The notes below the pieces were generated by a model. That model was not told where the DNA came from. It saw nothing but the letters and a program-made list of their open reading frames with translations, and made no database searches. A stretch of 61,448 nucleotides of DNA, from the NCBI GenBank assembly GCA_964366535.1, contig CAYIUC010000002.1, forward strand, positions 10,773 to 72,220, in the 5' to 3' direction. Source of the stretch: an uncultured Candidatus Saccharibacteria bacterium. Its GTDB lineage: Bacteria > Patescibacteriota > Minisyncoccia > Phycocordibacterales > UBA10002. The translations under genes were made by a program, and so were the position numbers. Below, one piece after another: positions 1 to 61,448 of this stretch. Numbering within the stretch: position 1 is the stretch's first letter; each line of letters opens with the position of its first letter.

Positions 1-3
1 ACA

Positions 4-39
4 CTTATGATTAAGATACGATCGTAGCTTAATGATAAA
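4..39. repeat. 36-bp AT-rich near-palindrome, copy 1 (consensus CTTATGATTAAGATACGATCGTATCTTAATCATAAG)
   Basis: Read directly. Left arm perfect, right arm has 3 mismatches. Overlaps a TAAAAT -10-like box 14 nt before the ATG at 55. Other copies at 669-704 and 40806-40841. Confidence 0.8.
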
Positions 40-54
40 ATATGGGATAACGAT

Positions 55-648
55 ATGACATACCGAAAACGAAACAAAAAAGAGCACAGCAGGCCGAAAC
101 ATCGTGTGGGCCCCGTTCAACGAAAAATCTTACTGCTCCTTCTTGGCGGTCTTGCACTAGGATGTTCGGGCTCACCGAGCACCTCTTGGAAGATAATACG
201 AGCGATGCATAAAGAATGGAGAGACGTCAACAAACAAAACGCGGAGCGCGCGATTGCAGTTCTCTATAAAACAAAGCTAATAGAAGCGCGTAAAGATGAG
301 GGTGGAACGGTTACAATGGTTTTGAGCGATAACGGTAAAAAACGCGCGCTCACCTACAACCTCGGGACTATGCAGATTAAAAAGCCAGAAACATGGGACG
401 GGAATTGGCGTGTTGTACTGTTTGATATACCAGAAGAAAAACGCGGAGCGCGCGATTCCTTGCGTACGCGCCTTTTGAATCTCGGATTCTTTGAACTCCA
501 ACGCTCGGTACTGGTGCACCCTTATGAATGTCGTGATGAAATTGAATTCTTGATAGAAATGGGAGATATCCGCCCGTATGTCCGTTATATGCGCGCGCAC
601 CACATAGACAACGAACCGCATCTAAAAAGATTTTTCCGTATTGCCTGA
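55..648 (+). CDS. PaaX-like / Cas2-fold domain protein (putative DNA-binding regulator)
   Basis: 197-aa ORF. The segment WDGNWRVVLFDIPEEKRGARDSLRTRLLNLGFFELQRSVLVHPY resembles the PaaX C-terminal/Cas2-like family. Bracketed by the 36-bp palindromes. Confidence 0.55.
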   Translation: MTYRKRNKKEHSRPKHRVGPVQRKILLLLLGGLALGCSGSPSTSWKIIRAMHKEWRDVNKQNAERAIAVLYKTKLIEARKDEGGTVTMVLSDNGKKRALTYNLGTMQIKKPETWDGNWRVVLFDIPEEKRGARDSLRTRLLNLGFFELQRSVLVHPYECRDEIEFLIEMGDIRPYVRYMRAHHIDNEPHLKRFFRIA

Positions 649-668
649 CACTATTTTATCTACCCTAG

Positions 669-704
669 CTTATGATTAAGATACGATCGTATGTTAATCA
701 TAAG
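669..704. repeat. 36-bp AT-rich palindrome, copy 2 (best copy, one mismatched pair)
   Basis: cttatgattaagatacgatcgtatgttaatcataag read directly. Lies in the convergent spacer between the PaaX-like gene and ligA. Confidence 0.85.
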
Positions 705-761
705 TACAGAAAACTGATTTGGAATGTAGTACATATATGAAGTGAAGAAGCGGCTCAGGAT

Positions 762-3303
<2,542 letters not shown>

Positions 3304-3336
3304 ATTCGTATCATTCGTATATTCGCATGTTAAACT

Positions 3337-3888
3337 TCACCAGTCATATATATATTCTCGCACGGTTACCGTACGCAAAGGCAGGTCGCCAGTTTTCCAA
3401 AGCACCTTCACTTCTACCTTCGCCTCATCATCAGAAGTACGGTCGCCATTTGGTATCGTATCAATACGCACTTCACGTACGAATTTAGTATCTTCCCAAT
3501 CGTTTGCGTTCTGCGGTTTATATCCATACTTGCCAGTCTCCGTCTGAAATGCGAGCGGCTCGCAAAAACTCCCGTATAGCGGACCTTCGCGGCGGCTACA
3601 CTGCGACACTGCATCGTCTCGGTCTTCTATTGTATTTATTTGACAGAGTTGCTCTAAACAATCTCCCGAAAGCCCGAACAACCAGTTGCTCCTGCGTCGC
3701 AGTTCGTTGCCGTCTCGCCTCATTCGTATATATTCAATCGCTTCTTCTGCTAGGAAACTCGCGGTAACCTGGTCGCGCGCGTACACCGCAGAGCGGATGC
3801 TCCTTTGCGCAAGCGTGAGAGGCCCCACGATCGCGCTTACCAAAATAACTACTGCAACCAGCGTTTCAATTAGAGAAAATCCGCGCAT
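3337..3888 (-). CDS. type IV minor pilin (PilV/GspI-like), prepilin N-terminal methylation domain
   Basis: Starts MRGFSLIETLVAVVILVSAIV, the G|FSLIE class III signal. Confidence 0.7.
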   Translation of the reverse strand: MRGFSLIETLVAVVILVSAIVGPLTLAQRSIRSAVYARDQVTASFLAEEAIEYIRMRRDGNELRRRSNWLFGLSGDCLEQLCQINTIEDRDDAVSQCSRREGPLYGSFCEPLAFQTETGKYGYKPQNANDWEDTKFVREVRIDTIPNGDRTSDDEAKVEVKVLWKTGDLPLRTVTVREYIYDW

Positions 3889-3891
3889 ATA

Positions 3892-4410
3892 TTAGCTATC
3901 TATTAAGCGTTGAGTAATAAAGGTCTGGATGTCAAAACGGGACTCAAGCTTTTGCCCCGCGCGCATAATTCCGCCCACAAGCATCAAAGCATTTGGTTGT
4001 TTATCATCGCCCACTGCCTCGCCTTGAAGCAAGAAACAAAATCGACTAACGGATACTTCCGGCGCTGTCACGCCGACCGCGCTTCCGCTTCCGACACGGC
4101 GTACAATTTGCGTGCCTTGTAAGAAATATTCGGTTGATACTCCTGCCTGCGAAGTAAATTTTATGCCGTCTGTATACCCGCTCGCGCAATTGCCATTAAA
4201 AAAAGAGGCGGTCGAATACGCCGAGCCGGTGCGAAGATTGCGCGCCACGCTCTCCAGCGCAAAGTTGATATTGTTTACGACCGACTTAAACGCCTGCGCC
4301 TTACGGTTTGCATCGGCTACAGCGAGGAGAGCTCCCGCAGCAACAAGCGCCACTACGGTAAACACCGCAACAGACATCACCATCTCAATAAGTGTAAAAC
4401 CTTTGTTCAT
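3892..4410 (-). CDS. type IV minor pilin (PilW/GspJ-like)
   Basis: Starts MNKGFTLIEMVMSVAVFTVV, a prepilin cleavage/methylation motif. Confidence 0.7.
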   Translation of the reverse strand: MNKGFTLIEMVMSVAVFTVVALVAAGALLAVADANRKAQAFKSVVNNINFALESVARNLRTGSAYSTASFFNGNCASGYTDGIKFTSQAGVSTEYFLQGTQIVRRVGSGSAVGVTAPEVSVSRFCFLLQGEAVGDDKQPNALMLVGGIMRAGQKLESRFDIQTFITQRLIDS

Positions 4411-5048
4411 CGTATTGAAATTTGTCCTGTCTGGAAAACTTCCACCGTTCGCGCCTCGCGTCCGCGCGGAGAGACGATGGTAACCGCGCCACTTCGGTAC
4501 CGCTCCTCGCTAGCGCCGTTTAGGTTTGTGCGTACAAACGCATCCGGTATCGGGCGTTTAAAGAGTAAATCCATAAATGAAAGCGTTGCGTCTCCAGACA
4601 GGAAGTTGCGGCACTCGGCGCCTCCGCGGTGTGCCGCCATAGTGCCGCAAAAAGACAAAATCGTATTGCCGCGTTCCAACTTATACACCTTTAGACATTC
4701 GGAGTTTGCATCGACTATACACACGCCATCAACACTCGTGCCGTCGTAGCGACGATTATCGTTGCGGTCGGCAAAAAACACAAAAAAGGCATCCGAAGCG
4801 AAGTGCACGCCGTAGCCGATATCAAATCCGTTTCCCGTAAGCGGACTTTCGCGCACAGCAATTCCATAACTCTGCGCCTCGCGAAGCGCAAGCGCGATGT
4901 CGTACGCGAGATTTGTAGCGAGAATGCTCTCGCCGAAACGCGAATGGTTCATAAGCGCCGCGCCGGTGATAATCGTAAATAGCGCGACGACGATGAGCAT
5001 CTCTATCAAAGAAAATCCCCTGGAGGAACGCAAACTCATAATAACCAC
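4407..5048 (-). CDS. type IV minor pilin (FimT/GspH-like)
   Basis: N-terminus SRGFSLIEMLIVVALFTIITGAA. An alternative start at 5039 would avoid overlap with pilD. Confidence 0.7.
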   Translation of the reverse strand: MVIMSLRSSRGFSLIEMLIVVALFTIITGAALMNHSRFGESILATNLAYDIALALREAQSYGIAVRESPLTGNGFDIGYGVHFASDAFFVFFADRNDNRRYDGTSVDGVCIVDANSECLKVYKLERGNTILSFCGTMAAHRGGAECRNFLSGDATLSFMDLLFKRPIPDAFVRTNLNGASEERYRSGAVTIVSPRGREARTVEVFQTGQISIR

Positions 5049-5770
5049 ATCATATCAAACTGGAAAAACCACGCGAGGAATGCGCCGATCGCGAGAAAAG
5101 GCCCGAACGGAAGTTCGGTTTTAAGCGAAAACGAGTATCGATTCATGATACGGCTCACTATGATTAGTAAAACACCGACGAATGCACCGAGCCAAAATGC
5201 TACAAGAAGCCCAGATAAGCCAAGCGAAAGCCCTAGAAACCAACCCAAACCGAGCTCTAGTTTTGCATCCCCGAACCCCATCCACTTGCCGCCGGAAAAA
5301 TACCAAAACGCCGCAAGCGGGAGTGCTAAGAGCGGTCCGGCAATAAAATGCTCGGGGTATGCGGCGAGCGCTACGAGCGCGAGCGTATATACCCCGCCGT
5401 TTGGAATAATCTTTGTGCGAAAGTCATATACAGAAAGAGCGAGCGCGATGCTCCAGAAAATCGCGGCGATAAGCGCGGGGGCATATTCAAGCGCCGCTAC
5501 ATACTTTGCCGCAATCGCGACAAACATCGCTCCGGCAATAAGCTCTACGAGCGGGTATTGGAACGAAATAGGAGCGCGGCAGGTGTCGCACCTGCCGCGC
5601 AAAAAGACAAAACTTAAAACAGGAACGAGCTCAAACCATCGCAAATGGCGGCGGCACGCCATACATGCCGACGGCGTTACTATTGACCGCCCCGTATCAT
5701 AACGGAACGACCACGCATTAGCAAAGCTCCCTATAGAAAGCCCGAGAAGAAATGCTACGAAGAGGAGCAT
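5036..5770 (-). CDS. pilD: prepilin peptidase / N-methyltransferase (A24 family)
   Basis: 244 aa, polytopic. Has the N-terminal Cys cluster CMACRRHL...CDTCRAPI and a GFGDAKL motif. Confidence 0.9.
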   Translation of the reverse strand: MLLFVAFLLGLSIGSFANAWSFRYDTGRSIVTPSACMACRRHLRWFELVPVLSFVFLRGRCDTCRAPISFQYPLVELIAGAMFVAIAAKYVAALEYAPALIAAIFWSIALALSVYDFRTKIIPNGGVYTLALVALAAYPEHFIAGPLLALPLAAFWYFSGGKWMGFGDAKLELGLGWFLGLSLGLSGLLVAFWLGAFVGVLLIIVSRIMNRYSFSLKTELPFGPFLAIGAFLAWFFQFDMMWLL

Positions 5771-5776
5771 TGACTG

Positions 5777-6244
5777 TTACGGAATAACATCAAACACCGG
5801 ATCAGTGCCGGCAATGTCTGTATCTGAAGTTCCTGATCCCGGACAACCAGTTGCTACTGTTTTAACTGTATCATCTTTGTCGCTTGTTAGAGCTATATTG
5901 GTACCATCTTCAAGAGTTACTGCCAAGTGATACGATGTGCAACTAGAAAGCGGAAGGTAGTTATACTTAGTATCTCCTGCGCCAGAAGGAGGAGTCGGCA
6001 CTGATGGTATAAAGCCGCCTCCAGCCACATCTGATAGACCTTTCGGGTACTTGCCGGCATTAGCATCAAAATACAATTCCAATGCGAGTTGGAGTGACTT
6101 AATCTCATCCACGCGCCGCGCGTCTCGCGCCTTCTTGCGCGCGCTGTTTAGCGATGCGACGACGACAGACGAAAGAATGCCGATAATTGCAATAACAACC
6201 AATAGTTCAATGAGCGTAAAACCGCGATTAGTCGCTTTCTTCAT
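5777..6244 (-). CDS. pilA: major type IV pilin (PilA/PulG-like)
   Basis: N-terminus NRGFTLIELLVVIAIIGILSSVVVASLNSARKKARDARR. Has its own strong promoter. Confidence 0.8.
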   Translation of the reverse strand: MKKATNRGFTLIELLVVIAIIGILSSVVVASLNSARKKARDARRVDEIKSLQLALELYFDANAGKYPKGLSDVAGGGFIPSVPTPPSGAGDTKYNYLPLSSCTSYHLAVTLEDGTNIALTSDKDDTVKTVATGCPGSGTSDTDIAGTDPVFDVIP

Positions 6245-6281
6245 AAAACGAAAATAAAAACTGATAAATTAGATAAACTTC

Positions 6282-6309
6282 ATTATACAGCCCATCTTAC
6301 CGAGTGCAA
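6282..6309 (-). promoter_or_regulatory. sigma70-like promoter TTGCAC-N16-TATAAT upstream of the major pilin gene
   Basis: Read on the minus strand, about 37 nt before the ATG at 6244. Confidence 0.45.
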
Positions 6310-6332
6310 GTGGTGTGTGGATAGCGAAAATA

Positions 6333-7538
6333 TCAAATACTCGCCGAGATGCTGTAAATCGGGATAAGCACGGCAGCGAGAAGCACCCCCACCCCCACCC
6401 CGAGCCCTACAATAAGTATCGGCTCAATAAGCCCGACGAGAGTATCGACAGCGGCGGTAACCTCGCGGCGATAGAAACGCGAGAGCGTTTCCAGAATGTT
6501 GCCGAGCTCCCCCGCCTCCTCGCCCACCTTTACCATCGCAGTCATAATACCCGGAAACTCGCGGTGCTTCCCTAAAGAATCTGATACGAGCCTCCCGCCC
6601 TTCACATCCTCGGCAATCTCCGCAAGCGCCTTTGCATAGACGGGGCTTCCGACTACATCGCGCGTAATTTCTAGCGCGTGCACGATAGGTATCGCAGCGG
6701 AAAGCATTGTGTGCATATTGTCGGCAATGCGCGATAGGTAGAGCTTTCGCAAAAGCTGACCTAACTTTGGAATACCGAGTACAAACCGGTCTGCCGCCAT
6801 ATGACCCGCTTCCGTTTTGACCCATCGCCACAGTACGAAGGCGCCGGCAACCGCTAACGCGAGAAGCACCACTCCGTATGCAACGAAGAAATCGCTTATT
6901 CCAACCACGATTCGCGTATAAAACGGAACTTCTCTGCCCGACTCGGCAATCACATGCGATAATTGAGGAATGACTGTTGTGAGCATAAGAATCATTACGG
7001 CGAAAAAAGTAATTATGACGAACACCGGATAGATGAGCGCGTTCTTCGCCTTGACTGTGACCTCGTATGTGCGCTCCAAATGGTCGGCGAGAAACGCGAA
7101 ACTTTCCGAAAGCTTGCCTGCCTCCTCGCCCGCGCGCACCATATTGACATAAAAGTTGGAAAATATGTGCGGATGCCGCGAGAGGGCGCGCGAGATAGAT
7201 GAGCCGCCCTGCACCTCGTCGGCAATTGCAGTAAGCGCTTCGCGTAGCGCAGTCCCCTCAACCTCTGCCGACATAAGACGGAAGACGCGGAGGGCAGACA
7301 CTTGCGCAGTAAAGAGTGTCGAGAGCTCGCGCGACAGAAGTACAACCTCGCGCGTCTTGACGCGGTCAAAAAACGATAGGCGCTTGCCGAGAAGCGCGCC
7401 CCCTTCAGCGGAAGCCACCGAAGCAATAGTGAGCCCTCGCCGCTGGAGCGACTCAATTGCCGACTCGCGCGATAGCGCTTCTATCGCACCTGCCTGCGGC
7501 ATCCCGCTCGCATCCACCGCTTTGTAGTTGAAGAGCAT
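6333..7538 (-). CDS. pilC: type IV pilus platform protein PilC (GspF family)
   Basis: 401 aa with a duplicated GspF domain architecture and 3 TM segments. Confidence 0.9.
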   Translation of the reverse strand: MLFNYKAVDASGMPQAGAIEALSRESAIESLQRRGLTIASVASAEGGALLGKRLSFFDRVKTREVVLLSRELSTLFTAQVSALRVFRLMSAEVEGTALREALTAIADEVQGGSSISRALSRHPHIFSNFYVNMVRAGEEAGKLSESFAFLADHLERTYEVTVKAKNALIYPVFVIITFFAVMILMLTTVIPQLSHVIAESGREVPFYTRIVVGISDFFVAYGVVLLALAVAGAFVLWRWVKTEAGHMAADRFVLGIPKLGQLLRKLYLSRIADNMHTMLSAAIPIVHALEITRDVVGSPVYAKALAEIAEDVKGGRLVSDSLGKHREFPGIMTAMVKVGEEAGELGNILETLSRFYRREVTAAVDTLVGLIEPILIVGLGVGVGVLLAAVLIPIYSISASI

Positions 7539-7571
7539 GCTCCTTTATTATAGCAAGCGCGCTAGTACTCG

Positions 7572-7841
7572 CTACCCAAGCATTCTACGCAAACGCCGAT
7601 AGATTTCGTCATCGTTCCGTTTCCCAACCAACACCACCGATAGAACATCACCGACAAGTTGATAGATAACGCGATATTCTCCGCTGTCTACGCGCAAATA
7701 CGGCGAACCAGAAATCTTCTTGGAATCTGTCGCGAACGGATTTTCAGCGAGAAGCACTATTCTCGCGACAACCTGTCTTTCATGTTTAGGAGGCAACCGC
7801 TTTAGAAAAATGAGCGCCCGTTTTGAGAGTTTTGTTTGCAT
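7572..7841 (-). CDS. RelE/ParE-family type II toxin
   Basis: 89 aa. KRALIFLKRLPPKHERQVV...GEYRVIYQLVGDVLSVVLVGKRNDDEIY is typical RelE. Confidence 0.8.
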   Translation of the reverse strand: MQTKLSKRALIFLKRLPPKHERQVVARIVLLAENPFATDSKKISGSPYLRVDSGEYRVIYQLVGDVLSVVLVGKRNDDEIYRRLRRMLG

Positions 7842-8112
7842 TCTTTTTGAGAACTGACGCTATGTAGAGCGCTGATGCGCGCGCGCTGATATATCCACCC
7901 TTCTCTGCCGCTTTCGCCCGTTTCGCCCAATACGAATCGGAGAGCGCCTCAAGAAACTTATATTCCTCCACAGAAAGCATAACGGCGACCTCACGCCCAT
8001 TTTTCTTTATAAAAACAGGGATACGCCGCGCTTCGTCCAGCAAGCGCCCAAAGTTATTTTTCGCCTCACGCGCAGTAAATAGTGTAGTAGCCATAGTAGC
8101 CATTATAGCCAT
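7786..8112 (-). CDS. Phd/YefM-family antitoxin
   Basis: ATTLFTAREAKNNFGRLLDEARRIPVFIKKNGREVAVMLSVEEYKFL. Candidate starts at 8112, 8103 and 8094. Its 3' end overlaps the toxin start by 56 nt. Confidence 0.7.
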   Translation of the reverse strand: MAIMATMATTLFTAREAKNNFGRLLDEARRIPVFIKKNGREVAVMLSVEEYKFLEALSDSYWAKRAKAAEKGGYISARASALYIASVLKKNANKTLKTGAHFSKAVAS

Positions 8113-8129
8113 CTGTTGTTTTGTGTCAA
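8102..8129 (-). promoter_or_regulatory. consensus promoter TTGACA-N16-TATAAT, 7 nt before the ATG at 8094 (leaderless antitoxin mRNA?)
   Basis: Minus strand reads tTTGACAcaaaacaacagatggcTATAATggctactATG. Confidence 0.5.
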
Positions 8130-8135
8130 ATAAGT

Positions 8136-8163
8136 AAACGGCTAAATGCGTGTTTAGCCGTTT
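8136..8163. terminator. hairpin AAACGGCTAAA-tgcgtg-TTTAGCCGTTT directly after the pilT stop; repeated at 33469-33496
   Basis: 11-bp stem flanked by A-run/T-run, so possibly bidirectional. A second, about 90% identical copy lies in the decayed DUF559 unit. Confidence 0.5.
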
Positions 8164-8164
8164 T

Positions 8165-9232
8165 TTACAAAAGCCGCTCAAGTACGGCGGGATTTAATGA
8201 GTACGAAAATGCGGTCTCGGGAGCAATCTCGCCGCGGCGGACTAGCTCTGCAAGCGAGCGGTCCATATCTATCATCCCCTGCTCCGCGCCAGTTTGAATA
8301 ACTGTCTGGATTTCATGCGTGCGCTTCTCGCGAATAAGGTTCGCGACAGCCGCATTGGAAATAAGGAGCTCGTACGCCGGTACGCGCCCGCCCGCTACGC
8401 GCGGCACTAGCCGTTGCGAGAATATGCCCGTGAGCGACCCCGCAAGCTGCATGCGAATCTGCTCCTGCTGGCCCGACGGAAATACATCCACGATGCGCTC
8501 AATCGTCTGCGCGGCGTTGTTGGTATGTAGAGTAGAAAAGATGAGGTGCCCCGTCTCGGCGGCGGTCACTGCGGCGGAGATGGTGTCTATGTCGCGCATC
8601 TCGCCAATGAGTGCTACATCAATATCTTGACGGAATAGCGAGGTAAGTGCGGTACGGAAGTCCTTTGTATCAAGCCGCACCTCTCGCTGATCTATGATCG
8701 ACTTTTTCGGCTCGTACACATACTCAATCGGGTCTTCAATCGTCATAATGTGCTCCGCGCGCGTTCCGTTTACCATATCTATGAGCGAAGCAAGAGTGGT
8801 GGACTTGCCGCTTCCAATCGGACCAACGACTAAGAAAAATCCTTGTTGGCGCTTGGTGAAGCTCTCCAAAATCGGCGGCAAATGTAGTTCCTCTAGCGTC
8901 TGGATCTTTCGAGGAATTAGCCGGAGCGCAAACGCTATACCGCCCTGCTGGAAGTAGCCGTTTACGCGAAAGCGCGCTTTGTCGGCATAGCCCCAGGACA
9001 CATCTACCTCCTTGTCCGCAAAAAACCGCGCTAATTCTTCTTTGTCCAAAAGTGCGTGTGCAAATCCTTCGGCATCGGTGTGAGATATTTTCGGCTGTTT
9101 TTCTAGAGGAAACAGCGCGCCGTTCACGCGGATTGTAGGCGGCTTCCCTTCCGAAAGGTGTAAGTCGGACGCGCCCTCCTTCAGCACATACTCCGCAAGC
9201 CCCTCTAGTTCTTTTGTGTAGTCGGATGACAT
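8165..9232 (-). CDS. pilT: twitching-motility ATPase PilT
   Basis: Walker A GPIGSGKST plus Asp/His boxes. Start taken at MSSDYTKELEG to avoid overlap with the upstream gene (ORF track extends to 9283). Confidence 0.9.
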   Translation of the reverse strand: MSSDYTKELEGLAEYVLKEGASDLHLSEGKPPTIRVNGALFPLEKQPKISHTDAEGFAHALLDKEELARFFADKEVDVSWGYADKARFRVNGYFQQGGIAFALRLIPRKIQTLEELHLPPILESFTKRQQGFFLVVGPIGSGKSTTLASLIDMVNGTRAEHIMTIEDPIEYVYEPKKSIIDQREVRLDTKDFRTALTSLFRQDIDVALIGEMRDIDTISAAVTAAETGHLIFSTLHTNNAAQTIERIVDVFPSGQQEQIRMQLAGSLTGIFSQRLVPRVAGGRVPAYELLISNAAVANLIREKRTHEIQTVIQTGAEQGMIDMDRSLAELVRRGEIAPETAFSYSLNPAVLERLL

Positions 9233-9266
9233 ATACAACAAGTATACTACACACTTTCTTTGTTTG

Positions 9267-11546
9267 CTACTCACGCACACCAAATAATTGAGAAAAAAGA
9301 AAGTGCAACCTAGAGTAAAATAAAGAAGCGAGTTGCATGGGTGCCTGTACGCCTGCGGAAGGAGTTACAGTAACGGTTACTGAATCTGATGCTCGCCCTG
9401 CACCACCATCTTCGACACAGGTTACCGTATAGGTTTTTGAAGTTTGCGCTATAACACGGATACCACCAGAAGCGTCTCCAGAAACATCTCCGGTACACTG
9501 TTCCACCTTGCCTGTTGTGGTATATGTAAGCCCAATTATGGTACCGGCAGTCACCGTTACAGGTCCGTCAGTCGGTCCGTTACCGATATTTACCTTCAAG
9601 TCCACCAAAATGCTTTTTGGCGGTTGCGACTGCATAACCGTCACCTTAAACTCTTTTACCGCCTCAAGACCGCTTTCCAAATTCACCACCTTATACCCAA
9701 TAGGATACACACCAGAAACCGTATCCGTAGGAACTGAAAAATTAATGAATCTACCGTCTCCATCTCCAGGATTGACAGTAACTTCTTTGGCGACATCCCA
9801 AACGGAAAAAGGGGAATTGTCGTCTAGCATGGTGTAGCTCCACAGGTTAGGAATTATCGGAATGATTCTAAAACGAGACGGCCCGCATATTGAGTAATCA
9901 GTATTAGAGAAACCCATACTCATCACACCAGATTCGCCTTCGTATAACGACGCTTTATCTGGAAATACGAAATTGGGACTGATGAAATGTTTGGTAATCG
10001 CTGGAACATTTCGCACACATGAAGGCATTTTAAGCACAACATCGAAAGTAATACTGTTGGATTCTTGATCGGCGATTGGACCAATTGTAATACCACGCGA
10101 CTCGTCAAGAAAGACTCGCTTTGACCCATTTATTGAAAGAGCCGCATCTTTTACATCTTCATCCCAAGACATTTCTGACGGGTTTGCATCAACGAGATAC
10201 GGCGCAAAAGCGCCACTCGGATCTTTTCGTACCACCGTGATAAAAAGACCAGAGGAAGTGTTGCTTGCCGCCTTAAGATTCACATCAAAACCAGCGCCGT
10301 TCCGATATTCCGCATAAATATACTCTCCGGTTGCAGATCCTGGTACTGCAATTTTTGCGACATGTGCGCCCCCTGGTGTCTCGAAAGAATTAAGTGTGTA
10401 GCGTCCGCTCTGCGTGATAGACACAACATCGTTTTGTGTCAGCCAACCGAGCGATTCTTTCAATACTGAACTAAAATGCAGGCTATATTTCCCGGCACCC
10501 ATAACATCAAAATAATTTTGGTACTCTCGTAGCACACATTCGCCAGATACTTGTTGCATGCCGCAATCAAGCCCATTTGAATGATTCACCCCGAGCGCAT
10601 GTCCAAGTTCATGGCTAATGCCGTAGTCGTTCCCTGTCCATGAAAACGGTTGCGGGAAATGGCCTGCTGGGTGCACATCAGGAGATATAGAAACAATGGC
10701 GTCTGCAAAATTGAAGACGCGCCCATTGATGGAGTGCTGGCTAGATCCGATTGCTGCGCAATCACCGACGGAAAGGTTGGCGAGAACCAATACGATTGAG
10801 TACGACGCTAAATCAATAGCATTGCTTGATACAGCACTTGCTATATCTGCGTCAGTAACAGAACCGCATGTTGCATTTAGCGGTCCATCTCGTTGAAGTG
10901 TGGTCCAAGGAAGCGTTTTGCCAGAAAGCCGAAAACGACCATATGACTGTTCCTCAAAAAATTTCTGAACCTGGCCTTCAAATACCAGTGCGTGTAATTC
11001 CTCGCGTGTATATGGTCGCTCACCTGAAGTAAGAAAGTCCACAGGAATAACCAAAATGGCTGTGGCAACACCGTCCGTGAATGCACCTGCTTGTTTTGAC
11101 GGTGTTGATTTGCGTACTATCGGTGTTATTGCGGAGGCAGGCGGAACAATTGGCTGGACAACTGACGGCTTGCCCGACACATTCACGACGACAGCATCAT
11201 CATCGCGATTGCCTTCTTTGTCTATGCATGCGGCTTTAATTACAACAGAGCGGCTGATACGACCAGAAACCGTGCCGCTTGTCTTAATGTCGTTTTTGCT
11301 CCAGTTCCCTTTGCATCGCGCCGCCCCTTCGGAAAGCCACGAAACAACGATGCGGTCTCCTGAATTAACTGTAATCGGTCCATCTTCGCCGTTTACCTTA
11401 AGGTCTATAGAAACGCCATCAAAGATATCTTCTGACTCAAGAAATGCATCGGTGCCTTGCGCCACAAGCACACCCACACTAACCAAAAACACCAAAACAA
11501 ATGTAAGTACAAAAAAGAATGGGGTACGACAGCGAGTGTATGTCAT
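9267..11546 (-). CDS. secreted metzincin-like zinc metalloprotease flanked by duplicated two-Cys Ig-like domains
   Basis: 759 aa with an N-terminal signal/TM. Has HELGHALGVNH (HExxHxxGxxH) and a downstream DVMG. N- and C-terminal DLKVNG.DGP.TV domains resemble each other. Confidence 0.6.
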   Translation of the reverse strand: MTYTRCRTPFFFVLTFVLVFLVSVGVLVAQGTDAFLESEDIFDGVSIDLKVNGEDGPITVNSGDRIVVSWLSEGAARCKGNWSKNDIKTSGTVSGRISRSVVIKAACIDKEGNRDDDAVVVNVSGKPSVVQPIVPPASAITPIVRKSTPSKQAGAFTDGVATAILVIPVDFLTSGERPYTREELHALVFEGQVQKFFEEQSYGRFRLSGKTLPWTTLQRDGPLNATCGSVTDADIASAVSSNAIDLASYSIVLVLANLSVGDCAAIGSSQHSINGRVFNFADAIVSISPDVHPAGHFPQPFSWTGNDYGISHELGHALGVNHSNGLDCGMQQVSGECVLREYQNYFDVMGAGKYSLHFSSVLKESLGWLTQNDVVSITQSGRYTLNSFETPGGAHVAKIAVPGSATGEYIYAEYRNGAGFDVNLKAASNTSSGLFITVVRKDPSGAFAPYLVDANPSEMSWDEDVKDAALSINGSKRVFLDESRGITIGPIADQESNSITFDVVLKMPSCVRNVPAITKHFISPNFVFPDKASLYEGESGVMSMGFSNTDYSICGPSRFRIIPIIPNLWSYTMLDDNSPFSVWDVAKEVTVNPGDGDGRFINFSVPTDTVSGVYPIGYKVVNLESGLEAVKEFKVTVMQSQPPKSILVDLKVNIGNGPTDGPVTVTAGTIIGLTYTTTGKVEQCTGDVSGDASGGIRVIAQTSKTYTVTCVEDGGAGRASDSVTVTVTPSAGVQAPMQLASLFYSRLHFLFSQLFGVRE

Positions 11547-11550
11547 GCTA

Positions 11551-11940
11551 TTATTTTCTCCCCGACAATACTTTCTGCACCGCTTCTACGACTTCGGAGG
11601 GAATCATAGATGCTTTCACGATGTAGCCGTCTACGCCGAGCGATTTTACCTTCTCCACATTTCCGTCCGTCTCGCCTTGGTTTGTGAGCGCGACGAGCGC
11701 GGCGCTCGTCGCGAGCTTTTCTTTTTTTAGCGTATGCAAAAACTCTACGCCGTCCATGCCGGGCATAATGATGTCAAACATAATCGCGGAAGGCGATAGC
11801 CCATCGCGTAGTTTCTGAAGCGCCTCTCCGGCACTCTGCGCCGCTACTACTTCAAAACCCTCCTTCGCAAACTTCGCCTGGTAGAGCGAGCGCAAAAACT
11901 TATCATCATCCACCACCAAAATTGTTTTCTCTTTTTCCAT
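11551..11940 (-). CDS. single-domain response regulator (CheY/PilH-like receiver)
   Basis: MEKEKTILVVDDDKFLRSLY...MFDIIMPGMDGVEF...ALTNQG...K shows the receiver acidic pocket, phospho-Asp and conserved Lys. Confidence 0.85.
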   Translation of the reverse strand: MEKEKTILVVDDDKFLRSLYQAKFAKEGFEVVAAQSAGEALQKLRDGLSPSAIMFDIIMPGMDGVEFLHTLKKEKLATSAALVALTNQGETDGNVEKVKSLGVDGYIVKASMIPSEVVEAVQKVLSGRK

Positions 11941-12006
11941 ATTGAAGTTAAGTATAGTATACACCAACGACAAAAGTTCATGTGCGGTTATGCACAAGGT
12001 GAAAAG

Positions 12007-12072
12007 ACACCCCCTCTTCCCTCGTCCGCATTAGGCGGACTCGGGCTTTCTCCCCCTTAGGATAAGGGCGAG
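12007..12072 (+). repeat. double-hairpin repeat arm (forward orientation)
   Basis: acaccccctcttccctcGTCCGCattaGGCGGACtcgggctttctCCCCCTTAggaTAAGGGcgag. Confidence 0.75.
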
Positions 12073-12101
12073 AATAAGAAAGAGAAGTACAATACAAAGA
12101 T

Positions 12102-12458
12102 ATGCAGGTGCATAACAAACAAGAACTATACACGCGTAGAAAAAAGCTTCGTACGGGCGCAACGCTACAAGAAGCAAAACTGTGGGAACGCTTACGAAGA
12201 AAACAGTTGGGCTACAGATTCCGCAGGCAACATAGTGTCGGGTGGTACATTCTTGATTTTTATTGTCCAGAAAAGAAACTTGTCGTGGAGATTGACGGGG
12301 CGCCACACAAAGCAAGCAAGGAGTATGACGCGGTGCGCACGAACTACCTAAACCTACGCGGTATTCAGATACTGCGATTTTGGGATGATGAAGTGAGTAA
12401 CCATATTGAAAAAGTGGTATCAAAAATTAAAAATACTTTATGTCTTACCTGCCCTTAA
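12102..12458 (+). CDS. DUF559 (Vsr-like endonuclease fold) domain protein
   Basis: 118 aa. LRTGATLQEAKLWERLRRKQLGYRFRRQHSVGWYILDFYCPEKKLVVEIDGAPH...ILRFWDDEV. The stop codon lies inside the right arm. Confidence 0.85.
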   Translation: MQVHNKQELYTRRKKLRTGATLQEAKLWERLRRKQLGYRFRRQHSVGWYILDFYCPEKKLVVEIDGAPHKASKEYDAVRTNYLNLRGIQILRFWDDEVSNHIEKVVSKIKNTLCLTCP

Positions 12459-12500
12459 CCTAAGGGGAGGTGTCCGCCTGAGGCGGACGGAGGGGTGGTT
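12447..12500 (-). repeat. double-hairpin repeat arm (reverse orientation)
   Basis: acctgCCCTTAacctAAGGGgaggtGTCCGCCtgaGGCGGACggaggggtggtt. Confidence 0.75.
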
Positions 12501-12528
12501 TTATTTTTAGTGCGAGAAGGAAAATCTT

Positions 12529-14232
12529 CTACAACTTATTCACCTCCTCCCATGGGATTTCTTTGCGGAACGCTTTTAGAATCGCGTCTTCTTTCATCGT
12601 GAGCATGCCTTGCGCGCGCGCGACTTTGGTAATTTCTTCTTCGGTTGGTTTTGACAAAATGACTCGCTCCAGCGCGTGATCCATTTCTATCATCTCAAAC
12701 ACGGCGCTCCTGCCACGAATACCCTTCGGGCAATCCTTTGTCGGCTCAATGAATAGCACTTCTTTTGCATGCGGAATGTCTTTTTTTACTTGCTCCGGCA
12801 AACCCTCAAACGAGCGTTCAATAGTCGCCGAAACGCTTCCTTCTATCGGCATCGCCTTTCCCGTCCCCGGGTTAATGTTGCCGACAAGACGCTGGGCAAT
12901 CATCAAAGCCATCGTAGGCGCGATAAGGAACGGATCTACTCCCATATCAATAAGGCGCGGAATCACGCCAGCGGCGTTGTTGGTGTGAATGGTAGAAAAC
13001 ACAAGATGTCCGGTGAGCGCCGCTTGCACTGCCAGCTGGGCGGTTTCTTTGTCGCGAATCTCGCCGACCATAATAATGTCGGGGTCTTGGCGCAAGGTGG
13101 AGCGCAGCCCCGTAGCAAACGAGTAGCCGATTTCAGGCCGCACTTGCGATTGGCTCATGCCCGGAATTGTGTATTCCACAGGATCTTCAAGCGATAAGAC
13201 ATTGCGCGTTTCTCGGTCTAGCTCGTTCAACATAGCGTACAGAGTGGTGGACTTGCCGGAACCGGTGGGACCAGATAGAAGTACCAAACCGTACGGGCGC
13301 GCCAATGTGCGCCGTATCATTTCCAGATTGCGCTCCGATACACCCATTTCTGCAAGCGGCTTAACACCTTTCTCCGTATCCAAAATACGCATCACCACCT
13401 TCTCGCCGTAATACGAAGGAAAAGTAGATACACGGAAGTCAATGCGCCGCCCCGCAATGCGCGCGGAGAACCTCCCGTCTTGCGGCTTGCGTTTTTCGTC
13501 CAGACGGATATTGGAAAGAATCTTAATGCGTGCGACTGTCGCCGCATGCACCTTCGCCGGTAGTACCAAGCTAGTGCCTAGTATGCCGTCTACTCGGAAG
13601 CGCACGCGCACTCGATCTTCTTGCGGCTCTATGTGTATGTCGGAAGCGAGACCCTCGGTCGCGTAGTGTAGAATAGTCGCAACGATTTTCGTGACTGGTG
13701 CGTCTTCAAGAATTTTCGTGTCGGATTCCTTTATTGCAGGTCCTAGCTCTACATCGCCTTCTGGCCCCACCTCGCTTTCCAACTCCGAAAGCGCTTTTGT
13801 AACTTCACCCGAAAGCGAACGGTACGATTGCATCACGCGCTCAAAATCGGCATTGGAAATAAGAAAGAGCTTGTACGGCAGACCTGCCTTGCCGGCGATA
13901 AAGTTTAGCGCGTCCCGCGCTTCAAGATTGTCGGGATCGGTAATTCCTATTTCTAGAGCGCCACTCTGCGTGCCTACGGGCACAAACCGGTAATATGATG
14001 CGGACTCTTCGGGCACAAAACGAAGTACCTCCAATGGAATATCTTGCCCCTCCAAACTCCTTGCGGGAATGCCAGTAAGCTCAGCGCGAGCGGCAAGTAC
14101 GGTATCGGGCGGAACGCCGTGGCGCACAAGAAGCTCTTCTTGATTCCCCGACGCTTCCGCCTCCGCGGCGAGTGCGGAAGCGTCTTTTTCGCTTATTACC
14201 GACTTTTTCGCCAATAATTCAAAAATGTTCAT
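12529..14232 (-). CDS. pilB: type IV pilus assembly ATPase PilB (GspE family)
   Basis: 567 aa with an N-terminal GSPII_E_N-like domain, Walker A GPTGSGKST and Asp/His boxes. Confidence 0.9.
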   Translation of the reverse strand: MNIFELLAKKSVISEKDASALAAEAEASGNQEELLVRHGVPPDTVLAARAELTGIPARSLEGQDIPLEVLRFVPEESASYYRFVPVGTQSGALEIGITDPDNLEARDALNFIAGKAGLPYKLFLISNADFERVMQSYRSLSGEVTKALSELESEVGPEGDVELGPAIKESDTKILEDAPVTKIVATILHYATEGLASDIHIEPQEDRVRVRFRVDGILGTSLVLPAKVHAATVARIKILSNIRLDEKRKPQDGRFSARIAGRRIDFRVSTFPSYYGEKVVMRILDTEKGVKPLAEMGVSERNLEMIRRTLARPYGLVLLSGPTGSGKSTTLYAMLNELDRETRNVLSLEDPVEYTIPGMSQSQVRPEIGYSFATGLRSTLRQDPDIIMVGEIRDKETAQLAVQAALTGHLVFSTIHTNNAAGVIPRLIDMGVDPFLIAPTMALMIAQRLVGNINPGTGKAMPIEGSVSATIERSFEGLPEQVKKDIPHAKEVLFIEPTKDCPKGIRGRSAVFEMIEMDHALERVILSKPTEEEITKVARAQGMLTMKEDAILKAFRKEIPWEEVNKL

Positions 14233-14240
14233 AGTGTTTT

Positions 14241-14747
14241 TTACAATTCAAATTCTATATCAGAAAAATCCCACACTCCGGAATCCACGCCGACATCATT
14301 TCCGGCTCCACCAACCGGCGTCTGTGCAGATGCGGGCGGAGAGGACGCGACTGGAAGAGCAGACGCCGCGGAAGGAGTAGATGCGGCAGGAGGCGGCTTC
14401 GCCGCCACCGCGCTTTTCGGCGCACCGAGCGGCGCAAACGGGTTGCGCCTACCAATTGGCTGTGGAGGAATTGTCTTACCCCAGTCCGACAAACTTTCAA
14501 AGATCGGGTCGGAGAAAATACTCGTGTCTAGTTGTATCGTGCGCAGAAGCGCGAGCGCCGCTAGCAAATCCTGCCCCACTGCCGCGTCTGCGGAAGCGGC
14601 TGGAGCGACAGAGAGATACGGTGCGGCGGGAGATGCGGGTGCGGCAGGCGAAGTGAGTGGCCGCCCGAATATAATGAGTGCGATTGCTACAATCGCAAAA
14701 CCAGCGATAAGCATAAGCACTTTTTTGTTTTGTAAAATTGTAGGCAT
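14241..14747 (-). CDS. hypothetical membrane-anchored Pro/Ala-rich protein in the pilMNO-pilB block
   Basis: One N-terminal TM (VLMLIAGFAIVAIALIIF), PA-rich linkers and an acidic C-terminus. Only the position suggests a pilus role. Confidence 0.4.
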   Translation of the reverse strand: MPTILQNKKVLMLIAGFAIVAIALIIFGRPLTSPAAPASPAAPYLSVAPAASADAAVGQDLLAALALLRTIQLDTSIFSDPIFESLSDWGKTIPPQPIGRRNPFAPLGAPKSAVAAKPPPAASTPSAASALPVASSPPASAQTPVGGAGNDVGVDSGVWDFSDIEFEL

Positions 14748-14755
14748 ATATTATT

Positions 14756-15337
14756 CTACTCTTCCTGCTCTGCAAGCTGGTACGCCCGCAAAGAAATACC
14801 ATACACATATTCTGACGCGTCTTTGGATTCGAAATCAACGCCGGCGATGTCTACAAGGCGCACGCTCGCTTCAAGATCGGCAATGAACGGCATAAACTTC
14901 TCGTACGCGCCGACTGCGCTGAAAGAAAAGAGGAGCGGCTCGTACGCCGAACTCTCTCCGCGCCCGCCTGCGCCGCTAGATACATCGCTCGCAGCAACAC
15001 TGCGTAGCTTCAAACCGTGTTTGCGCGCCACATTCTCCAAATCAAGCACAAGCCGCACCGAATCCACTGCATCTGGAGCAACCTTGCCTAGTCGGGCTCG
15101 GTTTTCATCCGACACAGCATTGTACTTCGACGCCAGCCCGGTGCGCGCAATCTCTATTTCGCGCATCTTTGCAAACGCATCAGCGTACACTACTTCGTCT
15201 GCACGGAGCTCTGAAATACTTTTGTCTGCAAACTCTTGCGCTCCGGTTGGTTCATTCCAGAGCGGCATGGTAAACCACCACGAGCTCGCAAAGGCGAGTG
15301 CTAGAAAGAGTATCGGGATGAACACTTTGCCATACAT
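14756..15337 (-). CDS. pilO: PilO-like pilus alignment protein
   Basis: 193 aa with an N-terminal TM, then a coiled-coil and ferredoxin-like region. Sits directly downstream of the pilM and pilN-like genes. Confidence 0.55.
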   Translation of the reverse strand: MYGKVFIPILFLALAFASSWWFTMPLWNEPTGAQEFADKSISELRADEVVYADAFAKMREIEIARTGLASKYNAVSDENRARLGKVAPDAVDSVRLVLDLENVARKHGLKLRSVAASDVSSGAGGRGESSAYEPLLFSFSAVGAYEKFMPFIADLEASVRLVDIAGVDFESKDASEYVYGISLRAYQLAEQEE

Positions 15338-15348
15338 ATAATAAAAAG

Positions 15349-16104
15349 TTAAAACAAAATATCGCTTCCAAATTCCACCTCGCCGCTTGCGGGCGGCGCT
15401 TCTGGCTCTTTAACTGCGCCGGCGCCTGCGGTTTGCTCCGATACAGCTGGCGGCGTTTGCGCTGGTGGCGTCTTGGCGCTAGCAAGGTGTGAGCGATAGA
15501 GCGCAAATTCTGGAGCAAGGGTCGCGGCAAAACTGAAGTGCACAGTGCCGCTCTTGTCTACAGCAAAGTCAGAAAAGACGGGATTTAAGAATGTGCCATT
15601 TTTGCTAAACGCGTCCGATTGTAGCGCTACTGCATTGAAACTTGCCGCCTCACCCTCAAGTGCTACGCGCAACCCTTCTTCTGGCGCTTCAGAAAAGCTA
15701 AACTTGGTAAACCGCACAGTCGCTAGCGTATCGCGTTCCAAAAGCGCGAAAACCGGCGATACTGCGCGATGCCCAGATGTAATCTCCCGCGCGGCTGCAA
15801 GACGCACATCCATACGGCGTAGCTCCTCAATAAACGCCGGCTCAAAAGCGACGCGCGCCGCGACTAGATCGTCGTTCATCTTCGCGACGCGCGCCGCGAG
15901 AATCTTTTGATACGCAAACGCGCCTCCGGCGGCGAGGAGCGATAGCGCAAATACCCCCGCGCTTAACGCGAAAAACACTCCTACGCGCGCGTGGCGCGCG
16001 CCCGCTACTTCGGAAGCCGCCGTACGGCGATACACAAACGATGGCGGAATGTTTATTTCCACGCTGGTATTATACAACATTAGCCCGCGCGACTTATCCC
16101 CCAC
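15349..16104 (-). CDS. pilN: PilN-like pilus alignment protein
   Basis: Single TM (VFFALSAGVFALSLLAAGGAF) followed by a periplasmic domain. Follows pilM. Confidence 0.55.
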   Translation of the reverse strand: MGDKSRGLMLYNTSVEINIPPSFVYRRTAASEVAGARHARVGVFFALSAGVFALSLLAAGGAFAYQKILAARVAKMNDDLVAARVAFEPAFIEELRRMDVRLAAAREITSGHRAVSPVFALLERDTLATVRFTKFSFSEAPEEGLRVALEGEAASFNAVALQSDAFSKNGTFLNPVFSDFAVDKSGTVHFSFAATLAPEFALYRSHLASAKTPPAQTPPAVSEQTAGAGAVKEPEAPPASGEVEFGSDILF

Positions 16105-16110
16105 TATGCA

Positions 16111-17202
16111 TCAATGCGTTTCTTCTAATCGCCGGAGTGCGGCGCCTATTGCGACCGCAAACTCTGGACCAACGCGAGAGAGCATTGGAGCGAGGAATGC
16201 CGGTGCGGATAGTAGCGCATTGGGATCTATGAGTGTGACAGGTAAAGAAAAGACCTTCCCCACCTCTTCAAGTAAGCCGGAAGATAACGCGCCGCCTCCA
16301 GATAGCACTAGCCCAGAAAACGCGCGCCGCGCGCGCGCTTCGTAACGCGAGAAAACTTCGCGCGCTTCGCCAAAGATGCGCGCGATAACTGACGATTGTG
16401 CGGCGCCATTCTCTGCTCCACTACGCCTTTTGCGCACCTCGGCTTCGGCAAAAGGTATGCCGAGCGAAGACGCGAGCGCGAGCGTCATATCTTGCCCGCC
16501 GCGATTTACTGTGTGCGCATCACGCAATAGCCCTTCGTCTACGATGATGATTTTTGTTTCGCCTGCGCCGATGTCTATAATCCCAAATGCTTTGTCTGGC
16601 GCGAGCGCGGCAGCGCGCGTTGTAGCAAATACTTCCACTTCAAAAAACGACGGTTCAAGAGCCGCTTGCGCACAAACGCCCTGCAAGCGCGAGAGCGCGT
16701 CGCGGTGTATCGCGGTTACAAGCGCTTCTGTCTTATCCACTGGCGCATCGGGAGAGACGGAAGTGGCTCCGGCAGACGGGCGAGGAAGAACGCGCCAATT
16801 TAGCTCCACTTCGGAAAGCGGAGTAGGAATATACTTACGCGCTTCAATCGGGATGATTCCGCGCAGGTCCTGGCCCTCGCGATGCGGCACAGAAAACGCC
16901 GCGACCAAGCTCGCAGACATTGATATGGCCGCGCCACATCGTCGCGCAGTTACCTTCGCCTCGCGAAGCACATCAGAGAGCGCTTCAGAGAGCTTCGCAG
17001 GAGTAGTCCGCGCGGCGCGGCCTGCTTCTACTTCTGCATACGGACCAAGCGCTACCGCGCCATATGTTTCTAGTACGGCTTGCCCAGCGCGCTTCTTGAT
17101 CTGGACTACCTTTACGGCAGACGAACCGAAATCGATGCCTACAACGCTTTGCGACGGTGCGCGCGAAAAAAGCGAGAAAAGATTTGCGAGCGGATTTTTC
17201 AT
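16111..17202 (-). CDS. pilM: PilM (actin-like ATPase of the pilus alignment complex)
   Basis: VVGIDFGSSAVKVVQIKK...IIDIGAGETKIIIV. Start placed at MKNPLANLF, 7 nt after TGgTATAAT. An alternative ATG is at 17223, and the ORF track runs to 17415. Confidence 0.8.
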   Translation of the reverse strand: MKNPLANLFSLFSRAPSQSVVGIDFGSSAVKVVQIKKRAGQAVLETYGAVALGPYAEVEAGRAARTTPAKLSEALSDVLREAKVTARRCGAAISMSASLVAAFSVPHREGQDLRGIIPIEARKYIPTPLSEVELNWRVLPRPSAGATSVSPDAPVDKTEALVTAIHRDALSRLQGVCAQAALEPSFFEVEVFATTRAAALAPDKAFGIIDIGAGETKIIIVDEGLLRDAHTVNRGGQDMTLALASSLGIPFAEAEVRKRRSGAENGAAQSSVIARIFGEAREVFSRYEARARRAFSGLVLSGGGALSSGLLEEVGKVFSLPVTLIDPNALLSAPAFLAPMLSRVGPEFAVAIGAALRRLEETH

Positions 17203-17221
17203 ATACTTAATTATACCAAAC
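17203..17221. promoter_or_regulatory. shared AT box holding overlapping divergent -10 elements (minus TGgTATAAT for pilM; plus TTATAC for comF)
   Basis: The 19-nt spacer atacttaattataccaaac lies between the two divergent ATGs. Confidence 0.4.
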
Positions 17222-17860
17222 ATGTTTAGGTTTCTCCTCAACCTGTTTTTTCCCGCACCGCCGCGCGTGGCGGAACTAGAAGCAATGGATACTGCGGCGT
17301 TTCGCGCTGCAGTCGCTTTGTGCGAATGGAAGCCGCACGAGTGGCTATTGCCGCTCTTCCCATACGAAAACCCGCTCGTCAAAACCGCCGTGTGGGAAAT
17401 AAAGTACAGAGGCAATGCCGCGCTTGCGCAGCTCGCGGGTACGCTTATCGCAGATGAACTTGCCGAGTGGCTTGCCGAACTCTACGAAACAGAGAACTTC
17501 CGCGAGCCGCTGCTTATCCCCATTCCGCTTGCACAGGGGCGCCGCGCGAAGCGCGGCTTTAACCAATGCGAGCTCCTAGCGAGTGCAGTGCGAAGCGCCA
17601 TTCCAGATATGATATCGGTAGAAATGAGCGCGCTTGTAAAAGTAAAAGAAACGGAAAGCCAGACGAAAAGCAAAAACCGAGCGGAGCGCATTAAAAATCT
17701 GAAAGGATGCTTCGCCGTCCGATCCCCAGAAAAAATAAAAGATAGAAATATAGTGCTTCTGGACGATGTAACGACTACAGGCGCTACACTTTCTGAAGCG
17801 CGCGCCGCGCTCCTTCTTGGCGGCGCGCGCAAAGTCATAGCCATCACATTCGCGCATTAA
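17222..17860 (+). CDS. comF: ComF-family phosphoribosyltransferase-like competence protein
   Basis: PRTase motif IVLLDDVTTTGATL plus GFNQCELLA. Only the 3' 639 nt of the 494-aa track ORF are taken, because the rest is antisense to pilM. No N-terminal Cys4 finger is seen. Confidence 0.8.
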   Translation: MFRFLLNLFFPAPPRVAELEAMDTAAFRAAVALCEWKPHEWLLPLFPYENPLVKTAVWEIKYRGNAALAQLAGTLIADELAEWLAELYETENFREPLLIPIPLAQGRRAKRGFNQCELLASAVRSAIPDMISVEMSALVKVKETESQTKSKNRAERIKNLKGCFAVRSPEKIKDRNIVLLDDVTTTGATLSEARAALLLGGARKVIAITFAH

Positions 17861-17870
17861 TCCCCTTTCT

Positions 17871-17907
17871 CGCGCCAGATGTTGATAGGCGGCAAACATC
17901 TGGCGCG
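17871..17907 (+). terminator. hairpin CGCGCCAGATGTT...AACATCTGGCGCG after comF
   Basis: 13-bp inverted repeat read directly. The following T-tract is weak. Confidence 0.45.
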
Positions 17908-17952
17908 TCTTTCTGCGAACTTAAAAAAATGCTAGGGTGATGGTTGTTTACT

Positions 17953-18039
17953 GGTGGGTTGGCTGAGTGGCCTAAAGCGGCACCGTGCTAAGGTGTTAAG
18001 GGAGAAATCCCTTCAGAGGTTCGAATCCTCTACCCACCG
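17953..18039 (+). tRNA. tRNA-Ser (anticodon GCU), class II with long variable arm
   Basis: Acceptor GGTGGGT/ACCCACC, anticodon loop gtGCTaa, T arm AGAGGttcgaatCCTCT. CCA is not encoded. Confidence 0.85.
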
Positions 18040-18111
18040 TTTTTTACGCAAATATAGCGAAAATCACGAAAGCCTTTGGCGTTTCTATAGAAGATTTATT
18101 GAAGTAATACT

Positions 18112-19047
18112 ATGAAATTTGTTCTAAAACCAAATGTGCGAAATATGTCCAAAGAAGATATTATTGCTGAAATCAAGCGAGTCGATTCCTTATTGAAGAA
18201 GGAATTTTTGAGCATGAAAGATTTTAATGAAAATGGGCAATTATCATCCTCGACCGTCTTTCATAGATTTGGGAGCTGGAAAAAAGCATTGGAAGCGGCA
18301 GAACTAGGATATAAATATGCCGACAGGCCCGAACTTCGTAAAACACGAGGAGAAAAGCTTACCGACGAAGAAATTATTTCCGAACTAAAGAGGATCGCTA
18401 AAATTCTAGGTAAACAGGATTTAACGATGGAAGAATTTCGAGATAATTCTAAAATTATATTGCATTTTGAGTCCGTTCGTCGCCGTTTTGGTTCTTGGCC
18501 AGCAGCAATAAAGGCTGCTGGTTTGAATCTCTCACCAATGTATCGTCGTCGGTATTCTAATGAAGAATATTTTGAAAACTTGCTTAATGTATGGACTCAT
18601 CACGGCAGACAGCCGACCTATTCAGAAATAGAACAATATCCTTCAAAAATATCTGCTGGTGCTTACGAGGGGCGTTTCTGTTCATGGAGAAAAGCACTGG
18701 AGGCTTTTGTGAAGAGTATGAATAATGATGGAGTAGAAGACATCGCGGATAAAACGGAAAAGACAAAACTGTCAGAGGATAAAACTCATGAAAAAAGAGC
18801 TACACAAAAACCTACCATCAAATCGGAGGACAGACGAGGTATTTGCCTGTCTTTAAGATATAAAGTTCTAAGCAGGGATAATTTTAGATGTGTGCGATGC
18901 GGAAGAAGTCCGGCAATAAACCCAGGAGTAGAGTTGCATGTAGACCACAAACAACCTTTTTCTAAACAAGGGAAAACTATAATGGAAAATCTGGAAACGA
19001 AGTGTAAAGAGTGTAATCTTGGTAAGAGCAACAGGCATTCTGAATAG
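18112..19047 (+). CDS. HNH endonuclease with three N-terminal FGSW-type homing-endonuclease-associated repeats
   Basis: Repeats FGSWKKALEAA, FGSWPAAIKAA and FCSWRKALEAF. C-terminal CVRCG...HVDHKQP...N...CKECNLGKSN. Clearly AT-richer than the backbone. Confidence 0.85.
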   Translation: MKFVLKPNVRNMSKEDIIAEIKRVDSLLKKEFLSMKDFNENGQLSSSTVFHRFGSWKKALEAAELGYKYADRPELRKTRGEKLTDEEIISELKRIAKILGKQDLTMEEFRDNSKIILHFESVRRRFGSWPAAIKAAGLNLSPMYRRRYSNEEYFENLLNVWTHHGRQPTYSEIEQYPSKISAGAYEGRFCSWRKALEAFVKSMNNDGVEDIADKTEKTKLSEDKTHEKRATQKPTIKSEDRRGICLSLRYKVLSRDNFRCVRCGRSPAINPGVELHVDHKQPFSKQGKTIMENLETKCKECNLGKSNRHSE

Positions 19048-19110
19048 CCGCCAAAGAAACACTTGAAATCTGTGGGTGCGATTGTCGCTTTATGCTATCA
19101 TGGGGTACTT

Positions 19111-19413
19111 ATGGCTCGGACAACCACCAAAGTCACCTATACCCATCTGCACACCAAACAAGGCACTTTTAAGGTCAAGTTTGAGTGGGATGCGCGCGAC
19201 CGCGCGTATCTCGTCACCATACCAAGTTTGCCTGGCGCCATTACCTTTGGCACCTCTCTTCAAGAAGCAAGAAAGATGGCGCGTGATGTCATTGAACTTC
19301 ATTGCGAATGTTTAGTGGAGGAGGGCAACCTCGTTATTGACGATGAAAAGCGGCTAGTCAATCCAAAAGGTGCAACGGTAAAGTCACTGATTCCTGCAAC
19401 TGCTTTTGCATAG
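19111..19413 (+). CDS. HicB-family antitoxin-like protein (no hicA seen)
   Basis: FKVKFEWDARDRAYLVTIPSLPGAITFGTSLQEARKMARDVIELHCE. Start taken at MARTTTK (the track ORF starts at a TTG at 19063). Confidence 0.65.
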   Translation: MARTTTKVTYTHLHTKQGTFKVKFEWDARDRAYLVTIPSLPGAITFGTSLQEARKMARDVIELHCECLVEEGNLVIDDEKRLVNPKGATVKSLIPATAFA

Positions 19414-19525
19414 ACAACATACATGGGAATCATTCCGCCGCCACGCATTTTATTTTCCATTCTGAAACAAGCAAAACTGACATTGCAAGAATTTCTGAAA
19501 GCATTGCGATAACAATGCTGTTTCT

Positions 19526-19828
19526 ATGTTCATAGATATGCCGTATAAAAAATCAAGCTCTTCGTGGGGTGCGATTGCTGATATAACTGAGCCACGCACA
19601 CCGGCAGACTTGCAAAAAGCCCTTACCGAGAGCCCGAAATCACAAGCGATGTGGAATAACATAACGCCAGTTGCGCGCCGCGACTGGATTGACTGGATAC
19701 GCACCGCAAAGCTCGAGGAGACACGCGCTCGGCGCGTCAAGAACGCGTGCGAAATGCTCGCTTCCGGAAAGCGCCGAGTATGCTGTTTCCCCGGTATTAA
19801 GTGGCTCAAAAAAACTGCGGGGGTGTAA
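19526..19828 (+). CDS. YdeI/OmpD-associated family protein
   Basis: PADLQKALTESPKSQAMWNNITPVARRDWIDWIRTAKLEETRARRVKNACEMLASGKRR. Confidence 0.7.
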   Translation: MFIDMPYKKSSSSWGAIADITEPRTPADLQKALTESPKSQAMWNNITPVARRDWIDWIRTAKLEETRARRVKNACEMLASGKRRVCCFPGIKWLKKTAGV

Positions 19829-19852
19829 TTCTTTCGCACATGTGCATCATCG

Positions 19853-19861
19853 TGGTATAAT
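19853..19861 (+). promoter_or_regulatory. extended -10 box TGgTATAAT, 9 nt before the MNT start codon
   Basis: cgTGGTATAATagtggacatATG read directly. Confidence 0.4.
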
Positions 19862-19870
19862 AGTGGACAT

Positions 19871-20236
19871 ATGGAAGATCAAAAAATCACCGTGCTTTTC
19901 GGGTCGCGCGCGCGCGGCATGGCGGGTAAGCAATCGGACACAGATGTGGCCGTGCTTGCCGGTCGCCCGCTGACACGAGAAGAAAAGAATGCGGAGAGCG
20001 AGCGGCTTGCGGAAAAATTGGGCGTGCCGGAAGAACAAATTGATTTGATAGACCTCTACAACGCTCCACCGCTTCTCGCGCATCAAGTAGGAGAAACGGG
20101 CACATTGTTGGAGGGGGCGCAGTTTACTTTTAATCGCTTTCGCGTCCGCGCATGGAAACGCTATTTAGATACCGCGAAATTCCGTCGCGCGCGAGAACAA
20201 TCGCTCAAAAAATATGTCCAAAGAACTCATTCTTAA
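19871..20236 (+). CDS. MNT-type nucleotidyltransferase (antitoxin of HEPN/MNT module)
   Basis: GSRARG...SDTDVAV motif. Overlaps the downstream HEPN gene by 23 nt. Confidence 0.8.
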   Translation: MEDQKITVLFGSRARGMAGKQSDTDVAVLAGRPLTREEKNAESERLAEKLGVPEEQIDLIDLYNAPPLLAHQVGETGTLLEGAQFTFNRFRVRAWKRYLDTAKFRRAREQSLKKYVQRTHS

Positions 20237-20627
20237 AAAAGCTGAACAACTTAAAGAATTGCTCGCTGAACTTGCACGGCTGGTGGCGGATGAACAAGAG
20301 CACTTTATTGCAGACCTAAAGACGATTCGCGCGGCAGAACGCAATTTTGAATTAATCGTGGAGATTGCAAGTGATATTAACACGCAGATGTTAGTGGACG
20401 CGGGAAAGAAAACGCCAGATTCATACAAAGAGTCGTTTACAGAACTACAAAAAGACGGCGTACTTTCAGCGGCACTGGCAAAACGCCTAGTTTCGACCGC
20501 AAAGTTACGCAACATTCTTATTCACGAATATGACTTTGACGAGGATTATATAGAGTTTTACGACGAAGCAAAAAAGGCAATTCCAGCGTATCAAGAATAT
20601 ATGAGCGCTATACTCATTCGTATATAA
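20214..20627 (+). CDS. DUF86/HEPN-domain toxin (HepT-like)
   Basis: RNILIHEY (Rx4-6H) motif near the C-terminus. Paired with MNT. Confidence 0.8.
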   Translation: MSKELILKKAEQLKELLAELARLVADEQEHFIADLKTIRAAERNFELIVEIASDINTQMLVDAGKKTPDSYKESFTELQKDGVLSAALAKRLVSTAKLRNILIHEYDFDEDYIEFYDEAKKAIPAYQEYMSAILIRI

Positions 20628-20632
20628 AAAAT

Positions 20633-21052
20633 ATGCAAAACAATTCGCGCAAAGGAGGGGTCGGGCTTTGGCTTTTGGTGATTATCGTACTCGCTGTGGG
20701 AGGGTTTCTTTGGTATCGGAGTAGATACTATCGTGAACCACTACCACCCATTAATGTTTCTACAAACATTGAAGAAAACATAACGGTCATCTACGACACC
20801 AAAGGTTTTTCTCCGAATACGGTAACAATTAAGAAGGGAGGTACGGCGGTGTTCCAAAACAAAACAGGCAAGCGCGCGTCTATTGCTTCAAACGACCACC
20901 CTACGCATACCAAGTACCCGGAGTTTGACCAATACAAGACAGAGGCGCGCGGGCAAGATGAATTCCGTTTTGTGTTTGAGAAGGCGGGCGCGTGGGTCTA
21001 CCACGACCACCTGAACTCATCTATGACGGGCACTATTATCGTCATTGAATAA
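20633..21052 (+). CDS. membrane-anchored cupredoxin-like domain protein
   Basis: N-terminal TM, then VTIKKGGTAVFQNKTG...NDHPTH...VYHDHLNSSMTGTIIV, a cupredoxin-like His/Met pattern. Confidence 0.55.
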   Translation: MQNNSRKGGVGLWLLVIIVLAVGGFLWYRSRYYREPLPPINVSTNIEENITVIYDTKGFSPNTVTIKKGGTAVFQNKTGKRASIASNDHPTHTKYPEFDQYKTEARGQDEFRFVFEKAGAWVYHDHLNSSMTGTIIVIE

Positions 21053-21062
21053 AGTTTTTTGT

Positions 21063-21401
21063 ATGACTTCCCTCTTTCTGCGCATAGCGCTCGCGTTTTC
21101 CTTCCTCTACCCCGCGTACGGATTTTGGAAAAGCCCCGACGATTGGGTCGGCTACCTACCGCCATTTCTAAAAAGCGCAGGCATTCCAGAAGCGACGCTA
21201 CTTACATTGCTCGCCGTTTTCCACATCGCGCTCGCGCTCTGGCTCCTCTCCGGCTGGCGTATATTTCTACCATCGCTTGTAGCCGCGTTCTTCCTTGCCG
21301 GTGTCGTATTCTTCAACTGGAATCAAATAGACATCCTCTTCCGCGACCTCTCCCTCGCGCTCGCTGCGCTCGCGCTAGCGTTTGCGTCTCTAGATTCATA
21401 A
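21063..21401 (+). CDS. small polytopic membrane protein (DoxX-like?)
   Basis: About 112 aa with 3-4 hydrophobic helices. Family assignment is weak. ATG start chosen inside the track ORF that begins at a TTG at 21045. Confidence 0.35.
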   Translation: MTSLFLRIALAFSFLYPAYGFWKSPDDWVGYLPPFLKSAGIPEATLLTLLAVFHIALALWLLSGWRIFLPSLVAAFFLAGVVFFNWNQIDILFRDLSLALAALALAFASLDS

Positions 21402-21419
21402 CGAATTTGATGCGCGCTA

Positions 21420-21890
21420 TTAGATAGCACGAGAAAGTTTTCCGTCCAAAATAACAGGGTGCATTCCTAGAATCTCTTCTTTATATGAAAGTGTCGCGGA
21501 AATTGGCGAGAGCACATATATCTTTTTCTTGAGAAAAAACGCCACCGCCATTTCCATCAAGGTATTGCCTCCAATGTATCCGTCAACGCCATGTTTCGGA
21601 TAGTTTGCAACTAGAATCGCATCAGACCATACTACTTTCTCAAAATGATCATTGATCGCGTCAGCTTTCTCTTTCCAGATAGCGTGACCGACAGGAAAAG
21701 CGTCAACGCCGCCATTTTTCTCAATAAGAGCTCGAATGGACATTTTTCTGTCACGACCGCGTTCCTTTACTTCAATGCGAAGCAACGGCACCTTTACTTC
21801 GTGCTTTTTCTTGCGTAGTTTATTGGAGATATCTGCCATTTCTTTATGGAATGCCATACTACCGCATAATGTTATTTTCATGCGCGACAT
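21420..21890 (-). CDS. nucleoside 2-deoxyribosyltransferase-like fold protein
   Basis: KITLCGSMAF...SDAILVAN...GYIGGNTLMEMAVAFFLKKKIYVL resembles the NDT-like Rossmann family. Weak call. Confidence 0.4.
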   Translation of the reverse strand: MSRMKITLCGSMAFHKEMADISNKLRKKKHEVKVPLLRIEVKERGRDRKMSIRALIEKNGGVDAFPVGHAIWKEKADAINDHFEKVVWSDAILVANYPKHGVDGYIGGNTLMEMAVAFFLKKKIYVLSPISATLSYKEEILGMHPVILDGKLSRAI

Positions 21891-22129
21891 TATACCAAAT
21901 GTTTGCGTGAAAAGGCAAAACCGGAACCTTGTTTTAAGTATTTCTCAAACGCCAACGCCTGCAATTTATTTTGGAACGCGCAGTACCAGACGATATGAAA
22001 AGGGCATTTAGTGCTGGAGTATTTTGAGATTCCAGAGTTATGCTCGGCAAGACGCTTTTCTACATCCTCGGTACTGCCGGTGTAGTAACTGCCGTCCTTT
22101 TCGCTTTGGAGTATATACACAAAATACAT
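21890..22129 (-). CDS. GIY-YIG nuclease family protein (YhbQ/UPF0213-like)
   Basis: MYFVYILQSEKDGSYYTGSTEDVEKRLAEHNSG. Confidence 0.8.
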   Translation of the reverse strand: MYFVYILQSEKDGSYYTGSTEDVEKRLAEHNSGISKYSSTKCPFHIVWYCAFQNKLQALAFEKYLKQGSGFAFSRKHLV

Positions 22130-22309
22130 AAAGAATAGTATACACTGTCCTGCTACGCTAAAGCTTCGCAGGACACTGCTTCGCTCAAAACAAAACGCCC
22201 CGAATAGTCAGAGCGTATTTGTTTGTAGTGCTTGCACTTCTTCGCTAAAGCTATGAAGTGCTTGCACTGCGTAGCTCTGCGTTGCCGAAGGCTAAGCAGA
22301 GCGAAGCAG

Positions 22310-22689
22310 TGGAGATGCCGAGAATCGAACTCGGGTGCAAAAGATACTCTCATATGCGTCTACAAGGTCTAGTTATGTTTCATTTTTTAATCCATATCGC
22401 TATAAACAAACAAAACACGATATGAACGATTCTCTGCGTTTCAAAATCCGGTTGAGACGCGCCGTATTTCTAGTCCTTCAATAACATGCTATCCGGTCGC
22501 GAGGACTGCGGCTGGAGCATGTCGCTTACGCCGAAGCGCGAGCGAAAGCAAAATCATTTACTCCAAAAAATGGAGAAACGACTGCTTTAGCAACTGTTTT
22601 TGCAGTTAGGTTTCCAACAGTTTACAGAGATATTGGAGCTCCACCTTGCACATACGAAATATACGCCTTTGTCTAGGCCGATCATCCCC
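22310..22689 (-). ncRNA. ssrA: tmRNA (SsrA)
   Basis: 5' GGGGATGATCGGCCTAGACAAAGGCG pairs with 3' ...GAGTTCGATTCTCGGCATCTCCA (G3:U pair, T arm). Lies 3 nt downstream of smpB. Candidate tag frame ends ...NDFAFARASA-TAA. Confidence 0.85.
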
Positions 22690-22692
22690 GTA

Positions 22693-23139
22693 TTAAAATG
22701 CTCTTTTCAAAGAGCGCGCGATATCGCGCTCTGCGTCGCGGCGCTTCAAGGTATCGCGCTTGTCGTACTTCTTTTTGCCGCGCGCGAGCGCAAGCGCCAC
22801 CTTAACCTTCCTCCCCTTATTATACACCCGCAGGGGTACTATTGTCAATCCCTTACGGCTCTCCACTCCCGCAAGCTCTGCAATCTCCGCTCGCGTGAGT
22901 AGCAGCTTGCGGTTACGGCGCGGGTCGTACCCTTGCGGTGTATTCTTGGGCTGGTACGGAGGAATGTATGCGCCTACGAGAAATGCCTCGCCGCCGCGAA
23001 TTACTACATACGCGCCGTCTAAAGCACCGCTTTTTTGCCGTAGCGCCTTGACCTCAAACCCGAGAAGCTCAATCCCCGCCTCTAGCGTTTGCAAAAACTC
23101 GTATTTGAAGCCGGCTTTTTTGTTGTCCAAAAGCACCAT
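22693..23139 (-). CDS. smpB: SsrA-binding protein SmpB
   Basis: 148 aa. NKKAGFKYEFLQTLEAGIELLGFEVKALR...LLLTRAEI...KGLTIVPLRVYNKGRKVKV. Confidence 0.95.
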   Translation of the reverse strand: MVLLDNKKAGFKYEFLQTLEAGIELLGFEVKALRQKSGALDGAYVVIRGGEAFLVGAYIPPYQPKNTPQGYDPRRNRKLLLTRAEIAELAGVESRKGLTIVPLRVYNKGRKVKVALALARGKKKYDKRDTLKRRDAERDIARSLKRAF

Positions 23140-23170
23140 AACCGCTATAGTAGCATAGTCGTAAAAAGAG

Positions 23171-23179
23171 TGATATAAT
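23171..23179 (+). promoter_or_regulatory. extended -10 box TGaTATAAT, 8 nt before the ftsH ATG
   Basis: gTGATATAATaaatatctATG read directly. A further TTGTCC-N17-TATAGT lies about 50 nt upstream. Confidence 0.4.
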
Positions 23180-23187
23180 AAATATCT

Positions 23188-25089
23188 ATGGATACAAAAG
23201 AAAAAAAGCCGAAGAAAAGCACTGCCCCGTCGCTTGCGCGTCAGGGTATGGTGGCGCTCTTTATCTTTCTCCTGCTATCTACCGCGTACTCGTTTATCGC
23301 AGAAGGAACCGCCTCGCGCGAAGAGATTGCGCTCTCCGCGCTCGCTTCTGACATAACGGCGGACAAAGTGTCGGAAATTATCGCGCGCGGCGATGAAATA
23401 GAGGCGGTGTACAAAAATGCCGCGGAAGATGCCGCGCGCGTATTTGCGAAAAAAGAATCGGGCGCCACCGCCGCAGAAACACTCGCTGCACTTGGCGTAC
23501 CAGAAAAAGCGATTAGCGCATTGACGATTACCGTCAAGCGCCCTAGCGGGGCTTCCTACTGGCTCGGCAACCTAGCGCCATTTCTTCTGCCGATCGTACT
23601 TCTTGGTTTTCTTATCTGGTTCCTGTCGCGGCAAGTGCGCGGAGCGGGAATGCAAGCATTCTCTTTCGGCCAATCGAAAGCTCGTCTCATTTCTCCCGAC
23701 GACAAAAAGCAGAAAGTGTCGTTCAAAGATGTAGCGGGCGCAAAGGAAGCAAAGGAAGAATTGAAAGAGATTGTGGACTTTCTTAAGAACCCGAAGAAAT
23801 TTATAGACATAGGCGCGCAAATTCCGAAAGGCGTCTTGCTTATGGGCGCCTCCGGCACAGGAAAGACGCTGCTCGCGCGCGCCGTCGCCGGCGAAGCGAA
23901 TGTGCCGTTCTTTTCCATCTCGGGTTCGGAGTTTGTGGAGATGTTTGTGGGAGTTGGCGCATCGCGGGTGCGCGACCTATTCGCAATGGCGAAGAAAGCG
24001 GCACCAGCAATTATATTTATAGACGAAATAGACGCGGTTGGGCGAGTGCGCGGTGGGAGCGGCGGCATGGGCGGCGGCAACGACGAACGCGAACAGACCC
24101 TAAACCAAATTCTGGTAGAACTAGACGGCTTCGAGCCGACAGACCGACTGGTCGTTATGGCAGCGACAAACCGCCCCGATGTGTTGGACCCGGCGCTTGT
24201 GCGCCCGGGGCGCTTCGACCGCCGAGTCGTTGTGGACCTGCCCGACCGCGGCGACCGCGAGGATATTCTAAAAATCCACGCGCGCGGCAAACCGCTATTT
24301 GCAGATGTAAACCTGCGCGTTATTGCGGAGCGGACACCCGGCTTCTCGGGCGCAGACCTTTACTCCCTGATGAACGAAGGGGCGATTCTTGCCGCGCGCG
24401 AAAACCGCACGCAAGTGTCGCAGTACGACCTTATACGCTCCATTGAGAAAGTAATGCTCGGGCCAGAGCGCCGGAGCCACCTCCTATCTACAAAAGAGAA
24501 AGAAATTACTGCATACCACGAAGCGGGGCATGCGCTTGCGGCGTCCGTTTTGGAACATGCCGACCCGGTGCACAAAGTGTCTATAATCTCGCGCGGACGC
24601 GCGGCGGGCTACACGCTAAAGCTCCCGATCGAAGACCGCAAGCTCCAGTCGCGCCGCGAGTTCCTAGACGACATTGCGGTATCGCTTGGCGGGTTTGTAG
24701 CGGAAAAAATGCTTTTTGACGATCTAACTACCGGCTCCTCAAACGACCTGTCTGTTGCAACTTCGCTCGCGCGAAATATGGTAACCCGCTACGGAATGTC
24801 AGACAAAATAGGGCCGATTGCGCTCGAAGAATCAGCGGGGCTATCGCCGTTTGGAGGCGGCGATGTGTGGCGCGAATACTCGGAAAAGGTGGGCGCTGTG
24901 GTAGACGGAGAAGTCGCGCGCATTATGTCGGAGGCGGAGGCGCGCGCGACCACCATTTTGAAAACACACCGAAAACTTTTGGATGCGATAGCTTTGCGGC
25001 TTATTGAAGTGGAGACGCTGGAACGAGACGAGTTTGAGAAGCTCCTCGTGGCGCACGGCATCATGCCGAAAAAGAAGCAAGAGTTGTAA
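23188..25089 (+). CDS. ftsH: ATP-dependent zinc metalloprotease FtsH
   Basis: 633 aa with two TM segments, AAA+ Walker A GASGTGKT, an SRH, and the HEAGHAL zinc site. Confidence 0.95.
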
Positions 25090-25118
25090 AAACGGTTGCA
25101 GAGCAGAAACGCCATGCT

Positions 25119-25331
25119 ATGATGTCTTTGGAAAAAGTTCTTGGGTTTGAAATGGAGCACGCGATGAAAAGAGTTAAACGGACTACTGCGAAGAAAGAAT
25201 TCGAACCAAAAAATCATCAAAAGAAAACAACGGCGAATGTTGCCGTAAGCCCACCTCCTCCCGAAAACGACTACAAACAGCGAATCGGTTTCAATAATCT
25301 AATCCGCCAGGATTTGCTTGAGCGGCTCTGA
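25119..25331 (+). CDS. hypothetical small basic protein
   Basis: 70-aa ORF between ftsH and a strong terminator. No recognisable motif. Confidence 0.3.
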   Translation: MMSLEKVLGFEMEHAMKRVKRTTAKKEFEPKNHQKKTTANVAVSPPPPENDYKQRIGFNNLIRQDLLERL

Positions 25332-25348
25332 AGAGCCAGTTCCCCCCG

Positions 25349-25389
25349 CCCCCGCTCCGACATCCGTCGGAGCGGGGGTTCTTTTTTTA
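25349..25389 (+). terminator. rho-independent terminator (13-bp GC stem + T-run)
   Basis: CCCCCGCTCCGACatccGTCGGAGCGGGGGttcttttttt. Confidence 0.8.
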
Positions 25390-25406
25390 TGATATAAATA
25401 CTACGC

Positions 25407-25478
25407 ACGCCCGTAGCTCAATGGCAGAGCGTTCCGCTTATATCGGAATGGTTGGGGGTTCGAGTCCCTCCGGGCGTA
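25407..25478 (+). tRNA. tRNA-Ile with anticodon UAU (reads AUA)
   Basis: Cloverleaf folds by hand: acceptor ACGCCCG/CGGGCGT, D stem GCTC/GAGC, anticodon stem TTCCG/CGGAA with loop cTTATat, T arm GGGGGttcgagtCCCTC. Confidence 0.8.
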
Positions 25479-25479
25479 T

Positions 25480-26340
25480 ATGAATGAAATAAAAAGAGTT
25501 TTAATTCATATACGGTGGCCGCTTCAGTCACTTACCTTGCTTGGATTTCTTTTCGGCATAGTGGTTACCCGTGTCGCTTTTTCAATGGAGCTTGTTTTTG
25601 GATTCACTTCTTGGTTTCTTCTTTGCGCTGGTATTACGGTCTTTAATTCATATTACGACAAAGATGGAAAACCAGTTGCTGGATTAGAAAAACCACCTCC
25701 CACTACTACTATCATGTTAGCAGGAGCGTGGTTATTAAAATTAAGTGGGTTCCTAATCTCCTTATTTCTTAATAAAACTTTCTTGGCGATGTATGGTGTA
25801 GGTGTCGTGCTTTCAGTTGTATATTCGCATAAAAAAATAAGACTAAAATCAAACGGTTACAGAGCTGTTTTTGTTAATTTCTGCATAGGTGCAATAACAT
25901 TTCTTGCTGCGTCTTCTTTTTCAGTGCCGAGTCAGGAAATTCTTTTTTACGGTAGCATTGCTGCAGGATTCTTTTTATCGGCAATGTATCTTATGATGCA
26001 AGTGCACCAAAAAGAAGAGGACGCGACTCGTGAAGACATCTCCATCATGATACTACATGGAAGACAAGCGACTATCATTGCCGCGATAATTACACTTATT
26101 GGTGCCGCATTATTTTCCTTACTCTCATTCGCAGAATCTGGTTACCATTGGGTATACTATTTGATACTTGCTATCTACTTTATAATCATAATCTTTCTAA
26201 ATTGCATATGGCTCAAAAAAAAGGAGGACGCAATAGCAGATTTTAAGATAATGAATACGCTGACTTTGCGCGCAAGTTATGTAGCAAATGTAATTCTAGC
26301 AGTCATATATATTCTTGAAACTGTTAGATTGAATATGTAA
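25480..26340 (+). CDS. UbiA-family aromatic/polyprenyl prenyltransferase
   Basis: 286 aa with about 8 TM segments and an NSYYDKD (NxxxDxxD-type) motif. Markedly AT-rich. Starts 2 nt after the tRNA. Confidence 0.65.
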   Translation: MNEIKRVLIHIRWPLQSLTLLGFLFGIVVTRVAFSMELVFGFTSWFLLCAGITVFNSYYDKDGKPVAGLEKPPPTTTIMLAGAWLLKLSGFLISLFLNKTFLAMYGVGVVLSVVYSHKKIRLKSNGYRAVFVNFCIGAITFLAASSFSVPSQEILFYGSIAAGFFLSAMYLMMQVHQKEEDATREDISIMILHGRQATIIAAIITLIGAALFSLLSFAESGYHWVYYLILAIYFIIIIFLNCIWLKKKEDAIADFKIMNTLTLRASYVANVILAVIYILETVRLNM

Positions 26341-26356
26341 GTATATGCCAACGAAC

Positions 26357-26398
26357 AGCCCCCCGCCAATCGGCAAGGGTGATGTTCAAGGGGTGGAT
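26357..26398 (+). repeat. partial/degenerate copy of the double-hairpin repeat
   Basis: Shares the 14-mer CCCCGCCAATCGGC with the copy at 37783-37850. The remainder has diverged. Confidence 0.35.
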
Positions 26399-26456
26399 AC
26401 CAGAGCGGGAAAAACTGTGGACAGCGTGCCGCCCTTCGCGCTTGACAATTTTTGCA

Positions 26457-27062
26457 TTACTCCAACAGTCCGTCCAAATTCACATCATATAGAATCTGCT
26501 CTCCGACGAGGCGGTAATTGACGATTTCATTCCTGCCGAACCAATGCGCGAGCTCTGCTTCGGCTTCTTTCACCGAGCCGGAAGCGTGCACGAGGTTACG
26601 GACTGCCCTGCCGTCTGTATCTGACATTTGGTATGAGTCCAATACAAAGTCGCCGCGGATAGTGCCGACATCAGAAGTTAATGGCTCCGTGCCGCCGACG
26701 AGCTTGCGCACAATAGCGACAGCGTGCGCCCCCTGCATCGCGAGCGCAATCACAGGCCCGCTCGCGAGGTATTTCTTCAAGTTTGCAAGAATGCGCGCAG
26801 TAATTTCAAGCGGGTCGCGCGATGGCGGCGTGAGACCTCTGCTCTCGTAACCTTTTATTGTTTTCTCGCCCGTCACGCGCCGCCACGCTGGGTCTAGCGT
26901 GTAGTGCGCTGCTATGTGCGATTCCGTGGGTACAATGAGCTTCATACCTGCAAGCTTAAGCCCTGCGCGCTCAAAGCGCTGGATTATTTCGCCAACAAGC
27001 GAACGCTGTATCCCATCGGGCTTTATCAAAACAAGTGTTCTTTCTGTTTTTGGATGTGGCAT
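26457..27062 (-). CDS. ndk: nucleoside-diphosphate kinase (long form)
   Basis: ERTLVLIKPDGIQRSLVGEIIQRFERAGLKL...HASGS. At 201 aa it is longer than canonical Ndk. Confidence 0.85.
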   Translation of the reverse strand: MPHPKTERTLVLIKPDGIQRSLVGEIIQRFERAGLKLAGMKLIVPTESHIAAHYTLDPAWRRVTGEKTIKGYESRGLTPPSRDPLEITARILANLKKYLASGPVIALAMQGAHAVAIVRKLVGGTEPLTSDVGTIRGDFVLDSYQMSDTDGRAVRNLVHASGSVKEAEAELAHWFGRNEIVNYRLVGEQILYDVNLDGLLE

Positions 27063-27213
27063 TTTTTTATAGAAAAGAAATACCTTTCTCGGCGCATTCT
27101 TCGCGGAACACGAAAATTCTTTGCTAAGAATTTTCTCTGTACGGCGCCGTCGCGCCTCCCAAGTTTCCGCTCAGAACGCGCCTCAACGATATTTCTTTTC
27201 TGATGTTATCTTA

Positions 27214-27990
27214 TCATATTTTTGTTAAAATTTCCGCCCCATGTTCAGTCACGACTATCGTATGTTCAAAGTGTGCGGCGCGGCTGCCATCTTTCGTACG
27301 ATAGGTGAAGCCGTCGGAATCTAAAACTACCTGTTCGCTGCCAAGCGTGAGCATCGGCTCCAAAGCGAGTACCATTCCCGCTTCCAACGGCACGCCGGTG
27401 CCGGGCTTGCCGTAGTTTGGCACGAGCGGCTTTTCGTGCACCGCTCTACCGACGCCATGCCCCGCGAGGTCTCGTACAATTCCGTAATTCCCTTCCTCGC
27501 GTACAAACGACTCTACGGCGAAACCAATGGCGCCCACTGTAGCGCCAGCGCGCGCCGCAGAAACGGCGCGCGCGAGGGCTTGTTTTGTTATTGCAATAAG
27601 CTTCTCCTCCACCGTGCCCACAGCTCCGACCGCAAGCGTTAGCGCCGCATCCGTGTAGAGCCCACGGTGTCGTAACCCTAAATCAATGCTCACGATATCG
27701 CCCTCGCGCAATACTTTATCCGCAGTCGGAAGCCCGTGCACCACTTCATCGTTTACCGACACGCAGAGTGCCGATGGAAACCTCTTTTTGTCTCCCCTCG
27801 CTTGATAATTAAGAAAAGACGGCGCATCGCCCCCTTCCGCAACCAAGCGGCGCGCGAGCGCATCTAGCGTTTCTGCCGACACGCCTTTGCGCACTGCATC
27901 TCCCACACGCAAAAGAATTGCAGCCAAGCGGCGGCCGCCTTCGCGCAAGATAGCAATTTCTTCAGGCGGTTTGACTGATGATGTCTGCAT
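27214..27990 (-). CDS. map: type I methionine aminopeptidase
   Basis: 258 aa with metal ligands in VHG...DIVSIDLG...GHGVG...LEP...EHT contexts. Confidence 0.95.
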   Translation of the reverse strand: MQTSSVKPPEEIAILREGGRRLAAILLRVGDAVRKGVSAETLDALARRLVAEGGDAPSFLNYQARGDKKRFPSALCVSVNDEVVHGLPTADKVLREGDIVSIDLGLRHRGLYTDAALTLAVGAVGTVEEKLIAITKQALARAVSAARAGATVGAIGFAVESFVREEGNYGIVRDLAGHGVGRAVHEKPLVPNYGKPGTGVPLEAGMVLALEPMLTLGSEQVVLDSDGFTYRTKDGSRAAHFEHTIVVTEHGAEILTKI

Positions 27991-28552
27991 GCACTTTTTC
28001 TATCTTTTGCTCGCCGTTTATATTGTGGAATACATAGTCGGCGTTTTCGTGATAAAAGCCGATAGCGGGAACAACTTCCGTTTCGTACCAGGCAAGCCGC
28101 CGTTCTACATCTTCCAGACTATCGTCGTGCCGTCCGCGCGCAATAAGCTTCTCACGCGCCCATTCGCGCGACACATTTAGGAAAAAGAGGTGTGGCTTTT
28201 CGCGTCTGAAAAATCCCATCACCGAGTCAAGCAGTTGCGCCTCAATGAGCCGCCGGGGCGTGCCGTCAAACATAAGGTGCATATCTTGGCCGAGATCGCG
28301 CACAAGGACCGACGACCATACCCATGCAATTAGAAACCCGGGCTGTAACCCACCTGCACCTGAAATAGTGCGGGCAAGATCTGCGGCGTAGCCATTCCCG
28401 TCTTTTATAAATGCGCGCACATGCGCACCTGTTTCAATAGCGAGTACCTTTCGGCTCGGGTCGTGCTTTTTTAAGTATTCCAAAAGCAGTGCGGCTTGCG
28501 TACCCTTCCCGCTCCCGCTCCTCCCGATAAACAAAAATGTCTGCGGTGTCAT
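27962..28552 (-). CDS. adk: adenylate kinase family protein (short, lid-less)
   Basis: P-loop GRSGSGKGTQA, then FDGTPRRLIEAQ and RGRHDD. Sits in the canonical position between secY and map. Start taken at MTPQTFLF. Confidence 0.75.
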   Translation of the reverse strand: MTPQTFLFIGRSGSGKGTQAALLLEYLKKHDPSRKVLAIETGAHVRAFIKDGNGYAADLARTISGAGGLQPGFLIAWVWSSVLVRDLGQDMHLMFDGTPRRLIEAQLLDSVMGFFRREKPHLFFLNVSREWAREKLIARGRHDDSLEDVERRLAWYETEVVPAIGFYHENADYVFHNINGEQKIEKVHADIISQTA

Positions 28553-28660
28553 GCGGGCAGTATAGCGCAAAAAATATATGGAACCAAATGCTTGACAAAT
28601 TATTCATTTAGAATGTAAAAACAAGAGCGGGGGGTAGGGTTTAGCGCATACATCCGAACT

Positions 28661-28716
28661 GACCCCTCTGCCTCGCTTACGCTTCGGCATCTCCCCTCTC
28701 AAAGAGGGGCGAAGGG
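28661..28716 (+). repeat. double-hairpin repeat arm (forward)
   Basis: gacccctctgcctcGCttacGCttcggcatCTCCCCTCTcaaAGAGGGGcGAaggg. Confidence 0.7.
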
Positions 28717-29067
28717 AACTTGCCTCTGCAAAGTTTGCATTATAACTGCAAGTACTTCTTCTAAATGCTTTTCGATTTCGTTGTCCCAGAATCTAAGAAC
28801 CGTTACGCCGCGTTCGCCCAAATAATCCGTTCGCACCTTATCATATTCTCTCTGCCGAGAATGATGCGAACCGTCAATTTCTATGGCGAGTTTCTTCGCA
28901 AAACAATAAAAATCTACAATGTACCAACCAATACTTTCTTGTCGACGAAATTTGAACCCAAGTTGATTTTTCCGTAGTCGCGCCCACAGTTTTATTTCTT
29001 GTGGCGTTGCGTCTTTCCGCAATTGTTGCCGACGCGCCTTCAACTCTTTTTTGTTATGCGTCGGCAT
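28699..29067 (-). CDS. DUF559 (Vsr-like endonuclease fold) domain protein, paralog 2
   Basis: MPTHNKKELKARRQQLRKDATPQEIKLWARLRKNQLGFKFRRQESIGWYIVDFYC...IEIDGSHH...VLRFWDNEI. About 58% identical to copy 1 by hand count. The track ORF extends into the arm (29169). Confidence 0.85.
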   Translation of the reverse strand: MPTHNKKELKARRQQLRKDATPQEIKLWARLRKNQLGFKFRRQESIGWYIVDFYCFAKKLAIEIDGSHHSRQREYDKVRTDYLGERGVTVLRFWDNEIEKHLEEVLAVIMQTLQRQVPFAPL

Positions 29068-29087
29068 AGTATCTATTGTACCTCTTC

Positions 29088-29148
29088 CTCCTCTCCCCCT
29101 TTTTGAAAGGGGGAGTACCCGAGCGAAAGCGAGGGGGTAGGGGTTAGC
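29088..29148 (-). repeat. double-hairpin repeat arm (reverse)
   Basis: ctcctCTCCCCCTTTttgAAAGGGGGAGtacCCGAGCGaaaGCGAGGGggtaggggttagc. Confidence 0.75.
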
Positions 29149-29187
29149 ATACCTACCAAGCACTTCCACTTGATGGGGAGAGGAATT

Positions 29188-30459
29188 TTAGTACTCCCGC
29201 ATCGCGACTTGCGCGTCAATCTTTTTAACAAGGTCAAGTACTACAGACACGGCGATAAGGAGCGCGGTGCCGCCGATTGCAAGATTGGTATTGCCGGTAA
29301 TGCCTTGCATCGCAAGCGGTAGAACGGCGACAAGCGCAAGAAACACCGCTCCAACGAGTGTGATGCGCGTAACAATCTTTCCGATATATTCCGCTGTCGC
29401 GCGACCAGGGCGCACGCCCGGTACGAATGCCCCGTTTTTCTGCAAGTTGGTCGCTACCGACTCTGGCTCAAAAGTTACAGCGGTGTAGAAGTATGTAAAT
29501 ACGAGCACGAGAATGAAATAGAGCGTTGAGTAAAACCATCCGTTAGAGAAAATAGCGAGAAGCCACGAAGAAATCGCCTGCACGGTCGGGTTCGCGATGT
29601 TTGCCGTAAAACTCAAAATCATTTGCGGAAAAAGCAAAATAGAAAGAGCAAAAATAATTGGAATGACACCTGCTTGGTTCACCCGCAAAGGTAGGTAGGT
29701 AGACACTCCGCCATACTGGCGCATCCCGCGCACGCGCTTCGCGTATGTTACGGGCACAGGCCGCTCCGCCTCGCTCACAAACACGACTCCGTACACGACA
29801 GCAAGAGCCGCCGCGAGAAACGCGGCGTATAGCGGAATCTGCGAAGCATCGAAAGAAACGGCGAGCGCCGCGATGCCTTTCGGAATGCCCGCGACGATAC
29901 CAGCGAAGATAATGAGCGACACTCCGCTCCCGATGCCAAACTCAGTAACCAGCTCGCCAATCCACATAAGCAGAAATGCGCCCGCCACGACGAGCGACAT
30001 ATTTATAAGCGTATCAAATGCGGCTAGGTCGCCGAGTACCCCCTGCCTCGAAAGAAGCACCAAAAATCCGAAGCTGGATAGAAGAGCGAGCGGGAGGGTC
30101 AGAAGGCGCGAGTATTGCGAAAATCGCTTCCTACCGAGCTCGCCCTCTTCGTGGTAAAGTGCTTTGAGCTTCGGGAACACCATAGTCATGAGTTGCATAA
30201 TGATAGAAGCGGTAATGTACGGACCGACGCCAAGCATTACGATAGACAAGTTGTCCAACCCGCCGCCCGAAAAAATATTGAAAAGCCCAAGAAATTGATT
30301 TGTCTCAAGAAGCCGTGCAAGCGCAACTTCATCTATACCAGGAATAGGAACTGCCGCCAGAAGTCGGAACAATACGAATGCGCCCGCCACAAACAAGAGG
30401 CGTTTGCGAAGCACGCCGTCCGAAAGAGCAAGTTTTAATTTTTGCCAAAAGGAATTCAT
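29188..30459 (-). CDS. secY: preprotein translocase subunit SecY
   Basis: 10-TM profile with a GIDEVALARLL...GVGPYITASIIMQL signature. The ATGA overlaps the rplO stop. Confidence 0.95.
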   Translation of the reverse strand: MNSFWQKLKLALSDGVLRKRLLFVAGAFVLFRLLAAVPIPGIDEVALARLLETNQFLGLFNIFSGGGLDNLSIVMLGVGPYITASIIMQLMTMVFPKLKALYHEEGELGRKRFSQYSRLLTLPLALLSSFGFLVLLSRQGVLGDLAAFDTLINMSLVVAGAFLLMWIGELVTEFGIGSGVSLIIFAGIVAGIPKGIAALAVSFDASQIPLYAAFLAAALAVVYGVVFVSEAERPVPVTYAKRVRGMRQYGGVSTYLPLRVNQAGVIPIIFALSILLFPQMILSFTANIANPTVQAISSWLLAIFSNGWFYSTLYFILVLVFTYFYTAVTFEPESVATNLQKNGAFVPGVRPGRATAEYIGKIVTRITLVGAVFLALVAVLPLAMQGITGNTNLAIGGTALLIAVSVVLDLVKKIDAQVAMREY

Positions 30460-30896
30460 ACAATAGTTCCGCCAGCGGCTTCTATCTTCTTTCGTGCAGA
30501 TGCCGACGCCGTACATCCGGATACAGATATTTTCTTTTTAATTTCGCCATCTCCCAAAATCTTGACTTGAGGCAAAACACCCACGCGGCGCGATATAAGC
30601 CCCTTCGCAAGTAGCGTCTCCAGGGTTACCGTATCTCCCGCCGCAAACGCACGCTCCAAATCAGCGACGGAAACAATCGCGTGGTCTGGCGCAAACGACT
30701 TAAAGGTGTTTGTGCCGCGTCCGCGCTGTTTCGGAATCTTCATTAGCGCGTCGCGGAACTCCGGGCGCGGCTTGTTGCCCGCGCGCGCGGTCTGCCCCTT
30801 GCCGCCGCGACCCGAGGTCTTGCCGCGCTTGCCGCCGCGCCCAACCGTCGTCTTGCGCTTATTTGGATGTACCCGTTGTAGTTGGTGTAGTTGCAT
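30456..30896 (-). CDS. rplO: 50S ribosomal protein L15
   Basis: MQLHQLQRVHPNKRKTTVGRGGKRGKTSGRGGKGQ. Confidence 0.95.
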   Translation of the reverse strand: MQLHQLQRVHPNKRKTTVGRGGKRGKTSGRGGKGQTARAGNKPRPEFRDALMKIPKQRGRGTNTFKSFAPDHAIVSVADLERAFAAGDTVTLETLLAKGLISRRVGVLPQVKILGDGEIKKKISVSGCTASASARKKIEAAGGTIV

Positions 30897-31464
30897 ATGA
30901 TTTTGGTTTTTGTAATGTCGCGAGCGCCGCGATGGTCGCCTGCGCGATGTTCAGTTTATTCTTGCTTCCAGAAAGCACTTTCGCCGACACATCTCTTGCG
31001 CCGACAAGCTCCAAGACAGCGCGCGCCGCGCTTCCCGCGACTAATCCGCGGCCTTTCGCGGGGCGAATCTCCACAATCGCACTCGAATACTTAGCGCGCG
31101 CCTCATGCGGAATGGACATATCGGCAGTGAAGTGCGGGCGGACTGCGTACTTGCGCGCCGCGCGCGTCGCCTTCTCCATTGCAAGCGCAGTATCTACGCC
31201 CTTGCCTACCGCTACCCCGACCGCCCCGCGACGATTCCCTACTACTACAGCCGCGCTGAAGTTGAAGCGCCTCCCGCCCGCGGCGACGCGCGCGACGCGC
31301 TTCAGTGCAAGCATCTTTTCGTCAAACTCCGGCTTCGCGCGAGGAGGACGCTCGCGGCGGCCGCGAGTATTTCGGCGCTCAGCATGCTCGCGCTTAGGCG
31401 CAGCAGCTGGTGCTACTTCCACTTTCTCTACCGCCTCTACTGTTTTTTGTATTTCGTCGGTCAT
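30859..31464 (-). CDS. rpsE: 30S ribosomal protein S5 (with N- and C-terminal extensions)
   Basis: LALKRVARVAAGGRRFNFSAAVVVGNRRGAVGVAVGKG. Overlaps the rplO start by 38 nt, leaving no room for rpmD. Confidence 0.95.
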   Translation of the reverse strand: MTDEIQKTVEAVEKVEVAPAAAPKREHAERRNTRGRRERPPRAKPEFDEKMLALKRVARVAAGGRRFNFSAAVVVGNRRGAVGVAVGKGVDTALAMEKATRAARKYAVRPHFTADMSIPHEARAKYSSAIVEIRPAKGRGLVAGSAARAVLELVGARDVSAKVLSGSKNKLNIAQATIAALATLQKPKSYATTPTTTGTSK

Positions 31465-31469
31465 AATAT

Positions 31470-31808
31470 TTAAAATACCAATCCGCCAGCGCGCGCGCCC
31501 TCCGCAAGAGATTGCACAGCTCCTCGGTATCCGTAGCCGCCGCGGTCAAACACGGCTTTTGTAATGCCGAGCTTCTTGGCTTCGGCGGCTACCGCCTCCC
31601 CCGCCGCGCGCGCCTTTTCAAGCGGGGTCTTGCCCTTTGCTTTGCGTGTAGATGCAGAAACAATCGTCCGCGCCGCCACATCGTCTATCGCTTGCACCGA
31701 AAGGAAACGATTGGAGCGGAAAACCGAAAGACGCGGACGCTCTGCGGTGCCCGTTACCCTCGCTCGAATGCGAGCGTGCCGTCTTTTTCTTTGTTCTTCT
31801 TTGTTCAT
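31470..31808 (-). CDS. rplR: 50S ribosomal protein L18
   Basis: RHARIRARVTGTAERPRLSVFRSNRFLSVQAIDD...GYGYRGAVQSLAEGAR. Confidence 0.95.
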   Translation of the reverse strand: MNKEEQRKRRHARIRARVTGTAERPRLSVFRSNRFLSVQAIDDVAARTIVSASTRKAKGKTPLEKARAAGEAVAAEAKKLGITKAVFDRGGYGYRGAVQSLAEGARAGGLVF

Positions 31809-31825
31809 ATACTTTGTTCGTATTT

Positions 31826-32359
31826 TTATACCGTCTTCTTGCCCTGCTTGCGGCGAATTACTTCCGTATCATAACGAATACCCTTGCCCTTGTACGGCTC
31901 CGGCTCGCGGCGAGCGCGCACAAACGCCGCAAATTGCCCGACCGCCTCAATATCAGGACCCGTCACCGTAATCACATTTTTCTCCGCCACCACCTTAAGC
32001 CCTGTTGGGATAGGCACTACAACCTGGTGCGTAAACCCTAGCGCAAGCGTAAGCGTGTTTCCCTTCACATCCGCCTTAAATCCGATACCTTCCACAACAA
32101 GCTTCTTTTCGAACGGCTTGGTGGCGCCCGCGAACATATTCTTAATGTGCGCGACGGTCGTGCCTAAGTGCGGCTTTTGCTTCGGAGAATCGCTAGCAAG
32201 AGACACAGCAAGCGCACCGCCTTCATTTTTTATGCTTATGCTCGGATGGAACGAGCGCGTGAGCGTAGCACCTGGACCTTTGACCGTTACGGAAGTACCC
32301 GAAATAGAAACTTCGGTTTTTTCTGGAATCACAAGCGGTTTTTTTGCAAGGCGGCTCAT
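31826..32359 (-). CDS. rplF: 50S ribosomal protein L6
   Basis: MSRLAKKPLVIPEKTEVSISGTSVTVKGPGATL...PEPYKGKGIRY. Confidence 0.95.
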   Translation of the reverse strand: MSRLAKKPLVIPEKTEVSISGTSVTVKGPGATLTRSFHPSISIKNEGGALAVSLASDSPKQKPHLGTTVAHIKNMFAGATKPFEKKLVVEGIGFKADVKGNTLTLALGFTHQVVVPIPTGLKVVAEKNVITVTGPDIEAVGQFAAFVRARREPEPYKGKGIRYDTEVIRRKQGKKTV

Positions 32360-32368
32360 AAAAAATAT

Positions 32369-32755
32369 TTACCAAATCTGAAACAACGGTTCTCCGCCGA
32401 CCTTCGCCTTGCGCGCCGCCTCTCCAGTGAGTATGCCTTTCGGCGTAGTCAAGAAGAGCTTGCCGTATCCGTGCCGCACGGCGCGGAGCTCGCTTACCTG
32501 ACGGTAGAGGCGGCGCGAGGGCTTGGATAGGCGCTTCACTTCCGTAAACGCAGGAACACCATCGTTGTACTTTAGCGCTATTTCCAATTCGCGGCGGTGC
32601 TTCTCTCCGCGCACCGAGACCTTTGATAAGTAGCCCGCCTTCGCTAGCTCGCGCAACACGCATTCGTAAAAGGCATAATCTGGCAGAGCCGCCGACGCGC
32701 GCTTCGCGCGCGCGGCGTTCTTGAGTGTTGTTACCAATCGTGAAATGGAATCCAT
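32369..32755 (-). CDS. rpsH: 30S ribosomal protein S8
   Basis: MDSISRLVTTLKNAARAKRASAALP...GKLFLTTPKGILTGEAARKAKVGGEPLFQIW. Confidence 0.95.
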   Translation of the reverse strand: MDSISRLVTTLKNAARAKRASAALPDYAFYECVLRELAKAGYLSKVSVRGEKHRRELEIALKYNDGVPAFTEVKRLSKPSRRLYRQVSELRAVRHGYGKLFLTTPKGILTGEAARKAKVGGEPLFQIW

Positions 32756-32762
32756 AAAAGGG

Positions 32763-32948
32763 TTACCAAGAGGACTTGCGCACGCCCGGGATAAGCCCGT
32801 CGTTTGCAAGCTCGCGGAAGCAAATGCGGCATACGCCGAAATCGCGCATATAGGCGCGCTTCCTGCCGCACCGGAAGCACCGCAACACAGTGCGGGTAGA
32901 AAACTTTGGCGTCTTTAACGCGCGCGCTATTACCGATGTCTTCGCCAT
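32763..32948 (-). CDS. rpsZ: 30S ribosomal protein S14, zinc-binding type Z
   Basis: 61 aa with [21 protein letters not shown] (CxxC...CxxC). Confidence 0.95.
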
Positions 32949-33091
32949 AATAAAACTAGACGCCCAAAAGAGCGTCCATCTACCCTATCAAACCCCGCCC
33001 ATTTTGTCCATACCGATGAACCACCAACCCCTATCTGTTCTTGAGGCATTCTTCCAAGTATCTGCTATAGCAAGTAGTTGGGAGAATGTAA

Positions 33092-33157
33092 GACACCCCT
33101 CCCGCTTCGCCCCGCCAACCGGCGGGGCTTGTCCCTCCCCTTATGTTAAGGGCAGGG
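33092..33157 (+). repeat. double-hairpin repeat arm (forward)
   Basis: gacacccctcccgcttcGCCCCGCCaaccGGCGGGGCttgtCCCTCCCCTTatgttAAGGGcAGGG. Confidence 0.75.
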
Positions 33158-33159
33158 AA

Positions 33160-33465
33160 AAGAAAAAAGCGCACTCACAGAGTGCGCTCCGATAAGATGA
33201 TAGAGTGGTAATCTTTCGCGTCACCTACACCGTTTTTAGGGGTTTATGAGGTCGATTACACCCACCGATGGCAGTCGAGTCTACTGATTGGCCGCCGTCG
33301 ACATTGCCATTTGATCACATCTATTCTAGGGATTTTGATTGCTTATAAGATTTCTACAATCATTACCCCACGCTCTATTGACAGCATAGCAAACCATGTC
33401 CTAAAAGTCAAGCGTTGGTGCAACTTCATTTTGTTGATTGTCAGAAAACCCTTGTTTTGCAACAT
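33160..33465 (-). pseudogene. decayed DUF559 gene
   Basis: Minus-strand frame reads MLQNKGFLTINKMKLHQRLTFRTWFAMLSIERGVMIVEIL-stop, then AIKIPRIDV. Compare intact IKLW..QLGFKFRRQESIGWYIVDFYC and AKKLAIEIDG. DNA shares tctacaat..tacc with copy 2. Confidence 0.5.
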
Positions 33466-33506
33466 ATTAAACGGCTAAACGCGCGTTTAGCCGTTTTTGA
33501 TTACCG

Positions 33507-33580
33507 CCTGCCCTTTTCCAAAGGGGAGGTGGCGAGCCCCGCCACGCCGTAGGCGGGGCGGGGCGAGACGGAGGGGTTGT
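33507..33580 (-). repeat. double-hairpin repeat arm (reverse)
   Basis: cctgCCCTTttccAAAGGGgaggtggcgaGCCCCGCCacgccgtaGGCGGGGCggggcgagacggaggggttgtt. Confidence 0.75.
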
Positions 33581-33592
33581 TCCCGACTTGTA

Positions 33593-33661
33593 CTAACCCC
33601 CTCCCCCTCGTCCCGCTTACAGCGGGACTCGGGTACTCCCCCTTTCAAAAAGGGGGAGAGG
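33593..33661 (+). repeat. solo double-hairpin repeat (forward), back-to-back with the arm at 33507-33580
   Basis: ctaaccccctccccctcGTCCCGCttacaGCGGGACtcgggtaCTCCCCCTTTcaaaAAGGGGGAGagg. Closest to the arm at 29088-29148. Confidence 0.7.
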
Positions 33662-33671
33662 AAAAGTGTTT

Positions 33672-34223
33672 TTATTTCTTCCCCTTTTCGCGCTTGGAGA
33701 ATGGGAAGCCGAGGTGAGCAAGGAAGGCGCGCGCTTCGTCAGGATTTTTGGCAGTTGTGACGATAGTAACCCCCATACCGAATACATCTTTCAATTCTTC
33801 ATCGGCTGTTTCCGGAAACACAGTGTGCTCGCGGACGCCAATCGTCATATTGCCCATTTCATCTACCGATGATTGCGAAAGCCCTCGAAAGTCCTTTGTG
33901 CGCGGGAGCGCCACCTGTATAAGCTTATCTAGAAACCCAAACATTCGTGCGCCGCGAAGTGTCGCAAGCGCGCCCACCACATCGCCCTCTCGCGACTTGA
34001 AAGATGCGATGGACTTTTTCGCGGCGCGCGGACTGGGCTTTTGACCCGCAATCTTCGCGAGGCGGTCCAATACTATGTCAATCTTTTTCTTGTCCTTAAA
34101 CGAGCCGACACCCGACGACACGGACACGGAGACAAGGCGCGGCGCCTGCATCACATTCTTGTAGCCGAATGTGTCTTTGAGCGCAGAAAACGCGAGTTTT
34201 TGTTTTTCTTTAATCGTTTTCAT
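33672..34223 (-). CDS. rplE: 50S ribosomal protein L5
   Basis: GYKNVMQAPRLVSVSVSSGVG...KSIASFKSREGDVVGALATLRG...GNMTIGVREHTVFPE. Confidence 0.95.
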   Translation of the reverse strand: MKTIKEKQKLAFSALKDTFGYKNVMQAPRLVSVSVSSGVGSFKDKKKIDIVLDRLAKIAGQKPSPRAAKKSIASFKSREGDVVGALATLRGARMFGFLDKLIQVALPRTKDFRGLSQSSVDEMGNMTIGVREHTVFPETADEELKDVFGMGVTIVTTAKNPDEARAFLAHLGFPFSKREKGKK

Positions 34224-34227
34224 GTTT

Positions 34228-34452
34228 TTATTTATCTTTCGCGAGCGCTACATTGGACACATGGATAGGCATAGCGCGTTCTACGATCTGCCCCTTCTGC
34301 CCCGCTTTGCGCGGACGCTCGTGCTTCTTGACTTTGTTTACACCCTCTACTACCACGCGAGAAATCTTCGGGAGTGCAGAAAGCACTTTACCGCTCTTGC
34401 CGCGATCTCTTCCAACCCGAACTACTACGATGTCTCCTTTGTGTATTTTCAT
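34228..34452 (-). CDS. rplX: 50S ribosomal protein L24
   Basis: MKIHKGDIVVVRVGRDRGKSGKVL (KOW motif). Confidence 0.95.
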   Translation of the reverse strand: MKIHKGDIVVVRVGRDRGKSGKVLSALPKISRVVVEGVNKVKKHERPRKAGQKGQIVERAMPIHVSNVALAKDK

Positions 34453-34457
34453 AATGG

Positions 34458-34829
34458 TTATACGAGTTCTTCTGCTTTTGATGATATTCCGCCAAACCCC
34501 TTTTCTGCAATCTCGCGCGGAATTGGCCCGAACACGCGCCCGCCGATCGGCTCATGCTTCGCTTTGTCCACTAGCACTACAGCGTTTTCATCAAAGCGAA
34601 TGTAGGAGCCGTCCGCGCGCCGCAATGCATTCTTTTGGCGCACGATTACCGCGTGGTGCACTTCTTTCTTTTTGACAGTGCGGCGCGGCTCTGCCTTCTG
34701 GATGGACAGCACTATTACATCTCCGATACCCGCATAACGCCTCTTAGAACCGCCGAGCACCTTGAAGATGCGTCCGATTTTTCCTCCGGAGTTGTCGGCT
34801 ATATTCACGATGGCGCGCGGTTGTAACAT
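34458..34829 (-). CDS. rplN: 50S ribosomal protein L14
   Basis: MLQPRAIVNIADNSGGKIGRIFKVLGGSKRRYAGIGDVIV. Confidence 0.95.
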   Translation of the reverse strand: MLQPRAIVNIADNSGGKIGRIFKVLGGSKRRYAGIGDVIVLSIQKAEPRRTVKKKEVHHAVIVRQKNALRRADGSYIRFDENAVVLVDKAKHEPIGGRVFGPIPREIAEKGFGGISSKAEELV

Positions 34830-34831
34830 AT

Positions 34832-35080
34832 TTATACGATTCTAAAATGCTTATTCTTGGAAATCGGGCGGCATTCCGCTATTTCTACTTTGTCGCCGAC
34901 TTTTTTCGCATTGCCCGCATCGTGCGCTTGATAGCGCTTTGTTACCCGCAAATACTTTTGGTACTTCGCGTGCTTTACGAGCCGATGCACCTCGACAACT
35001 GCGGTATCCTTCATCTTGTCCGACACTACGACACCCTGCAGTGTGCGGACGCGTTTTGCTGTTGCTTTGTTATTCTCCAT
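34832..35080 (-). CDS. rpsQ: 30S ribosomal protein S17
   Basis: LQGVVVSDKMKDTAVVEVHRLVKHAKYQKYLRVTKRYQAHD...GDKVEIAECRPISKNKHF. Confidence 0.95.
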   Translation of the reverse strand: MENNKATAKRVRTLQGVVVSDKMKDTAVVEVHRLVKHAKYQKYLRVTKRYQAHDAGNAKKVGDKVEIAECRPISKNKHFRIV

Positions 35081-35103
35081 ATATATAAAGATAAGTCAAG
35101 TTT

Positions 35104-35520
35104 TTAACGGGCTACTACTTTTGTCTTCACGGGGAGCTTAGTACCCGCCTTGCGAAGGGTTTCCACAGCGGCTTCTTGCGACAGGCCATCTACTTCGAAA
35201 AGCACGCGGCCTGGCCGCACTTCCATAGCATATCCTTGCGGGTCGCCCTTGCCTTTGCCCATGCCAACTTCGGGCGGCTTCGCCGTATATGGTCGGTCGG
35301 GAAAGATGCGTATCCAAATCTTACCTGTCTTCCCCGCCTCGCGCGAGGCAACCTTGCGCGCCGCCTCTATTTGGTTTGAGCGAATGCGTCCGGAAGAAAT
35401 CGCTTTAAGACCAAATGAGCCGAACGACACTTCGGTGCCGCGCGTGTCTAAACCGCCGCGCCGAGCGTTACGGCGCATTGTATGCCACTTGCGATATTTA
35501 ACTTTTTTAGGAAGTAACAT
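35104..35520 (-). CDS. rplP: 50S ribosomal protein L16
   Basis: MLLPKKVKYRKWHTMRR...GSFGLKA...RIFPDRPYTAKPPEVGMGKGKGDP. Confidence 0.95.
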   Translation of the reverse strand: MLLPKKVKYRKWHTMRRNARRGGLDTRGTEVSFGSFGLKAISSGRIRSNQIEAARKVASREAGKTGKIWIRIFPDRPYTAKPPEVGMGKGKGDPQGYAMEVRPGRVLFEVDGLSQEAAVETLRKAGTKLPVKTKVVAR

Positions 35521-35526
35521 AGCAGT

Positions 35527-36192
35527 TTATTTTGTATCTTTTTCAAATACCTCTCCTTTGTAAATCCACACCTTTATGCCTATGGCGCCGTACGGAAGCA
35601 CCGCGCGCTCGCGCGCGAAGTCAATGTCGGCGCGGAGCGTTTGCAGTGGCACGCGGCCCTTCATCATATCTTCCGAACGCGCCATTTCCGCGCCGCCCAA
35701 ACGACCTCCGAGATACACCTTCACGCCCTTCACCTCGCGGTTAGCCATCACCTTCTCTATCGTCTGCTTCATCACGCGGCGGAACGGCATGCGCTTCTCG
35801 AGCCCCTCTGCGATCATCTGCGAGACAATAGCCGCGGATGCCTCCGGCGAGCGCACTTCTTCAATGTCTACGCGCATTTCCTCCTTGCTTTGCGCTTTCT
35901 TGCGGCGCAAGTGTTCCAATAGGTCGTTCTTTAGCTTTACCGCCCCTTCTCCACCGCGGCCAACAAGTAGCCCAGGGCGCGCCGTCTTCACAATCACGCG
36001 AAACTTCTTAGCGCCGCGTTCAATCAATATGTCGGAGACATGCATCCCGCGCAGACGCTTCGCCAAGAATTCACGAATAATTACATCCCGGCGCAAGGTG
36101 TCGCGATATGCAGTACCCGTAGAAAACCATCGGCTTTTCCAGTCGCGTATAATGCCGATGCGGTGGGCGTATGGGTGTACTGTATGACTCAT
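35527..36192 (-). CDS. rpsC: 30S ribosomal protein S3
   Basis: MSHTVHPYAHRIGIIRDWKSRWF with KH and S3-C domains. Confidence 0.95.
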   Translation of the reverse strand: MSHTVHPYAHRIGIIRDWKSRWFSTGTAYRDTLRRDVIIREFLAKRLRGMHVSDILIERGAKKFRVIVKTARPGLLVGRGGEGAVKLKNDLLEHLRRKKAQSKEEMRVDIEEVRSPEASAAIVSQMIAEGLEKRMPFRRVMKQTIEKVMANREVKGVKVYLGGRLGGAEMARSEDMMKGRVPLQTLRADIDFARERAVLPYGAIGIKVWIYKGEVFEKDTK

Positions 36193-36197
36193 AAAAA

Positions 36198-36533
36198 TTA
36201 TTTCTTCTTTTCCGCAAGCGCGAGAGTTATTTTACTTGTGCGCTTCAATATTTGATACGCCGAGCCGTGCGCCCGCGGCATATGGCGCTTCAAGGTCTTT
36301 CCGCCATCAACTTGTAAGTTGGAGACGGTGAGCATAGACAAGTCGGAAATTCCTCCGATATTCGCGGCATTCTTCGCCGCGCTGTCCAAAAGTTTGCGTA
36401 GCGGGAGCGCCGCCGCCTTCGGCATAAACGACAAAATGGCGCGCGCCTCTGCGACGGACTTGCCGCGCACCGCGTCCGCCGCAAGCCGCACCTTGCGCGG
36501 CGACATCCGCAGGTTGTTTAATATTGCTTTCAT
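36198..36533 (-). CDS. rplV: 50S ribosomal protein L22
   Basis: MKAILNNLRMSPRKVRLAADAVRGKSVAEARAILSF. Start chosen just after the rpsS stop (the track ORF runs to 36584). Confidence 0.9.
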   Translation of the reverse strand: MKAILNNLRMSPRKVRLAADAVRGKSVAEARAILSFMPKAAALPLRKLLDSAAKNAANIGGISDLSMLTVSNLQVDGGKTLKRHMPRAHGSAYQILKRTSKITLALAEKKK

Positions 36534-36534
36534 A

Positions 36535-36879
36535 TTATTTCTTCGCCGACTCCGTAGCCGCTTTTGCGGCTTGCGCGGACGCAATTTCCGACTCCTTCGC
36601 CTTCGCCTCTTGGTCTTTCTGCATCTTGCCGCCGTGCTTCACAAACTTGCGAGTCAAAGAAAACTCTCCGAACCTATGGCCGACCATTTCTTCGGTTACG
36701 AGCACTTCGGGGAAATCCTTGCCGTTGTGTACAAGAAATTTGAAACCGACCATATCTGGAGCAATGACGGAATACCGCGCCCAAATCTTCACGGGCGGCG
36801 TGCCTTCCGGCTTCTTGCCCGCAATCTTCTTCATAACGCGCGGGTCTACAAATGGTCCTTTGGATACTGAACGGCTCAT
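36535..36879 (-). CDS. rpsS: 30S ribosomal protein S19 with Lys/Ala/Glu-rich C-terminal tail
   Basis: MSRSVSKGPFVDPRVMKKI...FLVHNGKDFPEVLVTEEMVGHRFGEFSLTRKF, followed by a tail of about 30 aa. Confidence 0.95.
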   Translation of the reverse strand: MSRSVSKGPFVDPRVMKKIAGKKPEGTPPVKIWARYSVIAPDMVGFKFLVHNGKDFPEVLVTEEMVGHRFGEFSLTRKFVKHGGKMQKDQEAKAKESEIASAQAAKAATESAKK

Positions 36880-36914
36880 AATAGCAATTAAAAATCCCCG
36901 CAAAGGGCACTGCC

Positions 36915-36944
36915 ACTCTAGCAGAAAAGAGCGTTAAAAGTCAA
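36915..36944 (-). promoter_or_regulatory. sigma70-like promoter TTGACT-N18-TAGAGT upstream of rpsS
   Basis: Minus strand reads gcaagTTGACTtttaacgctcttttctgcTAGAGTggcag, 35 nt before the rpsS ATG. Confidence 0.5.
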
Positions 36945-36961
36945 CTTGCGCGCGAAGGCAT

Positions 36962-37738
36962 CTACTCGGCGAGCGTTAGGAGCAACATCAAAACGAAACC
37001 GACTATGACCGCGGCGGTTTGCGCGAGCGTGTGCCGAGTGCCGGAAGTTTTGTGGAGCTCGGGCACGAGATCGGTTCCAGCAATGTAGATAAAAGCGCCA
37101 GCGGTAAAGGCGGCAGCAAACGACACCAACCCTTCAACCCGGACGCCTAGCAGGAACACTACAAACAAGCCAATGAACGCCGATAGCGCTGACAGGAAGT
37201 TCCAAAGTAGCGCTTTGCCGCGGCTCCAGCCCGCATGAATCAATATCCCGAAGTCCGCAATCTCTTGCGGAATCTCGTGTAGTACTACAGCAAGCGTTGT
37301 AGCAATGCCTACCGGTATGCTCGCTAGGAAACTCGCGCCGATAATTACGCCGTCTATTGCGTTGTGCACGAAGTCGGCGGTAAGAACGAGCGGAGCCACC
37401 GCACGCGGAGCGTGCGCGTGCGAAAATAGCGTATCGCGTGACTCTTCGTGCTCGCCGTGCGAATGATGCCACGCTAGAAGCTTTTCCAATACAAAAAATA
37501 ATATAATTCCAAGAAACGCCGCCGCGCCTACCGCTATTTCGCCTATGTCGCTCTCAAACGCTTCAGGTAGTAGGTGCAGAAGCGCGTCGCCAAAAAGCGT
37601 CCCGACCGCAAGAGCAACGAGCATAAATATGGAGCGTCGAAGCACAGCATCGCGCAGCGCGAGCGCAAACACTCCCGCAAACGACACAGCGCTCACGACC
37701 CCGACCGCCCCGATTGCATAAATCCATTCTACTTCCAT
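36962..37738 (-). CDS. ZIP-family divalent metal transporter (ZupT-like)
   Basis: HHSHGEHEE loop, VLHEIPQEIADFGILIHAG motif and about 8 TM segments. Start taken at MEVEWIYAIG. Confidence 0.8.
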   Translation of the reverse strand: MEVEWIYAIGAVGVVSAVSFAGVFALALRDAVLRRSIFMLVALAVGTLFGDALLHLLPEAFESDIGEIAVGAAAFLGIILFFVLEKLLAWHHSHGEHEESRDTLFSHAHAPRAVAPLVLTADFVHNAIDGVIIGASFLASIPVGIATTLAVVLHEIPQEIADFGILIHAGWSRGKALLWNFLSALSAFIGLFVVFLLGVRVEGLVSFAAAFTAGAFIYIAGTDLVPELHKTSGTRHTLAQTAAVIVGFVLMLLLTLAE

Positions 37739-37782
37739 ATCCAAAGTATACCCGCGAATGTGATAGCATACAAAACACACAC

Positions 37783-37850
37783 AACCACCCCTCCGTCTCG
37801 CCCCGCCAATCGGCGGGGCTCGCCACCTCCCCTTAGGTAAAGGGCAGGGT
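37783..37850 (+). repeat. solo double-hairpin repeat (forward)
   Basis: aaccacccctccgtctcGCCCCGCCaatcGGCGGGGCtcgccaCCTCCCCTTaggtaAAGGGcAGGgtg. No inverted partner within 1 kb. Confidence 0.75.
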
Positions 37851-37934
37851 GAAAAATCTCTTATGTAAAAATAGATTCCGACCGTAATCTATTTCTACAT
37901 GGACATATTCGTGCGAATAAAAAGAAAAGAAAAA

Positions 37935-37958
37935 GGCGACAGAGTTTTCTCTGTCGCC
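37935..37958 (-). terminator. rho-independent terminator of the orphan gene
   Basis: GGCGACAGAGaaaaCTCTGTCGCC followed by tttttcttttcttt on the minus strand. Confidence 0.75.
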
Positions 37959-37974
37959 GTGCAAGTGAAGCGGG

Positions 37975-38505
37975 TTAGTTAACCCCCTGATCGCCCGAAG
38001 ACACTTTTCCTTCCCGCAGTTTAATCTCAAACCCAATGGCATCGAGATTAATTTCTCGGTTCAGTAACGCATAGCTTTCCGGGAGTTGTTGAACCAACTT
38101 CCACAACTTCGCGCGATGAACCGCCTCTGCCAGTGGGTTTCCCGGCGTAGATGTAGCGCTTATGTTTATTATGGAGAGTGGCTTCAAACCAGCCCCAATA
38201 CAAAATCCAGCCACATAACTTTCGAGGTCAATCCATCGTGGCACAAAAGGTTGTAAGTCATAGGGGATTCGGAGTGCAAAAAAACTTGCAGTCAGATCAA
38301 GATGGGATGACACCACCGCGAAACTGTGTGTAGCTCCTTGATATTGATCTCGCCAATCATGCCAACGGAATACAATTTCGTCGTTCTTTCTCTTCTCAAG
38401 CGACAAGGTGCGACAAAAGAAGTTATCAGGATTTTCTACTGAACAAAATGCAAATTCGCCTGTACGCAAATTCACACCCACTGAAAGGTAGTGCTCAATT
38501 TTCAT
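37975..38505 (-). CDS. hypothetical protein (orphan, AT-richer)
   Basis: 176 aa from the ATG (the track starts at a TTG at 38535). I see no secure motif. Has its own terminator. Confidence 0.45.
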   Translation of the reverse strand: MKIEHYLSVGVNLRTGEFAFCSVENPDNFFCRTLSLEKRKNDEIVFRWHDWRDQYQGATHSFAVVSSHLDLTASFFALRIPYDLQPFVPRWIDLESYVAGFCIGAGLKPLSIINISATSTPGNPLAEAVHRAKLWKLVQQLPESYALLNREINLDAIGFEIKLREGKVSSGDQGVN

Positions 38506-38598
38506 ATCGACCTTTATGTGTTTGTTTAATTTCAAAGAAGATGTTGCTATTCGTTGCTCTTCCCAATTCCACTATAAAGCGTATCATACCATACACAT

Positions 38599-38627
38599 TT
38601 GTCAACTCCCGTACAGGTGGGTAGAAT
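38599..38627 (+). promoter_or_regulatory. promoter TTGTCA-N17-TAGAAT, 6 nt before the recG ATG (leaderless?)
   Basis: tTTGTCAactcccgtacaggtgggTAGAATgacggcATG. Confidence 0.5.
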
Positions 38628-38633
38628 GACGGC

Positions 38634-40793
38634 ATGCATCTGCAATCGCAAATCACCGACCATTTTCGGCTTTCGGAAAGCCATAGGAAAGGGCTTAAGA
38701 AACTTGGTATTGAGACGGCAGAAGACCTTTTGTACCATTTCCCATCACGATACGGGCACCTTGCAGAAATGCAAACGATTGCCGCGCTGAAAAAAGGCGC
38801 TGGCGCTGTCGTGTACGGCAGAGTGTCGGGGCTTAAGGCAAGCAAGGCGTTTCGTTCAAAAATCACTATGGCGGAAGGAGTGCTTGTTGACGACACGGGG
38901 AAAATAAAACTGACTTGGTTCAACCAGCCATACATTGCAAAAATGATTCCGGAAAACGCGCTCGTGCGCGTAGAAGGAAAAGTAAGCGAAAAGCGAAAGG
39001 GAGGGTTGTATCTTTCTAACCCAAAAATAGAACAAGTGAGCGCTGTACCGCAAGGAGAAGCATCTTTGTTCGGCGACGCTGGCGACACGCACCACCTCCA
39101 CCCCGTCTACCCCGAGACGCGCGGAGTTTCTTCCAACTGGATATTCCACGCCGTGCAGAAAGTGCTGAAGTCGGGCGCCCTGAAAGAAATATCGGACCAT
39201 ATTCCAACCGATATTCTAAAAAAATATTCGCTCCCTGCGTGCGCAAGCGCGCTTATCTGGATCCACGCGCCGAAAAAGGAAGCGGATGCGCGCGCGGCGC
39301 GCAAGCGGTTCGCGTTTGAGGAAATACTCTTTATTCAACTCGCGCGGCAGAAAGAGCGCGCGCTTGCCAAAGGCGAACGCGCTTTTGCGATAGTAAATAC
39401 AGCGGAGCAAACAGCGCGCTTCACCGAGCGTCTCCCATTCCCTCTCACCAACGCGCAAGAGCGCGCTATTGCGGCAATTAAGAGCGACTTTGCAAAGGAA
39501 ACTCCTATGGCGCGGCTTCTAGAGGGTGATGTAGGAAGCGGCAAGACGGCAGTCGCCGCGGCAAGCTCCTACACCGTCGTCTCGTCCCGCCCAACAGGTC
39601 AAAATTTCGGCAATCTACAAGTGGCGTATATGTGCCCCACTGAAATACTTGCGAAACAGCAATTTGAGAACTTCATTTCATTCTTTGCACACCTTCCAAT
39701 AAACATCGGGCTTATCACTTCGTCTAGTTGCCGCAAGTTTCCGTCAAAAGTAAATCAGCACTCTGCGACCGACATCTCGCGCGCGCAACTTCTGAAGTGG
39801 GTTGCAAACGGAGAAATCGCGGCAGTAGTCGGCACACATTCGCTTATACAAAAATCCGTAAAGTTCAAACATCTTGCTTACGCGATTATAGACGAACAGC
39901 ATCGTTTCGGAATTGCGCAACGCAAAGCGCTCATGCATAAGGATAAAATAATTCCGCACTTGCTCTCTATGACCGCAACACCTATACCGCGCACGCTCGC
40001 CCTCACAATGTACGGCGACCTAGACCTGACGCTTCTCGACGAAATGCCGCCCGGGCGCAAGCCGATAATTACGGAAATTGTACTACCTATCGAGCGCGCC
40101 GCCACCTACGAAAAAATCCGCCGCGAGCTTGCGAGCGGGCGGCAAGCGTACATTATTACTCCGCGCATAGATGAGCCAGACCCAACTAAAGAGTTTGCCG
40201 TGCAGGCAAAGTCGGCAAAAGCGGAAGCGAAACGGCTCAAGGCGGAAGTATTTCCTGAATACGAAATAGCCGTGCTTCACAGCAAACTAAAAGATACAGA
40301 AAAAGAGCGCGCGATGGAAGAGTTTAAAGACGGAAAAATAAACATTCTCGTGTCCACTTCGGTAGTAGAAGTCGGCGTGAATGTGCCGAACGCGACAGTG
40401 ATAGTAATAGAAGGAGCAGAGCGGTTCGGGCTTGCACAACTTCACCAACTGCGCGGGCGCGTGCTACGCAGTACGCATCAGGCGTACTGTTTCGTCTTCG
40501 CAGAATCGTCGGGAGAGAAAACGCTCGCGCGTCTAGCCGCGCTTCAGAGCGCCAAAAACGGCTTTGAGCTCGCGGAGCACGACCTAGCACAGCGCGGCGC
40601 CGGCGCGCTTTCTGGCCGCGAGCAATGGGGCGTTTCGGACATCGCCATGGAAGCGCTCCAAAATCTAAAGATGGTAGAAGCGGCGCGCACAGAAGCCGTG
40701 CGCCTTATCACCGATGATGCTTCTCTTTCCACGCACCCTCTCCTCGCCGCCGCCCTCGCCTCCCGCACCAAAGACGAAATTCATTTTGAGTAA
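38634..40793 (+). CDS. recG: ATP-dependent DNA helicase RecG
   Basis: 719 aa with a wedge/OB N-terminus, FPLTNAQERAI, GDVGSGKT, DEQHRFG and QLHQLRGRV. Confidence 0.95.
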   Translation: MHLQSQITDHFRLSESHRKGLKKLGIETAEDLLYHFPSRYGHLAEMQTIAALKKGAGAVVYGRVSGLKASKAFRSKITMAEGVLVDDTGKIKLTWFNQPYIAKMIPENALVRVEGKVSEKRKGGLYLSNPKIEQVSAVPQGEASLFGDAGDTHHLHPVYPETRGVSSNWIFHAVQKVLKSGALKEISDHIPTDILKKYSLPACASALIWIHAPKKEADARAARKRFAFEEILFIQLARQKERALAKGERAFAIVNTAEQTARFTERLPFPLTNAQERAIAAIKSDFAKETPMARLLEGDVGSGKTAVAAASSYTVVSSRPTGQNFGNLQVAYMCPTEILAKQQFENFISFFAHLPINIGLITSSSCRKFPSKVNQHSATDISRAQLLKWVANGEIAAVVGTHSLIQKSVKFKHLAYAIIDEQHRFGIAQRKALMHKDKIIPHLLSMTATPIPRTLALTMYGDLDLTLLDEMPPGRKPIITEIVLPIERAATYEKIRRELASGRQAYIITPRIDEPDPTKEFAVQAKSAKAEAKRLKAEVFPEYEIAVLHSKLKDTEKERAMEEFKDGKINILVSTSVVEVGVNVPNATVIVIEGAERFGLAQLHQLRGRVLRSTHQAYCFVFAESSGEKTLARLAALQSAKNGFELAEHDLAQRGAGALSGREQWGVSDIAMEALQNLKMVEAARTEAVRLITDDASLSTHPLLAAALASRTKDEIHFE

Positions 40794-40805
40794 CCGCCTT
40801 CCCGA

Positions 40806-40841
40806 CTTATGTTTAAGCTACGATCGTATCTTAATAATAAA
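40806..40841. repeat. 36-bp AT-rich palindrome, copy 3 (more diverged)
   Basis: cttatgtttaagctacgatcgtatcttaataataaa, in the convergent spacer between recG and the RelE-like toxin. Confidence 0.75.
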
Positions 40842-40846
40842 TCCGG

Positions 40847-41104
40847 TTATTCATAAATATCATGATCGCCGATTGTATGGAATATAACGCTTTGATTAGC
40901 CCCGAACTCAAACACAATCCGAAACTTACCGGTCACAGAAAACGACCACAGGTCCGACAACCTGCCGTGTAATTTGTGGGTTTTCAAACTGATATCAAAA
41001 GGATTCTTGCGAAAAATACTTTCTTTTATTTCGGCGTAATGTCGAATATCTCGATCAAGTTTGCGATATTGACGGAGAAACTTGGGAGAATAAATAATCT
41101 GCAT
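40847..41104 (-). CDS. RelE/StbE (YafQ-like) type II toxin
   Basis: LKTHKLHGRLSDLWSFSVTGKFRIVFEFGANQSVIFHTIGDHDIY. Confidence 0.8.
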   Translation of the reverse strand: MQIIYSPKFLRQYRKLDRDIRHYAEIKESIFRKNPFDISLKTHKLHGRLSDLWSFSVTGKFRIVFEFGANQSVIFHTIGDHDIYE

Positions 41105-41109
41105 AATAG

Positions 41110-41325
41110 TTACCGCAAATCCCTAAGCGACCGAAGAATCTTACCCTTTCCAGCCGCAATCTCCGCGCGGCTTTCTTCTATATCGCGCATCAACTGCTCG
41201 GTATTCCATAATCGTATCAAATGTCGCATAAACTCACTCGTGGAAGCGAACTTGCCGATTTTGACTTCGCGCTTGATGTCCGCCGCCATTTCTTTGGGGA
41301 GTGATATGTTGACGATGTTTCTCAT
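41110..41325 (-). CDS. ribbon-helix-helix (CopG/ParD-like) antitoxin
   Basis: MRNIVNISLPKEMAADIKREVKIGKFASTSEFMRHLIRLW. Confidence 0.7.
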   Translation of the reverse strand: MRNIVNISLPKEMAADIKREVKIGKFASTSEFMRHLIRLWNTEQLMRDIEESRAEIAAGKGKILRSLRDLR

Positions 41326-41361
41326 AGATGTAAGATGGCTATGTAATAATTTGTATTACAA

Positions 41362-41389
41362 AGTATAGCAAACCCATAAACGCCGTCAA
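41362..41389 (-). promoter_or_regulatory. promoter TTGACG-N16-TATACT for the RHH/RelE module, followed by a GTAATA-N5-TATTAC inverted repeat
   Basis: Read on the minus strand. The -35 overlaps the stop codon of the upstream glycosyltransferase. Confidence 0.45.
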
Positions 41390-42501
41390 GATAGATACGC
41401 CAGCACTTTTTCGGCGCGCTTTTTCCACGAGAATTGCGCGGCAAGAGAACTGGCGGCTGTGGTCTTTGCAGAGGTAAGAGCTGTATTTGAAATTGCTTCG
41501 GAGATGGCGTGCGCCATGCTCTCCGCGCTGTCGGGCTCGTAAAAGAATACTTCCTTTTCGGACACCATATCTGCAACGGCTGGTGTAGCCGCCGCAACTA
41601 TAGGTACGCCCGTCGGAAGATACTCAAACATTTTCATTGGCGAGGTGTGGTAGTACGAATACTCGTCGCGGCGCGTACCGAGTACAAGTAGCGCGTCCGC
41701 GGCGCGCATAAGTAGCGGCATTTCTTTGTATGGGCGAATACCGCCAAACACGATATTTTCCGGGACTTCGCGAATACCTGTTACTTTCAGAAACGCCTCG
41801 CGCGTACCTCCAGCAAGGTAGAACAAAATGTCGGGAACAAGACGCGCCGCGCTCGCAAAGATTTCCAACCCCTTCCATGCGTAAAACTGACCCGCGTAGA
41901 GCGCGATGCGCCCTTCGCGCGGTAGAGCGAGCGCGGCGCGGGCTTTTTCTTGCGTAATATTTTGCGCATCAAAGAACTCCTGCGAGATGCCGTTTGGCGC
42001 GACGAGCACCTTCCGTTCCGGAATACGGAATCGCTCGCAGAGTTTCTTTTTAATAATGTTATTTATCGTCAGTACTCCGCGTGCATTGCTAAAGAGCCAC
42101 TGAAACAAAATGCCACGCCGTTTCGCATCGTGAATCTCAACAAAATACGGTGCGCCGAGAAACGGCAAGAGCGCGAATGAAAACTGGTCCATATCTATCG
42201 TGTAAATTAAGAACTTCTCGCCGCGAAGCCGCTTTATAAGCAAAAACACAAACGCGGAGAACATAAAAGATAGCGAGCACGCAAAAAAGCCGAGACGATA
42301 CGATAGTACAGGCAAGCGAACGACTGGGATTTCTTGTGCAAGATTATAAGCATCTTTTAGCGAACCGGCGATTCCGCGCCTAGGTACGACAAGTGTAAGA
42401 GTAGCCCCTGCGGCGCGGAGCGCCTCGCTCATTTTCGCAATCTGTATGCCGTGCGCCTTCTCGGTCGGCATGCGCGCATTTGCAATGTAGTAAATATTCA
42501 T
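41386..42501 (-). CDS. GT4-family (GT-B fold) glycosyltransferase
   Basis: Start at MNIYYIANARMPTEKAHGIQI (ATGA overlap with the upstream stop). C-terminal EYSYYHTSPMKMFEYL E-x7-E-like region. Confidence 0.8.
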   Translation of the reverse strand: MNIYYIANARMPTEKAHGIQIAKMSEALRAAGATLTLVVPRRGIAGSLKDAYNLAQEIPVVRLPVLSYRLGFFACSLSFMFSAFVFLLIKRLRGEKFLIYTIDMDQFSFALLPFLGAPYFVEIHDAKRRGILFQWLFSNARGVLTINNIIKKKLCERFRIPERKVLVAPNGISQEFFDAQNITQEKARAALALPREGRIALYAGQFYAWKGLEIFASAARLVPDILFYLAGGTREAFLKVTGIREVPENIVFGGIRPYKEMPLLMRAADALLVLGTRRDEYSYYHTSPMKMFEYLPTGVPIVAAATPAVADMVSEKEVFFYEPDSAESMAHAISEAISNTALTSAKTTAASSLAAQFSWKKRAEKVLAYLS

Positions 42502-43232
42502 ACGCCTTTGTACCACAACATAAATACGACTTTGAGGGTCTCTAAAACATCTCTGAATACACTTTTCGATACGCCGCGCGTACGAGTGCCGAAAACAATC
42601 GGAATCTCTTTGATGCGCGCACCCTGTGCGTGCATTGCGTATAGCAAATGTATTTTGTAGGGAATGAATCGTGAATAGATCGCGTCTTCTGAAAGCGGCG
42701 AGTGTGCAGTGAAAGGCACTACACGCGTCATTTTCAAGCCAGAAGTCGCATCGCGCACTGGTACGCGCAACACAGTTCGGATAAACCAACTCCCCCATTT
42801 GCTTAATAGCTTGCGAGAAAGCGGCCACCCTTGCGGCACAGCTCCACCGGGCACATAGCGCGAACCGATAATATAGTCGTAACCGTTCATTAACTCCGCG
42901 GCAAGACGCGGGATATCGCGCGGGTCGTGCTGAAAGTCAGCATCGCATTCTACAAACGCATCCGCACCAAGCTTTTCTACTGCATACCGCATACCGAGCA
43001 CATACGCAGAGCCCAAGCCGCGCCGCTCTGCTTGCTTCAAGAGATGCATGCTCTTATAGCGGCGCGCGCGCTCCTCCACAACTACTGCGGTTCCATCAGG
43101 AGAATTACTATCAACCACGAGTATTGACCACAGATACTGCGGCGCACTCTCAAAGACCTTTTGGAGCGCATCTAGAAGTGCGCCGATTGTACCCGCCTCG
43201 TTATATGTCGGAATAATTACCGTTATTTTCAT
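42498..43232 (-). CDS. GT2 polyprenyl-phosphate mannose/glucose synthase (Ppm1/DPM1-like)
   Basis: KITVIIPTYNEAGTI...VVDSNSPDGT...CDADFQHDP...GSRYV. Confidence 0.8.
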   Translation of the reverse strand: MKITVIIPTYNEAGTIGALLDALQKVFESAPQYLWSILVVDSNSPDGTAVVVEERARRYKSMHLLKQAERRGLGSAYVLGMRYAVEKLGADAFVECDADFQHDPRDIPRLAAELMNGYDYIIGSRYVPGGAVPQGWPLSRKLLSKWGSWFIRTVLRVPVRDATSGLKMTRVVPFTAHSPLSEDAIYSRFIPYKIHLLYAMHAQGARIKEIPIVFGTRTRGVSKSVFRDVLETLKVVFMLWYKGV

Positions 43233-43236
43233 ACTA

Positions 43237-44850
43237 TTATTTCAATTCATAGAGTACCACATCTGGACCAAGCGACCGCGCGGAAAAAAGAGCGGGAATA
43301 CCACCGGCGAAATGCCCGTCTGCGTACCGAATACCTTCTCCAAAAGTCCCAGCAAATTCTTGCACCAATGCTCCCGACATACCCACCTCCTTAAGGAGTT
43401 CTATGCGCGCCTCTTGGTTTTCGGACTCGTCTGCTAATAGCAAATATTTGTATTGATTGCTAGCAAGATAACTAGGCGCATCCTCCCAAAACGCAGCGTT
43501 TTGAAGAGCGTATAGATTGACGCTATGGAAGCGCGCTATCAGCGCATCTTCCGGCAGTGCTGCATCAGCGCGGTCGGCAGCGCGTACTGATGCGCCATCC
43601 AACGCTTCCTGTTCGGCAGACGCCGCGCGCGTTTTAGAAAGCCGCAACCCCTTACCGTACGAGACAATCTTGCTCTCGTGAGGAATATTTTCTTCCACCC
43701 ACGCGCGAGCAATCTCGCGCGTATCCCCCGCCGCCGCTAGAAAAGAAAGGCGCGCGGCGCATACCAAAATTAATGCGCCTACAAATATGCCGACACGCAA
43801 GCGAATTCGCGAAAGCGCGAGCCCCGCGAGCGCCGCAAGAATCGGCAAAAGCGGCAAGAAAAATCGCGCTTCAAAGCGAAAAAGGAAAAGAAACAGGAGC
43901 GCGTAGCCGTACAGGCCGAACACGGCAAGCCAGAAAAATCGCTTGTCTTTCCGAAACGCGAGCGCGAGCCCTGCGAGCGCCAAGACGGCAAAAATCGGCT
44001 CCGAAACAATGAACGGATACCCGAATACAAAAGGACTTGCAAATATGCGCCAAATAGGCGGGAATGCCGGAGTTGCCTCTACTAGAAATCCCATGCTCTG
44101 CGGATAGAGCGCAAGCGGCAATGCAAAAAGTAAGAATAATGCGGGAACGATGCGAACGAGCCAATCAGCGCGAAGAATCATTTTCCACTGCATACGGTCA
44201 TAAAACAGAAACCAGATTGTGATAAACGGCAGAGCTGCAACTGCAATGGTACTAATGCCAAAACCAACTCCGGCCGCGACAAGCGAATATGTATAACGCT
44301 TCCTCACCGACAGTGCGTAATTCGACAGAAAAAACAAAATCACAGAAAAGATAAAAAATACAGCAGTCCAGTGGCGCGCTACCGACGAAAGTGAAACGGC
44401 AAGCAAACTCATCGCCGCGAAAAACGCCGCCCACAGAGCAGGGGTATCCTCTTTCCACATATTTAGCACAAAACGGTAGATGAAATATACCGAGAGAACT
44501 CCGAGCGCTACAGTCACGAGCCGCGCGGTAAGGAAGAAAACAGACGGGTCGGACGCAACTGCAATCTTTAGCACATCTACATTTCCAACCTGCAGATATA
44601 TAAAACCAGAAACGAGCGCAAAAAAAGGAAGCAACAAGTACGCCAAATACGGCGGATAGTATAAAAAATCCTGAAACTCGTCGTGCGCGGCGGGCAGAAG
44701 CGTCTTAAGTTCCAGCATCTTGAGCGCCGCAAGTACAAACGGCGGCTCATCGTCGGCGACAAAAAGCGGCAATCCGTGCGGAGCCCCCACAATGCGCAAG
44801 ATGGCGGCTAGCAAGAGAATTGCGAAAAGTATTTTTTTCGGGCGTGTCAT
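43237..44850 (-). CDS. polytopic GT-C fold glycosyltransferase (ArnT/PMT, GT39/83-like)
   Basis: 537 aa with more than 10 TM segments. First-loop acidic motif FVADDEPPF. Large C-terminal soluble domain. Confidence 0.6.
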   Translation of the reverse strand: MTRPKKILFAILLLAAILRIVGAPHGLPLFVADDEPPFVLAALKMLELKTLLPAAHDEFQDFLYYPPYLAYLLLPFFALVSGFIYLQVGNVDVLKIAVASDPSVFFLTARLVTVALGVLSVYFIYRFVLNMWKEDTPALWAAFFAAMSLLAVSLSSVARHWTAVFFIFSVILFFLSNYALSVRKRYTYSLVAAGVGFGISTIAVAALPFITIWFLFYDRMQWKMILRADWLVRIVPALFLLFALPLALYPQSMGFLVEATPAFPPIWRIFASPFVFGYPFIVSEPIFAVLALAGLALAFRKDKRFFWLAVFGLYGYALLFLFLFRFEARFFLPLLPILAALAGLALSRIRLRVGIFVGALILVCAARLSFLAAAGDTREIARAWVEENIPHESKIVSYGKGLRLSKTRAASAEQEALDGASVRAADRADAALPEDALIARFHSVNLYALQNAAFWEDAPSYLASNQYKYLLLADESENQEARIELLKEVGMSGALVQEFAGTFGEGIRYADGHFAGGIPALFSARSLGPDVVLYELK

Positions 44851-45884
44851 ATGCGAAGACGGTCCTGTACCTTTTTTACTAGAATGGTAGTGTCATGCGC
44901 ATTTACGACATACGAACGCAGGTCCTTGCTCATAGAGGCGCGTTTATCTGTAGAAAAAACGAAGACGCGCTCTATAGCATCCGCAATCGACCGCGGGTTG
45001 CGTTCCGAACAAAAGAGATCGTGAGGAAAAACATCTCGAAATGCCGGAGAAGAAACAACCGGAAGTGCACCGCACGCAGCAGCTTCAAGTACGGTCTTGT
45101 CGTAATTCCCAGCCGGCGTGAGGTTTACAAAGATCTCATGAGCAGAGAAGACTTTGGGTGCATCTCTGTTCGGTACCGCAAGAAAAAATGAGCACTTACC
45201 AGCTGCTACAAGCGGCACCGCAAGCGTATGTACCTTTTTCTCATATTCCGCATCGCGCGAAAGCGCATCACCGCATATTGTGAGCGAGAAATCAGTGCCG
45301 CGCTTGTGTAGTTCAAGTGCCGCCTCCACAAGTGTCGATACACCCTTCACAGGTGCGATGCGTCCCAAATATAAAATAGAGCGATGAGCGCGTACTATTC
45401 CAGAAACAGTAGAAAAACGATCCGTAGGAATCCCCGCAGGCATACGCACCGATTTTTCGCTTCCTGCTGTAAAGGCATACGGCGATGTATGGAAAACGAC
45501 GGTTGCAAGCCGCATCGCAATTTTTGTAAACATACCGCCATCAGTATGGTTGTACCAAAATGCAACTGGCTTGCCGAGCAAGCGCCAGAGAAGCCCCGCA
45601 AGCAAAATATACTCTTGGTTCATATGCACAAACACCACATCGTATTTGTGGCGCGTCTTCCACACATACCACAAAAAACGAAGTGCGCACTGTGCGCGCG
45701 AAACGCCTCGCTCCTTGTCGAGCGAATATACGGAAACATTGCCTGGAAAGTTGTACTTCCCTTTTCGCAAGCACACGGTAGATATATGTTCAAACCCGCT
45801 CGCAAACGCGCGTAGCCAACCTACTACGAACCCAAGTACCGGTTCCCTCTCGTCCACCGCTTGCGTGATAAATAGAAGACGCAT
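44847..45884 (-). CDS. GT4-family glycosyltransferase
   Basis: MRLLFITQAVDE...ILYLGRIAPVKGV...NYDKTVLEAAACGALPVV. Confidence 0.8.
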   Translation of the reverse strand: MRLLFITQAVDEREPVLGFVVGWLRAFASGFEHISTVCLRKGKYNFPGNVSVYSLDKERGVSRAQCALRFLWYVWKTRHKYDVVFVHMNQEYILLAGLLWRLLGKPVAFWYNHTDGGMFTKIAMRLATVVFHTSPYAFTAGSEKSVRMPAGIPTDRFSTVSGIVRAHRSILYLGRIAPVKGVSTLVEAALELHKRGTDFSLTICGDALSRDAEYEKKVHTLAVPLVAAGKCSFFLAVPNRDAPKVFSAHEIFVNLTPAGNYDKTVLEAAACGALPVVSSPAFRDVFPHDLFCSERNPRSIADAIERVFVFSTDKRASMSKDLRSYVVNAHDTTILVKKVQDRLRI

Positions 45885-45906
45885 AGGTATTACAACAAAA
45901 AGAGAA

Positions 45907-47154
45907 CTACTTTTGTGCCGCAAGCAGTTCTTGTGCAAGGTCTCTGCCGAGACGGAAACTGTGCCCTGTCCCCCTATCCCATGGGTATGTATGTGCCATA
46001 GAAACCCACCAAATATCTGCTACAGGCGTTCTAAAAGATGGCCTCAATTCACCATATCCCGAAGGAACAACCGGCTGTGCATATGGAGCACGGAATATCC
46101 TAAACTCTTCAATCCAACTCTCATCAAAATCGGAGCGAATATGCTTTAGATATGCAATAAACGATTTCTGAACATCTTCGTCCGACAACTTATAAAAAGG
46201 ATCGTCGGCTGCTACATAACGAGTTAGATATACTGGATGCAAGCCGTGGTAGGTATCTTCGCGAACCAAATTCGTTTGTTCAATAACACCGACAAAAGGA
46301 CTATCTTCTTCCAAAACATTGATCCAGTAATATTCGGTCAAGTGCTTCTTCAACACCACAACCGCGCACACTACAGCGATGTACTCCAGAGCGTTTATCT
46401 TTGCGACATAATCTGTGGGGAAAAAATCCGAAGCCAGACGCAAGAGCGTCGCTTGAGGGGCGGCGACAATTATCGCATCGTATCCATCGCGGCGCAATTC
46501 AGTTATAGACGGCGCCGGCGCACCAAGCCGTATATACACACCTCGCTCTCGTAGACGATTTTCTAGCGCAGAAATAAAGGTGGAAAATCCGCCATTAATA
46601 TATCCAAGTCGAGACGGACGCTCAAATATCTTAGCCCACATCCAGACCATTCCGATATATTTCGCCCGATTAGCAAATTTTGATTCGAGCAATCGCCCCC
46701 ACAAAACATGGTACGCTGACTCTCCAAAACGAGAGCGCATCCACGCAACCGCCGTTACCCGCTCAAAAGAGTGCCAGTTTCTTTTCAGTTTTAGATACAG
46801 CATAAAGAACCCCGTACGAATGCGGCCAATTATAGATATAGGTGAAAAACGAATTAGATCTAGCGGACCTGCAAACGAATACAGATGCCCGTTACAAAAA
46901 TTACCAACCATCACTTTTCTAAAATAAATCTTATTTTCAATGTGCAACTCTTTCGCAACCGCAAGAAAATCTCTATAGGTTGGGAATAGATGATGGTAAA
47001 AGTTCTCAAGAGCAACTCCGTTAACGGCATAACTAGATGCCAAACCGCCAAGAATATCTTTACCTTCAAATATCGTAACGGCGTGCTCGCCTTTAGAAAG
47101 CTCGTACGCCGCGCCAAGCCCCGCCATACCCCCTCCTATAATCGCAATTTTCAT
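45907..47154 (-). CDS. FAD/NAD(P)-binding oxidoreductase (amine oxidase/HemY-CrtI-like)
   Basis: MKIAIIGGGMAGLGAAYELSKGEHAVTIFEGKDILGGLASSY dinucleotide-binding fold. Confidence 0.7.
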   Translation of the reverse strand: MKIAIIGGGMAGLGAAYELSKGEHAVTIFEGKDILGGLASSYAVNGVALENFYHHLFPTYRDFLAVAKELHIENKIYFRKVMVGNFCNGHLYSFAGPLDLIRFSPISIIGRIRTGFFMLYLKLKRNWHSFERVTAVAWMRSRFGESAYHVLWGRLLESKFANRAKYIGMVWMWAKIFERPSRLGYINGGFSTFISALENRLRERGVYIRLGAPAPSITELRRDGYDAIIVAAPQATLLRLASDFFPTDYVAKINALEYIAVVCAVVVLKKHLTEYYWINVLEEDSPFVGVIEQTNLVREDTYHGLHPVYLTRYVAADDPFYKLSDEDVQKSFIAYLKHIRSDFDESWIEEFRIFRAPYAQPVVPSGYGELRPSFRTPVADIWWVSMAHTYPWDRGTGHSFRLGRDLAQELLAAQK

Positions 47155-47915
47155 AAAATACTTGCGCGGTTAAACCACATCTTAAGACGATATTGTATCA
47201 AGTTGTAAATTGATTCTACAACTGACCACGGTGATGTTGTAGACGGCCTCCTGGTATTCGCGCGAAAGACGGTATCAAGTATACCAATGGAAAATCGTCT
47301 ATACACAGATTGAATAACCATCTCGGAATCGGCGAACCAGTTATTTGAAGAAAGTTTAATCTCCAACAGCTTCTTTTTTGTAAATAGTTTAGGTTTCCCG
47401 TTTACATCGTGAATAGAAACATGCGGGAAGAATACTCGAAATAAGATATTGTACGCGCGCGATGTAAACGCGCGCCAAGCGCCATCTTCTCTGGCAACCC
47501 GTCTTCCAAACACTGCATCAAACCCTCTTTCAACTATAAGGTTGTACGCGCGCGCCATATCTTCTGCTTCAACTTGTCCGTCGCCATCGGTAAAACCAAC
47601 AATGTCTCCGGTCGCCACAGCAAGTCCGGTACGCAAATCCCATCCCATCTTCTCACCGCGCCGTTTTTCGCGAGTTATAGGAACTATCGATGTGTCATTA
47701 ACCGCAAGCTCGCGCACAATGCGCGATGAACTATCTTGTTCCGCCGCATCTCCACAGAAGTAGTTGGCTACCAATATAAGCTGATGCGGAATATCGTGCC
47801 GTACGAGCGACTCCTGTACAGCTCGCACATAGATAGGAATATAATCCCCTTCTCGGAAACATAGAATTACAAGCGAGAGAGTAGGTTTATGGTTTTTCAT
47901 AAATGCGGAATCCAT
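47151..47915 (-). CDS. GT2-family glycosyltransferase
   Basis: LSLVILCFREGDYI...VANYFCGD...FTDGDGQ (DxD-like). Alternative start at 47900. Confidence 0.75.
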   Translation of the reverse strand: MDSAFMKNHKPTLSLVILCFREGDYIPIYVRAVQESLVRHDIPHQLILVANYFCGDAAEQDSSSRIVRELAVNDTSIVPITREKRRGEKMGWDLRTGLAVATGDIVGFTDGDGQVEAEDMARAYNLIVERGFDAVFGRRVAREDGAWRAFTSRAYNILFRVFFPHVSIHDVNGKPKLFTKKKLLEIKLSSNNWFADSEMVIQSVYRRFSIGILDTVFRANTRRPSTTSPWSVVESIYNLIQYRLKMWFNRASIL

Positions 47916-50031
47916 CTTGCTCGTACATAAGTGTATACGCGTCTGCGCGAGAAAATAAACCGCGAGGTTCTACAAATACATAGTCGGCGATTGGTATAAC
48001 TTCTCCTGCACGAATCCGCATAGCATACTCACTAACGCGAAGAGTTAACTCTTCTTCAGGAATTATAGGTGGGGGCATTTTTGAAAAGAAACCATCGAAT
48101 GTGCGCGGGCGGTAAAACTCTTTAAATAGGTACAACGCATCGCGAGACACCCACACACGAAATTCGTCTTCAGATAAACCCCAAAGCGCCCCAAATGCAT
48201 ATGCGAGTTCCCATAGTTCTTCTTGAGATGCGAGCGTACTGAACCCATCCGTAACAAATGAACGATTCTCGGTAAACAATCTAAGCGCATAGTTGGTATG
48301 CGCCCGTTCGCTCGCCACCATTGACCCTGATGGCGTATGTTCGTTGAGCCACTGGTACGCATTTGCTTCGGGTATCGGTATGCCCCGTGTATGCGCTTCG
48401 TCACGGCTTAATCTGTACTGCCCGTAAAATGCGTGGGCGAAAAACAAAACAAGAAATGCGACGGCGTATATGCGAACCGTCCTTGCGGAAACACGCGACG
48501 CAAGATATCGCTTCCACAACCATACAACTACAACTCCGAATGCCAACATCACTGGCAAAAATGTCTCGCGATACCAATGGTCGGGCTGTGGCGAAAAGCC
48601 GAGTACTAATTGCACATTAACGACAACAAAATAAGCTGCGAGAAGAGAGATTAAAAACACCGCGGCAGATGAAAGGTGCTTTCTGGAAGCGTAGATAAGC
48701 GCGCCTATCCATACGAGATGCCGCGCGTATGTCTTCCACACCGACCCGAAGCGGAAATGCCGCCCGATTTCTACGCCCGCAATTCGAAACATAAGGTCTT
48801 CGTAGTGCGGCAAGCGGCGAAGCGCCGCAAAGTTGAACCAATACGGAATTGAGATAATGCCGCCAATACCAAAGATGCCCGCGCCTGACTTTACGGCGCG
48901 CCAATTGCGACGAAAAACAAACCATAAAATAGCGAGGACTAATGCAACCGTGAGATATGCCCAATCATAAAGATAAGTATAAAAGAGGATCCCAAAAAAT
49001 ACACCGCCGAAAACCACATCTCTCCTGACACCTGTGCGTAGAGCACGGAATATGAAAAGAAGCGCAATCGTATAAAAAATAAAGGTTATTTTCGGATATT
49101 CAAAACTTGAAAAATAAAGCAATGCGTTTTGCGGAAGAATAGAAACAGAAGGAGAAAGGAGCGCCGCAAGCGGCGATACCATAAAAACAGAAGCGAGCAG
49201 AAGCGCCGGCTTTGCGCGCCGAAATACCTCGCGCAAAAGCGCATACACCGCAAGGAAAATAAGCGGCGGGATTAAGAAATCGGAGACGATATAAGCGCGC
49301 TCCATGCTCAAAAGCGCCTTGCCAAGACCGCCCATAATCAAAGGATTCAATACCGGCAAGAGAGACGGCAACTCTAATTCGCCGCGCGCGAAGAAGGCAT
49401 TCGCGCGCGGCCCGTAGTAGCCGCCGGCGTCTGGATCGGACGCATAGGTAACCGGCGTGTATACTAACCCACCCGGCATAAAACTAGGCATAAGTAAGTG
49501 GTGTATGCCGTATAGCAGAGAAACGGCTAGCGCTACAACGAGCACGGCACGGTGAGATACGAAAAATGAACGCATGAGTACTGCCCAATGCGCAAGCGGC
49601 GATCGCGGATGGAAAATAACGAAGCGATATACGAAGAAGCTACCTACCGCGATCGTCGCGGCGGCAATGATCTGCGCGAAGAAGTACCAAAGCCCCGCCC
49701 ATTCCACGAGCGCGTACATAAAAGCGGCGTTGATTCCGATATTGGTGATTTGTAGTCCTAAATAAAAAGCGCTTTGTGTAGCAACGGCTTTTCCAGACGC
49801 GCTGCGATCTCCAAAGGTATAAAACTTCTGGAGTACAAAACTCACGACCACAGCCACGCAAAACGCCGCAGTGGCGGACACAAGATAGTGCCACCCGACA
49901 TACTCTGTCAGCGCAAACAGAATGCCAAGGTCAATGGCGGTAGAGGTACCGCCAGCAATAAGGTAACGGATGCCTATTGGAAGCCCGAATAAGAAATTGC
50001 GCATGCGAAGCATTATAACAGAGTGCGCCAT
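47887..50031 (-). CDS. GtrA-like domain fused to a large polytopic membrane domain (possible GT-C-type transferase)
   Basis: N-terminal about 140 aa reads IRYLIAGGTSTAIDLGILFAL...VVSFVLQKFYTF...FFVYRFVIF (GtrA family). More than 12 further TM segments and a soluble C-terminus follow. Confidence 0.55.
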   Translation of the reverse strand: MAHSVIMLRMRNFLFGLPIGIRYLIAGGTSTAIDLGILFALTEYVGWHYLVSATAAFCVAVVVSFVLQKFYTFGDRSASGKAVATQSAFYLGLQITNIGINAAFMYALVEWAGLWYFFAQIIAAATIAVGSFFVYRFVIFHPRSPLAHWAVLMRSFFVSHRAVLVVALAVSLLYGIHHLLMPSFMPGGLVYTPVTYASDPDAGGYYGPRANAFFARGELELPSLLPVLNPLIMGGLGKALLSMERAYIVSDFLIPPLIFLAVYALLREVFRRAKPALLLASVFMVSPLAALLSPSVSILPQNALLYFSSFEYPKITFIFYTIALLFIFRALRTGVRRDVVFGGVFFGILFYTYLYDWAYLTVALVLAILWFVFRRNWRAVKSGAGIFGIGGIISIPYWFNFAALRRLPHYEDLMFRIAGVEIGRHFRFGSVWKTYARHLVWIGALIYASRKHLSSAAVFLISLLAAYFVVVNVQLVLGFSPQPDHWYRETFLPVMLAFGVVVVWLWKRYLASRVSARTVRIYAVAFLVLFFAHAFYGQYRLSRDEAHTRGIPIPEANAYQWLNEHTPSGSMVASERAHTNYALRLFTENRSFVTDGFSTLASQEELWELAYAFGALWGLSEDEFRVWVSRDALYLFKEFYRPRTFDGFFSKMPPPIIPEEELTLRVSEYAMRIRAGEVIPIADYVFVEPRGLFSRADAYTLMYEQDGFRIYEKP

Positions 50032-51056
50032 TCCGCCGCCTGTTTCTGTATATGCGCTTGCGGCGATGGCAGCGCAAAGAAACTTGCGCGCGCCGCTTCT
50101 CCTAGCCGCACTCTTAACGGCTCATCAACAATGAACCGTTCCATTGCTGCAGCGAGCTCGCCTTCGCCGCCAATGGGAATCACGATTCCATTTTCTCCGT
50201 TTTGTATAAACTCTCCCGCACAGCCCACATCGGTCATTATAATCGGCAGTCCATATGCAGCCGCCTCCACAACCGCAACCCCCCACCCTTCGCTGTCGGA
50301 GGTGAGAAGAAACGCATCGGCCTCTTCGTAGAACAGCGCCAAATCTTTCTGCTGCCCCTCAAACACCACCCTATTCTCTGATTTTAAACTTTTGACCTGC
50401 GACTTTAGCCACCATTCCAGTATTCCACTACCAACAATCCGCAATCTCGCTTGTGGAAATTCCCGCACAATACGCGCGAGCGCGCGAATTTGCATTGCGA
50501 TATTCTTAACAGGCACCAGCCGCCCAACCGTTAGAAAAGTAAATGCGTTCCCTTCTGCCTCTCCACCTTTTCTAAGGGGGAGTACCCCGAGCGGAGCGAG
50601 GGGGGTGGAGGTGGTTTGGGTATATACAGGCAGTACATACACTTTCTCAGCCGATGCACCAAAATCAACGGCTAACTGCATTAGCCGTTGGCTTACTACC
50701 CTCACCTTGTCTGCACGGCGCAATACAAAACCGGCAATCATCTTTCGTATGCAGTGCAACTTTTCAAACCCGTGCACCTGGACCTCCAATGACGCATGGA
50801 ATCTACGCGCGACGAGATACGCGAGGAGCGCAAGGTACGCCGTGTCTTGCACGGTTACAATATCAAACTTATCTTCTATAAACGCGCGTCGCGCGCTCTT
50901 CCACAAACGCAAGAACTGCGATTGTCTACTCCCCGCGCCATCAGGTACAAATACGACAATCTCCACTGCCTCCTTCCGAAGCGCCGCGAGCCGCTCTGCG
51001 GCGAGCGTCCCCTCGCGCAGTATTTCCCCGTCCAAACTAAACATGCATATTCTCAT
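50013..51056 (-). CDS. GT4-family glycosyltransferase carrying an in-frame copy of the double-hairpin repeat
   Basis: FLTVGRLVPVKN...LTSDSEGWGVAVVEAAAYGLPII. The linker TTSTPLAPLGVLPLRKGGEAEG is encoded by the repeat at 50558-50616. Confidence 0.8.
   Translation of the reverse strand: MRICMFSLDGEILREGTLAAERLAALRKEAVEIVVFVPDGAGSRQSQFLRLWKSARRAFIEDKFDIVTVQDTAYLALLAYLVARRFHASLEVQVHGFEKLHCIRKMIAGFVLRRADKVRVVSQRLMQLAVDFGASAEKVYVLPVYTQTTSTPLAPLGVLPLRKGGEAEGNAFTFLTVGRLVPVKNIAMQIRALARIVREFPQARLRIVGSGILEWWLKSQVKSLKSENRVVFEGQQKDLALFYEEADAFLLTSDSEGWGVAVVEAAAYGLPIIMTDVGCAGEFIQNGENGIVIPIGGEGELAAAMERFIVDEPLRVRLGEAARASFFALPSPQAHIQKQAAEWRTLL
50558..50616 (-). repeat. double-hairpin repeat copy (reverse orientation) inside a CDS
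   Basis: gcctCTCCaCCTTTtctAAGGgGGAGtacCCCGAGCGgaGCGAGGGGggtggaggtgg, compared with 29088-29148. Confidence 0.7.
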
Positions 51057-51069
51057 AACTCTAACTATA

Positions 51070-51120
51070 ACAACAAAAAAGGCGCGGCGGATACATTCGC
51101 AACGCCTTTTTGTTGTTTTT
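51070..51120. terminator. bidirectional intrinsic terminator immediately downstream of rpsJ
   Basis: acaacaaaaaaGGCG...CGCCtttttgttgttttt, a GC core flanked by complementary A/T runs. Confidence 0.6.
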
Positions 51121-51133
51121 TAATAATCGCAGT

Positions 51134-51541
51134 TTACAGCATCTTCACCTCAATATGCACCCCCGATGGAAGCGATAGATTTGTAAGCGCCTCTATTAGC
51201 TTCGCAGATGGGTTTACTATATCCACAAGCCGTTTATGCGCGCGCATTTCAAACTGCTCGCGCGCGTTTTTGTGCACGAACGCAGAACGGTTCACCGTAT
51301 ATTTTCTAATTTCAGTTGGGAGAGGCACTGGACCCTGCACCTCGGCATCAAAGCGCGCCGCCGCTTCCATAATCTGCCGCACAGATGCATCCAGTATTTT
51401 GTGTTCGTACGCGCGCACGCGGATGCGCAGTTTCGGCGCTTCTGCTTTTTTGGCGGCGGCGCGCCTCACCGGCGCTTTCTTCGCCGCAGTAGCTTTCTTC
51501 TTCACTGTTGTTTTCTTTTCGGTCGGCATTTGGTTAGGCAA
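51134..51541 (-). CDS. rpsJ: 30S ribosomal protein S10 with Lys/Ala-rich N-terminal extension
   Basis: [24 protein letters not shown]...[39 protein letters not shown], preceded by about 35 K/A-rich residues. Confidence 0.9.
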
Positions 51542-52730
51542 CCACTTTAGTCACTACTCCGGCGCCGACGGTCTTGCCGCCCTCGCGCACCGCAAATCGT
51601 GTCTGATTCTCAAGCGCTACCGGTGCGACGAGCTTCACTTTGAATGTAACGGTATCTCCAGGCATCACCATCTCGCGCCCCTCTGGAAGCGTTACTTCGC
51701 CCGTCACATCGGTCGTGCGGATGTAGAATTGCGGCTTGTAGCCCGTGAAGAACGGCGTGTGGCGGCCTCCTTCTTCCTTCTTTAGCACATATACTTCCGC
51801 CTCAAAGTCGGTGTGCGGCGTTACCGAGCCAATCTTTGCAAGCACTTGCCCGCGATGCACTTCTTCTTTCTTTGTACCGCGCAGGAGGATGCCTGCGTTG
51901 TCTCCCGCCATACCTTCCTGCAAGGACTTATTAAACATTTCAATACCGGTAACTGTCGTCTTCATTGTCGGCTTCAATCCGATTATTTCTACTTCCTCGC
52001 CGACCTTCACCTTTCCGCGCTCAATGCGCCCCGTTACCACGGTGCCTCGGCCTTCAATAGAGAATATATCTTCAATCGGCATGAGGAACGGCTTGTCTAC
52101 TTCGCGCGGAGGAACAGTAATGTAGGTGTCTAGCGCTTTCAAAAGTTCATCAATCTTTGCAACCCATGTTGCATCGCCCTCAATCGCCTTCAATGCCGAG
52201 CCGCGAATAACAGGAGCCGACTTGCCGTCAAAGCCGTTCTTCGTAAGTAGTTCGCGCACTTCTTCCTCTACCAAATCAACAAGCTCTTTGTCGGTTACGA
52301 GGTCGCACTTGTTCAAGAAAACTACAATCTTAGGCACCCCGACCTGCTTCGCAAGCAAGATGTGCTCGCGCGTCTGGGGCATCGGTCCGTCTGCCGCATC
52401 TACCACCAAAATCGCTCCGTCCATCTGCGCGGCGCCGGTAATCATGTTCTTCACATAGTCAGCGTGCCCTGGGCAGTCCACATGCGCGTAGTGGCGCGCA
52501 TCGGAAGAATACTCCACATGCGAAATCGCAATGGTAATAATTTTAGACGGGTCGCGGCGGCCTTCCTTTTCGGACGCCTTCGCCACTTCGTCGTAGCTTC
52601 GCTCCTTGGCGAGCCCTTTCTTCGCCTGCACCGCGCAAATTGCGGCGGTCAGGGTCGTCTTGCCGTGGTCAATGTGGCCAATCGTACCCACATTCACATG
52701 CGGCTTATCGCGCTTAAATTCTTCTGCCAT
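51534..52730 (-). CDS. tuf: elongation factor Tu
   Basis: [35 protein letters not shown]. Confidence 0.97.
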
Positions 52731-52861
52731 ATATTTTATAAATAACTATTGCTAATAATGTTTTGCAACAAAACTAAAGCGACCATAGGGTCGCTTACTG
52801 CGACACCATTCCATACTAACAAACCCTCCCCCAAAGCGCAATCCCCAGAACACCAACACAC

Positions 52862-55009
52862 TTACTTCCTCGCTTCAATGATGGTCAGAGCAACATTTGG
52901 CGGCACAGCGGCATAGTGCGAAAATTCCATATTGAACGACGCGCGGCCTTCGGTCATAGAGCGGAGCGTCGTAATGTAGCCGAACATTTCGGCGAGTGGC
53001 ACTTTTGCCTCCACCACCTTGCTCATTCCGCGGTCGGACACGCCTTGCACTTCGCCGCGCTTGGAGTTCATATGCCCCGTCACATCGCCCATAAACTTTT
53101 CTGGCGTTACCACCTCCACTTTCATAATCGGCTCTAGTAGAACCGGTTTCGCTTTGCGACACGCCTCCTGTATCGCTTGTGATGCGGCAATCTTGAAAGC
53201 GATTTCCGACGAGTCCACTTCGTGGTACGAGCCGTATGTTAGCTCGCAAGAAATATTTACGAGTTTGAAGCCGGCGACAACGCCGCGCTCCATACCCTCT
53301 CGCAAACCCTTCTCTACCGCCGGAATGTACTCTTGAGGAATTATGCCTCCCTTGATTGAGTTTACGAACTCAAAGTCCTCGTACCGCTTTGTGTTCTTCG
53401 GAATCTTCGCGCCTTCTTCCAGTTGCCGCATCGGCTTCACGGTAATCTTCACATGACCGTACTGGCCGCGCCCGCCGGTCTGCTTGATATACTTGTTTTC
53501 AACCTCCGATTCGCCCTGAATAGTTTCTTTGTAAGCAACTTGCGGCTTGCCGACTGTGGCTTCCACGCTAAACTCGCGCTTCATACGATCCACCATAATC
53601 TCTAATTGTAATTCCCCCATACCCATAATCACCGTCTCGCCTGTTTCTTGGTCGCTCTTTATTCTAAAGGTAGGGTCCTCGTCGGATAGCCGTTTCAAGG
53701 CAGTGCCCATCTTCTCTTGGTCGGCTTTCGTCTTCGGCTCAATACGCATGGAAATAACGGGGTCTGCAAACTTAATCGGCTCCAATGTTATGGGCGCTTT
53801 CTCGTCGCAGAGCGTATGCGAGGTCTTTGCCTCTTTCAAACCAACTGCAGCGGCAATTTCTCCCGCAAAAACCTTCTTAACCTCCTCGCGCTTGTCCGCC
53901 TGCAAGCGCACAATACGCGAAAGGCGCTCGCGTCCTCCTGTAGTAGAATTATATACATACGAGCCCGCCTCTACTGTGCCGGAGTATACGCGGAAGAATG
54001 CTAGCTGTCCGACAAACGGGTCCGACTGCAATTTAAACACAAGTGCCGCGAACGGTTCCGAATCAGAAGAATGCCGCTCAACTGACTCTCCGTTCTCCGG
54101 ATTTATCGCCAACACCGCTGGAATATCCAGAGGCGAGGGTAGGTAGTCCACTACTGCATCCAACACAAGTTGTACGCCTTTGTTTTTGAGTGCTGAACCG
54201 GTAAGCACGGGAAAGATTTTGTTCTGAAGCACTGCTTTGCGGAGTGTATTTTTCAGCGCATCTATCGGTATTTCTTTTCCTTCCAAATATGTGCTCATTA
54301 GTGCGTCGTCTTGCTCAACTATGCGCTCTACAAGCTCATGGCGGTACTTCTTCGCATCTTCCAGATATTCAGCGGGGATTTCCTTTTCCACAACTTGTAT
54401 ACCCTTTTCTCCTTCAAAGTAGTACGCCTTCATTTTTAGAAGGTCTACGACTCCCTCAAACTTTTCTTCCAAACCAATCGGGATTTGCATTCGCACTGCA
54501 TTCTTTGAAAGACGCTCAATGATGGATTTGTACGAGAATTCAAAAGACGCGCCCATGCGGTCCAACTTGTTGATGAAGCACACTCTAGGCACCCTGCCTT
54601 CGTCTGCGTAGCGCCAATTGGTTTCGCTCTGCGGCTCCACGCCGGCAACGCCGTCAAATACGACCACCGCACCGTCCAAGACGCGAAGCGAGCGCTTCAC
54701 CTCGGCAGTAAAATCAATGTGCCCTGGAGTGTCTATAACATTAAAACGAATCTTCTTTTCCGCGGACTTTTTGTCTGTCTCATACGACGGAGTCCAGAAG
54801 CAGGTAATAGCGGCGGCGGTGATAGTGATGCCGCGCTCTCTCTCTTGCTCCATCCAGTCGGTTACAGTGTCGCCCTCGTGCACCTCGCCTATCTTGTGTG
54901 TCATGCCCGTGTAAAACAAGACGCGCTCGCTGGTCGTCGTCTTCCCAGCATCAATGTGGGCAATAATGCCGAAATTGCGGACTCGCTCTAGTGGATAGTC
55001 GCGGTTCAT
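52862..55009 (-). CDS. fusA: elongation factor G
   Basis: RNFGIIAHIDAGKTTTSERVL, DTPGHIDF, NKLDR. 715 aa. Confidence 0.97.
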   Translation of the reverse strand: MNRDYPLERVRNFGIIAHIDAGKTTTSERVLFYTGMTHKIGEVHEGDTVTDWMEQERERGITITAAAITCFWTPSYETDKKSAEKKIRFNVIDTPGHIDFTAEVKRSLRVLDGAVVVFDGVAGVEPQSETNWRYADEGRVPRVCFINKLDRMGASFEFSYKSIIERLSKNAVRMQIPIGLEEKFEGVVDLLKMKAYYFEGEKGIQVVEKEIPAEYLEDAKKYRHELVERIVEQDDALMSTYLEGKEIPIDALKNTLRKAVLQNKIFPVLTGSALKNKGVQLVLDAVVDYLPSPLDIPAVLAINPENGESVERHSSDSEPFAALVFKLQSDPFVGQLAFFRVYSGTVEAGSYVYNSTTGGRERLSRIVRLQADKREEVKKVFAGEIAAAVGLKEAKTSHTLCDEKAPITLEPIKFADPVISMRIEPKTKADQEKMGTALKRLSDEDPTFRIKSDQETGETVIMGMGELQLEIMVDRMKREFSVEATVGKPQVAYKETIQGESEVENKYIKQTGGRGQYGHVKITVKPMRQLEEGAKIPKNTKRYEDFEFVNSIKGGIIPQEYIPAVEKGLREGMERGVVAGFKLVNISCELTYGSYHEVDSSEIAFKIAASQAIQEACRKAKPVLLEPIMKVEVVTPEKFMGDVTGHMNSKRGEVQGVSDRGMSKVVEAKVPLAEMFGYITTLRSMTEGRASFNMEFSHYAAVPPNVALTIIEARK

Positions 55010-55177
55010 AAATTAAAATACGCGCACGCGCGTACCAAAACAATACCCTACCACGCCCAAAAATGCAAAATTACTTACTTACTTTAAGAAGTGGAAGAAA
55101 AACTTGCCGCCATTGGTCCAGTGTACCGTTGACTCCGTTAATCTCCAACGAATCATTGTGTTGGCATAGCTTTCATG

Positions 55178-55435
55178 TCACTTCTTCCGATGATTTTCTA
55201 TACTGGTCAACCGATAGGTGTCACCCTCAATGGTAAAATAAAACCGCCAGCTTCTGGTAATGCGCGCCTGCCATACATCCGTTGCCTCGTCGTACTTTTT
55301 CGCTCGAAGCGAAGGATGTCGAAGATTCTGAATGAGCACCCCTGACTGCTTATCAAACGCCTTCTGTACTTCGTGCGGAGCAGTGACGAAATCTCGCTCA
55401 CACTTTGCAGTTAGCCAAATCCTCATAGGGTTCAC
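55178..55435 (-). CDS. ParE/RelE-superfamily type II toxin
   Basis: 85 aa. FDKQSGVLIQNLRHPSLRAKKYDEATDVWQARITRSWRFYFTIEGDTYRLTSIENH. Confidence 0.7.
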   Translation of the reverse strand: MNPMRIWLTAKCERDFVTAPHEVQKAFDKQSGVLIQNLRHPSLRAKKYDEATDVWQARITRSWRFYFTIEGDTYRLTSIENHRKK

Positions 55436-55740
55436 TAAACACGCTTCAGACTCGAACGGCGATATTGCTGCGTTGCCGTTTTAAGATGCCGCATGAGCGC
55501 TTTGTGAGTAGTAAAGGGGCCAGATACTCGCCCTGCACGAATATCCTCTAATCCTTCCTGAATACCTTTTGGGAGATGCGCCCATTTCTCACGATTAACA
55601 ACCGCCTGCGCGGAAAATACAATTTCCCCTTTCCGCTCCACGCGTGCTTTCAAGAAATCCCCTATTTCAAAACCAGCCTCCTTTCGAACTTTCGCCGGAA
55701 TGACGATTTGATATTTGTTTTTTATTGCAACCAAAGACAT
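55435..55740 (-). CDS. AbrB/MazE (SpoVT-AbrB domain) antitoxin
   Basis: MSLVAIKNKYQIVIPAKVRKEAGFEIGDFL. A 1-nt overlap couples it to the toxin. The track ORF begins at 55755, inside the -10 box. Confidence 0.7.
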   Translation of the reverse strand: MSLVAIKNKYQIVIPAKVRKEAGFEIGDFLKARVERKGEIVFSAQAVVNREKWAHLPKGIQEGLEDIRAGRVSGPFTTHKALMRHLKTATQQYRRSSLKRV

Positions 55741-55746
55741 ACGGGC

Positions 55747-55774
55747 ATTATACACCCCTTACAAAAGAGTACAA
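55747..55774 (-). promoter_or_regulatory. promoter TTGTAC-N16-TATAAT, 6 nt before the antitoxin ATG (leaderless?)
   Basis: caaTTGTACtcttttgtaaggggtgTATAATgcccgtATG on the minus strand. Confidence 0.45.
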
Positions 55775-55840
55775 TTGTTCAACTTTCTAACATCATTTTC
55801 AATTACATGTAGAATCTACAGAAAGAAAGAACGGCATTTA

Positions 55841-56311
55841 CTACCACGCGAAGTGGGCAAACGCCTTGTTGGCTTCCGCCATTTTGTGCACATTCTCGCG
55901 TTTCTTTACCGCATCGCCTTCGTTTTTAGATGCGGCGAATATCTCGTCCGCAAGTTTTATGTGCATCGGCTTCCCTTTCTTCGCACGCGCCGCGCCTATA
56001 AGCCAGCGGAACGCGAGTGCGAGCCGCCGCTCTTGCCGCACTTCCACGGGCACTTGGTAGTTTGCACCGCCGACGCGCCGCGAGCGCACTTCCATAAGCG
56101 GAGTTACATTTTTAAGCGCGGTATCAAACACTTCCAAAGGATTTTCTACTTTCATTTTGTCCTTCACAACAGAAAAAGCGCCGTACACAATCTTTCGAGC
56201 GGTTTCTTTCTTTCCGCGCTCCATTATGTAGTTCACAAGCTTAGCAACCTTCGGCGAATTAAACCGAGGGTCGGGAGATATATCTCTTTTGTTTTTTATT
56301 TTTCTGCGCAT
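55841..56311 (-). CDS. rpsG: 30S ribosomal protein S7
   Basis: DPRFNSPKVAKLVNYIMERGKKETARKIVYGAF...VRSRRVGGANYQVPVEV. Confidence 0.95.
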   Translation of the reverse strand: MRRKIKNKRDISPDPRFNSPKVAKLVNYIMERGKKETARKIVYGAFSVVKDKMKVENPLEVFDTALKNVTPLMEVRSRRVGGANYQVPVEVRQERRLALAFRWLIGAARAKKGKPMHIKLADEIFAASKNEGDAVKKRENVHKMAEANKAFAHFAW

Positions 56312-56314
56312 GTT

Positions 56315-56722
56315 TTATTTCGGACGCTTGACTCCGTAGTAGCTCCTACCCTTGCGGCGGCCTTCCACACCCGTCGCATCCAGTTTGCCGCGCACTATTG
56401 TGTAGCGCAGGTTTACATCCTTCACGCGCCCGCCGCGCACGAGTACTACCGAGTGCTCTTGAAGCGTATGCCCGACACCCGGAATGTAGGCGGTAATTTC
56501 CATGCCGTTCGTAAGCCGCACGCGGGCGATTTTGCGGATAGCGGAGTTCGGCTTGCGCGGTGTCTTGGTAGTTACCTTTGTGCATACGCCGCGCTTAAAC
56601 GGAGAATCAAAAAACACCGGCTTGTTCCGGAGCACATTGAAGCTTTTTGTCAGCGCCGGCGTCTTGTTCTTGCGAATACGCTCCTTGCGCCTGCGCTTAA
56701 TAAGCTGGTTTATCGTCGGCAT
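56315..56722 (-). CDS. rpsL: 30S ribosomal protein S12
   Basis: [12 protein letters not shown]...[49 protein letters not shown]. The track ORF extends spuriously to 56998. Confidence 0.95.
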
Positions 56723-56774
56723 ATGTCGGCAAAATATAATACACTCTGCGTAAAAAAGCAAACGGCATCTTTTA

Positions 56775-57383
56775 CTATGCCCCAATGCCTGTGAAAATGC
56801 GGAAGAAGAAACCGACGGTGGGCGCGAGGAATTGCCAAAGGAAAAAGACGAAGAAAAGCAGTAGGAAAATAGAATAGCGTTCAAGAAAAGCGATTGCTGG
56901 AGAGTTTGTCGGTAAAAATGAAAAAAGGATTTTTGAGCCGTCCAAAGGCGGGATAGGTACGAGATTGAAGAGCGCGAGTAGAATATTGATAAACACAACA
57001 GATGCAGTTATGACTATAAACGAACTCGGCAGTACACTTCCGAAAAGCCGCAGTACTAGCCCAAATACGAACGCGAGCGCGAGGTTGGATGCGGGACCAG
57101 CAAACGACACGAGAGCATCGCCGTATTTACCACGAAGTTGATGCGGGTTTACCGGTACTGGCTTCGCCCAACCGAACACGATGCCCGCATTTGAGAGTAT
57201 AAGTAGGAGGGGTACCAAAACCGAGCCGAAAAAGTCCAAATGCCGCAGTGGATTAAACGAGAGCCGCCCCGCGAGGCGCGCGGTCGGGTCGCCAAGGTAG
57301 TTTGCCGCCGCGCCGTGCGACACTTCGTGCACAACGACGGACATAATAAGTATGACGATTGAAAATATAAGATCTAATTGCAT
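56775..57383 (-). CDS. site-2 protease family (M50) membrane metalloprotease
   Basis: [16 protein letters not shown] (HExxH) plus [13 protein letters not shown]. Start taken at [10 protein letters not shown]. Confidence 0.8.
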
Positions 57384-57413
57384 ATCGTAAGAAGTATGAT
57401 ACCATATCCTCCT

Positions 57414-57653
57414 ATGCAGTTTTGTCCCATTACCAAGAAGGCATCCGTAATGCGCGGCGCGTACTCGAACCGCACGCGCGCTACGCAGTTCAACCCATGC
57501 GGCAAAAGCAGGAGCTACCCCAACATGCAAAAGAAACGCATTTTCGTTCCCGAACTTAAGAAAAGCATTACTGTCAAAGTATCCGCGCGCGGGCTTAAAA
57601 CCATACAAAAGAACGGCGCGTACGCCACGCTAAAAAAAGCCGGAATTATCTAA
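57414..57653 (+). CDS. rpmB: 50S ribosomal protein L28
   Basis: MQFCPITKKASVMRGAYSNRT...PNMQKKRIFVPELKKSITVKVSARGLKTIQKNG. Confidence 0.8.
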   Translation: MQFCPITKKASVMRGAYSNRTRATQFNPCGKSRSYPNMQKKRIFVPELKKSITVKVSARGLKTIQKNGAYATLKKAGII

Positions 57654-57655
57654 CA

Positions 57656-57682
57656 CAAAAATCCCCCGCCGGGGGATTTTTG
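57656..57682. terminator. bidirectional intrinsic terminator between rpmB and the convergent membrane gene
   Basis: aaaaATCCCCCgccGGGGGATtttt. Confidence 0.8.
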
Positions 57683-57701
57683 TTTGCAAAAACCAGAAAT
57701 A

Positions 57702-58436
57702 CTAGTTGTGGTTCTTGATTTCTGAACGCACTTTTGCGAGGAAGCTCGCCGCTGCATCCTGGCCGCCCAAGCCGAATGCGAGCCCGAATCCGATAGAAAG
57801 CGCTACTACGACTCCCGTAAAGAGCGTTTGCACAAATGGCGCCGCGATGCCGAGCTGGAAGAGCGCCATAAGGACAGCGAAAATCCAGATGCTCCACTTT
57901 GTAACGCTTCCTAGGAAGTTTGCCGAGCGGATGTCTGCCGCCTTAGCCGCGCCAACCACAATGCGCTGCATCGCGGAAGCGATTACTACGGCAACGAGAA
58001 GAATCATCACCGCGACAATCACACGAGGCAAGTACAAGAGAACCACTTGCTGTAGAAAGGCGTTCACCTGCGATAGGCCAAGCACTTCAAGCGAGGCGAC
58101 GAGGAAAACGACAATCACAAACCATTCCACGAGCCCGCCGACGAATCGCCCCGAGTCAAGCTGGAATCCGCCGCGCTTTAGAACGCTGTCTACCTTAGCA
58201 CTCTCCAAAAGAGAATCCACCTTTAGCGCCCCAACGATGTGCGATACGACACGCCCAAGCAAGCTCCCGACTGCCCAACCGACTACGAAAATGACTATTG
58301 CGAGAATCAACTCAGGCAAAAAGCCGGCGATGCCGAGCCAGATGTCCTGAAATGCGCCCTGCAATGTCATGCTCCATGTGTCTAACATAAAAATTGTAAA
58401 CACTACTTGATAAAAGGAAGCAAACGGCAAGACCAT
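57702..58436 (-). CDS. conserved TM-helix repeat membrane protein (mechanosensitive-channel-like N-domain family)
   Basis: Repeated LPxxIxAxxIxxVGWxxxxxL-type helices, e.g. FLPELILAIVIFVVGWAVGSLLGRVV and LPRVIVAVMILLVAVVIASAM. Confidence 0.55.
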   Translation of the reverse strand: MVLPFASFYQVVFTIFMLDTWSMTLQGAFQDIWLGIAGFLPELILAIVIFVVGWAVGSLLGRVVSHIVGALKVDSLLESAKVDSVLKRGGFQLDSGRFVGGLVEWFVIVVFLVASLEVLGLSQVNAFLQQVVLLYLPRVIVAVMILLVAVVIASAMQRIVVGAAKAADIRSANFLGSVTKWSIWIFAVLMALFQLGIAAPFVQTLFTGVVVALSIGFGLAFGLGGQDAAASFLAKVRSEIKNHN

Positions 58437-58580
58437 ACCGCCCGCTTATTACGCAAAGGTAATGCCTATAGTATACATTGGCGCTGTGGAAAAGGCGTGG
58501 ACGGGGTGTGGATAAGGTTTCGCTCGGAAGTTACCTCTGCCGAGACCGGAAGATTTTCCCAGCGAGAAAATCTTCCTTAT

Positions 58581-58650
58581 CCGCTCGCCTCGCTCGCCCC
58601 TCGCTTTGCTCGGGGCACCTGCCCGCTCGGCTCCTCGCCGTCTCGGCATA
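58581..58650 (+). repeat. degenerate GC-rich tract related to the double-hairpin repeat
   Basis: CCCCTCGCTTTGCTCGGGGCAC resembles CCCCCTCGCTTTCGCTCGGGTAC, the reverse complement of 29115-29137. The rest is reiterated CTCGC/GCTCGG. Confidence 0.3.
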
Positions 58651-58680
58651 GGTACTTCCTCACTTTTGTTGTATTTTGCA

Positions 58681-58714
58681 AACAAAAACCCCACCGCTTT
58701 TCAGCGAATGGGGT
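58681..58714 (-). terminator. intrinsic terminator of the gene at 58728-59162
   Basis: Minus strand reads CCCCAttCGCtgaaaaGCGgTGGGGtttttgtt. Confidence 0.65.
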
Positions 58715-58727
58715 TGTGGGAGATCAG

Positions 58728-59162
58728 TTACTCGGTATCGCCTGCCGAAAGCCCGCTCTGCGGGCTTTCCCAACTCTCCGTTGGGCGGATGGTACCAGCA
58801 CGGATGGCGCGGTACAGTTCTATGACTTCTTTCGGATGATTGCCGGTAATTTTCACCCAATACGACGGTGGGGCTCCCTTACGGTCGTACGCTTTCCAGT
58901 CGTCAAGTTCCGCGTTTGTATCGTCTTTTCGATAAATACCTCGGTCGCGCTGCGGAGTAGCGACAAATTTCTCGTGTAGAGAAGCGCTCACAATGAACGC
59001 TTCTGCTTCTTTTGGGATTTGGACTTCCCCTGAAGCAAGCCATCGCCCGTCCTCTTCCACCGAGATTGATATTCCGTGGAATCTCGCCATTTTTTCATTC
59101 GGCACACGGCAAAACTCGGTTTGCCCTTCAATTTCTTTTTTGAAGTATGTACGTAGTGTCAT
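58728..59162 (-). CDS. hypothetical protein
   Basis: 144-aa ORF with a strong promoter, a long leader and a terminator. I see no recognisable motif. Confidence 0.5.
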   Translation of the reverse strand: MTLRTYFKKEIEGQTEFCRVPNEKMARFHGISISVEEDGRWLASGEVQIPKEAEAFIVSASLHEKFVATPQRDRGIYRKDDTNAELDDWKAYDRKGAPPSYWVKITGNHPKEVIELYRAIRAGTIRPTESWESPQSGLSAGDTE

Positions 59163-59290
59163 CTGCTTCTTCTTTCTCGTTGTACCGCCTGTGTTCCGCG
59201 CTTGCTTTGTTGCTCGCTACGGTGCAGGTCGGTTGGTGATACTGACCATTTGTCCTCCGTAACCTAACAAGGTACATTGAACTACCTTTC

Positions 59291-59319
59291 AGTATAGCAT
59301 ACCTAGTCCTAGAAGTCAA
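59291..59319 (-). promoter_or_regulatory. promoter TTGACT-N17-TATACT, about 125 nt upstream of the ATG at 59162
   Basis: gcaTTGACTtctaggactaggtatgcTATACTgaaagg on the minus strand. Confidence 0.5.
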
Positions 59320-59364
59320 TGCTCCGTAACAGAGTCGCCAGAAACCCTTATTTTGCTTGTATTT

Positions 59365-59988
59365 TTACTTCTTATTCGCCTCGGCGAATTTCTTTTCAAA
59401 ACCGAGCTTGTCTAGAAGGGTACGGTGTGGGTTCTCCATCACATCGCGCAGAAGGCGGTCGTACATACCCACGCGGTACGAAAGCTCTTGCGACTCAAAA
59501 GCCGCGTAGGTAAGCTCCTTGCCGATTTCCGCCTCTATGTCCTTCACCGCGCGCTCCACTATGTGCCGCTTCAGATGGTCGCCGGAAATTAAAATATCAA
59601 GGCGGCTTTCTGGGTGCTGTACGAACACGCCCGATACAATCACGAGCTTCAACTTCCCCGCCCCGCTAAATCGGTGGTGTATTTCATCATCGCTTATAAA
59701 CACAGTGTCGAGCAAAAGCTTGCGCAGAGGCGAGAGGTAGGCAAACCGTTCATCAAGCGCCCACCCATCTTCCGAGACGCGCTTTTTTGCCGATGTTTTC
59801 TTCGCCGCCTTGCGTTTGATAAAGCCAACTTTGCGCAGAAGCTTCAACTCATGCTTCACTGCGTATAGATTCGCTTGGCTGCGCTCCGCCACTTCGTCGG
59901 CGCAAAACGACTCCTCCTCGTTAAACAAAAACAAGCGCAGTATCTTCACCCTGCTTTCCGAACCGAAGAGTTTTCCTAAAATCTCCAT
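59365..59988 (-). CDS. winged-helix (ArsR-like N-terminal) putative transcriptional regulator
   Basis: MEILGKLFGSESRVKILRLFLFNEEESFCADEVAERSQANLYAVKHELKLLRKVGFI. The C-terminal domain is of unknown function. Confidence 0.55.
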   Translation of the reverse strand: MEILGKLFGSESRVKILRLFLFNEEESFCADEVAERSQANLYAVKHELKLLRKVGFIKRKAAKKTSAKKRVSEDGWALDERFAYLSPLRKLLLDTVFISDDEIHHRFSGAGKLKLVIVSGVFVQHPESRLDILISGDHLKRHIVERAVKDIEAEIGKELTYAAFESQELSYRVGMYDRLLRDVMENPHRTLLDKLGFEKKFAEANKK

Positions 59989-60061
59989 AATTCCATTTAG
60001 GGTACTCCGAAAAATACCGCGTGCAAGCAAAAGCCCCTTGCGGGGCTTTTGTATCTGTTGG

Positions 60062-60454
60062 TTATTTTAGCACTACCTTTCCGCCCGCCGCTTCTATATC
60101 CTTTTTGAGTTTCTCCGCCTCTTCTTTCTTCATTCCCTCTTTCAGCACCTTCGGCGCGGCGTCTACCAAATCCTTCGCATCCTTTAGACCTAAGCCGAGA
60201 GCTTCCTTCACAACCTTAATAACGGAAATCTTATTTGCACCGCCGCCCACGAGTTCCACCGTAAAGGAGGTTTTCTCTTCCTTGCCCGCCGAAGCGTCAG
60301 CGGAGGCGGGTGCCGCAACCGCCGTTGCAGACACGCCAAACTTCTTCTCAAGCGTGCGCACAAGCTCGTTTAAGTCCACAACCGACATCTGTTCAATCTG
60401 CTCAATTAGCGCTTTGAACTTTGCCGGGATTTCTATTGGTTTATTTTCTTCCAT
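60062..60454 (-). CDS. rplL: 50S ribosomal protein L7/L12
   Basis: LIEQIEQMSVVDLNELVRTLEKKFGV...KISVIKVVKEALGLGLKDAKDLVDAAPKVLKEGMKKEEAEKLKKDIEAAGGKVVLK. Confidence 0.95.
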   Translation of the reverse strand: MEENKPIEIPAKFKALIEQIEQMSVVDLNELVRTLEKKFGVSATAVAAPASADASAGKEEKTSFTVELVGGGANKISVIKVVKEALGLGLKDAKDLVDAAPKVLKEGMKKEEAEKLKKDIEAAGGKVVLK

Positions 60455-60464
60455 ATTTTTATTA

Positions 60465-60965
60465 TTATGAATTTTTAAGTTTAGCAATCTCACCAAGTCC
60501 AACGACCAACCTCTGAAGCGGCGAGTTTACTATATTTGCAAACTGCGCAAGCAATGTCTCTCTACCAGGTATCGCCGCAAGCGCGAGCGCTTCAGAGCGG
60601 TCGATAAACTTACCCTCAAATATGCCGCCCACAAGCTCCACCGCCTTCTCAAACTTCTTCGTAAACACCGACACTTCGCGCGCGGGCGCGAGCGTGTCGC
60701 CCTCGTTCATCGAATACGCCACCGCGACCTCTCCATCAAGCGGAGCAAGCTCGCCGGACGGCTTTTTGCTCTCTAGAGCGCGGCGTATTAGTGTCTTCTT
60801 CGCCACATAGTAGCCCACGCCCTTTTCCTTGAGCGTCTTGCGCAGGGTGTTCGCTTGCGCCACAGTGAGCTTGCCGAACTTCACGAACGCCGCACTTTGC
60901 GACATCGCGAAGATGTCGGTAAGTTTCGAAATTATTTCTCCTTTCTTTACTTTTGTAATAGCCAT
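60465..60965 (-). CDS. rplJ: 50S ribosomal protein L10
   Basis: MAITKVKKGEIISKLTDIFAMSQSAAFVKFGKLTVAQANTLRKTLKEKGVGYYVAKKTL. Confidence 0.9.
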   Translation of the reverse strand: MAITKVKKGEIISKLTDIFAMSQSAAFVKFGKLTVAQANTLRKTLKEKGVGYYVAKKTLIRRALESKKPSGELAPLDGEVAVAYSMNEGDTLAPAREVSVFTKKFEKAVELVGGIFEGKFIDRSEALALAAIPGRETLLAQFANIVNSPLQRLVVGLGEIAKLKNS

Positions 60966-61110
60966 AGAAAAAACCCTTCTCTTACAAGGGCCCCTATAAA
61001 AAGAGTCGACCTCTCGGCAGGATTCCTGGAGGAATTTAACGCTTTTGCTTTGCGTCCCGCTGTCTCTGAAGCCCTTACGACTATCCTAACATACTTTATG
61101 CAAAATACAA

Positions 61111-61448
61111 CTACTCAAGCGGAATGGTGCTAGTAGCAGTATTGCTCTCAAATGTAACATTCAGAGCTTTGGTAATGGGCGTCCCTGCTGGTGCCGAAAT
61201 TGCCTGCATGTTGTGCGAGAAGAGTACATTCTCAAGGGAGATGGAGGAAGAGTCGTAGTTTAGCCCATTGTCCAAGTAGGAGATGGTGGAGTTTAGGAAG
61301 TCGGATGTTGCATTGGGTTTCAGGTAGATACCTGAAGGAAAGAGCGTAGTTGGAGTGGTAGAGCCGGTGCCATGCACATCGCTTCCGTCAGCATCGTTGT
61401 GCCAATGGGTAAAGAGTACGGGAGAGGAGGGGGTGCCCTGCGCTTCTA
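61111..61448 (-). CDS. C-terminal part of a hypothetical (Ser/Thr/Asn-rich, possibly surface) protein; 5' end outside the window
   Basis: The reading frame stays open to the window edge (..THWHNDADGSDVHGTGSTTP..). It is not L1 or L11. Confidence 0.4.
   Translation of the reverse strand, partial: EAQGTPSSPVLFTHWHNDADGSDVHGTGSTTPTTLFPSGIYLKPNATSDFLNSTISYLDNGLNYDSSSISLENVLFSHNMQAISAPAGTPITKALNVTFESNTATSTIPLE

Follow-up and report, generated by a model that had tools for sequence, protein, structure and literature searches.

The gap between pilB and a response-regulator gene in the 61,448-nucleotide stretch of DNA analysed here (the window) holds a short open reading frame whose 118-aa product matches the Pfam family DUF559 (PF04480, E=6e-35). 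It lies between two mutually inverted arms of 60-70 nt, and the whole unit, cassette 1, consists of the following features.

12007..12075, minus strand: left arm A1, a triplex motif with blocks TCGCCCTT / AAGGGGGA / AGGGGGTG
12088..12093, plus strand: TACAAT, a -10-like box 8 nt 5' of the ATG, found in the sequence and conserved in homologues
12102..12458, plus strand: DUF559 nuclease gene (YcjD-like, Vsr-fold PD-(D/E)xK), 118 aa, its final codons and stop within arm A2
12440..12500, plus strand: right arm A2, a triplex motif with blocks CTGCCCTT / AAGGGGAG / GAGGGGTG

A first-pass annotation of the same DNA had described a DUF559 gene between inverted arms, and this arrangement stands out from controls: local alignment of one flank against the other scores 43, compared with 27 for the 99th percentile of 4021 control positions. 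The gene was correctly read as AT-richer than the backbone (43% GC, against 59-73% in the arms and 50.6% in the window), and its stop codon (TAA, 12456-12458) does fall inside the right arm, within hairpin 2 of A2. Loop 2 is a GC hairpin in A1 (GTCCGC..GCGGAC) and the hairpin GTCCGCC..GGCGGAC in A2; the third block of A1 points away from the gene ('head-out'), and the cassette pairs a beta arm with an alpha arm. The two hairpins that had been read in each arm are recovered, together with a free G-rich tail, when the arms are folded as DNA under Watson-Crick pairing only (z-scores of -3.0 to -5.8). The left outer end had been given as CCACCCCTCC and actually reads ACACCCCCTC. The TACAAT box is kept as GTACAAT in copy 2 (below) and in two homologues (L005 and L007), and this conservation suggests that the cassette carries its own promoter and produces a near-leaderless mRNA; a consensus promoter scan did not call the box at 12088-12093. 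The closest homologues of copy 1 adjoin groES in other genomes.

The two DUF559 proteins of the window score 119.8 and 122 bits against the Pfam model (cut-off 20.6), with DUF559 and MTES_1575 as their only Pfam domains, and belong to a family of 24,384 clusters at 50% identity. Since they reach 91 and 97 bits against the YcjD equivalog PRK09767 of NCBIfam, below its cut-off of 218 bits, they are relatives of YcjD and not orthologues; domain and size are shared with E. coli YcjD and with the N. gonorrhoeae NGO0050-type protein (PDB 3HRL), the nearest solved structure (E=9e-22). The first-pass annotation had made its proposal depend on retention of the catalytic residues, and D52, E63, D65, and H69 (a D...ExD...H motif) are invariant in 27 aligned sequences and align with 3HRL. 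Judged by these conserved positions, the enzyme looks intact. Our literature search found no published biochemistry for DUF559 members. A defence-system reading was rejected, PADLOC having returned weak nuclease-domain matches only.

Arms of the triplex-motif class

Repeats of the BoxC/PIT/triplex-motif (TM) kind have been on record since the 1990s, and their literature includes work by Bachellier et al. and by Hoyne and Maher in 2000. In a triplex motif, a pyrimidine-rich block is followed by its purine complement and then by a mirror image of that purine stretch (G·G and A/T·A triads). We scanned for three such blocks of 8 nt with at most one mismatch, anchored on the purine block. The matches in the 61-kb window are exactly nine arms, of which eight are intergenic, and 20 shuffles of the window give none. 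The mirror rule gives 141 exact matches, against 33 for a direct-repeat rule.

The arms are members of the known BoxC/PIT/TM intrastrand-triplex class (PMC4666352), not a new repeat. Their architecture agrees with the TMECO consensus and with the BoxC history (PMC4666352): both have the three-block plan (C-rich, complement, and mirror G-rich with T opposite A), are GC-rich, multicopy, and mainly intergenic, are found singly or as inverted pairs made from two subtypes, and vary by locus between relatives. The blocks themselves differ, being of the CCCCTT/AAGGGG type here and CCCTCNCCC in TMECO, and so do the loops. The class has been defined by short loops (N3-6 and N3 in TMECO, 1-6 nt in the ITxF search); in the window arms loop 1 is 2-5 nt and loop 2 is 17-42 nt with a variable extra hairpin, where TMECO has 3 nt, and we therefore treat them as a long-loop TM variant. 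Many arms from other phyla have short loops. The loop-2 inserts form hairpins of unrelated sequence, differing even between both arms of a single cassette, with a mean MFE of -8.3 kcal/mol compared with -3.4 for shuffled sequence (156 loops, p=3e-24); the hairpin structure is under selection. Rfam searches of the window in gathering and E-value modes returned only a tmRNA and two tRNAs, and searches of the arms gave no family and no meaningful sub-threshold matches. Hundreds of genomes contain repeats of this class, which in E. coli are markers of unstable loci, and the main study of them found neither a mobility function nearby nor a mechanism (PMC4666352); in vivo triplex formation was not found by Holder et al. 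(2015, PMC4666352).

The remaining arms and the units that they form are listed below.

28661..28715, minus strand: arm of cassette 2 (motif scan, folding)
28699..29067, minus strand: second DUF559 gene, 122 aa, ATG at 29067, 57% identical to copy 1, between secY and adk
29080-29075, minus strand: TACAAT box of cassette 2, beyond A4
29090..29148, plus strand: arm A4 of cassette 2, on the 5' side of the gene, CCCCTTTT / AAAGGGGG / GGGGGTAG
33092..33158, minus strand: arm A5 (alpha type), left arm of a gene-less unit between rpsN (S14) and rplE (L5)
33159..33504: 347-nt AT-rich interior of the gene-less unit, with a terminator-like hairpin at each end
33505..33581, plus strand: arm A6 (alpha type), forming a convergent doublet with A7 at a spacing of 15 nt
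33593..33662, minus strand: arm A7, of the same type as A4 and identical to it over 35 nt
37783..37848, minus strand: solo arm A8 (alpha type), intergenic, adjoining a ZIP transporter gene
50558..50625, plus strand: arm A9, TCCACCTT / AAGGGGGA / AGGGGGGT, in frame within the GT4 glycosyltransferase ORF 50013-51056 (minus strand)

The cassette architecture had been reported to recur twice in the window, and this holds in full at 28661-29148, where the hand-counted identity of about 58% between the two intact proteins is close to the aligned value; at 33092-33581 it holds for the arms only. Because tblastn (E up to 10), blastn (word size 7), and a six-frame profile search all failed to find a DUF559 remnant in its interior, we do not file this third unit as a decayed DUF559 cassette, even with both arms present. 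Among the scattered copies noticed earlier, those at 33593, 37783, and 50558 are arms, and the 'fragments' at 26357, 28627, and 58590 fail the formal motif. The arm at 50558-50625 is not intergenic and lies in frame inside a glycosyltransferase ORF. The glycosyltransferases of relatives that we compared with the A9-bearing one are not orthologues.

Association with DUF559 genes and occupancy of insertion sites

The first-pass annotation had proposed a statistical test of whether arms co-occur with DUF559, and the arms are enriched beside these genes both in the window and elsewhere. Four of the nine window arms fall within the 2.5% of sequence next to DUF559 (p=4e-5). We extended the comparison to 80 other loci from at least six phyla (CPR, Bacteroidota, Desulfuromonadales, Betaproteobacteria, Ignavibacteria, and Nitrospirota): an associated gene or mobility function is unreported in the BoxC/PIT/TM literature, whereas here a TM lies within 200 nt of the DUF559 gene at 79 of the 80 loci, a figure for the subfamily and not for DUF559 as a whole because the loci were picked by similarity to the window protein, and TMs occur on both sides at 60. 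Near the gene there are 3.46 TMs per kb, compared with 0.136 per kb elsewhere, a 25-fold enrichment (80 loci, p=3e-166). A generic inverted-repeat score exceeds the 99th percentile of controls in about 58 of the 80. Distant DUF559 genes on IMG/VR contigs have TMs at 25 of 40 loci and none at the other 15, and cyanobacterial, Neisseria, and E. coli (ycjD) loci carry the same motif or remnants of it. Triplex-like motifs do occur at low frequency in any genome, and scrambled genomes yield 28% as many if short stems are allowed (PMC4666352), so that GC-rich intergenic palindromes beside a short AT-rich gene could in principle be an artefact of chance or composition. The 1.22 Mb of loci contain 363 matches and, after shuffling, one; together with the window shuffles and the position controls, these numbers refute that reading, to which we give practically no credence.

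The nearest flanking pair is inverted at 52 of 60 loci (p=5e-9), the spacing of the flanking motifs is tight (mode 350-450 nt), and head-in and head-out arrangements both occur, in different lineages. No other recurrent cargo was found between inverted TMs; only DUF559 shows tight recurrent spacing, and between the remaining inverted pairs lie ordinary host genes or the ends of genes. Inverted arms could also be recombination sites that flip the gene between them, and DUF559 is enriched among predicted targets of programmed inversion (odds ratio 14; PMC9881135). However, the adjacent genes include no recombinase, the short arms resemble each other at only ~75-90%, a single orientation is seen in four independent assemblies of this population, and the promoter-like box lies within the unit, so that flipping would not switch expression; we consider programmed inversion very improbable.

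Counted from the repeats, only 7 of 76 TMs adjoin a DUF559 gene. Of 5426 complete E. coli genomes, 4605 contain a TMECO 36-mer and only 3378 contain ycjD, and TMs therefore persist without the gene. Related metagenome contigs contain recurrent gene-less doublets, beta (minus), about 20 nt, and alpha (plus), with the arm types and orientation of cassette 1, sharp ends (ACACCCCCTC...GGAGGGGTG), and differing flanks. Such doublets might have come first. If DUF559 were a homing-type selfish gene that cuts pre-existing empty TM doublets and is copied in by double-strand-break repair, it would always be found between two inverted arms. Doublets with cassette 1 arm types and orientation at several loci, the tight spacing of the flanking motifs, and the five inverted A+B TM pairs of E. 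coli (PMC4666352) would all fit, and Vsr-like homing endonucleases such as I-Bth0305I are known (PMC3239194, PMC2677866). Yet the doublet spacer is not recognisably split over the inner ends of the cassette, head-in and head-out arrangements both occur, and most cassettes are single-copy and syntenic. Moreover, a solo TM is likelier to match a gene-flanking TM from its own genome than one from another genome (48% versus 15%, p=1e-5), a co-variation more in keeping with a partnership of nuclease and repeat than with passive targets. Homing is thus, in our judgement, an unlikely account.

Three conserved operon junctions that are swollen in the window are empty in relatives. The first-pass annotation had suggested searching for empty pilB-regulator junctions, and this gap, 585 bp here, is 12-32 bp in relatives whose PilB is 85-91% identical; likewise, the secY-adk gap is 617 bp here and 21-41 bp in relatives, and the L5-S14 gap is 723 bp here and 100 bp in one relative. 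The only conspecific assembly (L096) carries identical insertions, and in relatives at 85-92% protein identity the intergenic DNA is unalignable. No target-site duplication is visible at three cassettes and six doublets, and no filled site could be matched to an empty one with alignable flanks. Most cassettes are single-copy, and many are syntenic across related species, with flanks that align and cassette identity of 88-98%; the gene-carrying unit is therefore often vertically inherited and not highly mobile. On arm enrichment, empty junctions, and conserved nuclease-motif residues, the three points on which the first-pass annotation could have been refuted, the results favour it; the mobile cassette that it proposed has to be qualified by this synteny.

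Vertical inheritance of a mostly single-copy unit would also suit a cellular role, in which the arms are cis-regulatory or insulating structures (autoregulatory sites, or elements of mRNA stability or termination) that limit a potentially toxic nuclease. DUF559 would then be a housekeeping enzyme, for example one processing triplex- or hairpin-forming DNA, and the solo repeats would be independent BoxC-type elements or substrates. The end of the ORF within one arm, the promoter-like box just inside the other, and the persistence of TMs in E. coli genomes without ycjD are compatible with this role. It is harder to square with arms that can face either way with respect to the gene, an arrangement that does not suggest a fixed regulatory geometry, with the sharp ends and differing flanks of the gene-less doublets, or with the absence of the whole unit from the three junctions in close relatives, its nearest homologues being at unrelated loci. 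For PIT elements, no promoter or terminator activity was observed in E. coli (work summarised in PMC4666352). A consensus scan found no terminator or promoter in the cassette, and we set that candidate function of the arms aside. Overall, we regard the regulatory explanation as rather unlikely.

A proposed repeat-nuclease partnership

The reading that we favour, at a probability of roughly 55%, is that the locus is a selfish cassette of about 490 bp, a repeat-nuclease system of the REP/RAYT kind built on a PD-(D/E)xK enzyme. The nuclease would recognise its flanking repeat, probably extruded or single-stranded and folded, and nick beside it. A hydrolytic nuclease is unable to rejoin DNA, so arms, doublets, and now and then the unit with the gene would be copied by host recombination or repair to further intergenic positions, and the same process would cause local deletions and rearrangements. 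The repeats are in fact dispersed through the genome as singlets and gene-less doublets. The cassette anatomy, the link between this nuclease family and inverted TMs across phyla, the gene-less doublets, and the empty junctions in relatives are established here; the action of the nuclease on the arms and this route of movement we infer.

Several known systems share parts of this arrangement. The parallel with RAYT genes and REP sequences drawn in the first-pass annotation is borne out by the inverted flanking repeats, the dispersed copies, and the REPIN-like gene-less doublets, and fails at the enzyme. As in REPtrons, a small nuclease-type gene lies between inverted structured repeats, the repeat is dispersed as singlets, doublets, and arrays, its subtype co-varies with the gene's own flanks, and the gene is frequently inherited vertically as a single copy. 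However, the REPtron enzyme is an HUH/Y1 transposase (PF01797), whereas a DUF559 nuclease is hydrolytic, with no means of making a covalent intermediate or of rejoining strands, and the repeat here has the three-block triplex plan where REP is a simple palindrome carrying GTAG at its 5' end; the system is only an analogue. Insertion sequences and MITEs also have inverted terminal repeats, an ORF that runs into one repeat with a promoter-like box inside the other, and short gene-less derivatives of the two ends, but a Pfam search found no DDE, serine, or tyrosine transposase here, and the arms take two opposite orientations relative to the gene, by lineage. With the I-Bth0305I-like (EDxHD) homing endonucleases the cassettes share a Vsr-type fold, selfishness, and presence/absence polymorphism at conserved sites; no intron, intein, or pair of split inteins houses the DUF559 gene, whose flanks are its own repeats and not a split host gene. 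In E. coli, ycjD ends within a TM-like sequence, with a full TMECO 150 nt downstream; the 5' arm has been lost there, and the gene, fixed and in single copy, occupies the fabI-sapF locus in alternation with the eefRABCD operon (PMC12817139).

The recurrence of the pairing across many phyla suggests the DUF559 nuclease as the missing partner of the BoxC/triplex repeats. In this broader and more tentative proposal, to which we give slightly less than even odds, DUF559/YcjD nucleases would be the cognate enzymes of BoxC/PIT/triplex-motif repeats across CPR, Bacteroidota, Proteobacteria (E. coli and Neisseria), and Cyanobacteria, and recognition of the folded repeat would drive both its spread and the genome instability around it. 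The repeat class itself is already known, and the pairing with DUF559 appears to be the new part: a search of the literature on DUF559, YcjD, BoxC, and intrastrand triplexes, which did not cover the Hoyne and Maher papers, found no DUF559-repeat link, and the link appears undescribed in the searchable literature. Such a link would account for the swollen pilB-regulator, secY-adk, and L5-S14 junctions in a small CPR genome. The physical association of DUF559 genes with triplex motifs also yields a testable hypothesis for two orphans in a model organism, namely whether YcjD binds or nicks TMECO, and, if true, it would place a second, mechanistically different partnership of repeat and nuclease beside REP/RAYT.

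DUF559 cassettes in the window and the repeat that bounds them

A first-pass annotation had proposed three REPtron-like units, DUF559 nuclease genes boxed by inverted double-hairpin arms, at 12007-12500, 28661-29148 and 33092-33580, and solo arms near 33593, 37783 and 50558. The corresponding features of the window, which belongs to a CPR genome (Parcubacteria) recovered from Hainich groundwater, are:

12007-12075 and 12440-12500: mutually inverted arms of cassette 1 (sequence comparison)
12102-12458, + strand: DUF559 gene of cassette 1, 118 aa (Pfam DUF559, E=6e-35)
28661-28715 and 29090-29148: inverted arms of cassette 2
29067 to 28699, - strand: DUF559 gene of cassette 2, product 57% identical to the cassette 1 protein
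33092-33581: third unit, two inverted arms around a 347-nt interior
33593-33662, 37783-37848 and 50558-50625: solo arms

The first two units are thus borne out, cassette 1 also by a flank inverted-repeat score (the upstream flank aligned locally with the downstream flank in reverse complement) of 43, against a 99th percentile of 27 at 4021 control positions in other loci, and all three solo arms are confirmed. The third unit has its inverted arms, but tblastn, blastn and six-frame profile searches gave no DUF559 trace in the interior. This AT-rich insert (33159-33504), in the L5-S14 spacer, is not DUF559-derived; it has a terminator-like hairpin at each end, one of which recurs at 8136-8163, and an RNA-fold z-score of about -4 on both strands, and is perhaps a gene for a small RNA, or cargo of another kind.

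In single-stranded DNA folding, every arm forms a pair of hairpins and leaves a G-rich tail unpaired after them (z-scores -3.0 to -5.8); the stop codon of cassette 1 falls within hairpin 2 of the right arm, and its ORF has 43% GC, compared to 59-73% in the arms and 50.6% in the window. In the G-rich orientation, all arms share one layout: block 1 (for example, CTGCCCTT), a loop of 2-5 nt, block 2, which is the purine complement of block 1 (AAGGGGAG), a second loop of 17-42 nt with a GC-rich hairpin inside, and block 3 (GAGGGGTG), a mirror image of block 2 in which A is faced by T or A. At the level of sequence, this layout is what defines an intrastrand triplex motif (TM). The architecture is that of the E. 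coli consensus, TMECO (CCCTCNCCC-N3-6-GGGNGAGGG-N3-GGGNGAGGG), named successively BoxC, PIT element, and TM (Holder et al., 2015, PMC4666352) and, as BoxC, a listed E. coli repeat family (PMC2267715); the sole departure of the window arms is the long second loop with its additional hairpin. TMs are known from more than 260 genomes, make inverted pairs of two subtypes, occupy loci that vary unusually between strains, and form stable triplexes in vitro, with no triplex detected in vivo (Holder et al., PMC4666352). A TM scanner (8-nt blocks, at most one mismatch each in block 1 and block 3, second loop of at most 50 nt) finds exactly nine matches in the window, which are the nine arms, and none in 20 block shuffles of it; no Rfam family matches the arms.

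The solo arm at 50558-50625 lies in frame within an unbroken GT4 glycosyltransferase ORF (50013-51056, - strand), at the linker joining its two Pfam domains, and aminoacyl-tRNA synthetase ORF fragments in a comparison locus with 27 motifs in 20 kb (L027) likewise read through motifs; both cases resemble the in-frame palindromic elements of Rickettsia. The window also holds three copies (3-45, 663-705, and 40805-40840) of a 35-43 nt palindrome (CTTATGATTAAGATACGATCGTA..TTAATCATAAG). The copies at 3-45 and 663-705 are inverted on either side of a 197-aa ORF (55-648, + strand) with a PaaX/Cas2-like motif, and may mark a further small gene with its own repeat on both sides, or else serve as a pair of operators. 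A tRNA-Ile gene at 25407-25478 has the anticodon TAT, which is unusual in bacteria, where AUA is normally read by a lysidine-modified CAT tRNA.

DUF559 genes and triplex motifs across bacteria

Invariant columns in an alignment of 27 relatives include D52, E63, D65, H69, R79, and R92. Among solved structures the nearest is 3HRL, an N. gonorrhoeae 'endonuclease-like protein' (E=9e-22), and the related N. gonorrhoeae gene has a degenerate TMECO-like motif upstream. Both window proteins fall near but below the NCBIfam YcjD equivalog cut-off, PADLOC gives weak nuclease-domain matches only, and the family comprises 24,384 clusters at 50% identity with E<=1e-3. Both window copies and two homologues share a conserved GTACAAT box 8-9 nt ahead of the ATG, which suggests that the cassette may carry its own promoter. 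Some database proteins have two or three tandem DUF559 domains (P0361, P0362), and some DUF559 proteins of 116-118 aa are labelled 'leucyl-tRNA synthetase' by their sources (P0046, P0050); these may be cassettes in or beside aminoacyl-tRNA synthetase genes, or annotation errors.

The enrichment of arms beside DUF559 that the first-pass annotation had proposed as a test was found across a set of 80 loci from species-representative genomes encoding relatives of the window protein (42-75% identity), spanning CPR lineages, Bacteroidota, Geobacter/Desulfuromonadales, Betaproteobacteria, Ignavibacteria, and Nitrospirota. The generic flank score exceeded the control 99th percentile in about 58 of the 80, a formal TM lay within 200 nt of the ORF in 79, and TMs flanked the ORF on both sides in 60. 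TM density was 3.46 per kb within 200 nt of the gene versus 0.136 per kb elsewhere in the same loci (binomial p=3e-166), and the shuffled 1.22 Mb of these loci held a single TM. The nearest left and right TMs were inverted in 52 of 60 loci (p=5e-9), with the third block gene-proximal in 37 of these 52 pairs and distal, as in the window, in 15, and the TM-to-TM distance across the gene was narrowly distributed (mode 350-450 nt). Exact third blocks near DUF559 genes followed the mirror rule in 141 cases versus 33 for a direct-repeat rule. Arms across loci share a core (CCCCTCCT, loop, AGGAGGGG, spacer, GGGGTGGT); the second-loop inserts of related loci (n=156) are nearly always hairpins, unrelated in sequence, with a mean MFE of -8.3 kcal/mol versus -3.4 in shuffles (p=3e-24), and the two inserts of a cassette often differ by compensatory changes.

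Among 40 more distant DUF559 genes (33-48% identity, IMG/VR contigs), 25 had TMs, 19 of them on both sides, and the 15 that had none count against a current, obligatory partnership. On a Pseudanabaena plasmid, inverted CCCCCC-AGAATT-GGGGGG-CTA-GGGGGG arms, missed by the 8-mer scanner, lie either side of a DUF559 gene. In E. coli K-12, the 3' end of ycjD (locus L094, 1351205-1351760) falls within ACCCTCTCCCTGAAAGAGCGAGGGG, a partial triplex motif, and a full TMECO lies 150 nt downstream. The TMECO 36-mer occurs in 4605 of 5426 complete E. coli genomes and ycjD in 3378, which likewise counts against a current, obligatory partnership. The fabI-sapF site holds ycjD or, in other phylogroups, the eefRABCD operon, which the authors of that study read as lost independently at least two times (PMC12817139); the alternation fits an unstable, repeat-marked locus and is no proof of mechanism.

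Dispersed repeats and variable junctions

Away from the anchoring gene, 144 of 159 TMs in the 80 loci had no other DUF559 copy adjacent. Such solo TMs are closer to the TMs that flank the gene in the same genome than to those of other genomes, with per-locus match rates (within 2 of 16 block positions) of 48% versus 15% (Wilcoxon p=1e-5). One metagenome scan with an alpha-type arm, that is, a search starting from the repeat, gave 76 TMs on 30 contigs (218 kb), of which seven were adjacent to DUF559, at four genes, about 6-fold above expectation (p=2e-4). Recurrent doublets of about 110 bp on the metagenome contigs, beta(-), about 20 nt, alpha(+), have the arm types and relative orientation of cassette 1 without the gene; their ends are sharp at ACACCCCCTC and GGAGGGGTG, with unlike flanks between loci. 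These doublets stand to the cassette as REPINs and BIMEs stand to RAYT genes, or MITEs to their parent elements. A homing gene that invades pre-existing doublets is one of two main rival readings, and one we consider improbable. Convergent doublets, as at A6/A7 (the third unit's right arm and the first solo arm), and tandem alpha arrays also occur; on three contigs (L121 at 5196-5484, L124, and L131), three alpha arms in tandem with an 83-nt period precede a beta arm, a BIME-like organisation.

Several cassettes remain syntenic across related species (88-98% nucleotide identity), which means that vertical inheritance of the gene-carrying unit is frequent. The arms could then be structures that regulate or insulate a cellular nuclease, the other main rival and a reading we think unlikely; three conserved junctions differ in occupancy between the window and its relatives, including the empty pilB-regulator junctions for which the first-pass annotation had suggested looking.

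Intergenic gaps at three junctions
pilB - response regulator: window 585 bp; relatives 12-32 bp (PilB 85-91% identity)
secY - adk: window 617 bp; relatives 21-41 bp (SecY 85-89% identity)
L5 - S14: window 723 bp; relative 100 bp (SecY 92% identity)

At L5-S14, homology to the relative restarts at the S14 leader. The two nearest homologues of copy 1 (75% and 68% identity) adjoin groES, each in a different related genome; in one of these genomes the pilB-regulator junction is empty. The comparison, in which no filled/empty pair had alignable flanks, showed no target-site duplication. In the same pilus locus, a 759-aa ORF (9267-11546, - strand) with a weak metallopeptidase match separates the response regulator from pilT; because pilT directly follows the regulator in three relatives, this ORF is a second insertion there. 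In a relative, Parcubacteria Gr01-1014_17 (L098, 5730-6401), pilT and pilC are separated by a gene weakly matching Y1_Tnp (IS200/RAYT-type), so the same operon junctions admit other mobile genes.

A proposed partnership of nuclease and repeat

We favor, at a probability of roughly 0.55, a reading in which the DUF559 nuclease recognises its own flanking repeat and nicks beside it, with spread left to the host. The form read would be the folded single strand, as in REP/RAYT and IS200/IS605 systems, since the hairpin is conserved in structure and variable in sequence and is joined by a mirror third block. PD-(D/E)xK enzymes hydrolyse DNA and have no capacity to rejoin it, so spread would have to use host recombination or repair, for which other repeat copies could serve as homology. 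Nicking followed by host repair would also explain why deletions and rearrangements are reported near TMs in E. coli.

No paper linking DUF559 or ycjD to TMs was found in full-text searches, and an earlier remark by Hoyne & Maher is possible; DUF559 does appear, uncommented, in an inversion survey as one of the proteins enriched at inverted-repeat targets predicted there (PMC9881135). The TM repeat class and the DUF559 family are each already known, each without a known function, and together they would form a repeat-plus-nuclease partnership of the same type as REP/RAYT, with another enzyme and another repeat.

What the first reader, a model, noticed from the sequence alone, without database searches (positions are those of the whole stretch)
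28627..29148. Second DUF559 cassette wedged between secY and adk in the spc cluster
secY-adk-map is one of the most conserved gene strings in bacteria. Here an approximately 488-bp unit separates secY from adk. It has a forward arm at 28661-28716, a DUF559 gene on the operon strand and a reverse arm at 29088-29148. An extra arm fragment (GGGGGGTAGGGTTTAGC, 28627-28646) lies just outside, which hints at repeated or nested insertion at this spot. The ORF track's longer N-terminus (RVLPLSKRGRGG) is simply the arm being translated.
Basis: seen in the sequence. Interest (0 to 1): 0.65.

Follow-up and report, generated by a model that had tools for sequence, protein, structure and literature searches.

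The report
Nuclease gene cassette inserted between secY and adk
A small nuclease gene of unknown function (DUF559), bracketed by inverted copies of a GC-rich hairpin repeat, was inserted between secY and adk in this Parcubacteria genome, and the same gene-plus-repeat pairing turns up across bacteria, including E. coli ycjD next to the unexplained "BoxC" repeats.

Summary
On the minus strand, secY (stop 29188) and adk (true ATG 28552) are 635 bp apart. Three close relatives have only 20-24 nt there.

The spacer holds:
- an intact 122-aa DUF559 gene (28699-29067);
- two inverted ~63-nt arms (29086-29148 and 28656-28718);
- an arm fragment (28627-28646).

The arms belong to a nine-copy repeat family in the window. 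A second DUF559 cassette lies at 12007-12503.

The arms are a long-loop variant of a known repeat class, the BoxC / PIT / "triplex motif" elements. These are three-block C-C-G repeats whose function and origin are unknown.

In 80 unrelated metagenomic DUF559 loci (GC 31-72%), canonical motifs of this class flank 53 genes, usually as an inverted pair. E. coli's only DUF559 gene, ycjD, sits beside a perfect BoxC.

I found no paper linking the two, so the gene-repeat partnership looks undescribed. The protein is under purifying selection (dN/dS about 0.1) and is distantly related to the homing endonuclease I-Bth0305I.

The best reading is an inserted nuclease-plus-repeat cassette whose nuclease acts on the repeats. 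The insertion is shown; the mechanism is inferred. adk probably keeps its own leaderless-type promoter.

The parts
29188..30459 (-). secY, the upstream flank. The ORF list extends it to 30516. The alignment with relatives starts at MNSFWQKL, position 30459.
   Evidence: Pfam SecY E=1.8e-100. 87-91% identity to L001-L004 and L038 over residues 1-423.
29175..29184 (-). Isolated C-rich block TCCTCTCCCC, 3 nt after the secY stop. It is perfectly complementary to the G-arm end of the upstream arm (29089-29098). It lies where L001 begins a full arm.
   Evidence: inverted pair I3, 10 nt, 100%. Compared with L001 5278-5335.
29086..29148 (-). Upstream arm, read in operon orientation: C-tail CCCCTACCCCCTC, a short linker, then the terminal hairpin CTCCCCCTTT/AAAGGGGGAG.
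   Evidence: nhmmer E=3.2e-12. Alignments A1 and A5. 35 nt are identical to arm 33628-33662 (I3).
29075..29080 (-). TACAAT, a -10-like box 7 nt upstream of the DUF559 ATG. It is conserved in all five close cassettes. Inferred to be the cassette's own promoter for a leaderless mRNA.
   Evidence: Read directly from the sequences: window; L071, L077, L078. No experimental support.
28699..29067 (-). DUF559 gene, 122 aa, a Vsr-like PD-(D/E)xK nuclease fold. Its last ~6 codons and the TGA stop lie inside the downstream arm's hairpin.
   Evidence: PF04480 at 121 bits. The invariant residues D52, E63, D65, H69 and R92 are kept. PDB 3HRL E=6.7e-32 and 3R3P E=2.4e-4. P0001 is the identical 122-aa product.
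28656..28718 (+). Downstream arm, inverted relative to the upstream arm. [quoted passage not shown]
   Evidence: nhmmer E=4.6e-11. 39-nt inverted repeat, 77% complementary.
28627..28646 (-). Arm fragment holding only the C-tail end, GCTAAACCCTACCCCCC. It lies about 10 nt beyond the downstream arm. Read as the remnant of a further arm.
   Evidence: (D1, 94%). An analogous polymorphic 78-nt unit sits at the same relative position in L072, L074 and L075 but not in L071.
28559..28564 (-). TATACT box 6 nt upstream of the adk ATG (28552). Relatives with an empty site have TGCTATAAT, then 6 nt, then ATG. Inferred to be adk's own promoter.
   Evidence: Read directly from the sequences.
27962..28552 (-). 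adk, the downstream flank, with its start revised to ATG 28552.
   Evidence: PF00406. The N-terminus MTPQTFLFIG matches relatives.
12007..12503 (+). First DUF559 cassette: arm 12007-12079, TACAAT 12088-12093, gene 12102-12458, inverted arm 12443-12503. It lies between a response-regulator gene and a PilB-like ATPase gene.
   Evidence: 57% amino-acid and 62% nucleotide identity to the secY-adk copy.
33090..33665 (.). Three more arms in the L5-S14 spacer: 33090-33163 (+), 33501-33582 (-) and 33593-33665 (+). The last two form an adjacent inverted pair with no gene between them.
37780..37855 (+). Solo arm upstream of a ZIP transporter gene.
   Evidence: nhmmer E=1.3e-15..
50554..50613 (-). Arm lying in frame inside a GT4 glycosyltransferase ORF.

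Best explanation
SHOWN.
- The secY-adk spacer of this Parcubacteria genome holds a lineage-specific insertion. The genome is closest to Candidatus Taylorbacteria RIFCSPLOWO2_01_FULL_48_100.
- The insertion is a 0.5-kb cassette: an intact DUF559 (Vsr-like PD-(D/E)xK) nuclease gene under selection, bracketed by two inverted copies of a ~60-nt G/C-rich repeat.
- Each arm is a C-tail, a variable linker or hairpin, and a conserved hairpin whose 5' half is C-rich.
- This is the three-block C-C-G design of the published BoxC / PIT / triplex-motif repeats, here with an enlarged second loop.
- The same gene-between-inverted-repeats design recurs in unrelated bacteria.

INFERRED.
1. The cassette is a unit that relocates. 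It probably entered through recombination or break repair at arm repeats already sitting at this junction. The nearest relative carries a gene-less inverted arm pair exactly there.
2. The DUF559 protein is the nuclease that recognises and nicks these repeats. It would act either on their sequence or on the hairpin/triplex structure they extrude. Cleavage would drive copying, loss and rearrangement of the repeats and of the gene nested between them. This works like the REP/RAYT partnership, or like a free-standing homing endonuclease whose target is a dispersed repeat.
3. The cassette has its own leaderless promoter (TACAAT, 7 nt, ATG). Its stop codon lies inside the distal arm.
4. adk keeps its own -10 box 6 nt before its ATG. 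The insertion therefore need not disturb adk-map expression, which fits how often this junction tolerates inserts.
For: Insertion.
- Empty sites of 20-24 nt in L003, L004 and L038. No DUF559 gene in any of 70 related loci.
- L001 (90% SecY identity) has two arms of the same family but no gene at this junction.

Repeat family and mobility.
- Nine arms in the window at E<=3e-10.
- The terminal hairpin is kept by compensatory changes: 4 of 9 pairs change on both sides, 88.9% of cells are paired, and 0 of 500 shuffles reach this.
- 35 nt are identical between arms 4.5 kb apart, while the two genes are only 62% identical at nucleotide level.
- A 78-nt arm unit is present or absent in otherwise identical strain sequences.

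The gene is functional.
- All invariant residues are kept.
- dN/dS is 0.10 among syntenic orthologues.

The cassette is a unit.
- In the relatives' genomes the closest homologues lie between groES and secG. They have the same arms, the same TACAAT leader, and the stop codon in the arm.
- The two window copies sit at different, non-syntenic sites.

General gene-repeat link, from 80 metagenome loci of GC 31-72%.
- CCCTCC-type hexamers are 12-15x enriched in the flanks.
- Hairpins with a C-rich 5' half occur at 4.8/kb in the flanks, 0.23/kb in all background, and 0.99/kb in intergenic-like background.
- Canonical three-block motifs flank 53 of 80 genes, at 2.70/kb against 0.106/kb.
- Orientation is biased: 39:9 upstream and 13:29 downstream, which makes an inverted pair.

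E. coli.
- Its sole DUF559 gene, ycjD, is adjacent to a perfect TMECO/BoxC motif and ends in a degenerate one.
- The motif class, its 23 copies in K-12 and its unknown function are described in PMC4666352.
- Sampled ycjD+ chromosomes carry 14-27 copies (median 20, n=37). ycjD- chromosomes carry 1-21 (median 11, n=21), p=1e-8.

Nuclease kinship. PDB 3HRL E=6.7e-32. Homing endonuclease I-Bth0305I (3R3P) E=2.4e-4.
Against: - No biochemical or genetic evidence exists that any DUF559 protein binds or cuts these repeats.
- The two window copies differ by 43% in protein sequence, so the gene has not spread recently within this genome.
- The groES-secG copy is syntenic across several species under purifying selection. 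That looks more like a resident gene than an active selfish element.
- No target-site duplication or clean insertion junction could be defined. The flanks have diverged too far (Adk only 54-67% identical).
- The window lineage has the arms in the opposite orientation (tails outward) to the majority layout, so one mechanism may not cover both.
- The window's arms do not meet the published short-loop triplex definition.
- The E. coli copy-number contrast is confounded by phylogroup. ycjD- strains are B2, E and similar groups, and they carry the eef operon at that locus.
- The promoter assignments are sequence motifs only.
Confidence: 0.6

Rival explanations
1. Free-standing homing-type endonuclease gene. 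DUF559 cuts a gene-less inverted arm pair, and break repair copies the gene into its centre. The repeats are only the target and the homology arms. They spread by other means.
For: - Profile similarity to the I-Bth0305I catalytic domain.
- In the majority layout the gene sits exactly in the centre of an inverted motif pair.
- Gene-less inverted pairs exist: L001 5278-5404 at this very junction, window 33501-33665, and five pairs in E. coli K-12 (PMC4666352).
Against: - The protein is only the ~115-aa catalytic core, with no added DNA-binding domain of the kind a site-specific homing enzyme needs.
- There are few gene copies, and they are old (57% identity between the window copies).
- In the window lineage the gene lies between arm pairs, not inside one.
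- Purifying selection and synteny at groES-secG.
Confidence: 0.2
2. DUF559 is a resident host DNA-repair or structure-processing nuclease. The flanking repeats are its cis-regulatory elements, for example a hairpin that sequesters the G-rich ribosome-binding site, or a 5'-3' pairing that limits translation of a toxic nuclease. The secY-adk copy arose by ordinary duplication or recombination.
For: - dN/dS is about 0.1, and the location is conserved across species.
- In many loci the G-tail lies 3-30 nt before the ATG and could serve as the Shine-Dalgarno sequence. The downstream C-tail is complementary to it.
- There is a single copy in E. coli.
Against: - Repeats without a gene outnumber those with one: 5 of 9 arms in the window, and 23 in K-12 against one ycjD.
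- One arm sits inside a coding sequence.
- The arm unit shows a presence/absence polymorphism.
- Arms are homogenised independently of the gene.
- Gene locations differ between close relatives.
Confidence: 0.12
3. Coincidence of two junk-tolerant features. The arms are autonomous MITE/REP-like repeats mobilised by an unrelated enzyme. DUF559 genes merely share the same permissive intergenic sites.
For: - The secY-adk junction accepts many unrelated inserts in this clade. Examples are toxin-antitoxin-like genes, a transposase-like ORF, a 952-aa ATPase, and purD with kinases.
- Solo arms occur elsewhere in the window.
Against: - The oriented inverted-pair architecture is tied to the start and stop codons in 53 of 80 loci across GC 31-72%.
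- Flank density is 5-fold above intergenic-like background.
- The stop codon is conserved inside the arm.
- The same pairing occurs in E. coli. With about 23 motifs in 4.6 Mb, the chance of one lying within 200 bp of a given gene is about 0.003 (my estimate).
- No transposase is associated with these repeats (PMC4666352).
Confidence: 0.08

Closest known systems
BoxC / PIT (potential intrastrand triplex) / TMECO triplex-motif repeats (Bergler 1992; Hoyne & Maher 2000, 2002; Holder et al. 2015, PMC4666352)
   Same: - G/C-rich dispersed repeats built of three blocks: C-G-G on one strand and C-C-G on the other.
- The C block and the first G block form a hairpin.
- Mostly intergenic, often in inverted pairs, and linked to local rearrangement.
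- No known protein partner.
- Canonical motifs of exactly this type flank DUF559 genes in 53 of 80 metagenome loci and flank E. coli ycjD.
   Different: - The window's arms have 13-45 nt, often a further hairpin, where the published definition allows a loop of 1-6 nt. They are not detected by a canonical scan.
- Mirror versus direct symmetry of the third block could not be resolved.
- One copy lies in a coding sequence.
- The published work reports no associated nuclease or mobility gene and does not mention ycjD or DUF559.
REP/REPIN elements and their RAYT transposase
   Same: A single or low-copy nuclease gene is flanked by inverted copies of the genome's own short palindromic dispersed repeat. 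Gene-less inverted doublets are scattered elsewhere. The gene is vertically inherited and under selection.
   Different: - RAYT is an HUH/Y1 single-strand transposase of IS200/IS605 descent. DUF559 is a Vsr-like PD-(D/E)xK nuclease.
- The repeat sequences are unrelated.
- No activity has been shown here.
I-Bth0305I and other free-standing homing endonuclease genes (for example the phage T4 seg and mob genes)
   Same: A Vsr-like catalytic core (3R3P, E=2.4e-4). A small nuclease gene wedged between conserved genes and absent from close relatives.
   Different: - I-Bth0305I sits in a group I intron and carries an N-terminal DNA-binding region.
- This protein is the bare ~115-aa domain, is not in an intron or intein, and is flanked by repeats.
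E. coli YcjD (NCBIfam NF007294; PDB 3HRL is a Neisseria homologue)
   Same: Same Pfam family and size. The stop codon overlaps a C-rich repeat, and a BoxC lies next to the gene. It occupies a variable locus: it replaces the eef operon between sapF and fabI in phylogroups A, B1 and C (PMC12817139).
   Different: The window protein scores 96 bits against an equivalog cut-off of 218, so it is a family member, not a YcjD orthologue. E. coli shows repeats only downstream of the gene.
Rickettsia palindromic elements (RPE)
   Same: A short palindromic repeat can insert in frame into a protein-coding gene, as the arm does in the GT4 ORF at 50554-50613.
   Different: Unrelated sequence. RPEs have no associated nuclease gene.

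Membership tests
DUF559 (PF04480), Vsr-like PD-(D/E)xK nucleases | Pfam model matched above its gathering score over its full length | tested here: met
   121 bits against 20.6, profile positions 2-109 of 109.
DUF559 (PF04480), Vsr-like PD-(D/E)xK nucleases | Conserved core residues retained | tested here: met
   D52, E63, D65, H69, R92 and the other 17 invariant columns of a 22-sequence alignment are present.
DUF559 (PF04480), Vsr-like PD-(D/E)xK nucleases | Nuclease activity | not testable with these tools
   Needs biochemistry.
YcjD equivalog (NCBIfam NF007294) | Score above the curated equivalog cut-off | tested here: not met
   96.2 bits against a cut-off of 218.
BoxC / PIT / triplex-motif repeats | Three consecutive homopurine/homopyrimidine blocks (C-C-G or C-G-G), two of which form a hairpin | tested here: met
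   C-tail, C-arm and G-arm are present in all nine arms. The hairpin is supported by covariation.
BoxC / PIT / triplex-motif repeats | Short loops (1-6 nt) between blocks, as in the pattern CCCTCNCCC N3-6 GGGNGAGGG N3 GGGNGAGGG (PMC4666352) | tested here: not met
   A canonical scan finds none in the window. The second loop is 13-45 nt. The feature is met in 53 of 80 other DUF559 loci and next to E. coli ycjD.
BoxC / PIT / triplex-motif repeats | Third block is a mirror repeat of the second, as an antiparallel purine triplex requires | tested here: inconclusive
   Mirror and direct matches score equally in the short C-rich blocks. In the metagenome flanks there are 90 mirror-type against 46 direct-type hits, with overlap.
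BoxC / PIT / triplex-motif repeats | Multi-copy, dispersed, often in inverted pairs | tested here: met
   Nine copies in 61 kb. Inverted pairs at 33501-33665 and around both genes.
BoxC / PIT / triplex-motif repeats | Forms an intrastrand triplex | not testable with these tools
   Needs CD/NMR or footprinting.
REP/RAYT system | Associated gene encodes an HUH/Y1 (IS200/IS605-type) transposase | tested here: not met
   The only Pfam hits are DUF559 and MTES_1575 restriction-endonuclease-like domains.
REP/RAYT system | Gene flanked by inverted copies of the genome's dispersed palindromic repeat | tested here: met
Homing endonuclease (I-Bth0305I family) | Catalytic-domain homology | tested here: inconclusive
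   Profile hit to 3R3P at E=2.4e-4, 24 bits, over about 70 residues. This is distant.
Homing endonuclease (I-Bth0305I family) | Resides in an intron or intein, or has an extra DNA-recognition domain | tested here: not met
   A free-standing 122-aa protein that is all catalytic core.
IS element / MITE | Transposase gene (IS), or terminal inverted repeats with a target-site duplication (MITE) | tested here: not met
   There is no transposase domain. The only direct repeat at the borders is the 16-17-nt arm fragment, which is part of the repeat itself.
Intrinsic terminator | GC-rich hairpin followed by a T-run | tested here: not met
   No terminator-like site at either arm. No T-run in the sequence.
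Any Rfam RNA family | Covariance-model match | tested here: not met
   Nothing at gathering score in the arms. Only sub-threshold noise at E>=0.28.

The most novel reading that the evidence does not exclude
Solo DUF559 (YcjD-type) nucleases are the missing protein partner of the BoxC / PIT / triplex-motif repeats across bacteria, from Patescibacteria to E. coli. This would be a second nuclease-plus-satellite-repeat system, independent of REP/RAYT and built on a Vsr-like PD-(D/E)xK enzyme. The enzyme would recognise a hairpin- or triplex-forming G/C-rich element. It would account for the origin, copy-number swings and local genome instability of these repeats.
Probability: 0.4. Interest if true: 0.8.

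Novelty: new variant of a known kind. Interest (0 to 1): 0.62.

Why it matters
BoxC/PIT/triplex-motif repeats have been known in E. coli since 1992. They were shown to fold into triplexes in vitro and to mark unstable loci. No function, origin or associated protein has been found, and the main study states that no mobility gene was ever seen near them (PMC4666352).

DUF559 is a widespread family with no assigned role. If the two are partners, both puzzles become testable in E. coli K-12. That strain has one gene (ycjD), 23 repeats and natural ycjD-minus lineages.

For this window, the result explains why a highly conserved operon junction is interrupted. The junction tolerates inserts because adk appears to carry its own promoter. 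The result also shows that streamlined Patescibacteria genomes carry an active short-repeat family, which even enters coding sequences.

Tried and rejected
- Exact-sequence look-up of the 442-aa SecY ORF found nothing, because the start codon was called too far upstream. I used a pattern-based locus search instead.
- Rfam at gathering score and at E<=5 finds no RNA family for the arms.
- Terminator reading rejected: no T-runs, and no scan hit at the arms.
- The promoter scan found only weak sigma-70-like sites inside the gene and upstream of adk. I relied instead on conserved -10 boxes read from alignments.
- I looked for a target-site duplication. Only the arm fragment repeats, so no clean junction can be defined.
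- I tested whether the 340-nt cargo between arms in the L5-S14 spacer is a decayed DUF559 gene. tblastn and a profile search of all six frames find only the two known copies.
- The mirror versus direct symmetry test on the window's arms was uninformative.
- PADLOC gives only marginal hits to restriction-type nuclease folds, and no defence system is indicated.
- Literature searches on DUF559, ycjD, COG2852, BoxC and intrastrand triplex found no paper linking the gene family to the repeats. The library lacks most subscription journals, so prior description cannot be excluded.
Full report
**What is at the site.** The ribosomal-protein/secY operon runs on the minus strand. The gene order is L15, secY (stop TAA 29190-29188), a DUF559 ORF, adk, then map.
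- The DUF559 ORF matches PF04480 over the whole model (121 bits).
- The long ORF form (156 aa from GTG 29169) is an artefact. The database holds exactly the 122-aa product that starts at ATG 29067 (P0001), and 21 homologues align from that methionine.
- adk is also over-extended in the ORF list. Relatives begin MxPQTF(L/M)FIG, which corresponds to ATG 28552.
- The secY-adk spacer is therefore 635 bp.

**The arms.**
- The two arms pair over 39 nt at 77%.
- A profile built from nine similar stretches finds exactly those nine in the window, at E=1e-15 to 3e-10, and nothing else below E=0.08.
- They lie at 12007-12079 and 12443-12503 (around a second DUF559 gene), 28656-28718 and 29086-29148 (this finding), three in the L5-S14 spacer, one solo at 37780-37855, and one inside a glycosyltransferase ORF.
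- Each arm has a C-rich tail (ACCCCTCC-like), a linker that is often a hairpin of variable length, and a terminal hairpin CTCCCCTT-loop-AAGGGGAG.
- That hairpin is maintained by compensatory changes. Four of nine pairs change on both sides, 88.9% of cells pair, no shuffle out of 500 reaches this, and shifted registers score lower.
- The fragment at 28627-28646 reproduces the tail end of an arm.
- No Rfam family matches, and the arms lack terminator T-runs.

**It is an insertion.** A SecY-based search returned 70 species-level relatives, all Parcubacteria-type. The closest is Candidatus Taylorbacteria RIFCSPLOWO2_01_FULL_48_100 (L001) at 90% identity.
- None has a DUF559 gene within 4 kb.
- L003, L004 and L038 (87-89% SecY identity) have TAA, then 20-24 nt, then the adk ATG.
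- L001 has a 622-bp spacer. It opens with two arms of this same family in inverted orientation with no gene between them, followed by an unrelated small ORF.
- The junction is generally permissive. In 44 relatives the spacer runs from 11 to 3461 nt (median 112). Ten exceed 300 nt and carry diverse cargo.
- A likely reason is visible in the sequence. The empty sites read TGCTATAAT, then 6 nt, then ATG. The window reads TATACT, then 6 nt, then ATG. adk therefore appears to have its own -10 box placed for a leaderless transcript. This is inference from motifs only.

**The cassette as a unit.**
- The nearest homologues (59-62% identity to this copy, 67-68% to the 12-kb copy) come from the genomes of L004, L038 and relatives.
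- There they sit between groES and secG. They have the same arm family on both sides, the same TACAAT box 6-8 nt before the ATG, and the stop codon inside the distal arm's hairpin.
- These syntenic orthologues evolve at dN/dS of about 0.10, and all invariant family residues are kept in the window copy. The protein is therefore functional.
- The window's two copies sit at other, non-syntenic places, secY-adk and a pilus-gene region. The cassette has thus relocated on an evolutionary time scale, but not recently: the two copies are 57% identical.
- The arms turn over faster. 35 nt are identical between arms at 29089 and 33628. A 78-nt arm unit is present or precisely absent in strains that encode the identical DUF559 protein. 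It lies right beside the outer end of the downstream arm, the same relative position as the window's fragment.

**What the arms are.**
- In more distant DUF559 loci (Portnoybacteria, Moranbacteria) and in 80 metagenome loci of GC 31-72%, the flanks carry the same motif vocabulary.
- CCCTCC-type hexamers are 12-15x enriched.
- Hairpins with a C-rich 5' half occur at 4.8/kb in the flanks. Background is 0.23/kb overall and 0.99/kb in intergenic-like sequence.
- The typical form is hairpin CCCTCCCC-loop-GGGGAGGG, then 2-3 nt, then GGGAGGGG just before the ATG. Its reverse complement follows the stop codon.
- E. coli K-12's only DUF559 gene, ycjD, ends inside a degenerate copy. It is followed by CCCTCGCCCCTCTGGGGAGAGGGTTAGGGTGAGGGG. 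That sequence occurs a median of 17 times per genome in 5,426 E. coli genomes.
- This is the published BoxC / PIT / TMECO "triplex motif", CCCTCNCCC N3-6 GGGNGAGGG N3 GGGNGAGGG. According to PMC4666352, it was first noticed upstream of envM (fabI). It has 23 copies in K-12, five of them as inverted pairs. It forms a triplex in vitro and marks unstable loci. Its function is unknown, and no transposase or integrase was ever found nearby.
- That paper does not mention ycjD, DUF559 or any endonuclease.
- A scan for the canonical three-block motif finds it next to 53 of 80 DUF559 genes (2.70/kb against 0.106/kb). The G-rich strand is the coding strand upstream in 39 of 48 cases. It is the non-coding strand downstream in 29 of 42. 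This makes an inverted pair around the gene.
- The window's arms have the same three blocks but a long second loop, so the canonical scan does not detect them. Their tails point outward, the opposite of the majority layout. I therefore call them a variant, not a member by the published definition.

**E. coli as a natural experiment (partly followed).**
- ycjD is present in 3,378 of 5,426 complete genomes.
- In an evenly spaced sample, ycjD+ chromosomes have 14-27 motif copies (median 20, n=37). ycjD- chromosomes have 1-21 (median 11, n=21; ten have four or fewer). Mann-Whitney p=1e-8.
- ycjD- strains (CFT073, O157:H7) carry the eef efflux operon at sapF-fabI instead.
- A 2026 study reports that ycjD replaced eef at least twice (PMC12817139).
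- The contrast is suggestive, but it is confounded by phylogroup.

**Mechanism.**
- Shown: an inserted, intact nuclease gene under selection, bracketed by inverted copies of a dispersed, structurally conserved repeat. The pairing recurs across phyla.
- Inferred: the nuclease acts on the repeats. The family's only relatives with known activity are Vsr, a sequence- and mismatch-specific nicking enzyme (established knowledge), and the homing endonuclease I-Bth0305I (3R3P, E=2.4e-4). The closest solved structure is 3HRL.
- I consider a REP/RAYT-like partnership, or homing into repeat pairs, the most likely mode of action. The cassette would have reached secY-adk through arms already resident there, as in L001.
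- The rivals are a pure homing gene, a host repair gene with cis-regulatory hairpins, and coincidence. They are weighed in their own sections.

**Limits.**
- There is no activity data and no clean insertion junction.
- Promoters are assigned by motif only.
- The background for the enrichment test is small (8 kb of intergenic-like sequence).
- The paper library omits most subscription journals, so an earlier description of the DUF559-BoxC link cannot be ruled out.

Noticed in passing
window 50013-51056 (-), arm at 50554-50613: A family-4 glycosyltransferase ORF contains one arm in frame. The arm adds 21 residues (TTSTPLAPLGVLPLRKGGEAE) between the two Rossmann domains, much as Rickettsia palindromic elements insert into genes. 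It was not checked against homologues.
   Followed up: partly
window 32949-33671 (between rplE and rpsN): The L5-S14 spacer is about 720 bp. It holds three arms and a 340-nt ORF-less cargo (33164-33500) in the same arm-cargo-arm layout. The cargo has terminator-like hairpins at both ends and could be a small RNA. It is not a DUF559 remnant and has no Rfam match. Its hairpin at 33469-33496 recurs at 8136-8163.
   Followed up: partly
window 3-705 and 40805-40840: An ORF with a PaaX central (Cas2-like) domain (55-648) is flanked by 43-nt inverted repeats of a different family (ACTTATGATTAAGATACGATCG...). A third copy lies at 40805-40840. This may be another small cassette type.
   Followed up: no
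window 29089-29123 and 33628-33662: 35 nt are identical between two arms 4.5 kb apart, while the two DUF559 genes share only 62% nucleotide identity. The repeats are copied or homogenised much faster than the gene.
   Followed up: partly
window 28553-28564, 29068-29080, 12088-12101; L003, L004, L038 secY-adk spacers: TATAAT-like boxes lie 6-8 nt upstream of the ATG of adk and of both DUF559 genes, with no Shine-Dalgarno sequence. This suggests leaderless transcripts are common in this lineage.
   Followed up: no
L071 3400 versus L072 3401-3478 (also L074, L075): A 78-nt arm-type unit is present or precisely absent in otherwise identical sequence from strains that encode the same DUF559 protein. 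The borders lie in G-rich tails, so either insertion or slippage deletion is possible.
   Followed up: yes
L001-L070, downstream of secY: secY-adk is not a fixed junction in Parcubacteria. The spacer runs from 11 to 3461 nt. Inserts include toxin-antitoxin-like genes (L018), a transposase-like ORF (L050), a 952-aa ATPase (L024), and purD with two guanylate-kinase-like genes (L010).
   Followed up: partly
window 37868-37900; L002 5400-5436: A hairpin (GTAGAAATAGATTNCGACCGTAATCTATTTCTAC) next to the solo arm in the window also occurs just downstream of secY in relative L002. This is a further small repeat family.
   Followed up: no
L165 (E. coli K-12 1351000-1351800), L166, L167: - ycjD is followed by a partial duplicate of its own 3' end and by a perfect BoxC.
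- ycjD is missing from 38% of complete E. coli genomes, which have the eef operon at that locus.
- Sampled ycjD- genomes carry fewer BoxC copies (median 11 against 20). This is not corrected for phylogeny.
   Followed up: partly
window 25407-25478: A tRNA-Ile gene with anticodon TAT, an uncommon way for bacteria to read AUA.
   Followed up: no

Follow-up and report, generated by a model that had tools for sequence, protein, structure and literature searches.

What is the repeat-bounded piece of DNA that separates the ribosomal protein genes rplE and rpsZ in this genome, and what does it do there? The 61,448-nucleotide stretch analysed here (hereafter the window) belongs to the genome of a groundwater bacterium sampled at Hainich, a member of the Patescibacteria (Parcubacteria/Paceibacterota), and carries its ribosomal gene cluster on the minus strand. 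By ORF coordinates, rplE, which encodes ribosomal protein L5 (33672–34223, minus strand; recognized as an ORF, by a Pfam Ribosomal_L5 match of an identical product and by tblastn to 80 relatives), and rpsZ, which encodes the 61-residue S14 type Z (32763–32948, minus strand; recognized as an ORF and by tblastn to more than 60 loci), are separated by 723 nt, in agreement with the roughly 720 bp given in a preliminary description of the locus. That description saw in the spacer the third copy of a cassette of constant size, bounded by inverted arms and holding a decayed DUF559 gene; it was largely right about the features of the sequence, but its main reading, the decayed gene, was not borne out. 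For comparison, the nearest genome compared was a Candidatus Taylorbacteria MAG (locus L005), whose RplE is 83% identical, and four contigs with an identical RplE were counted as one and the same genome. ENA contigs from site H52 carry the locus of the window as well.

The inverted arms are readily identified. A search with nhmmer located them at about 33092–33163 (left arm, plus strand; E = 7e-15) and about 33501–33581 (right arm, minus strand; E = 2e-14), both of subtype a, and assigned them to a family with exactly nine members across the window. A third arm, of subtype b, lies at 33592–33665 (plus strand; E = 3e-17), 9 nt from the rplE stop. All three are still detected by a family model built without the spacer copies (E = 2e-8 and 2e-9 for the left and right arms, and E = 3e-13 for the third arm over 33594–33665). 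The left and right arms are inverted relative to each other and imperfectly complementary (79% over 24 nt, 83% over 23 nt), and the right and third arms form a back-to-back doublet (R-N17-F), with their outer ends facing each other across a spacer of ~17 nt. Six of the nine arms are the inverted flanks of three units, located at 12004–12502, at 28657–29150 and between rplE and rpsZ; the first two hold intact DUF559 genes, and the proposal that a third unit is bounded by the same repeat family is supported. Two further arms occur alone (nhmmer), one of subtype a at 37782–37855 (plus strand) and the other at 50554–50617 (minus strand), where it lies in frame within a glycosyltransferase ORF. The copies can be very close in sequence: the right arm is 95–96% identical to the first of these solo arms (over 37783–37848), and the third arm shares 35 nt at 100% identity with an arm of the second DUF559 unit (29089–29123).

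Each arm is a GC-rich repeat of 60–80 nt. It has a polypyrimidine block on its outer side, followed by a hairpin that varies between copies and, on the inner side, by a second hairpin, the 5' half of which is a mirror image of the outer block. These mirror blocks, 7–9 nt long, are present in all nine arms of the window and fall into five co-varying variants, namely CCCCTCC/CCTCCCC (found in the right arm), CCCCTCCC/CCCTCCCC (found in the left arm), CCCCCTCTT/TTCTCCCCC, CCCCTCT/TCTCCCC and CCCCCTC/CTCCCCC. Inspection of the alignment by eye showed that the variable hairpin changes its sequence from copy to copy and persists as a hairpin, which in the right arm is enlarged. By this layout, the arms are a variant of the BoxC/PIT/TM intrastrand-triplex repeats, which occur in Escherichia coli and many other bacteria. 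BoxC was first noted at the envM (fabI) locus of E. coli in 1992 (Bergler 1992; PMC4666352), PIT elements were described by Hoyne & Maher (2000, 2002), and Holder et al. 2015 provided a survey of the family (PMC4666352); in vivo triplex formation was not seen even for the E. coli elements (PMC4666352; CD/NMR, footprinting). Like these elements, the arms are short, GC-rich, dispersed repeats in which a pyrimidine block is joined by its purine complement and by a mirror third block. A strict scan for the three-block triplex layout, applied to the 61-kb window, matched the subtype b arms, including the third arm of the spacer, and nothing else, and the same scan recovered the E. coli site that adjoins ycjD. 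The resemblance extends to the arrangement of the copies. BoxC/PIT/TM repeats occur as singles and as close inverted pairs of two subtypes (PMC4666352); the doublet in the window combines subtypes a and b, as does a similar doublet without a gene located after secY in L005. In E. coli the repeats are tied to local rearrangement (PMC4666352), and here one contig (L004) has two arms joined at an apparent inversion junction. There are nonetheless differences. The published searches allow loops of 1–6 nt (Holder 2015) or 0–10 nt (Hoyne 2000), whereas the second loop of most of our copies holds a hairpin of 12–45 nt; TM(ECO) sites are reported to be always intergenic, whereas one arm here lies inside an ORF; and the published work found no link to flanking genes, whereas here the repeats frame genes of the DUF559 family.

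Followed in the direction of transcription, the spacer runs from the rplE stop through the subtype b arm, the right subtype a arm (in R orientation), a first hairpin (T1), ~280 nt of AT-rich DNA with a TTGACT-N17-TATGCT box, a second hairpin (T2), the left subtype a arm (in F orientation), a 42-nt palindrome, a TGGACA-N17-TAGGGT box and a U-run hairpin to the rpsZ start. The 42-nt palindrome (33047–33088; imperfect, 83% complementary), which adjoins the outer end of the left arm, has no counterpart in the L005 spacer. The arms enclose an interior of 349 nt (33158–33506) that is AT-rich and devoid of long ORFs, as described before (GC 0.43 vs 0.51 for the window; longest ORFs of 55 residues on the plus strand and 40 on the minus strand). 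ORF, Pfam, HMM, alignment and homolog searches detected no relative of this DNA: no homolog turned up when the corresponding gaps of 80 relatives and a total of 1.4 Mb of related loci were searched (DNA and tblastx), no second copy in the window or the related loci searched, and no match to the 55-residue plus-strand ORF among 1.84 billion representative proteins. A hairpin lies toward each end of the interior. T1 (33469–33496) is a perfect 28-nt palindrome (100% complementary) that is followed by a T5 run on the plus strand and, less markedly, by a T-rich tail on the minus strand, and is found again as a 93–94% copy at 8135–8165, adjoining an ORF for a T2SSE/PilT-like ATPase (8165–9283, minus strand). 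T2 (33160–33190, minus strand), which abuts the left arm, is a putative intrinsic terminator with an 11-bp stem (33190–33166) and the tail TTTCTTTTCC; the strong operon-strand terminator noted earlier is thereby confirmed at the level of sequence.

Is this interior the remnant of a DUF559 gene? The window offers two references: cassette 1 (12004–12502, plus strand), with an intact DUF559 gene (12102–12458; PF04480, E = 6e-35) between inverted arms, and cassette 2 (28657–29150, minus strand), with an intact DUF559 gene (29067–28699; PF04480, E = 3e-35) between inverted arms in the gap between secY and adk. Both are clear members of the DUF559/YcjD family (PF04480; PDB 3hrl), whereas the rplE–rpsZ unit holds no detectable DUF559 sequence. 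Its interior, translated in six frames with stops masked, gave no match to Pfam, PF04480 included, at E ≤ 10, the outcome that the preliminary description had itself named as speaking against its reading. A lineage HMM made from 45 close homologs and run with filters off (--max) reached -2.6 bits for its best domain in the interior, a score equalled or exceeded by 263 of 300 dinucleotide shuffles. Frameshift-tolerant alignment of the profile to the DNA scored 21.3 on the minus strand and 23.0 on the plus strand, against 22.9 ± 3.5 for shuffles and 325 and 327 for the two real genes. Likewise, local DNA alignment of the minus-strand interior to cassettes 1 and 2 remained at shuffle level (the interiors of the two cassettes score 211 against each other), and the 8-mer TCTACAAT, offered as evidence of DNA identity with cassette 2, is at the level of chance, about two shared 8-mers being expected for two sequences of ~350 nt. 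The broken DUF559 frame reported on the minus strand thus stays at shuffle level in every profile test (Pfam, lineage HMM, frameshift-tolerant). Two weaker signals were recorded. A profile alignment on the minus strand, banded to the colinear position that the preliminary description proposed, scored 21.3 against 17.0 ± 3.3, with 19 of 200 shuffles as good (p ~ 0.1), which is a hint at most; and the plus-strand interior compared with cassette 1, and with that cassette only, gave a marginal z = 3.0, with 7 of 300 shuffles as good.

How far a DUF559 gene would have to decay to escape these methods was estimated by simulation. Real genes carrying up to 30% substitutions were detected in 85–100% of trials, those with 40% in about 45%, and those with 50% or more in ~5–12%, so that an ancestral DUF559 gene at this place would have to be near saturation, with at least 40–50% substitution. 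Period-3 signal is not significant in the interior (p 0.17, vs 0.04 and 0.025 for the two real genes), hairpins T1 and T2, which are unrelated to DUF559, take up the two ends at which the gene would be expected to begin and to encode its C-terminus, and T1 copies the hairpin at 8135–8165, something that drift does not produce. Moreover, not one of 80 relatives has a DUF559 gene in this gap. The idea that the unit is one more DUF559 cassette, its gene decayed past recognition and its arms kept by selection, gene conversion or re-copying, nevertheless draws on real resemblances. Outline and size recall cassettes 1 and 2, both arms are of subtype a, and the interior GC content (0.43) equals that of the cassette interiors (0.42 and 0.43). 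The claim that the unit is of the same size is an approximation: the whole units measure 491, 486 and 489 nt, and the spacing of the inner palindromes is shorter here than in the two real cassettes (374 nt vs 399 and 403 nt); even so, we estimate that independent insertions would come this near to the cassette spacing with a chance of ~10%. The arms, in turn, are clearly dynamic or homogenised, judging by their near-identity to the solo arm and to the arm of cassette 2, and E. coli provides a precedent, a duplicated ycjD 3' end stranded between two BoxC copies. The arms may have been kept while the cargo decayed. Nothing measurable, however, supports a DUF559 origin of the interior, which we regard as rather unlikely.

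An alternative reading is that the interior is a small independent gene for a non-coding RNA, situated between two operons, at whose borders the repeats were inserted. Transcription would start from the TTGACT-N17-(TGn)TATGCT box on the minus strand (33411–33383), which has 9 of 12 matches plus the TG of an extended -10 element and resembles the rpsZ promoters of the lineage, and would end at T2, a strong terminator at a fitting distance, to give a transcript of ~215 nt without an ORF. The box reported by the preliminary description is indeed present, but such boxes are not enriched: three were found vs 1.1 ± 0.9 expected, which we read as not above chance. When the putative 217-nt transcript was folded, T2 was its dominant hairpin, and apart from this terminator the fold was no better than that of shuffles (z -1.6), and not unusually structured. 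At the gathering score, Rfam 15 returned just the tmRNA and two tRNAs in the window, and at E ≤ 10 it gave sub-threshold hairpin noise and no family in the spacer. Together with the lack of a homolog in 1.4 Mb of related loci, these results make an RNA gene improbable.

If T2 ends transcription, what would transcribe the genes beyond it? The preliminary description, which took the spacer between rplE and rpsZ to be normally a few nucleotides long, saw the terminator as leaving rpsZ–secY in need of a promoter and called for one to be sought. The first premise does not survive comparison with other genomes, and the terminator very probably does not orphan rpsZ–secY. Across 80 related loci the gap varies from ~50 nt to more than 5 kb and often contains unrelated ORFs; in eight relatives it is an ORF-less spacer of 366–506 nt, and in seven an intrinsic terminator follows rplE within ~100 nt. 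A candidate promoter for rpsZ, TGGACA-N17-(TGn)TAGGGT, was found at 33010–32982 (minus strand). The L005 spacer, 79 nt long, aligns with that of the window over the rpsZ-proximal 44 nt only, and has at the orthologous position the box TTGACA-N17-(TGn)TACGAT, followed by the same hairpin. This leader hairpin with its U-run (32957–32978, minus strand) lies between the candidate promoter and the rpsZ start, is kept in L005 and is seen in other relatives as well. A strong box within 110 nt of rpsZ is present in 17 of 63 related loci, when 1.5 would be expected and the maximum in 200 shuffles was 6. Because the box upstream of rpsZ is conserved in this manner, rpsZ–secY very probably have a promoter to themselves. 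Termination behind rplE would then be the normal state of the junction, T2 would be harmless, and the site would be one that tolerates insertions.

Did the unit arrive in one piece? Correia/NEMIS, RUP, ERIC and other MITE-like elements are small inverted-repeat units that are found in operons and can carry promoters or terminators, and the palindromic elements of Rickettsia can enter genes without breaking the reading frame. The rplE–rpsZ unit shares with the former its small size, its inverted repeats, its position between the genes of an operon and its promoter- and terminator-like signals, and the arm at 50554–50617 is, like the Rickettsia elements, in frame within a gene. On these grounds the unit might be a non-autonomous MITE-like transposon, with the arms as terminal inverted repeats and with outward regulatory signals as in Correia/NEMIS elements; it has terminal inverted arms, its whole length is below 500 nt, and it is missing from L005. 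However, direct reading of the flanks revealed no target-site duplication at any arm, the interior has no second copy in the sequences searched, and no transposase is linked to the arms, features that set the unit apart from these element families; the arms also occur singly and as outward-facing doublets. We therefore consider a one-piece transposition very doubtful, and membership of the MITEs was rejected on the basis of the missing target duplication and the single-copy interior. Integron attC sites were also considered and rejected, given that the arms stand in inverted, not direct, orientation and show no GTTRRRY core on reading.

The account that we favour, to which we give about an even chance of being correct, is that the unit holds no gene and consists of BoxC-like repeats clustered about orphan, non-coding DNA, at an operon boundary that tolerates insertions. 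In this Patescibacteria lineage the rplE/rpsZ junction would be a natural border of two transcription units, with rplE as the final gene of the upstream one. Three repeat copies appear to have colonised it in this genome: two inverted copies bracket the 349 nt of orphan DNA, which has a terminator hairpin at each end and would be either a fast-evolving spacer or captured DNA rather than a DUF559 pseudogene, and the third copy pairs back to back with the right arm. On the operon strand T2 would end the rplN–rplE transcript, and rpsZ–secY would then start from the promoter at 33010–32982. Judged by these signals, the likely effect of the unit is transcript termination after rplE.

Although the rplE–rpsZ unit is in itself of modest import, the link between DUF559 genes and the repeats that frame them is an interesting lead, and we followed it to other loci. 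In four other species, orthologs of the window's DUF559 genes stand in the order groES–DUF559–secG, and at least three of the four have inverted arms with this same inner palindrome on either side, the stop codon falling within the 3' arm. In a survey of 80 metagenome loci with DUF559 genes, significant flanking inverted repeats were found for 42 of the 70 genes that could be tested, vs none of 42 ORFs taken as controls from those contigs. The 3' arm begins before the stop codon or no more than 10 nt past it in 32 of 43 such loci, and a three-block site of the triplex type occurs within 150 nt of the gene in 61 of the 80. The density of these sites is 7.2 per kb near DUF559 genes and 0.20 per kb over the rest of those contigs, a 36-fold difference; across ribosomal loci of Paceibacterota (1.3 Mb) it is 0.024 per kb. 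Dispersed copies, moreover, resemble the DUF559-adjacent copies of their own contig (0.56) more than those of other contigs (0.30). The physical association between DUF559 genes and the repeats is solid here. A search of openly accessible papers found no report of an association between DUF559 and BoxC/PIT repeats, and the survey of the repeat family describes no functional link to flanking genes and contains neither ycjD nor endonucleases in its text (Holder 2015; PMC4666352).

What might the association mean? A close parallel is the REP/REPIN–RAYT system. There as here, a gene for a nuclease-fold protein has on both sides a hairpin repeat in inverted orientation, further copies of which are scattered singly or in doublets, the gene is syntenic in several species (here groES–DUF559–secG), and the dispersed copies resemble the gene-adjacent ones on the same contig. 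DUF559, however, has a Vsr-like PD-(D/E)XK fold instead of that of an HUH/Y1 transposase, the arms lack the GTAG/CGTC heads of REP sequences, and an action of DUF559 on the repeats is putative only. Membership in the REP–RAYT class was rejected because the flanked genes are DUF559 genes and hence belong to the wrong protein family. Among solved structures, 3hrl is the nearest to DUF559 (E = 1e-31), and a distant match is I-Bth0305I, a homing endonuclease of the Vsr fold (3r3p, E = 4e-4). Matches in the PADLOC defence library were weak and restriction-enzyme-like, and carriage by phages is rare (3 of 50,697 records). By analogy with RAYTs, we tentatively propose, with more doubt than confidence, that DUF559 nucleases are dedicated partners of BoxC/PIT/TM repeats across bacteria, much as RAYTs are of REPs. 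They would bind or cut the repeat structures, and in this way spread, maintain or recombine the repeats; the two DUF559 genes of this genome would then act in trans on the gene-less rplE–rpsZ unit. Such a partnership, if true, could explain why these repeats mark unstable genome sites. This context matters more than the unit itself: since 1992, BoxC/PIT repeats have lacked any known function or partner, and no role is known for the very large DUF559 family.

The link spans from candidate-phyla bacteria to E. coli K-12, which turns it into a hypothesis that can be tested in a tractable organism. The ycjD gene of K-12 is a DUF559 gene that adjoins fabI, and the BoxC type locus of E. coli abuts it. 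The gene ends in a hairpin of the kind described above, beyond which come the duplicated ycjD 3' end and, after it, a classic TM(ECO) site of type A. Across 5,426 E. coli genomes, the family of this TM(ECO) site occupies a median of 17 places per genome.

BoxC/PIT/TM-type triplex-hairpin repeats, the class to which the arms in the window belong as a variant, frame DUF559 genes in many lineages, as seen in the two window cassettes with an intact gene (12004-12502 and 28657-29150), in the DUF559 loci L085-L172 and in E. coli K-12 (L173). A triplex-type site lies within 150 nt of the DUF559 gene in 61 of 80 metagenome loci, a 36-fold local enrichment, and the E. coli homologue ycjD adjoins the BoxC type locus, envM/fabI (NC_000913.3, 1351000-1351830). 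No report of this link was found in a search of the literature outside subscription-only journals. Between ycjD and fabI in E. coli K-12, about 45 nt of the ycjD 3' end are duplicated and lie between two BoxC-type hairpins (L173, about 2806-2972); this duplicate is a stranded gene end and a possible model for the decay of DUF559-type cassettes.

The closest DUF559 orthologs share a common position, groES-DUF559-secG, in four species (L085-L091, L174), which suggests vertical inheritance more than free mobility. A TACAAT box some 5-10 nt upstream of the start codon is kept in both intact window genes (12085-12101 and 29068-29085) and in L085, L089 and L090, a conservation which suggests that the DUF559 mRNA is leaderless or nearly so.

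One repeat copy (50554-50617, minus strand) resides within an ORF encoding a GT4 glycosyltransferase (50013-51056), where it is read in frame and falls in the linker joining the two Pfam-matched regions of the enzyme (about residues 146-168, TQTTSTPLAPLGVLPLRKGGEAEG). This arrangement recalls the Rickettsia palindromic elements, and it differs from TM(ECO), the E. coli member of the class, which is described as always intergenic (Holder et al. 2015, PMC4666352).

The arms also coincide with discontinuities in other contigs of the same genome, which show breaks or N runs at these sites. In Logan contig ERR3858110_205721 (L004), rplE is joined to the antisense end of secY across 35 nt which two arms of opposite orientation share without a mismatch (window 33628-33662 and 29089-29123). 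This junction reflects either a variant in which 4.5 kb are truly inverted or a chimeric assembly.

Across the related Paceibacterota loci (L005-L084), the rplE-rpsZ gap is hypervariable, ranging from about 50 nt to more than 5 kb, and in many cases contains unrelated ORFs, some as long as 825 aa. Within the 110 nt upstream of rpsZ, two conserved leader types can be distinguished, both of which may be ribosomal-protein leaders. The first (L005, L059, L034, L083, L057, L060, L026, L027 and others) has a hairpin and U-run downstream of a strong promoter, TTGACA-17-TAGTAT, and the second (at least L082, L047, L058, L042, L063, L073 and L076) carries the conserved motif GATCTGTGTTTCTCCTTAAGG...TTTAAGAAA..ACACAAGATATC.

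A palindromic terminator-like hairpin recurs with 93-94% identity at two unrelated places (8135-8165 and 33468-33498), and some terminator hairpins of this genome are thus repeats themselves. Directly outside the left arm of the gene-less unit lies an imperfect 42-nt palindrome (33047-33088) that has no counterpart in the closest relative, L005. A different palindromic repeat of 35-43 nt (CTTATGATTAAGATACGATCG...) occurs within 3-705 as inverted copies on either side of a gene whose 197-aa product contains a PaaX_M (Cas2-like) domain, and a third copy is found 3' of recG (40805-40840). The window also encodes a tRNA-Ile with a TAT (UAU) anticodon (25407-25478), which is uncommon in bacteria.

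Follow-up and report, generated by a model that had tools for sequence, protein, structure and literature searches.

How a structured DNA repeat comes to lie in frame within a gene for an enzyme, and what maintains it there, is a question raised by a glycosyltransferase gene of the GT4 family in the 61,448-nucleotide stretch of DNA analysed here (hereafter the window, to which all coordinates refer). The tiny genomes of the Candidate Phyla Radiation are usually seen as streamlined, and Rickettsia provides the best-documented cases of in-frame 'selfish DNA in genes'. A previous examination of the same stretch, based on the letters alone (hereafter the sequence-only reading), noticed that a copy of a double-hairpin repeat is translated in the linker between the two Rossmann halves of the enzyme, and suggested either exaptation in a tolerant linker or a fresh pseudogene that still reads through. 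The material examined in the present work includes 61 kb of this genome, 2-12 kb of contigs of its relatives, and six in-gene copies of the element. As judged from sequence comparison, a member of a Parcubacteria-wide family of structured repeats sits in the GT4 linker, where it is readable in frame and leaves the enzyme intact.

The host gene

The gene that harbors the repeat is located as follows:

50013..51056, minus strand, gene for a GT4 (GT-B fold) glycosyltransferase of 347 aa, the repeat host, identified by Pfam, homologues, AlphaFold and Foldseek

This open reading frame contains no stop codon and reads through all 347 amino acids. The Pfam domain Glyco_trans_4 corresponds to residues 26-143 and Glycos_transf_1 to residues 166-324 (E=8e-37), and the 655 homologues of the protein (E <=1e-10) carry the names of Parcubacteria or Taylorbacteria glycosyltransferases. 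The AlphaFold model (mean pLDDT 89.3, pTM 0.82) displays the beta/alpha pattern in both halves, and its best Foldseek matches are the GT-B enzymes BshA and MshA (E ~1e-19). The protein thus has the features of the GT4/GT-B class, namely two Rossmann-like domains, a C-terminal Glycos_transf_1 domain and the E-x7-E region (E256, E264). All 56 invariant columns of a 30-sequence alignment are retained, including both of these glutamates. Furthermore, codon positions 1 and 2 are better kept across the gene than position 3 (71% overall identity vs 53% at third positions in the comparison of the window with the orthologue from contig L001). On these sequence criteria, the host gene is intact and is not a fresh pseudogene; the latter suggestion of the sequence-only reading is further contradicted by the presence of the same in-frame element in five other assemblies, in proteins with 53-72% identity.

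The in-gene copy and the linker that it encodes

The element and its surroundings within the gene consist of the following features:

50552..50618, plus strand, in-gene copy of the double-hairpin repeat, 67 bases, encoding residues ~147-169 (covariance model R1, 82.6 bits, E=5e-23)
50561..50582, plus strand, hairpin 1, CTCCACC-TTTTCTAA-GGGGGAG, with a 7-bp stem that includes one A x G mismatch (fold and alignment)
50585..50603, plus strand, hairpin 2, CCCC-GA-GC-GGA-GC-GA-GGGG, with an outer 4-bp stem, a tandem G.A/A.G pair and an inner GC stem
50591-50597, plus strand, core of hairpin 2, GCGGAGC, which fits the GCGNAGC DNA mini-hairpin motif (motif from PMC13037366)
50604..50614, plus strand, G-rich tail GGTGGAGGTGG (family consensus GGAGGGGTGG), conserved in the family
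50544..50633, minus strand, inter-domain linker, residues 142-171, without predicted secondary structure (AlphaFold)
50666..50690, minus strand, second in-frame hairpin of another repeat family, CAACGGCTAA-TGCAG-TTAGCCGTTG, encoding QRLMQLAVD of helix 123-131

The strand on which the element is structured (hereafter the F strand) is, for this copy, the plus strand, that is, the template strand of the GT4 gene. The stem of hairpin 1 is perfect in the copies from L001 and L003 and contains one mismatch in the window. Taken alone, the window copy folds no better than shuffled sequences (z = -0.9 as RNA and -1.05 as DNA).

The repeat-encoded peptide TTSTPLAPLGVLPLRKGGEAEG spans residues 148-169 and is followed by F172-TFLTVGRLVPVKN (FTFLTVGRLVPVKN). 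The sequence-only reading had placed this peptide in frame in the linker between the Rossmann halves, just before FTFLTVGRLVPVKN, and the absence of a stop, the Pfam domains and the AlphaFold model all agree with that placement. Residues ~150-170 are the sole poorly predicted stretch of the protein (AlphaFold block means of pLDDT 50 and 48, with values below 50 at residues 155-160 and 163-168), and the unstructured linker is flanked by a strand at residues 139-141 and another at 172-177. Sequence matches to solved structures start at residue 174, just past the repeat-encoded segment. The segment is accordingly predicted, from the structural model, to form a disordered loop rich in Pro, Gly and Leu between two well-predicted Rossmann halves.

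Between YTQ and F-x-FLTVGRLV, orthologues with plain linkers have 13-16 residues, whereas the window protein has 24, of which 22 are derived from the repeat. These lengths imply that the native linker was replaced rather than merely extended by 20 residues, so that the event is not the simple insertion of approximately 20 residues for which the sequence-only reading proposed an alignment of orthologues.

The second in-frame hairpin has intergenic relatives at 8135-8165 and 33468-33498, and the copy of this hairpin found in the same place in L001 is identical in 28 of 32 positions to the window intergenic hairpin at 33468-33498. A terminator-like hairpin is also present on the sense strand 50 nt upstream of the in-gene element.

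The repeat family in the window and the DUF559 cassettes

The window encompasses about 10 related copies of the family. On the F strand, members of the family consist, in this order, of a C/T-rich leader (CTTCTnCCT), hairpin 1, a spacer of 2-4 bases, hairpin 2 and the tail GGAGGGGTGG; hairpin 1 consists of CTCCCCC, a loop of 8-9 nt and GGGGGAG, whereas hairpin 2 varies in length and sequence. The in-gene copy of the window has the leader, both hairpins and the G-rich tail in this order. Covariance model R1 was built from five in-gene copies from other genomes, with no window sequence included; in the window, it detects the in-gene copy (E=5e-23) and eight intergenic copies (E=4e-14 to 0.03), which are listed below together with the DUF559 genes that some of them border:

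12003..12081, minus strand, intergenic copy, left arm of the second DUF559 cassette (R1 E=2e-8)
12102..12458, plus strand, second DUF559 gene (PF04480, E ~1e-35), 57% identical to the first
12439..12502, plus strand, intergenic copy, right arm of the second DUF559 cassette (R1 E=8.5e-5)
28655..28722, minus strand, weak copy, the other arm of the first DUF559 cassette (R1 E=0.03)
28699..29067, minus strand, first DUF559 (PF04480) gene, between inverted family copies (Pfam E=1e-35)
29084..29150, plus strand, intergenic copy, the arm upstream of the first DUF559 gene, between secY and adk (R1 53.4 bits, E=4e-14)
33089..33165, minus strand, intergenic copy of the CCCCGCC/GGCGGGG subtype (R1 E=0.013)
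33498..33581, plus strand, intergenic copy of the subtype with CCCCGCC/GGCGGGG as hairpin 2 (R1 match at 33498-33562, E=0.005)
33590..33667, minus strand, intergenic copy directly downstream of rplE (L5), with a longer stem GTCCCGC/GCGGGAC for hairpin 2 (R1 E=4e-10)
37781..37857, minus strand, intergenic copy of the CCCCGCC/GGCGGGG subtype (R1 E=2e-5)

Because a model that includes no window sequence matches both the in-gene copy and the intergenic arms, these belong to one family. The sequence-only reading had identified 50558-50616 as a copy of the double-hairpin repeat, and this assignment is borne out: the local alignment of this segment with 29088-29148 scores 58, compared to best scores of 21-32 for 30 shuffled queries searched against the whole window and a median tile score of 13, and an exact 30-mer from the in-gene segment occurs once, with zero occurrences in shuffles. 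The description of the two segments as matching nearly base for base, however, was an overstatement, given that 43 of 50 columns on the same (plus) strand are identical (~86%), with 4 gaps of 1-2 bases. The DNA similarity is not coincidental, as would have been the case had orthologues without any such repeat encoded the same peptide; the orthologues with this peptide carry the same DNA element, and the model derived from them finds the intergenic arms of the window.

Both DUF559 genes (12102-12458 and 28699-29067) are bordered by pairs of inverted family copies, and two further DUF559 genes, on the unrelated contig L134, likewise have family matches at their borders. The 340 nt between the arms at 33160-33500 were considered as a decayed DUF559 gene, and this candidate was rejected because tblastn found no similarity. 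The folding z-score of the copy at 33590-33667 is -4.0. At the Rfam gathering thresholds, only a tmRNA and two tRNAs are detected in the window.

Orthologues that carry the element

The same element is present in the same place, frame and orientation in five other assemblies, with R1 scores of 80-94 bits:

L001 (assembly GCA_964366095.1), protein P0002, 72% identity to the window GT4
L003, protein P0004, 62% identity to the window GT4
L166, protein P0005, 59% identity to the window GT4
L164, protein P0007, 56% identity to the window GT4
L165, protein P0018, 53% identity to the window GT4

The lengths of three parts set all six in-gene copies apart from the window intergenic copies, with an 8-nt loop in hairpin 1, a GNA triloop and a CCCC outer stem. 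Together with the same boundaries, frame and orientation, these differences point to one origin. The carriers are patchily distributed on a neighbour-joining tree without support values, where P0011, the sister of the window protein and P0002, and P0022, the sister of P0005, have plain linkers, so that, under a single origin, the element must have been lost or replaced several times, P0011 and P0022 being examples. Alleles that lack the repeat did not come to light: no other protein falls into the 90% cluster of the window protein, and its matches in genomes and metagenomes are at most 61% identical. The L001 gene adjoins a diversity-generating retroelement, and the possibility that the GT4 linker is its variable region was rejected, considering that there is no second copy of the linker in L001 and that the 129-nt VR/TR pair lies within the upstream 294-aa gene and beside the accessory gene.

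Conservation as nucleic acid

The element is the most conserved DNA of the gene, and the comparisons of carriers show that it has been held constant as a nucleic acid rather than as a peptide. In the alignments of the window with the five other carriers, nucleotide identity is 79-95% in the element vs 59-72% in the rest of the gene, and identity at third codon positions is 71-93% vs 38-54%. When the window is compared with L001, nucleotide identity reaches 96% in the 17-codon core vs 71% for the gene, with 88% vs 53% at third positions, and the codons just outside the element diverge normally in this alignment, which indicates that the element is not a recombined patch. When the six carriers are compared with one another (15 pairs), nucleotide identity is 70-98% in the element vs 57-76% in the rest, and third-position identity is 71-100% vs 35-59%. 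The same trend is seen at codons for identical amino acids, where third positions match in 11 of 12 codons of the element vs 93 of 202 in the rest of the gene for the window and L003 (p=0.002), and in 9 of 9 vs 86 of 186 for the window and L165 (p=0.001). In the latter pair, the third positions of the element (86% identical) are more conserved than the amino acids (64%). As an independent replicate, the single-hairpin version of the family (SQPPLYKGGEEGG), which is found in five other orthologues, shows 100% third-position identity vs 44-54% in 9 of the 10 pairs.

The secondary structure is conserved as well. An alignment of all copies (MAFFT and RNAalifold) recovers hairpin 1 alone, with hairpin 2 varying in length; therefore, the six gap-free in-gene copies were analysed instead. 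Across these, hairpin 2 is paired at 97%, and three pairs are altered on both sides; such values are reached in only 3 of 500 column shuffles, and when the partners are slid by 1-3 columns, pairing falls from 86% to 47-62%. The three compensatory pairs all come from a single lineage, L164, in which CCCC/GGGG is replaced by CACC/GGTG and GC/GC by AA/TT. In L165, the tandem G.A pairs are replaced by Watson-Crick T-A and C-G pairs. The peptide PLAPLG encoded by hairpin 2 is changed to HLNSFG or PLATRE in L164 and L165, with the pairing retained. With regard to the exaptation into a tolerant linker that the sequence-only reading put forward, the tolerance of the linker is supported (pLDDT ~50, and orthologous linkers diverse in length and sequence), and the conservation at the level of nucleotides (synonymous sites and compensatory pairs) rather than of the peptide does not demonstrate exaptation for the protein.

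The structured strand

Several features of the element distinguish the two strands. Four wobble pairs are all G.T on the F strand and become A.C in the mRNA, and the tandem G.A pairs and purine loops are also on the F strand. In each of the five copies compared, the predicted fold of this strand is more stable than that of the complement; for the window copy, the energies are -11.4 vs -8.8 kcal/mol and, when folded as RNA, -32 vs -21.5. Sequences of the form GCGNAGC/GCGNNAGC have been described as DNA mini-hairpins of unusual stability that contain a sheared G.A pair (PMC13037366). The F-strand cores of hairpin 2, namely GCGGAGC in the window and L001, GCGAAGC in L003, GCGTAGC in L165, GCGAAAGC at 29088 and GCGTAAGC at 28655-28722, are permitted variants of this motif, a likeness that consists in a match of sequence motifs, whereas the in-gene copies of L166 and L164 depart from it. 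Because the G.T wobbles, the G.A pairs and the GCGNAGC core are all on the template strand, the constraint is proposed to act on a DNA hairpin, with the proviso that the strand argument comes down to four wobble pairs and that one lineage provides all compensatory pairs. No sigma-70-like promoter capable of driving an antisense RNA was found near the in-gene element.

The wider pattern in Parcubacteria

The survey of orthologues included about 125 distinct sequences and ~2 Mb of Parcubacteria contigs. The same GT4 linker contains many unrelated hairpin repeats and tandem heptamers in these orthologues, always in frame, and many linker sequences have matches among repeats located elsewhere in the surveyed contigs. 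Tandem repeats are present in 35 of 126 linkers vs 4 of 360 control segments, and 60-nt folding energies of -25 kcal/mol or lower are found in 12% of the linkers vs 2.7% of the control blocks (8% vs 0% at -30 or lower). In a crude test that counts perfect stems of at least 7 bp, linkers (15%) cannot be told apart from control segments (12%), the enrichment being confined to stronger structure (-25 kcal/mol or lower) and tandem repeats. Of 40 structured linkers, 23 fold more stably as the antisense strand, with no consistent strand preference. Phase variation by the heptamer tracts of the linkers was also considered and no evidence of it was found: all 147 genes for which both domains were recovered are in frame.

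Hairpins of the family are also found in frame in other proteins, including GT4 paralogues, a type IV coupling protein, a reverse transcriptase and an LTD/PKD surface protein, a spread that is judged on ~2 Mb of loci. Altogether, 27 of the 51 model matches lie inside ORFs of at least 150 aa; the F strand is the template strand in 20 of these and the sense strand in 2, with 5 being ambiguous, although 6 of the 20 template-strand matches represent one orthologous GT4 event and some others may be mutually orthologous. The simplest explanation of this bias would be that mRNA does not tolerate the strongly folding strand. A search of protein databases with the repeat-encoded peptides joined in a 112-aa concatenate produced no match.

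Origin and maintenance of the element

Taken as a whole, these observations are probably best explained by an old insertion in the linker followed by constraint on a DNA hairpin that serves the repeat family, with the linker being harmless. Under this scenario, a single ancient insertion would have occurred in the ancestor of lineages that are now 53-72% identical in GT4, and would have replaced nearly all of the native linker of 13-16 residues with a unit of the family layout (C/T-rich leader, hairpin 1, an optional hairpin 2 and the GGAGGGGTGG tail). With less firmness, we suggest that the constraint acts on the DNA hairpin, either single-stranded or as a cruciform, and stems from the biology of the repeat family itself rather than from the GT4 mRNA or the enzyme, for which the linker would be a harmless place to accommodate the element. 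More speculatively, the hairpin might be recognised by the agent that disperses or preserves the family, for which the DUF559 nucleases bordered by family copies are a possible candidate; recognition of family hairpins by these nucleases is itself a speculation.

A stronger version of the same idea, which we regard as a tentative possibility, holds that the element is a functional strand-specific DNA signal selected inside the coding sequence across deep divergence, in the form of a double hairpin (single-stranded or cruciform) with a mini-hairpin core that the machinery of the repeat family, perhaps the DUF559 nucleases, would use, so that the stretch is dual-coding, and that Parcubacteria routinely place such elements in tolerant loops with the structured strand always being the template.

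The main rival is that there is no selection in situ and that the similarity of the in-gene copies reflects concerted evolution, through repeated precise insertion or gene conversion from conserved master copies. In favor of this rival, different genomes have a conserved family consensus, the L003 in-gene copy matches the window intergenic copy at 29089 with 90% identity over 50 nt, the carriers are patchy on the gene tree, and the unrelated repeat families in the same linker of other clades imply that independent arrivals do happen. We nevertheless consider this possibility unlikely, arguing from the 61 kb of the genome in the window, because the window copy is closer to the orthologous copies (96% to L001, 82.6 bits) than to the nine other window copies (at best 86% and 53.4 bits), because the six in-gene copies have their three length differences, boundaries, frame and orientation in common, and because variants partly track the gene tree, with TTTTCTAA in the window, L001 and L164 and TTTTCCAA in L003 and L166.

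A role of the element at the RNA level for the GT4 gene, for instance in attenuation, in processing or in pausing translation between the two domains, appears improbable. It would fit the enrichment of the linkers in strong structure and repeats (12% vs 2.7% at -25 kcal/mol or lower) and the terminator-like hairpin on the sense strand 50 nt upstream, but the antisense strand is the better-folding one, the four wobble pairs turn into A.C mismatches in the mRNA, plain linkers occur in many orthologues including close ones, and the antisense strand is the more stable one in just 23 of the 40 structured linkers. Even less probable is the co-option of the peptide, with a GVLPL(R/G)KGGE loop serving the enzyme, for example through contact with a membrane or a partner: this loop is well conserved among the window, L001 and L003, but third codon positions are conserved as much as or more than the amino acids, the residues encoded by hairpin 2 are altered in L164 and L165 (PLAPLG to HLNSFG or PLATRE) with pairing retained, the loop is predicted to be disordered by AlphaFold, and it is absent from close orthologues. 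Finally, a fresh read-through pseudogene or a chance low-complexity match, in favor of which there is the G/C-rich composition of the segment and nothing more, is hardly tenable given the six assemblies with the same in-frame element, the better conservation of codon positions 1 and 2 than of position 3 (71% overall vs 53% third), the retention of the catalytic and invariant residues, and a score that shuffles never reach, with R1 E=5e-23.

These observations have several implications. The phenomenon of in-frame repeats now extends to the Candidate Phyla Radiation. In these genomes, repeat-derived peptides (…PLxKGG…, …LSLRG…, …RITNYEL…) will mislead searches for homologues, the placement of domain boundaries and scans for selection, and the elements could be of use as markers of lineages. 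The link to DUF559, if true, would offer a first functional entry point to this very widespread domain of unknown function, and if the dual-coding reading is true, in-frame colonisation by repeats would be a general route of linker and loop evolution in Parcubacteria proteins.

Comparison with known repeat systems

A limited full-text literature search for in-frame hairpin elements in the Candidate Phyla Radiation found no description, which does not prove absence; several known systems share some of the features observed here. REP/BIME elements of proteobacteria are short G+C-rich imperfect palindromes that exist in numerous copies, frequently arranged as inverted pairs and bearing mismatches specific to one strand, and they are thought to act as DNA or RNA structures (Di Nocera et al. 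2013, PMC3733652). REPs are extragenic by definition, possess a GTAG/CGTC tag and are associated with RAYT transposases. The window family likewise consists of short, G+C-rich, imperfect palindromes in multiple copies and inverted pairs, with strand-specific mismatches, but it is not extragenic, with the GT4 copy and 27 of the 51 model matches being located inside ORFs; a consistent tag is not visible, and the one recurring neighbour observed is the DUF559 gene. GTAG can be seen within some of the tails (GGGGGTAGGGG in the copy at 29088 and in that of L003) and is absent from the window GT4 copy.

MITEs (ERIC/RU, BOX and the cyanobacterial MITEs) create in-frame fusions (PMC10969869, PMC2759123) and resemble the family in their small size, their non-autonomous nature and their occasional read-through within ORFs. 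The GT4 unit, however, is a pair of hairpins rather than paired transposase-binding ends; no flanking direct repeat was found at the GT4 copy or the compared intergenic copies, and the ends CTTCT.../...GGGGTGG are not mutual inverted repeats. The element thus falls outside the definition of MITEs, which calls for terminal inverted repeats and a target-site duplication.

The closest known parallel is with the Rickettsia palindromic elements (RPEs), which are inserted in frame into many genes (Ogata et al. 2000, reviewed in PMC10969869). As with RPEs, a multi-copy palindromic family is found here both in intergenic regions and in unrelated coding genes, where it lies in frame inside intact ORFs at fold-compatible places. 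By analogy, the element works like RPEs and is not a member of that group: the host belongs to another phylum (Parcubacteria/Patescibacteria, the organism being Taylorbacteria-like), the unit is ~60-67 nt vs ~100-150 bp, and no sequence relation was seen. In addition, the in-ORF copies are almost all in one orientation (20 vs 2). RPEs are described as deteriorating, whereas the in-gene GT4 copy exceeds its gene in conservation at synonymous sites and displays compensatory changes. Thus, the in-frame repeat itself has a precedent, and the features that we believe to be new are its long-term conservation and compensatory changes at the nucleotide level, the biased orientation of the copies, and the repeated occupation of a single linker.

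Repeats within and beside the GT4 gene

The GT4 glycosyltransferase gene carries a second in-frame hairpin:

50666-50690, minus strand: CAACGGCTAA-TGCAG-TTAGCCGTTG, followed by ATTTTGG

This sequence encodes the peptide QRLMQLAVD, which corresponds to helix 123-131 of the protein, and its core is common to two intergenic terminator-like hairpins of the window (8135-8165 and 33468-33498). A counterpart is found at the same site in the related locus L001 (about 3490-3520; 28/32 positions identical to the hairpin at 33468-33498), and L165, another relative, contains a compensated form, CAACGATTA/TAATCGTTG. In other GT4 orthologues, the site is occupied by three TTCAAGA heptamers (FKIQDSR).

In orthologues more distant from the GT4 of the window, including those of L026, L058, L033, L038, L053, L096, L128, L025, L073, L151 and others, the linker itself consists of in-frame tandem heptamers, with the units GTCAAAA, ACGCATA/ACGCACA, GGAACGT, GAATTAC and AGAATTA. 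The same heptamers are present elsewhere in the respective contigs as longer arrays, e.g., L035 6084-6141. There is no evidence of phase variation by the linker heptamers because every assembled GT4 gene is in frame.

Immediately upstream of the GT4 orthologue in L001, we identified a diversity-generating retroelement (177-3022). It comprises bAvd, a split reverse transcriptase and a VR/TR pair of 129 nt:

L001 931-1059 and 1418-1546: VR/TR pair, 90% identical

The variable region lies within the upstream 294-aa gene and not within GT4. A reverse transcriptase fragment also adjoins GT4 in L166 (3-383) and L167 (14-397). In the window, the ribosomal protein S10 gene (51134-51541, minus strand) encodes a Lys/Ala-rich N-terminal extension of about 35 residues, with the Pfam domain starting at residue 39.

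Orientation of the hairpin family and association with DUF559 genes

Among the matches to R1, a covariance model derived from in-gene copies of other genomes, in about 2 Mb of fetched loci, the structured strand of the in-ORF copies is the template strand in 20 cases vs 2, with 5 ambiguous. The intergenic copies in the window occur on both strands, five on the plus and four on the minus strand. A weak additional match to the repeat model was detected at 21343-21409 on the minus strand (15.2 bits, E=0.02).

Inverted copies of the family are located on both sides of the DUF559 (PF04480) genes of the window (12003-12502 and 28655-29150 with the flanking copies included), one of these arrangements lying between secY and adk, and the pairing recurs in the distant contig L134 (148-500 and 2042-2490). 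These observations suggest either that gene and flanking copies form a small mobile cassette or that DUF559 genes have inserted into pairs of hairpins.

Other repeats of the window include a palindromic element (ACTTATGATTAAGATACGATCGTA...), with two copies (3-45 and 663-705) that form an inverted pair flanking ORF 55-648, whose product contains the PaaX central Cas2-like domain, and a third (40801-40846) positioned after recG. A hairpin 2-like unit, CCCCGAGCAAAGCGAGGGG, is found in the intergenic region 58437-58727 (R1 E=0.04), surrounded by GC-rich CGAGC/GCTCG repeats.

The rplE-rpsZ gap

The ribosomal protein genes concerned and the region between them are:

33672-34223: rplE (L5)
32949-33671: gap
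33468-33498: terminator-like hairpin in the gap
32763-32948: rpsZ/S14

In addition to three copies of the hairpin family, the gap contains about 340 nt with no ORF, Rfam match or DUF559 similarity. In the window, the gap spans about 720 nt; in most bacteria, it is very short.
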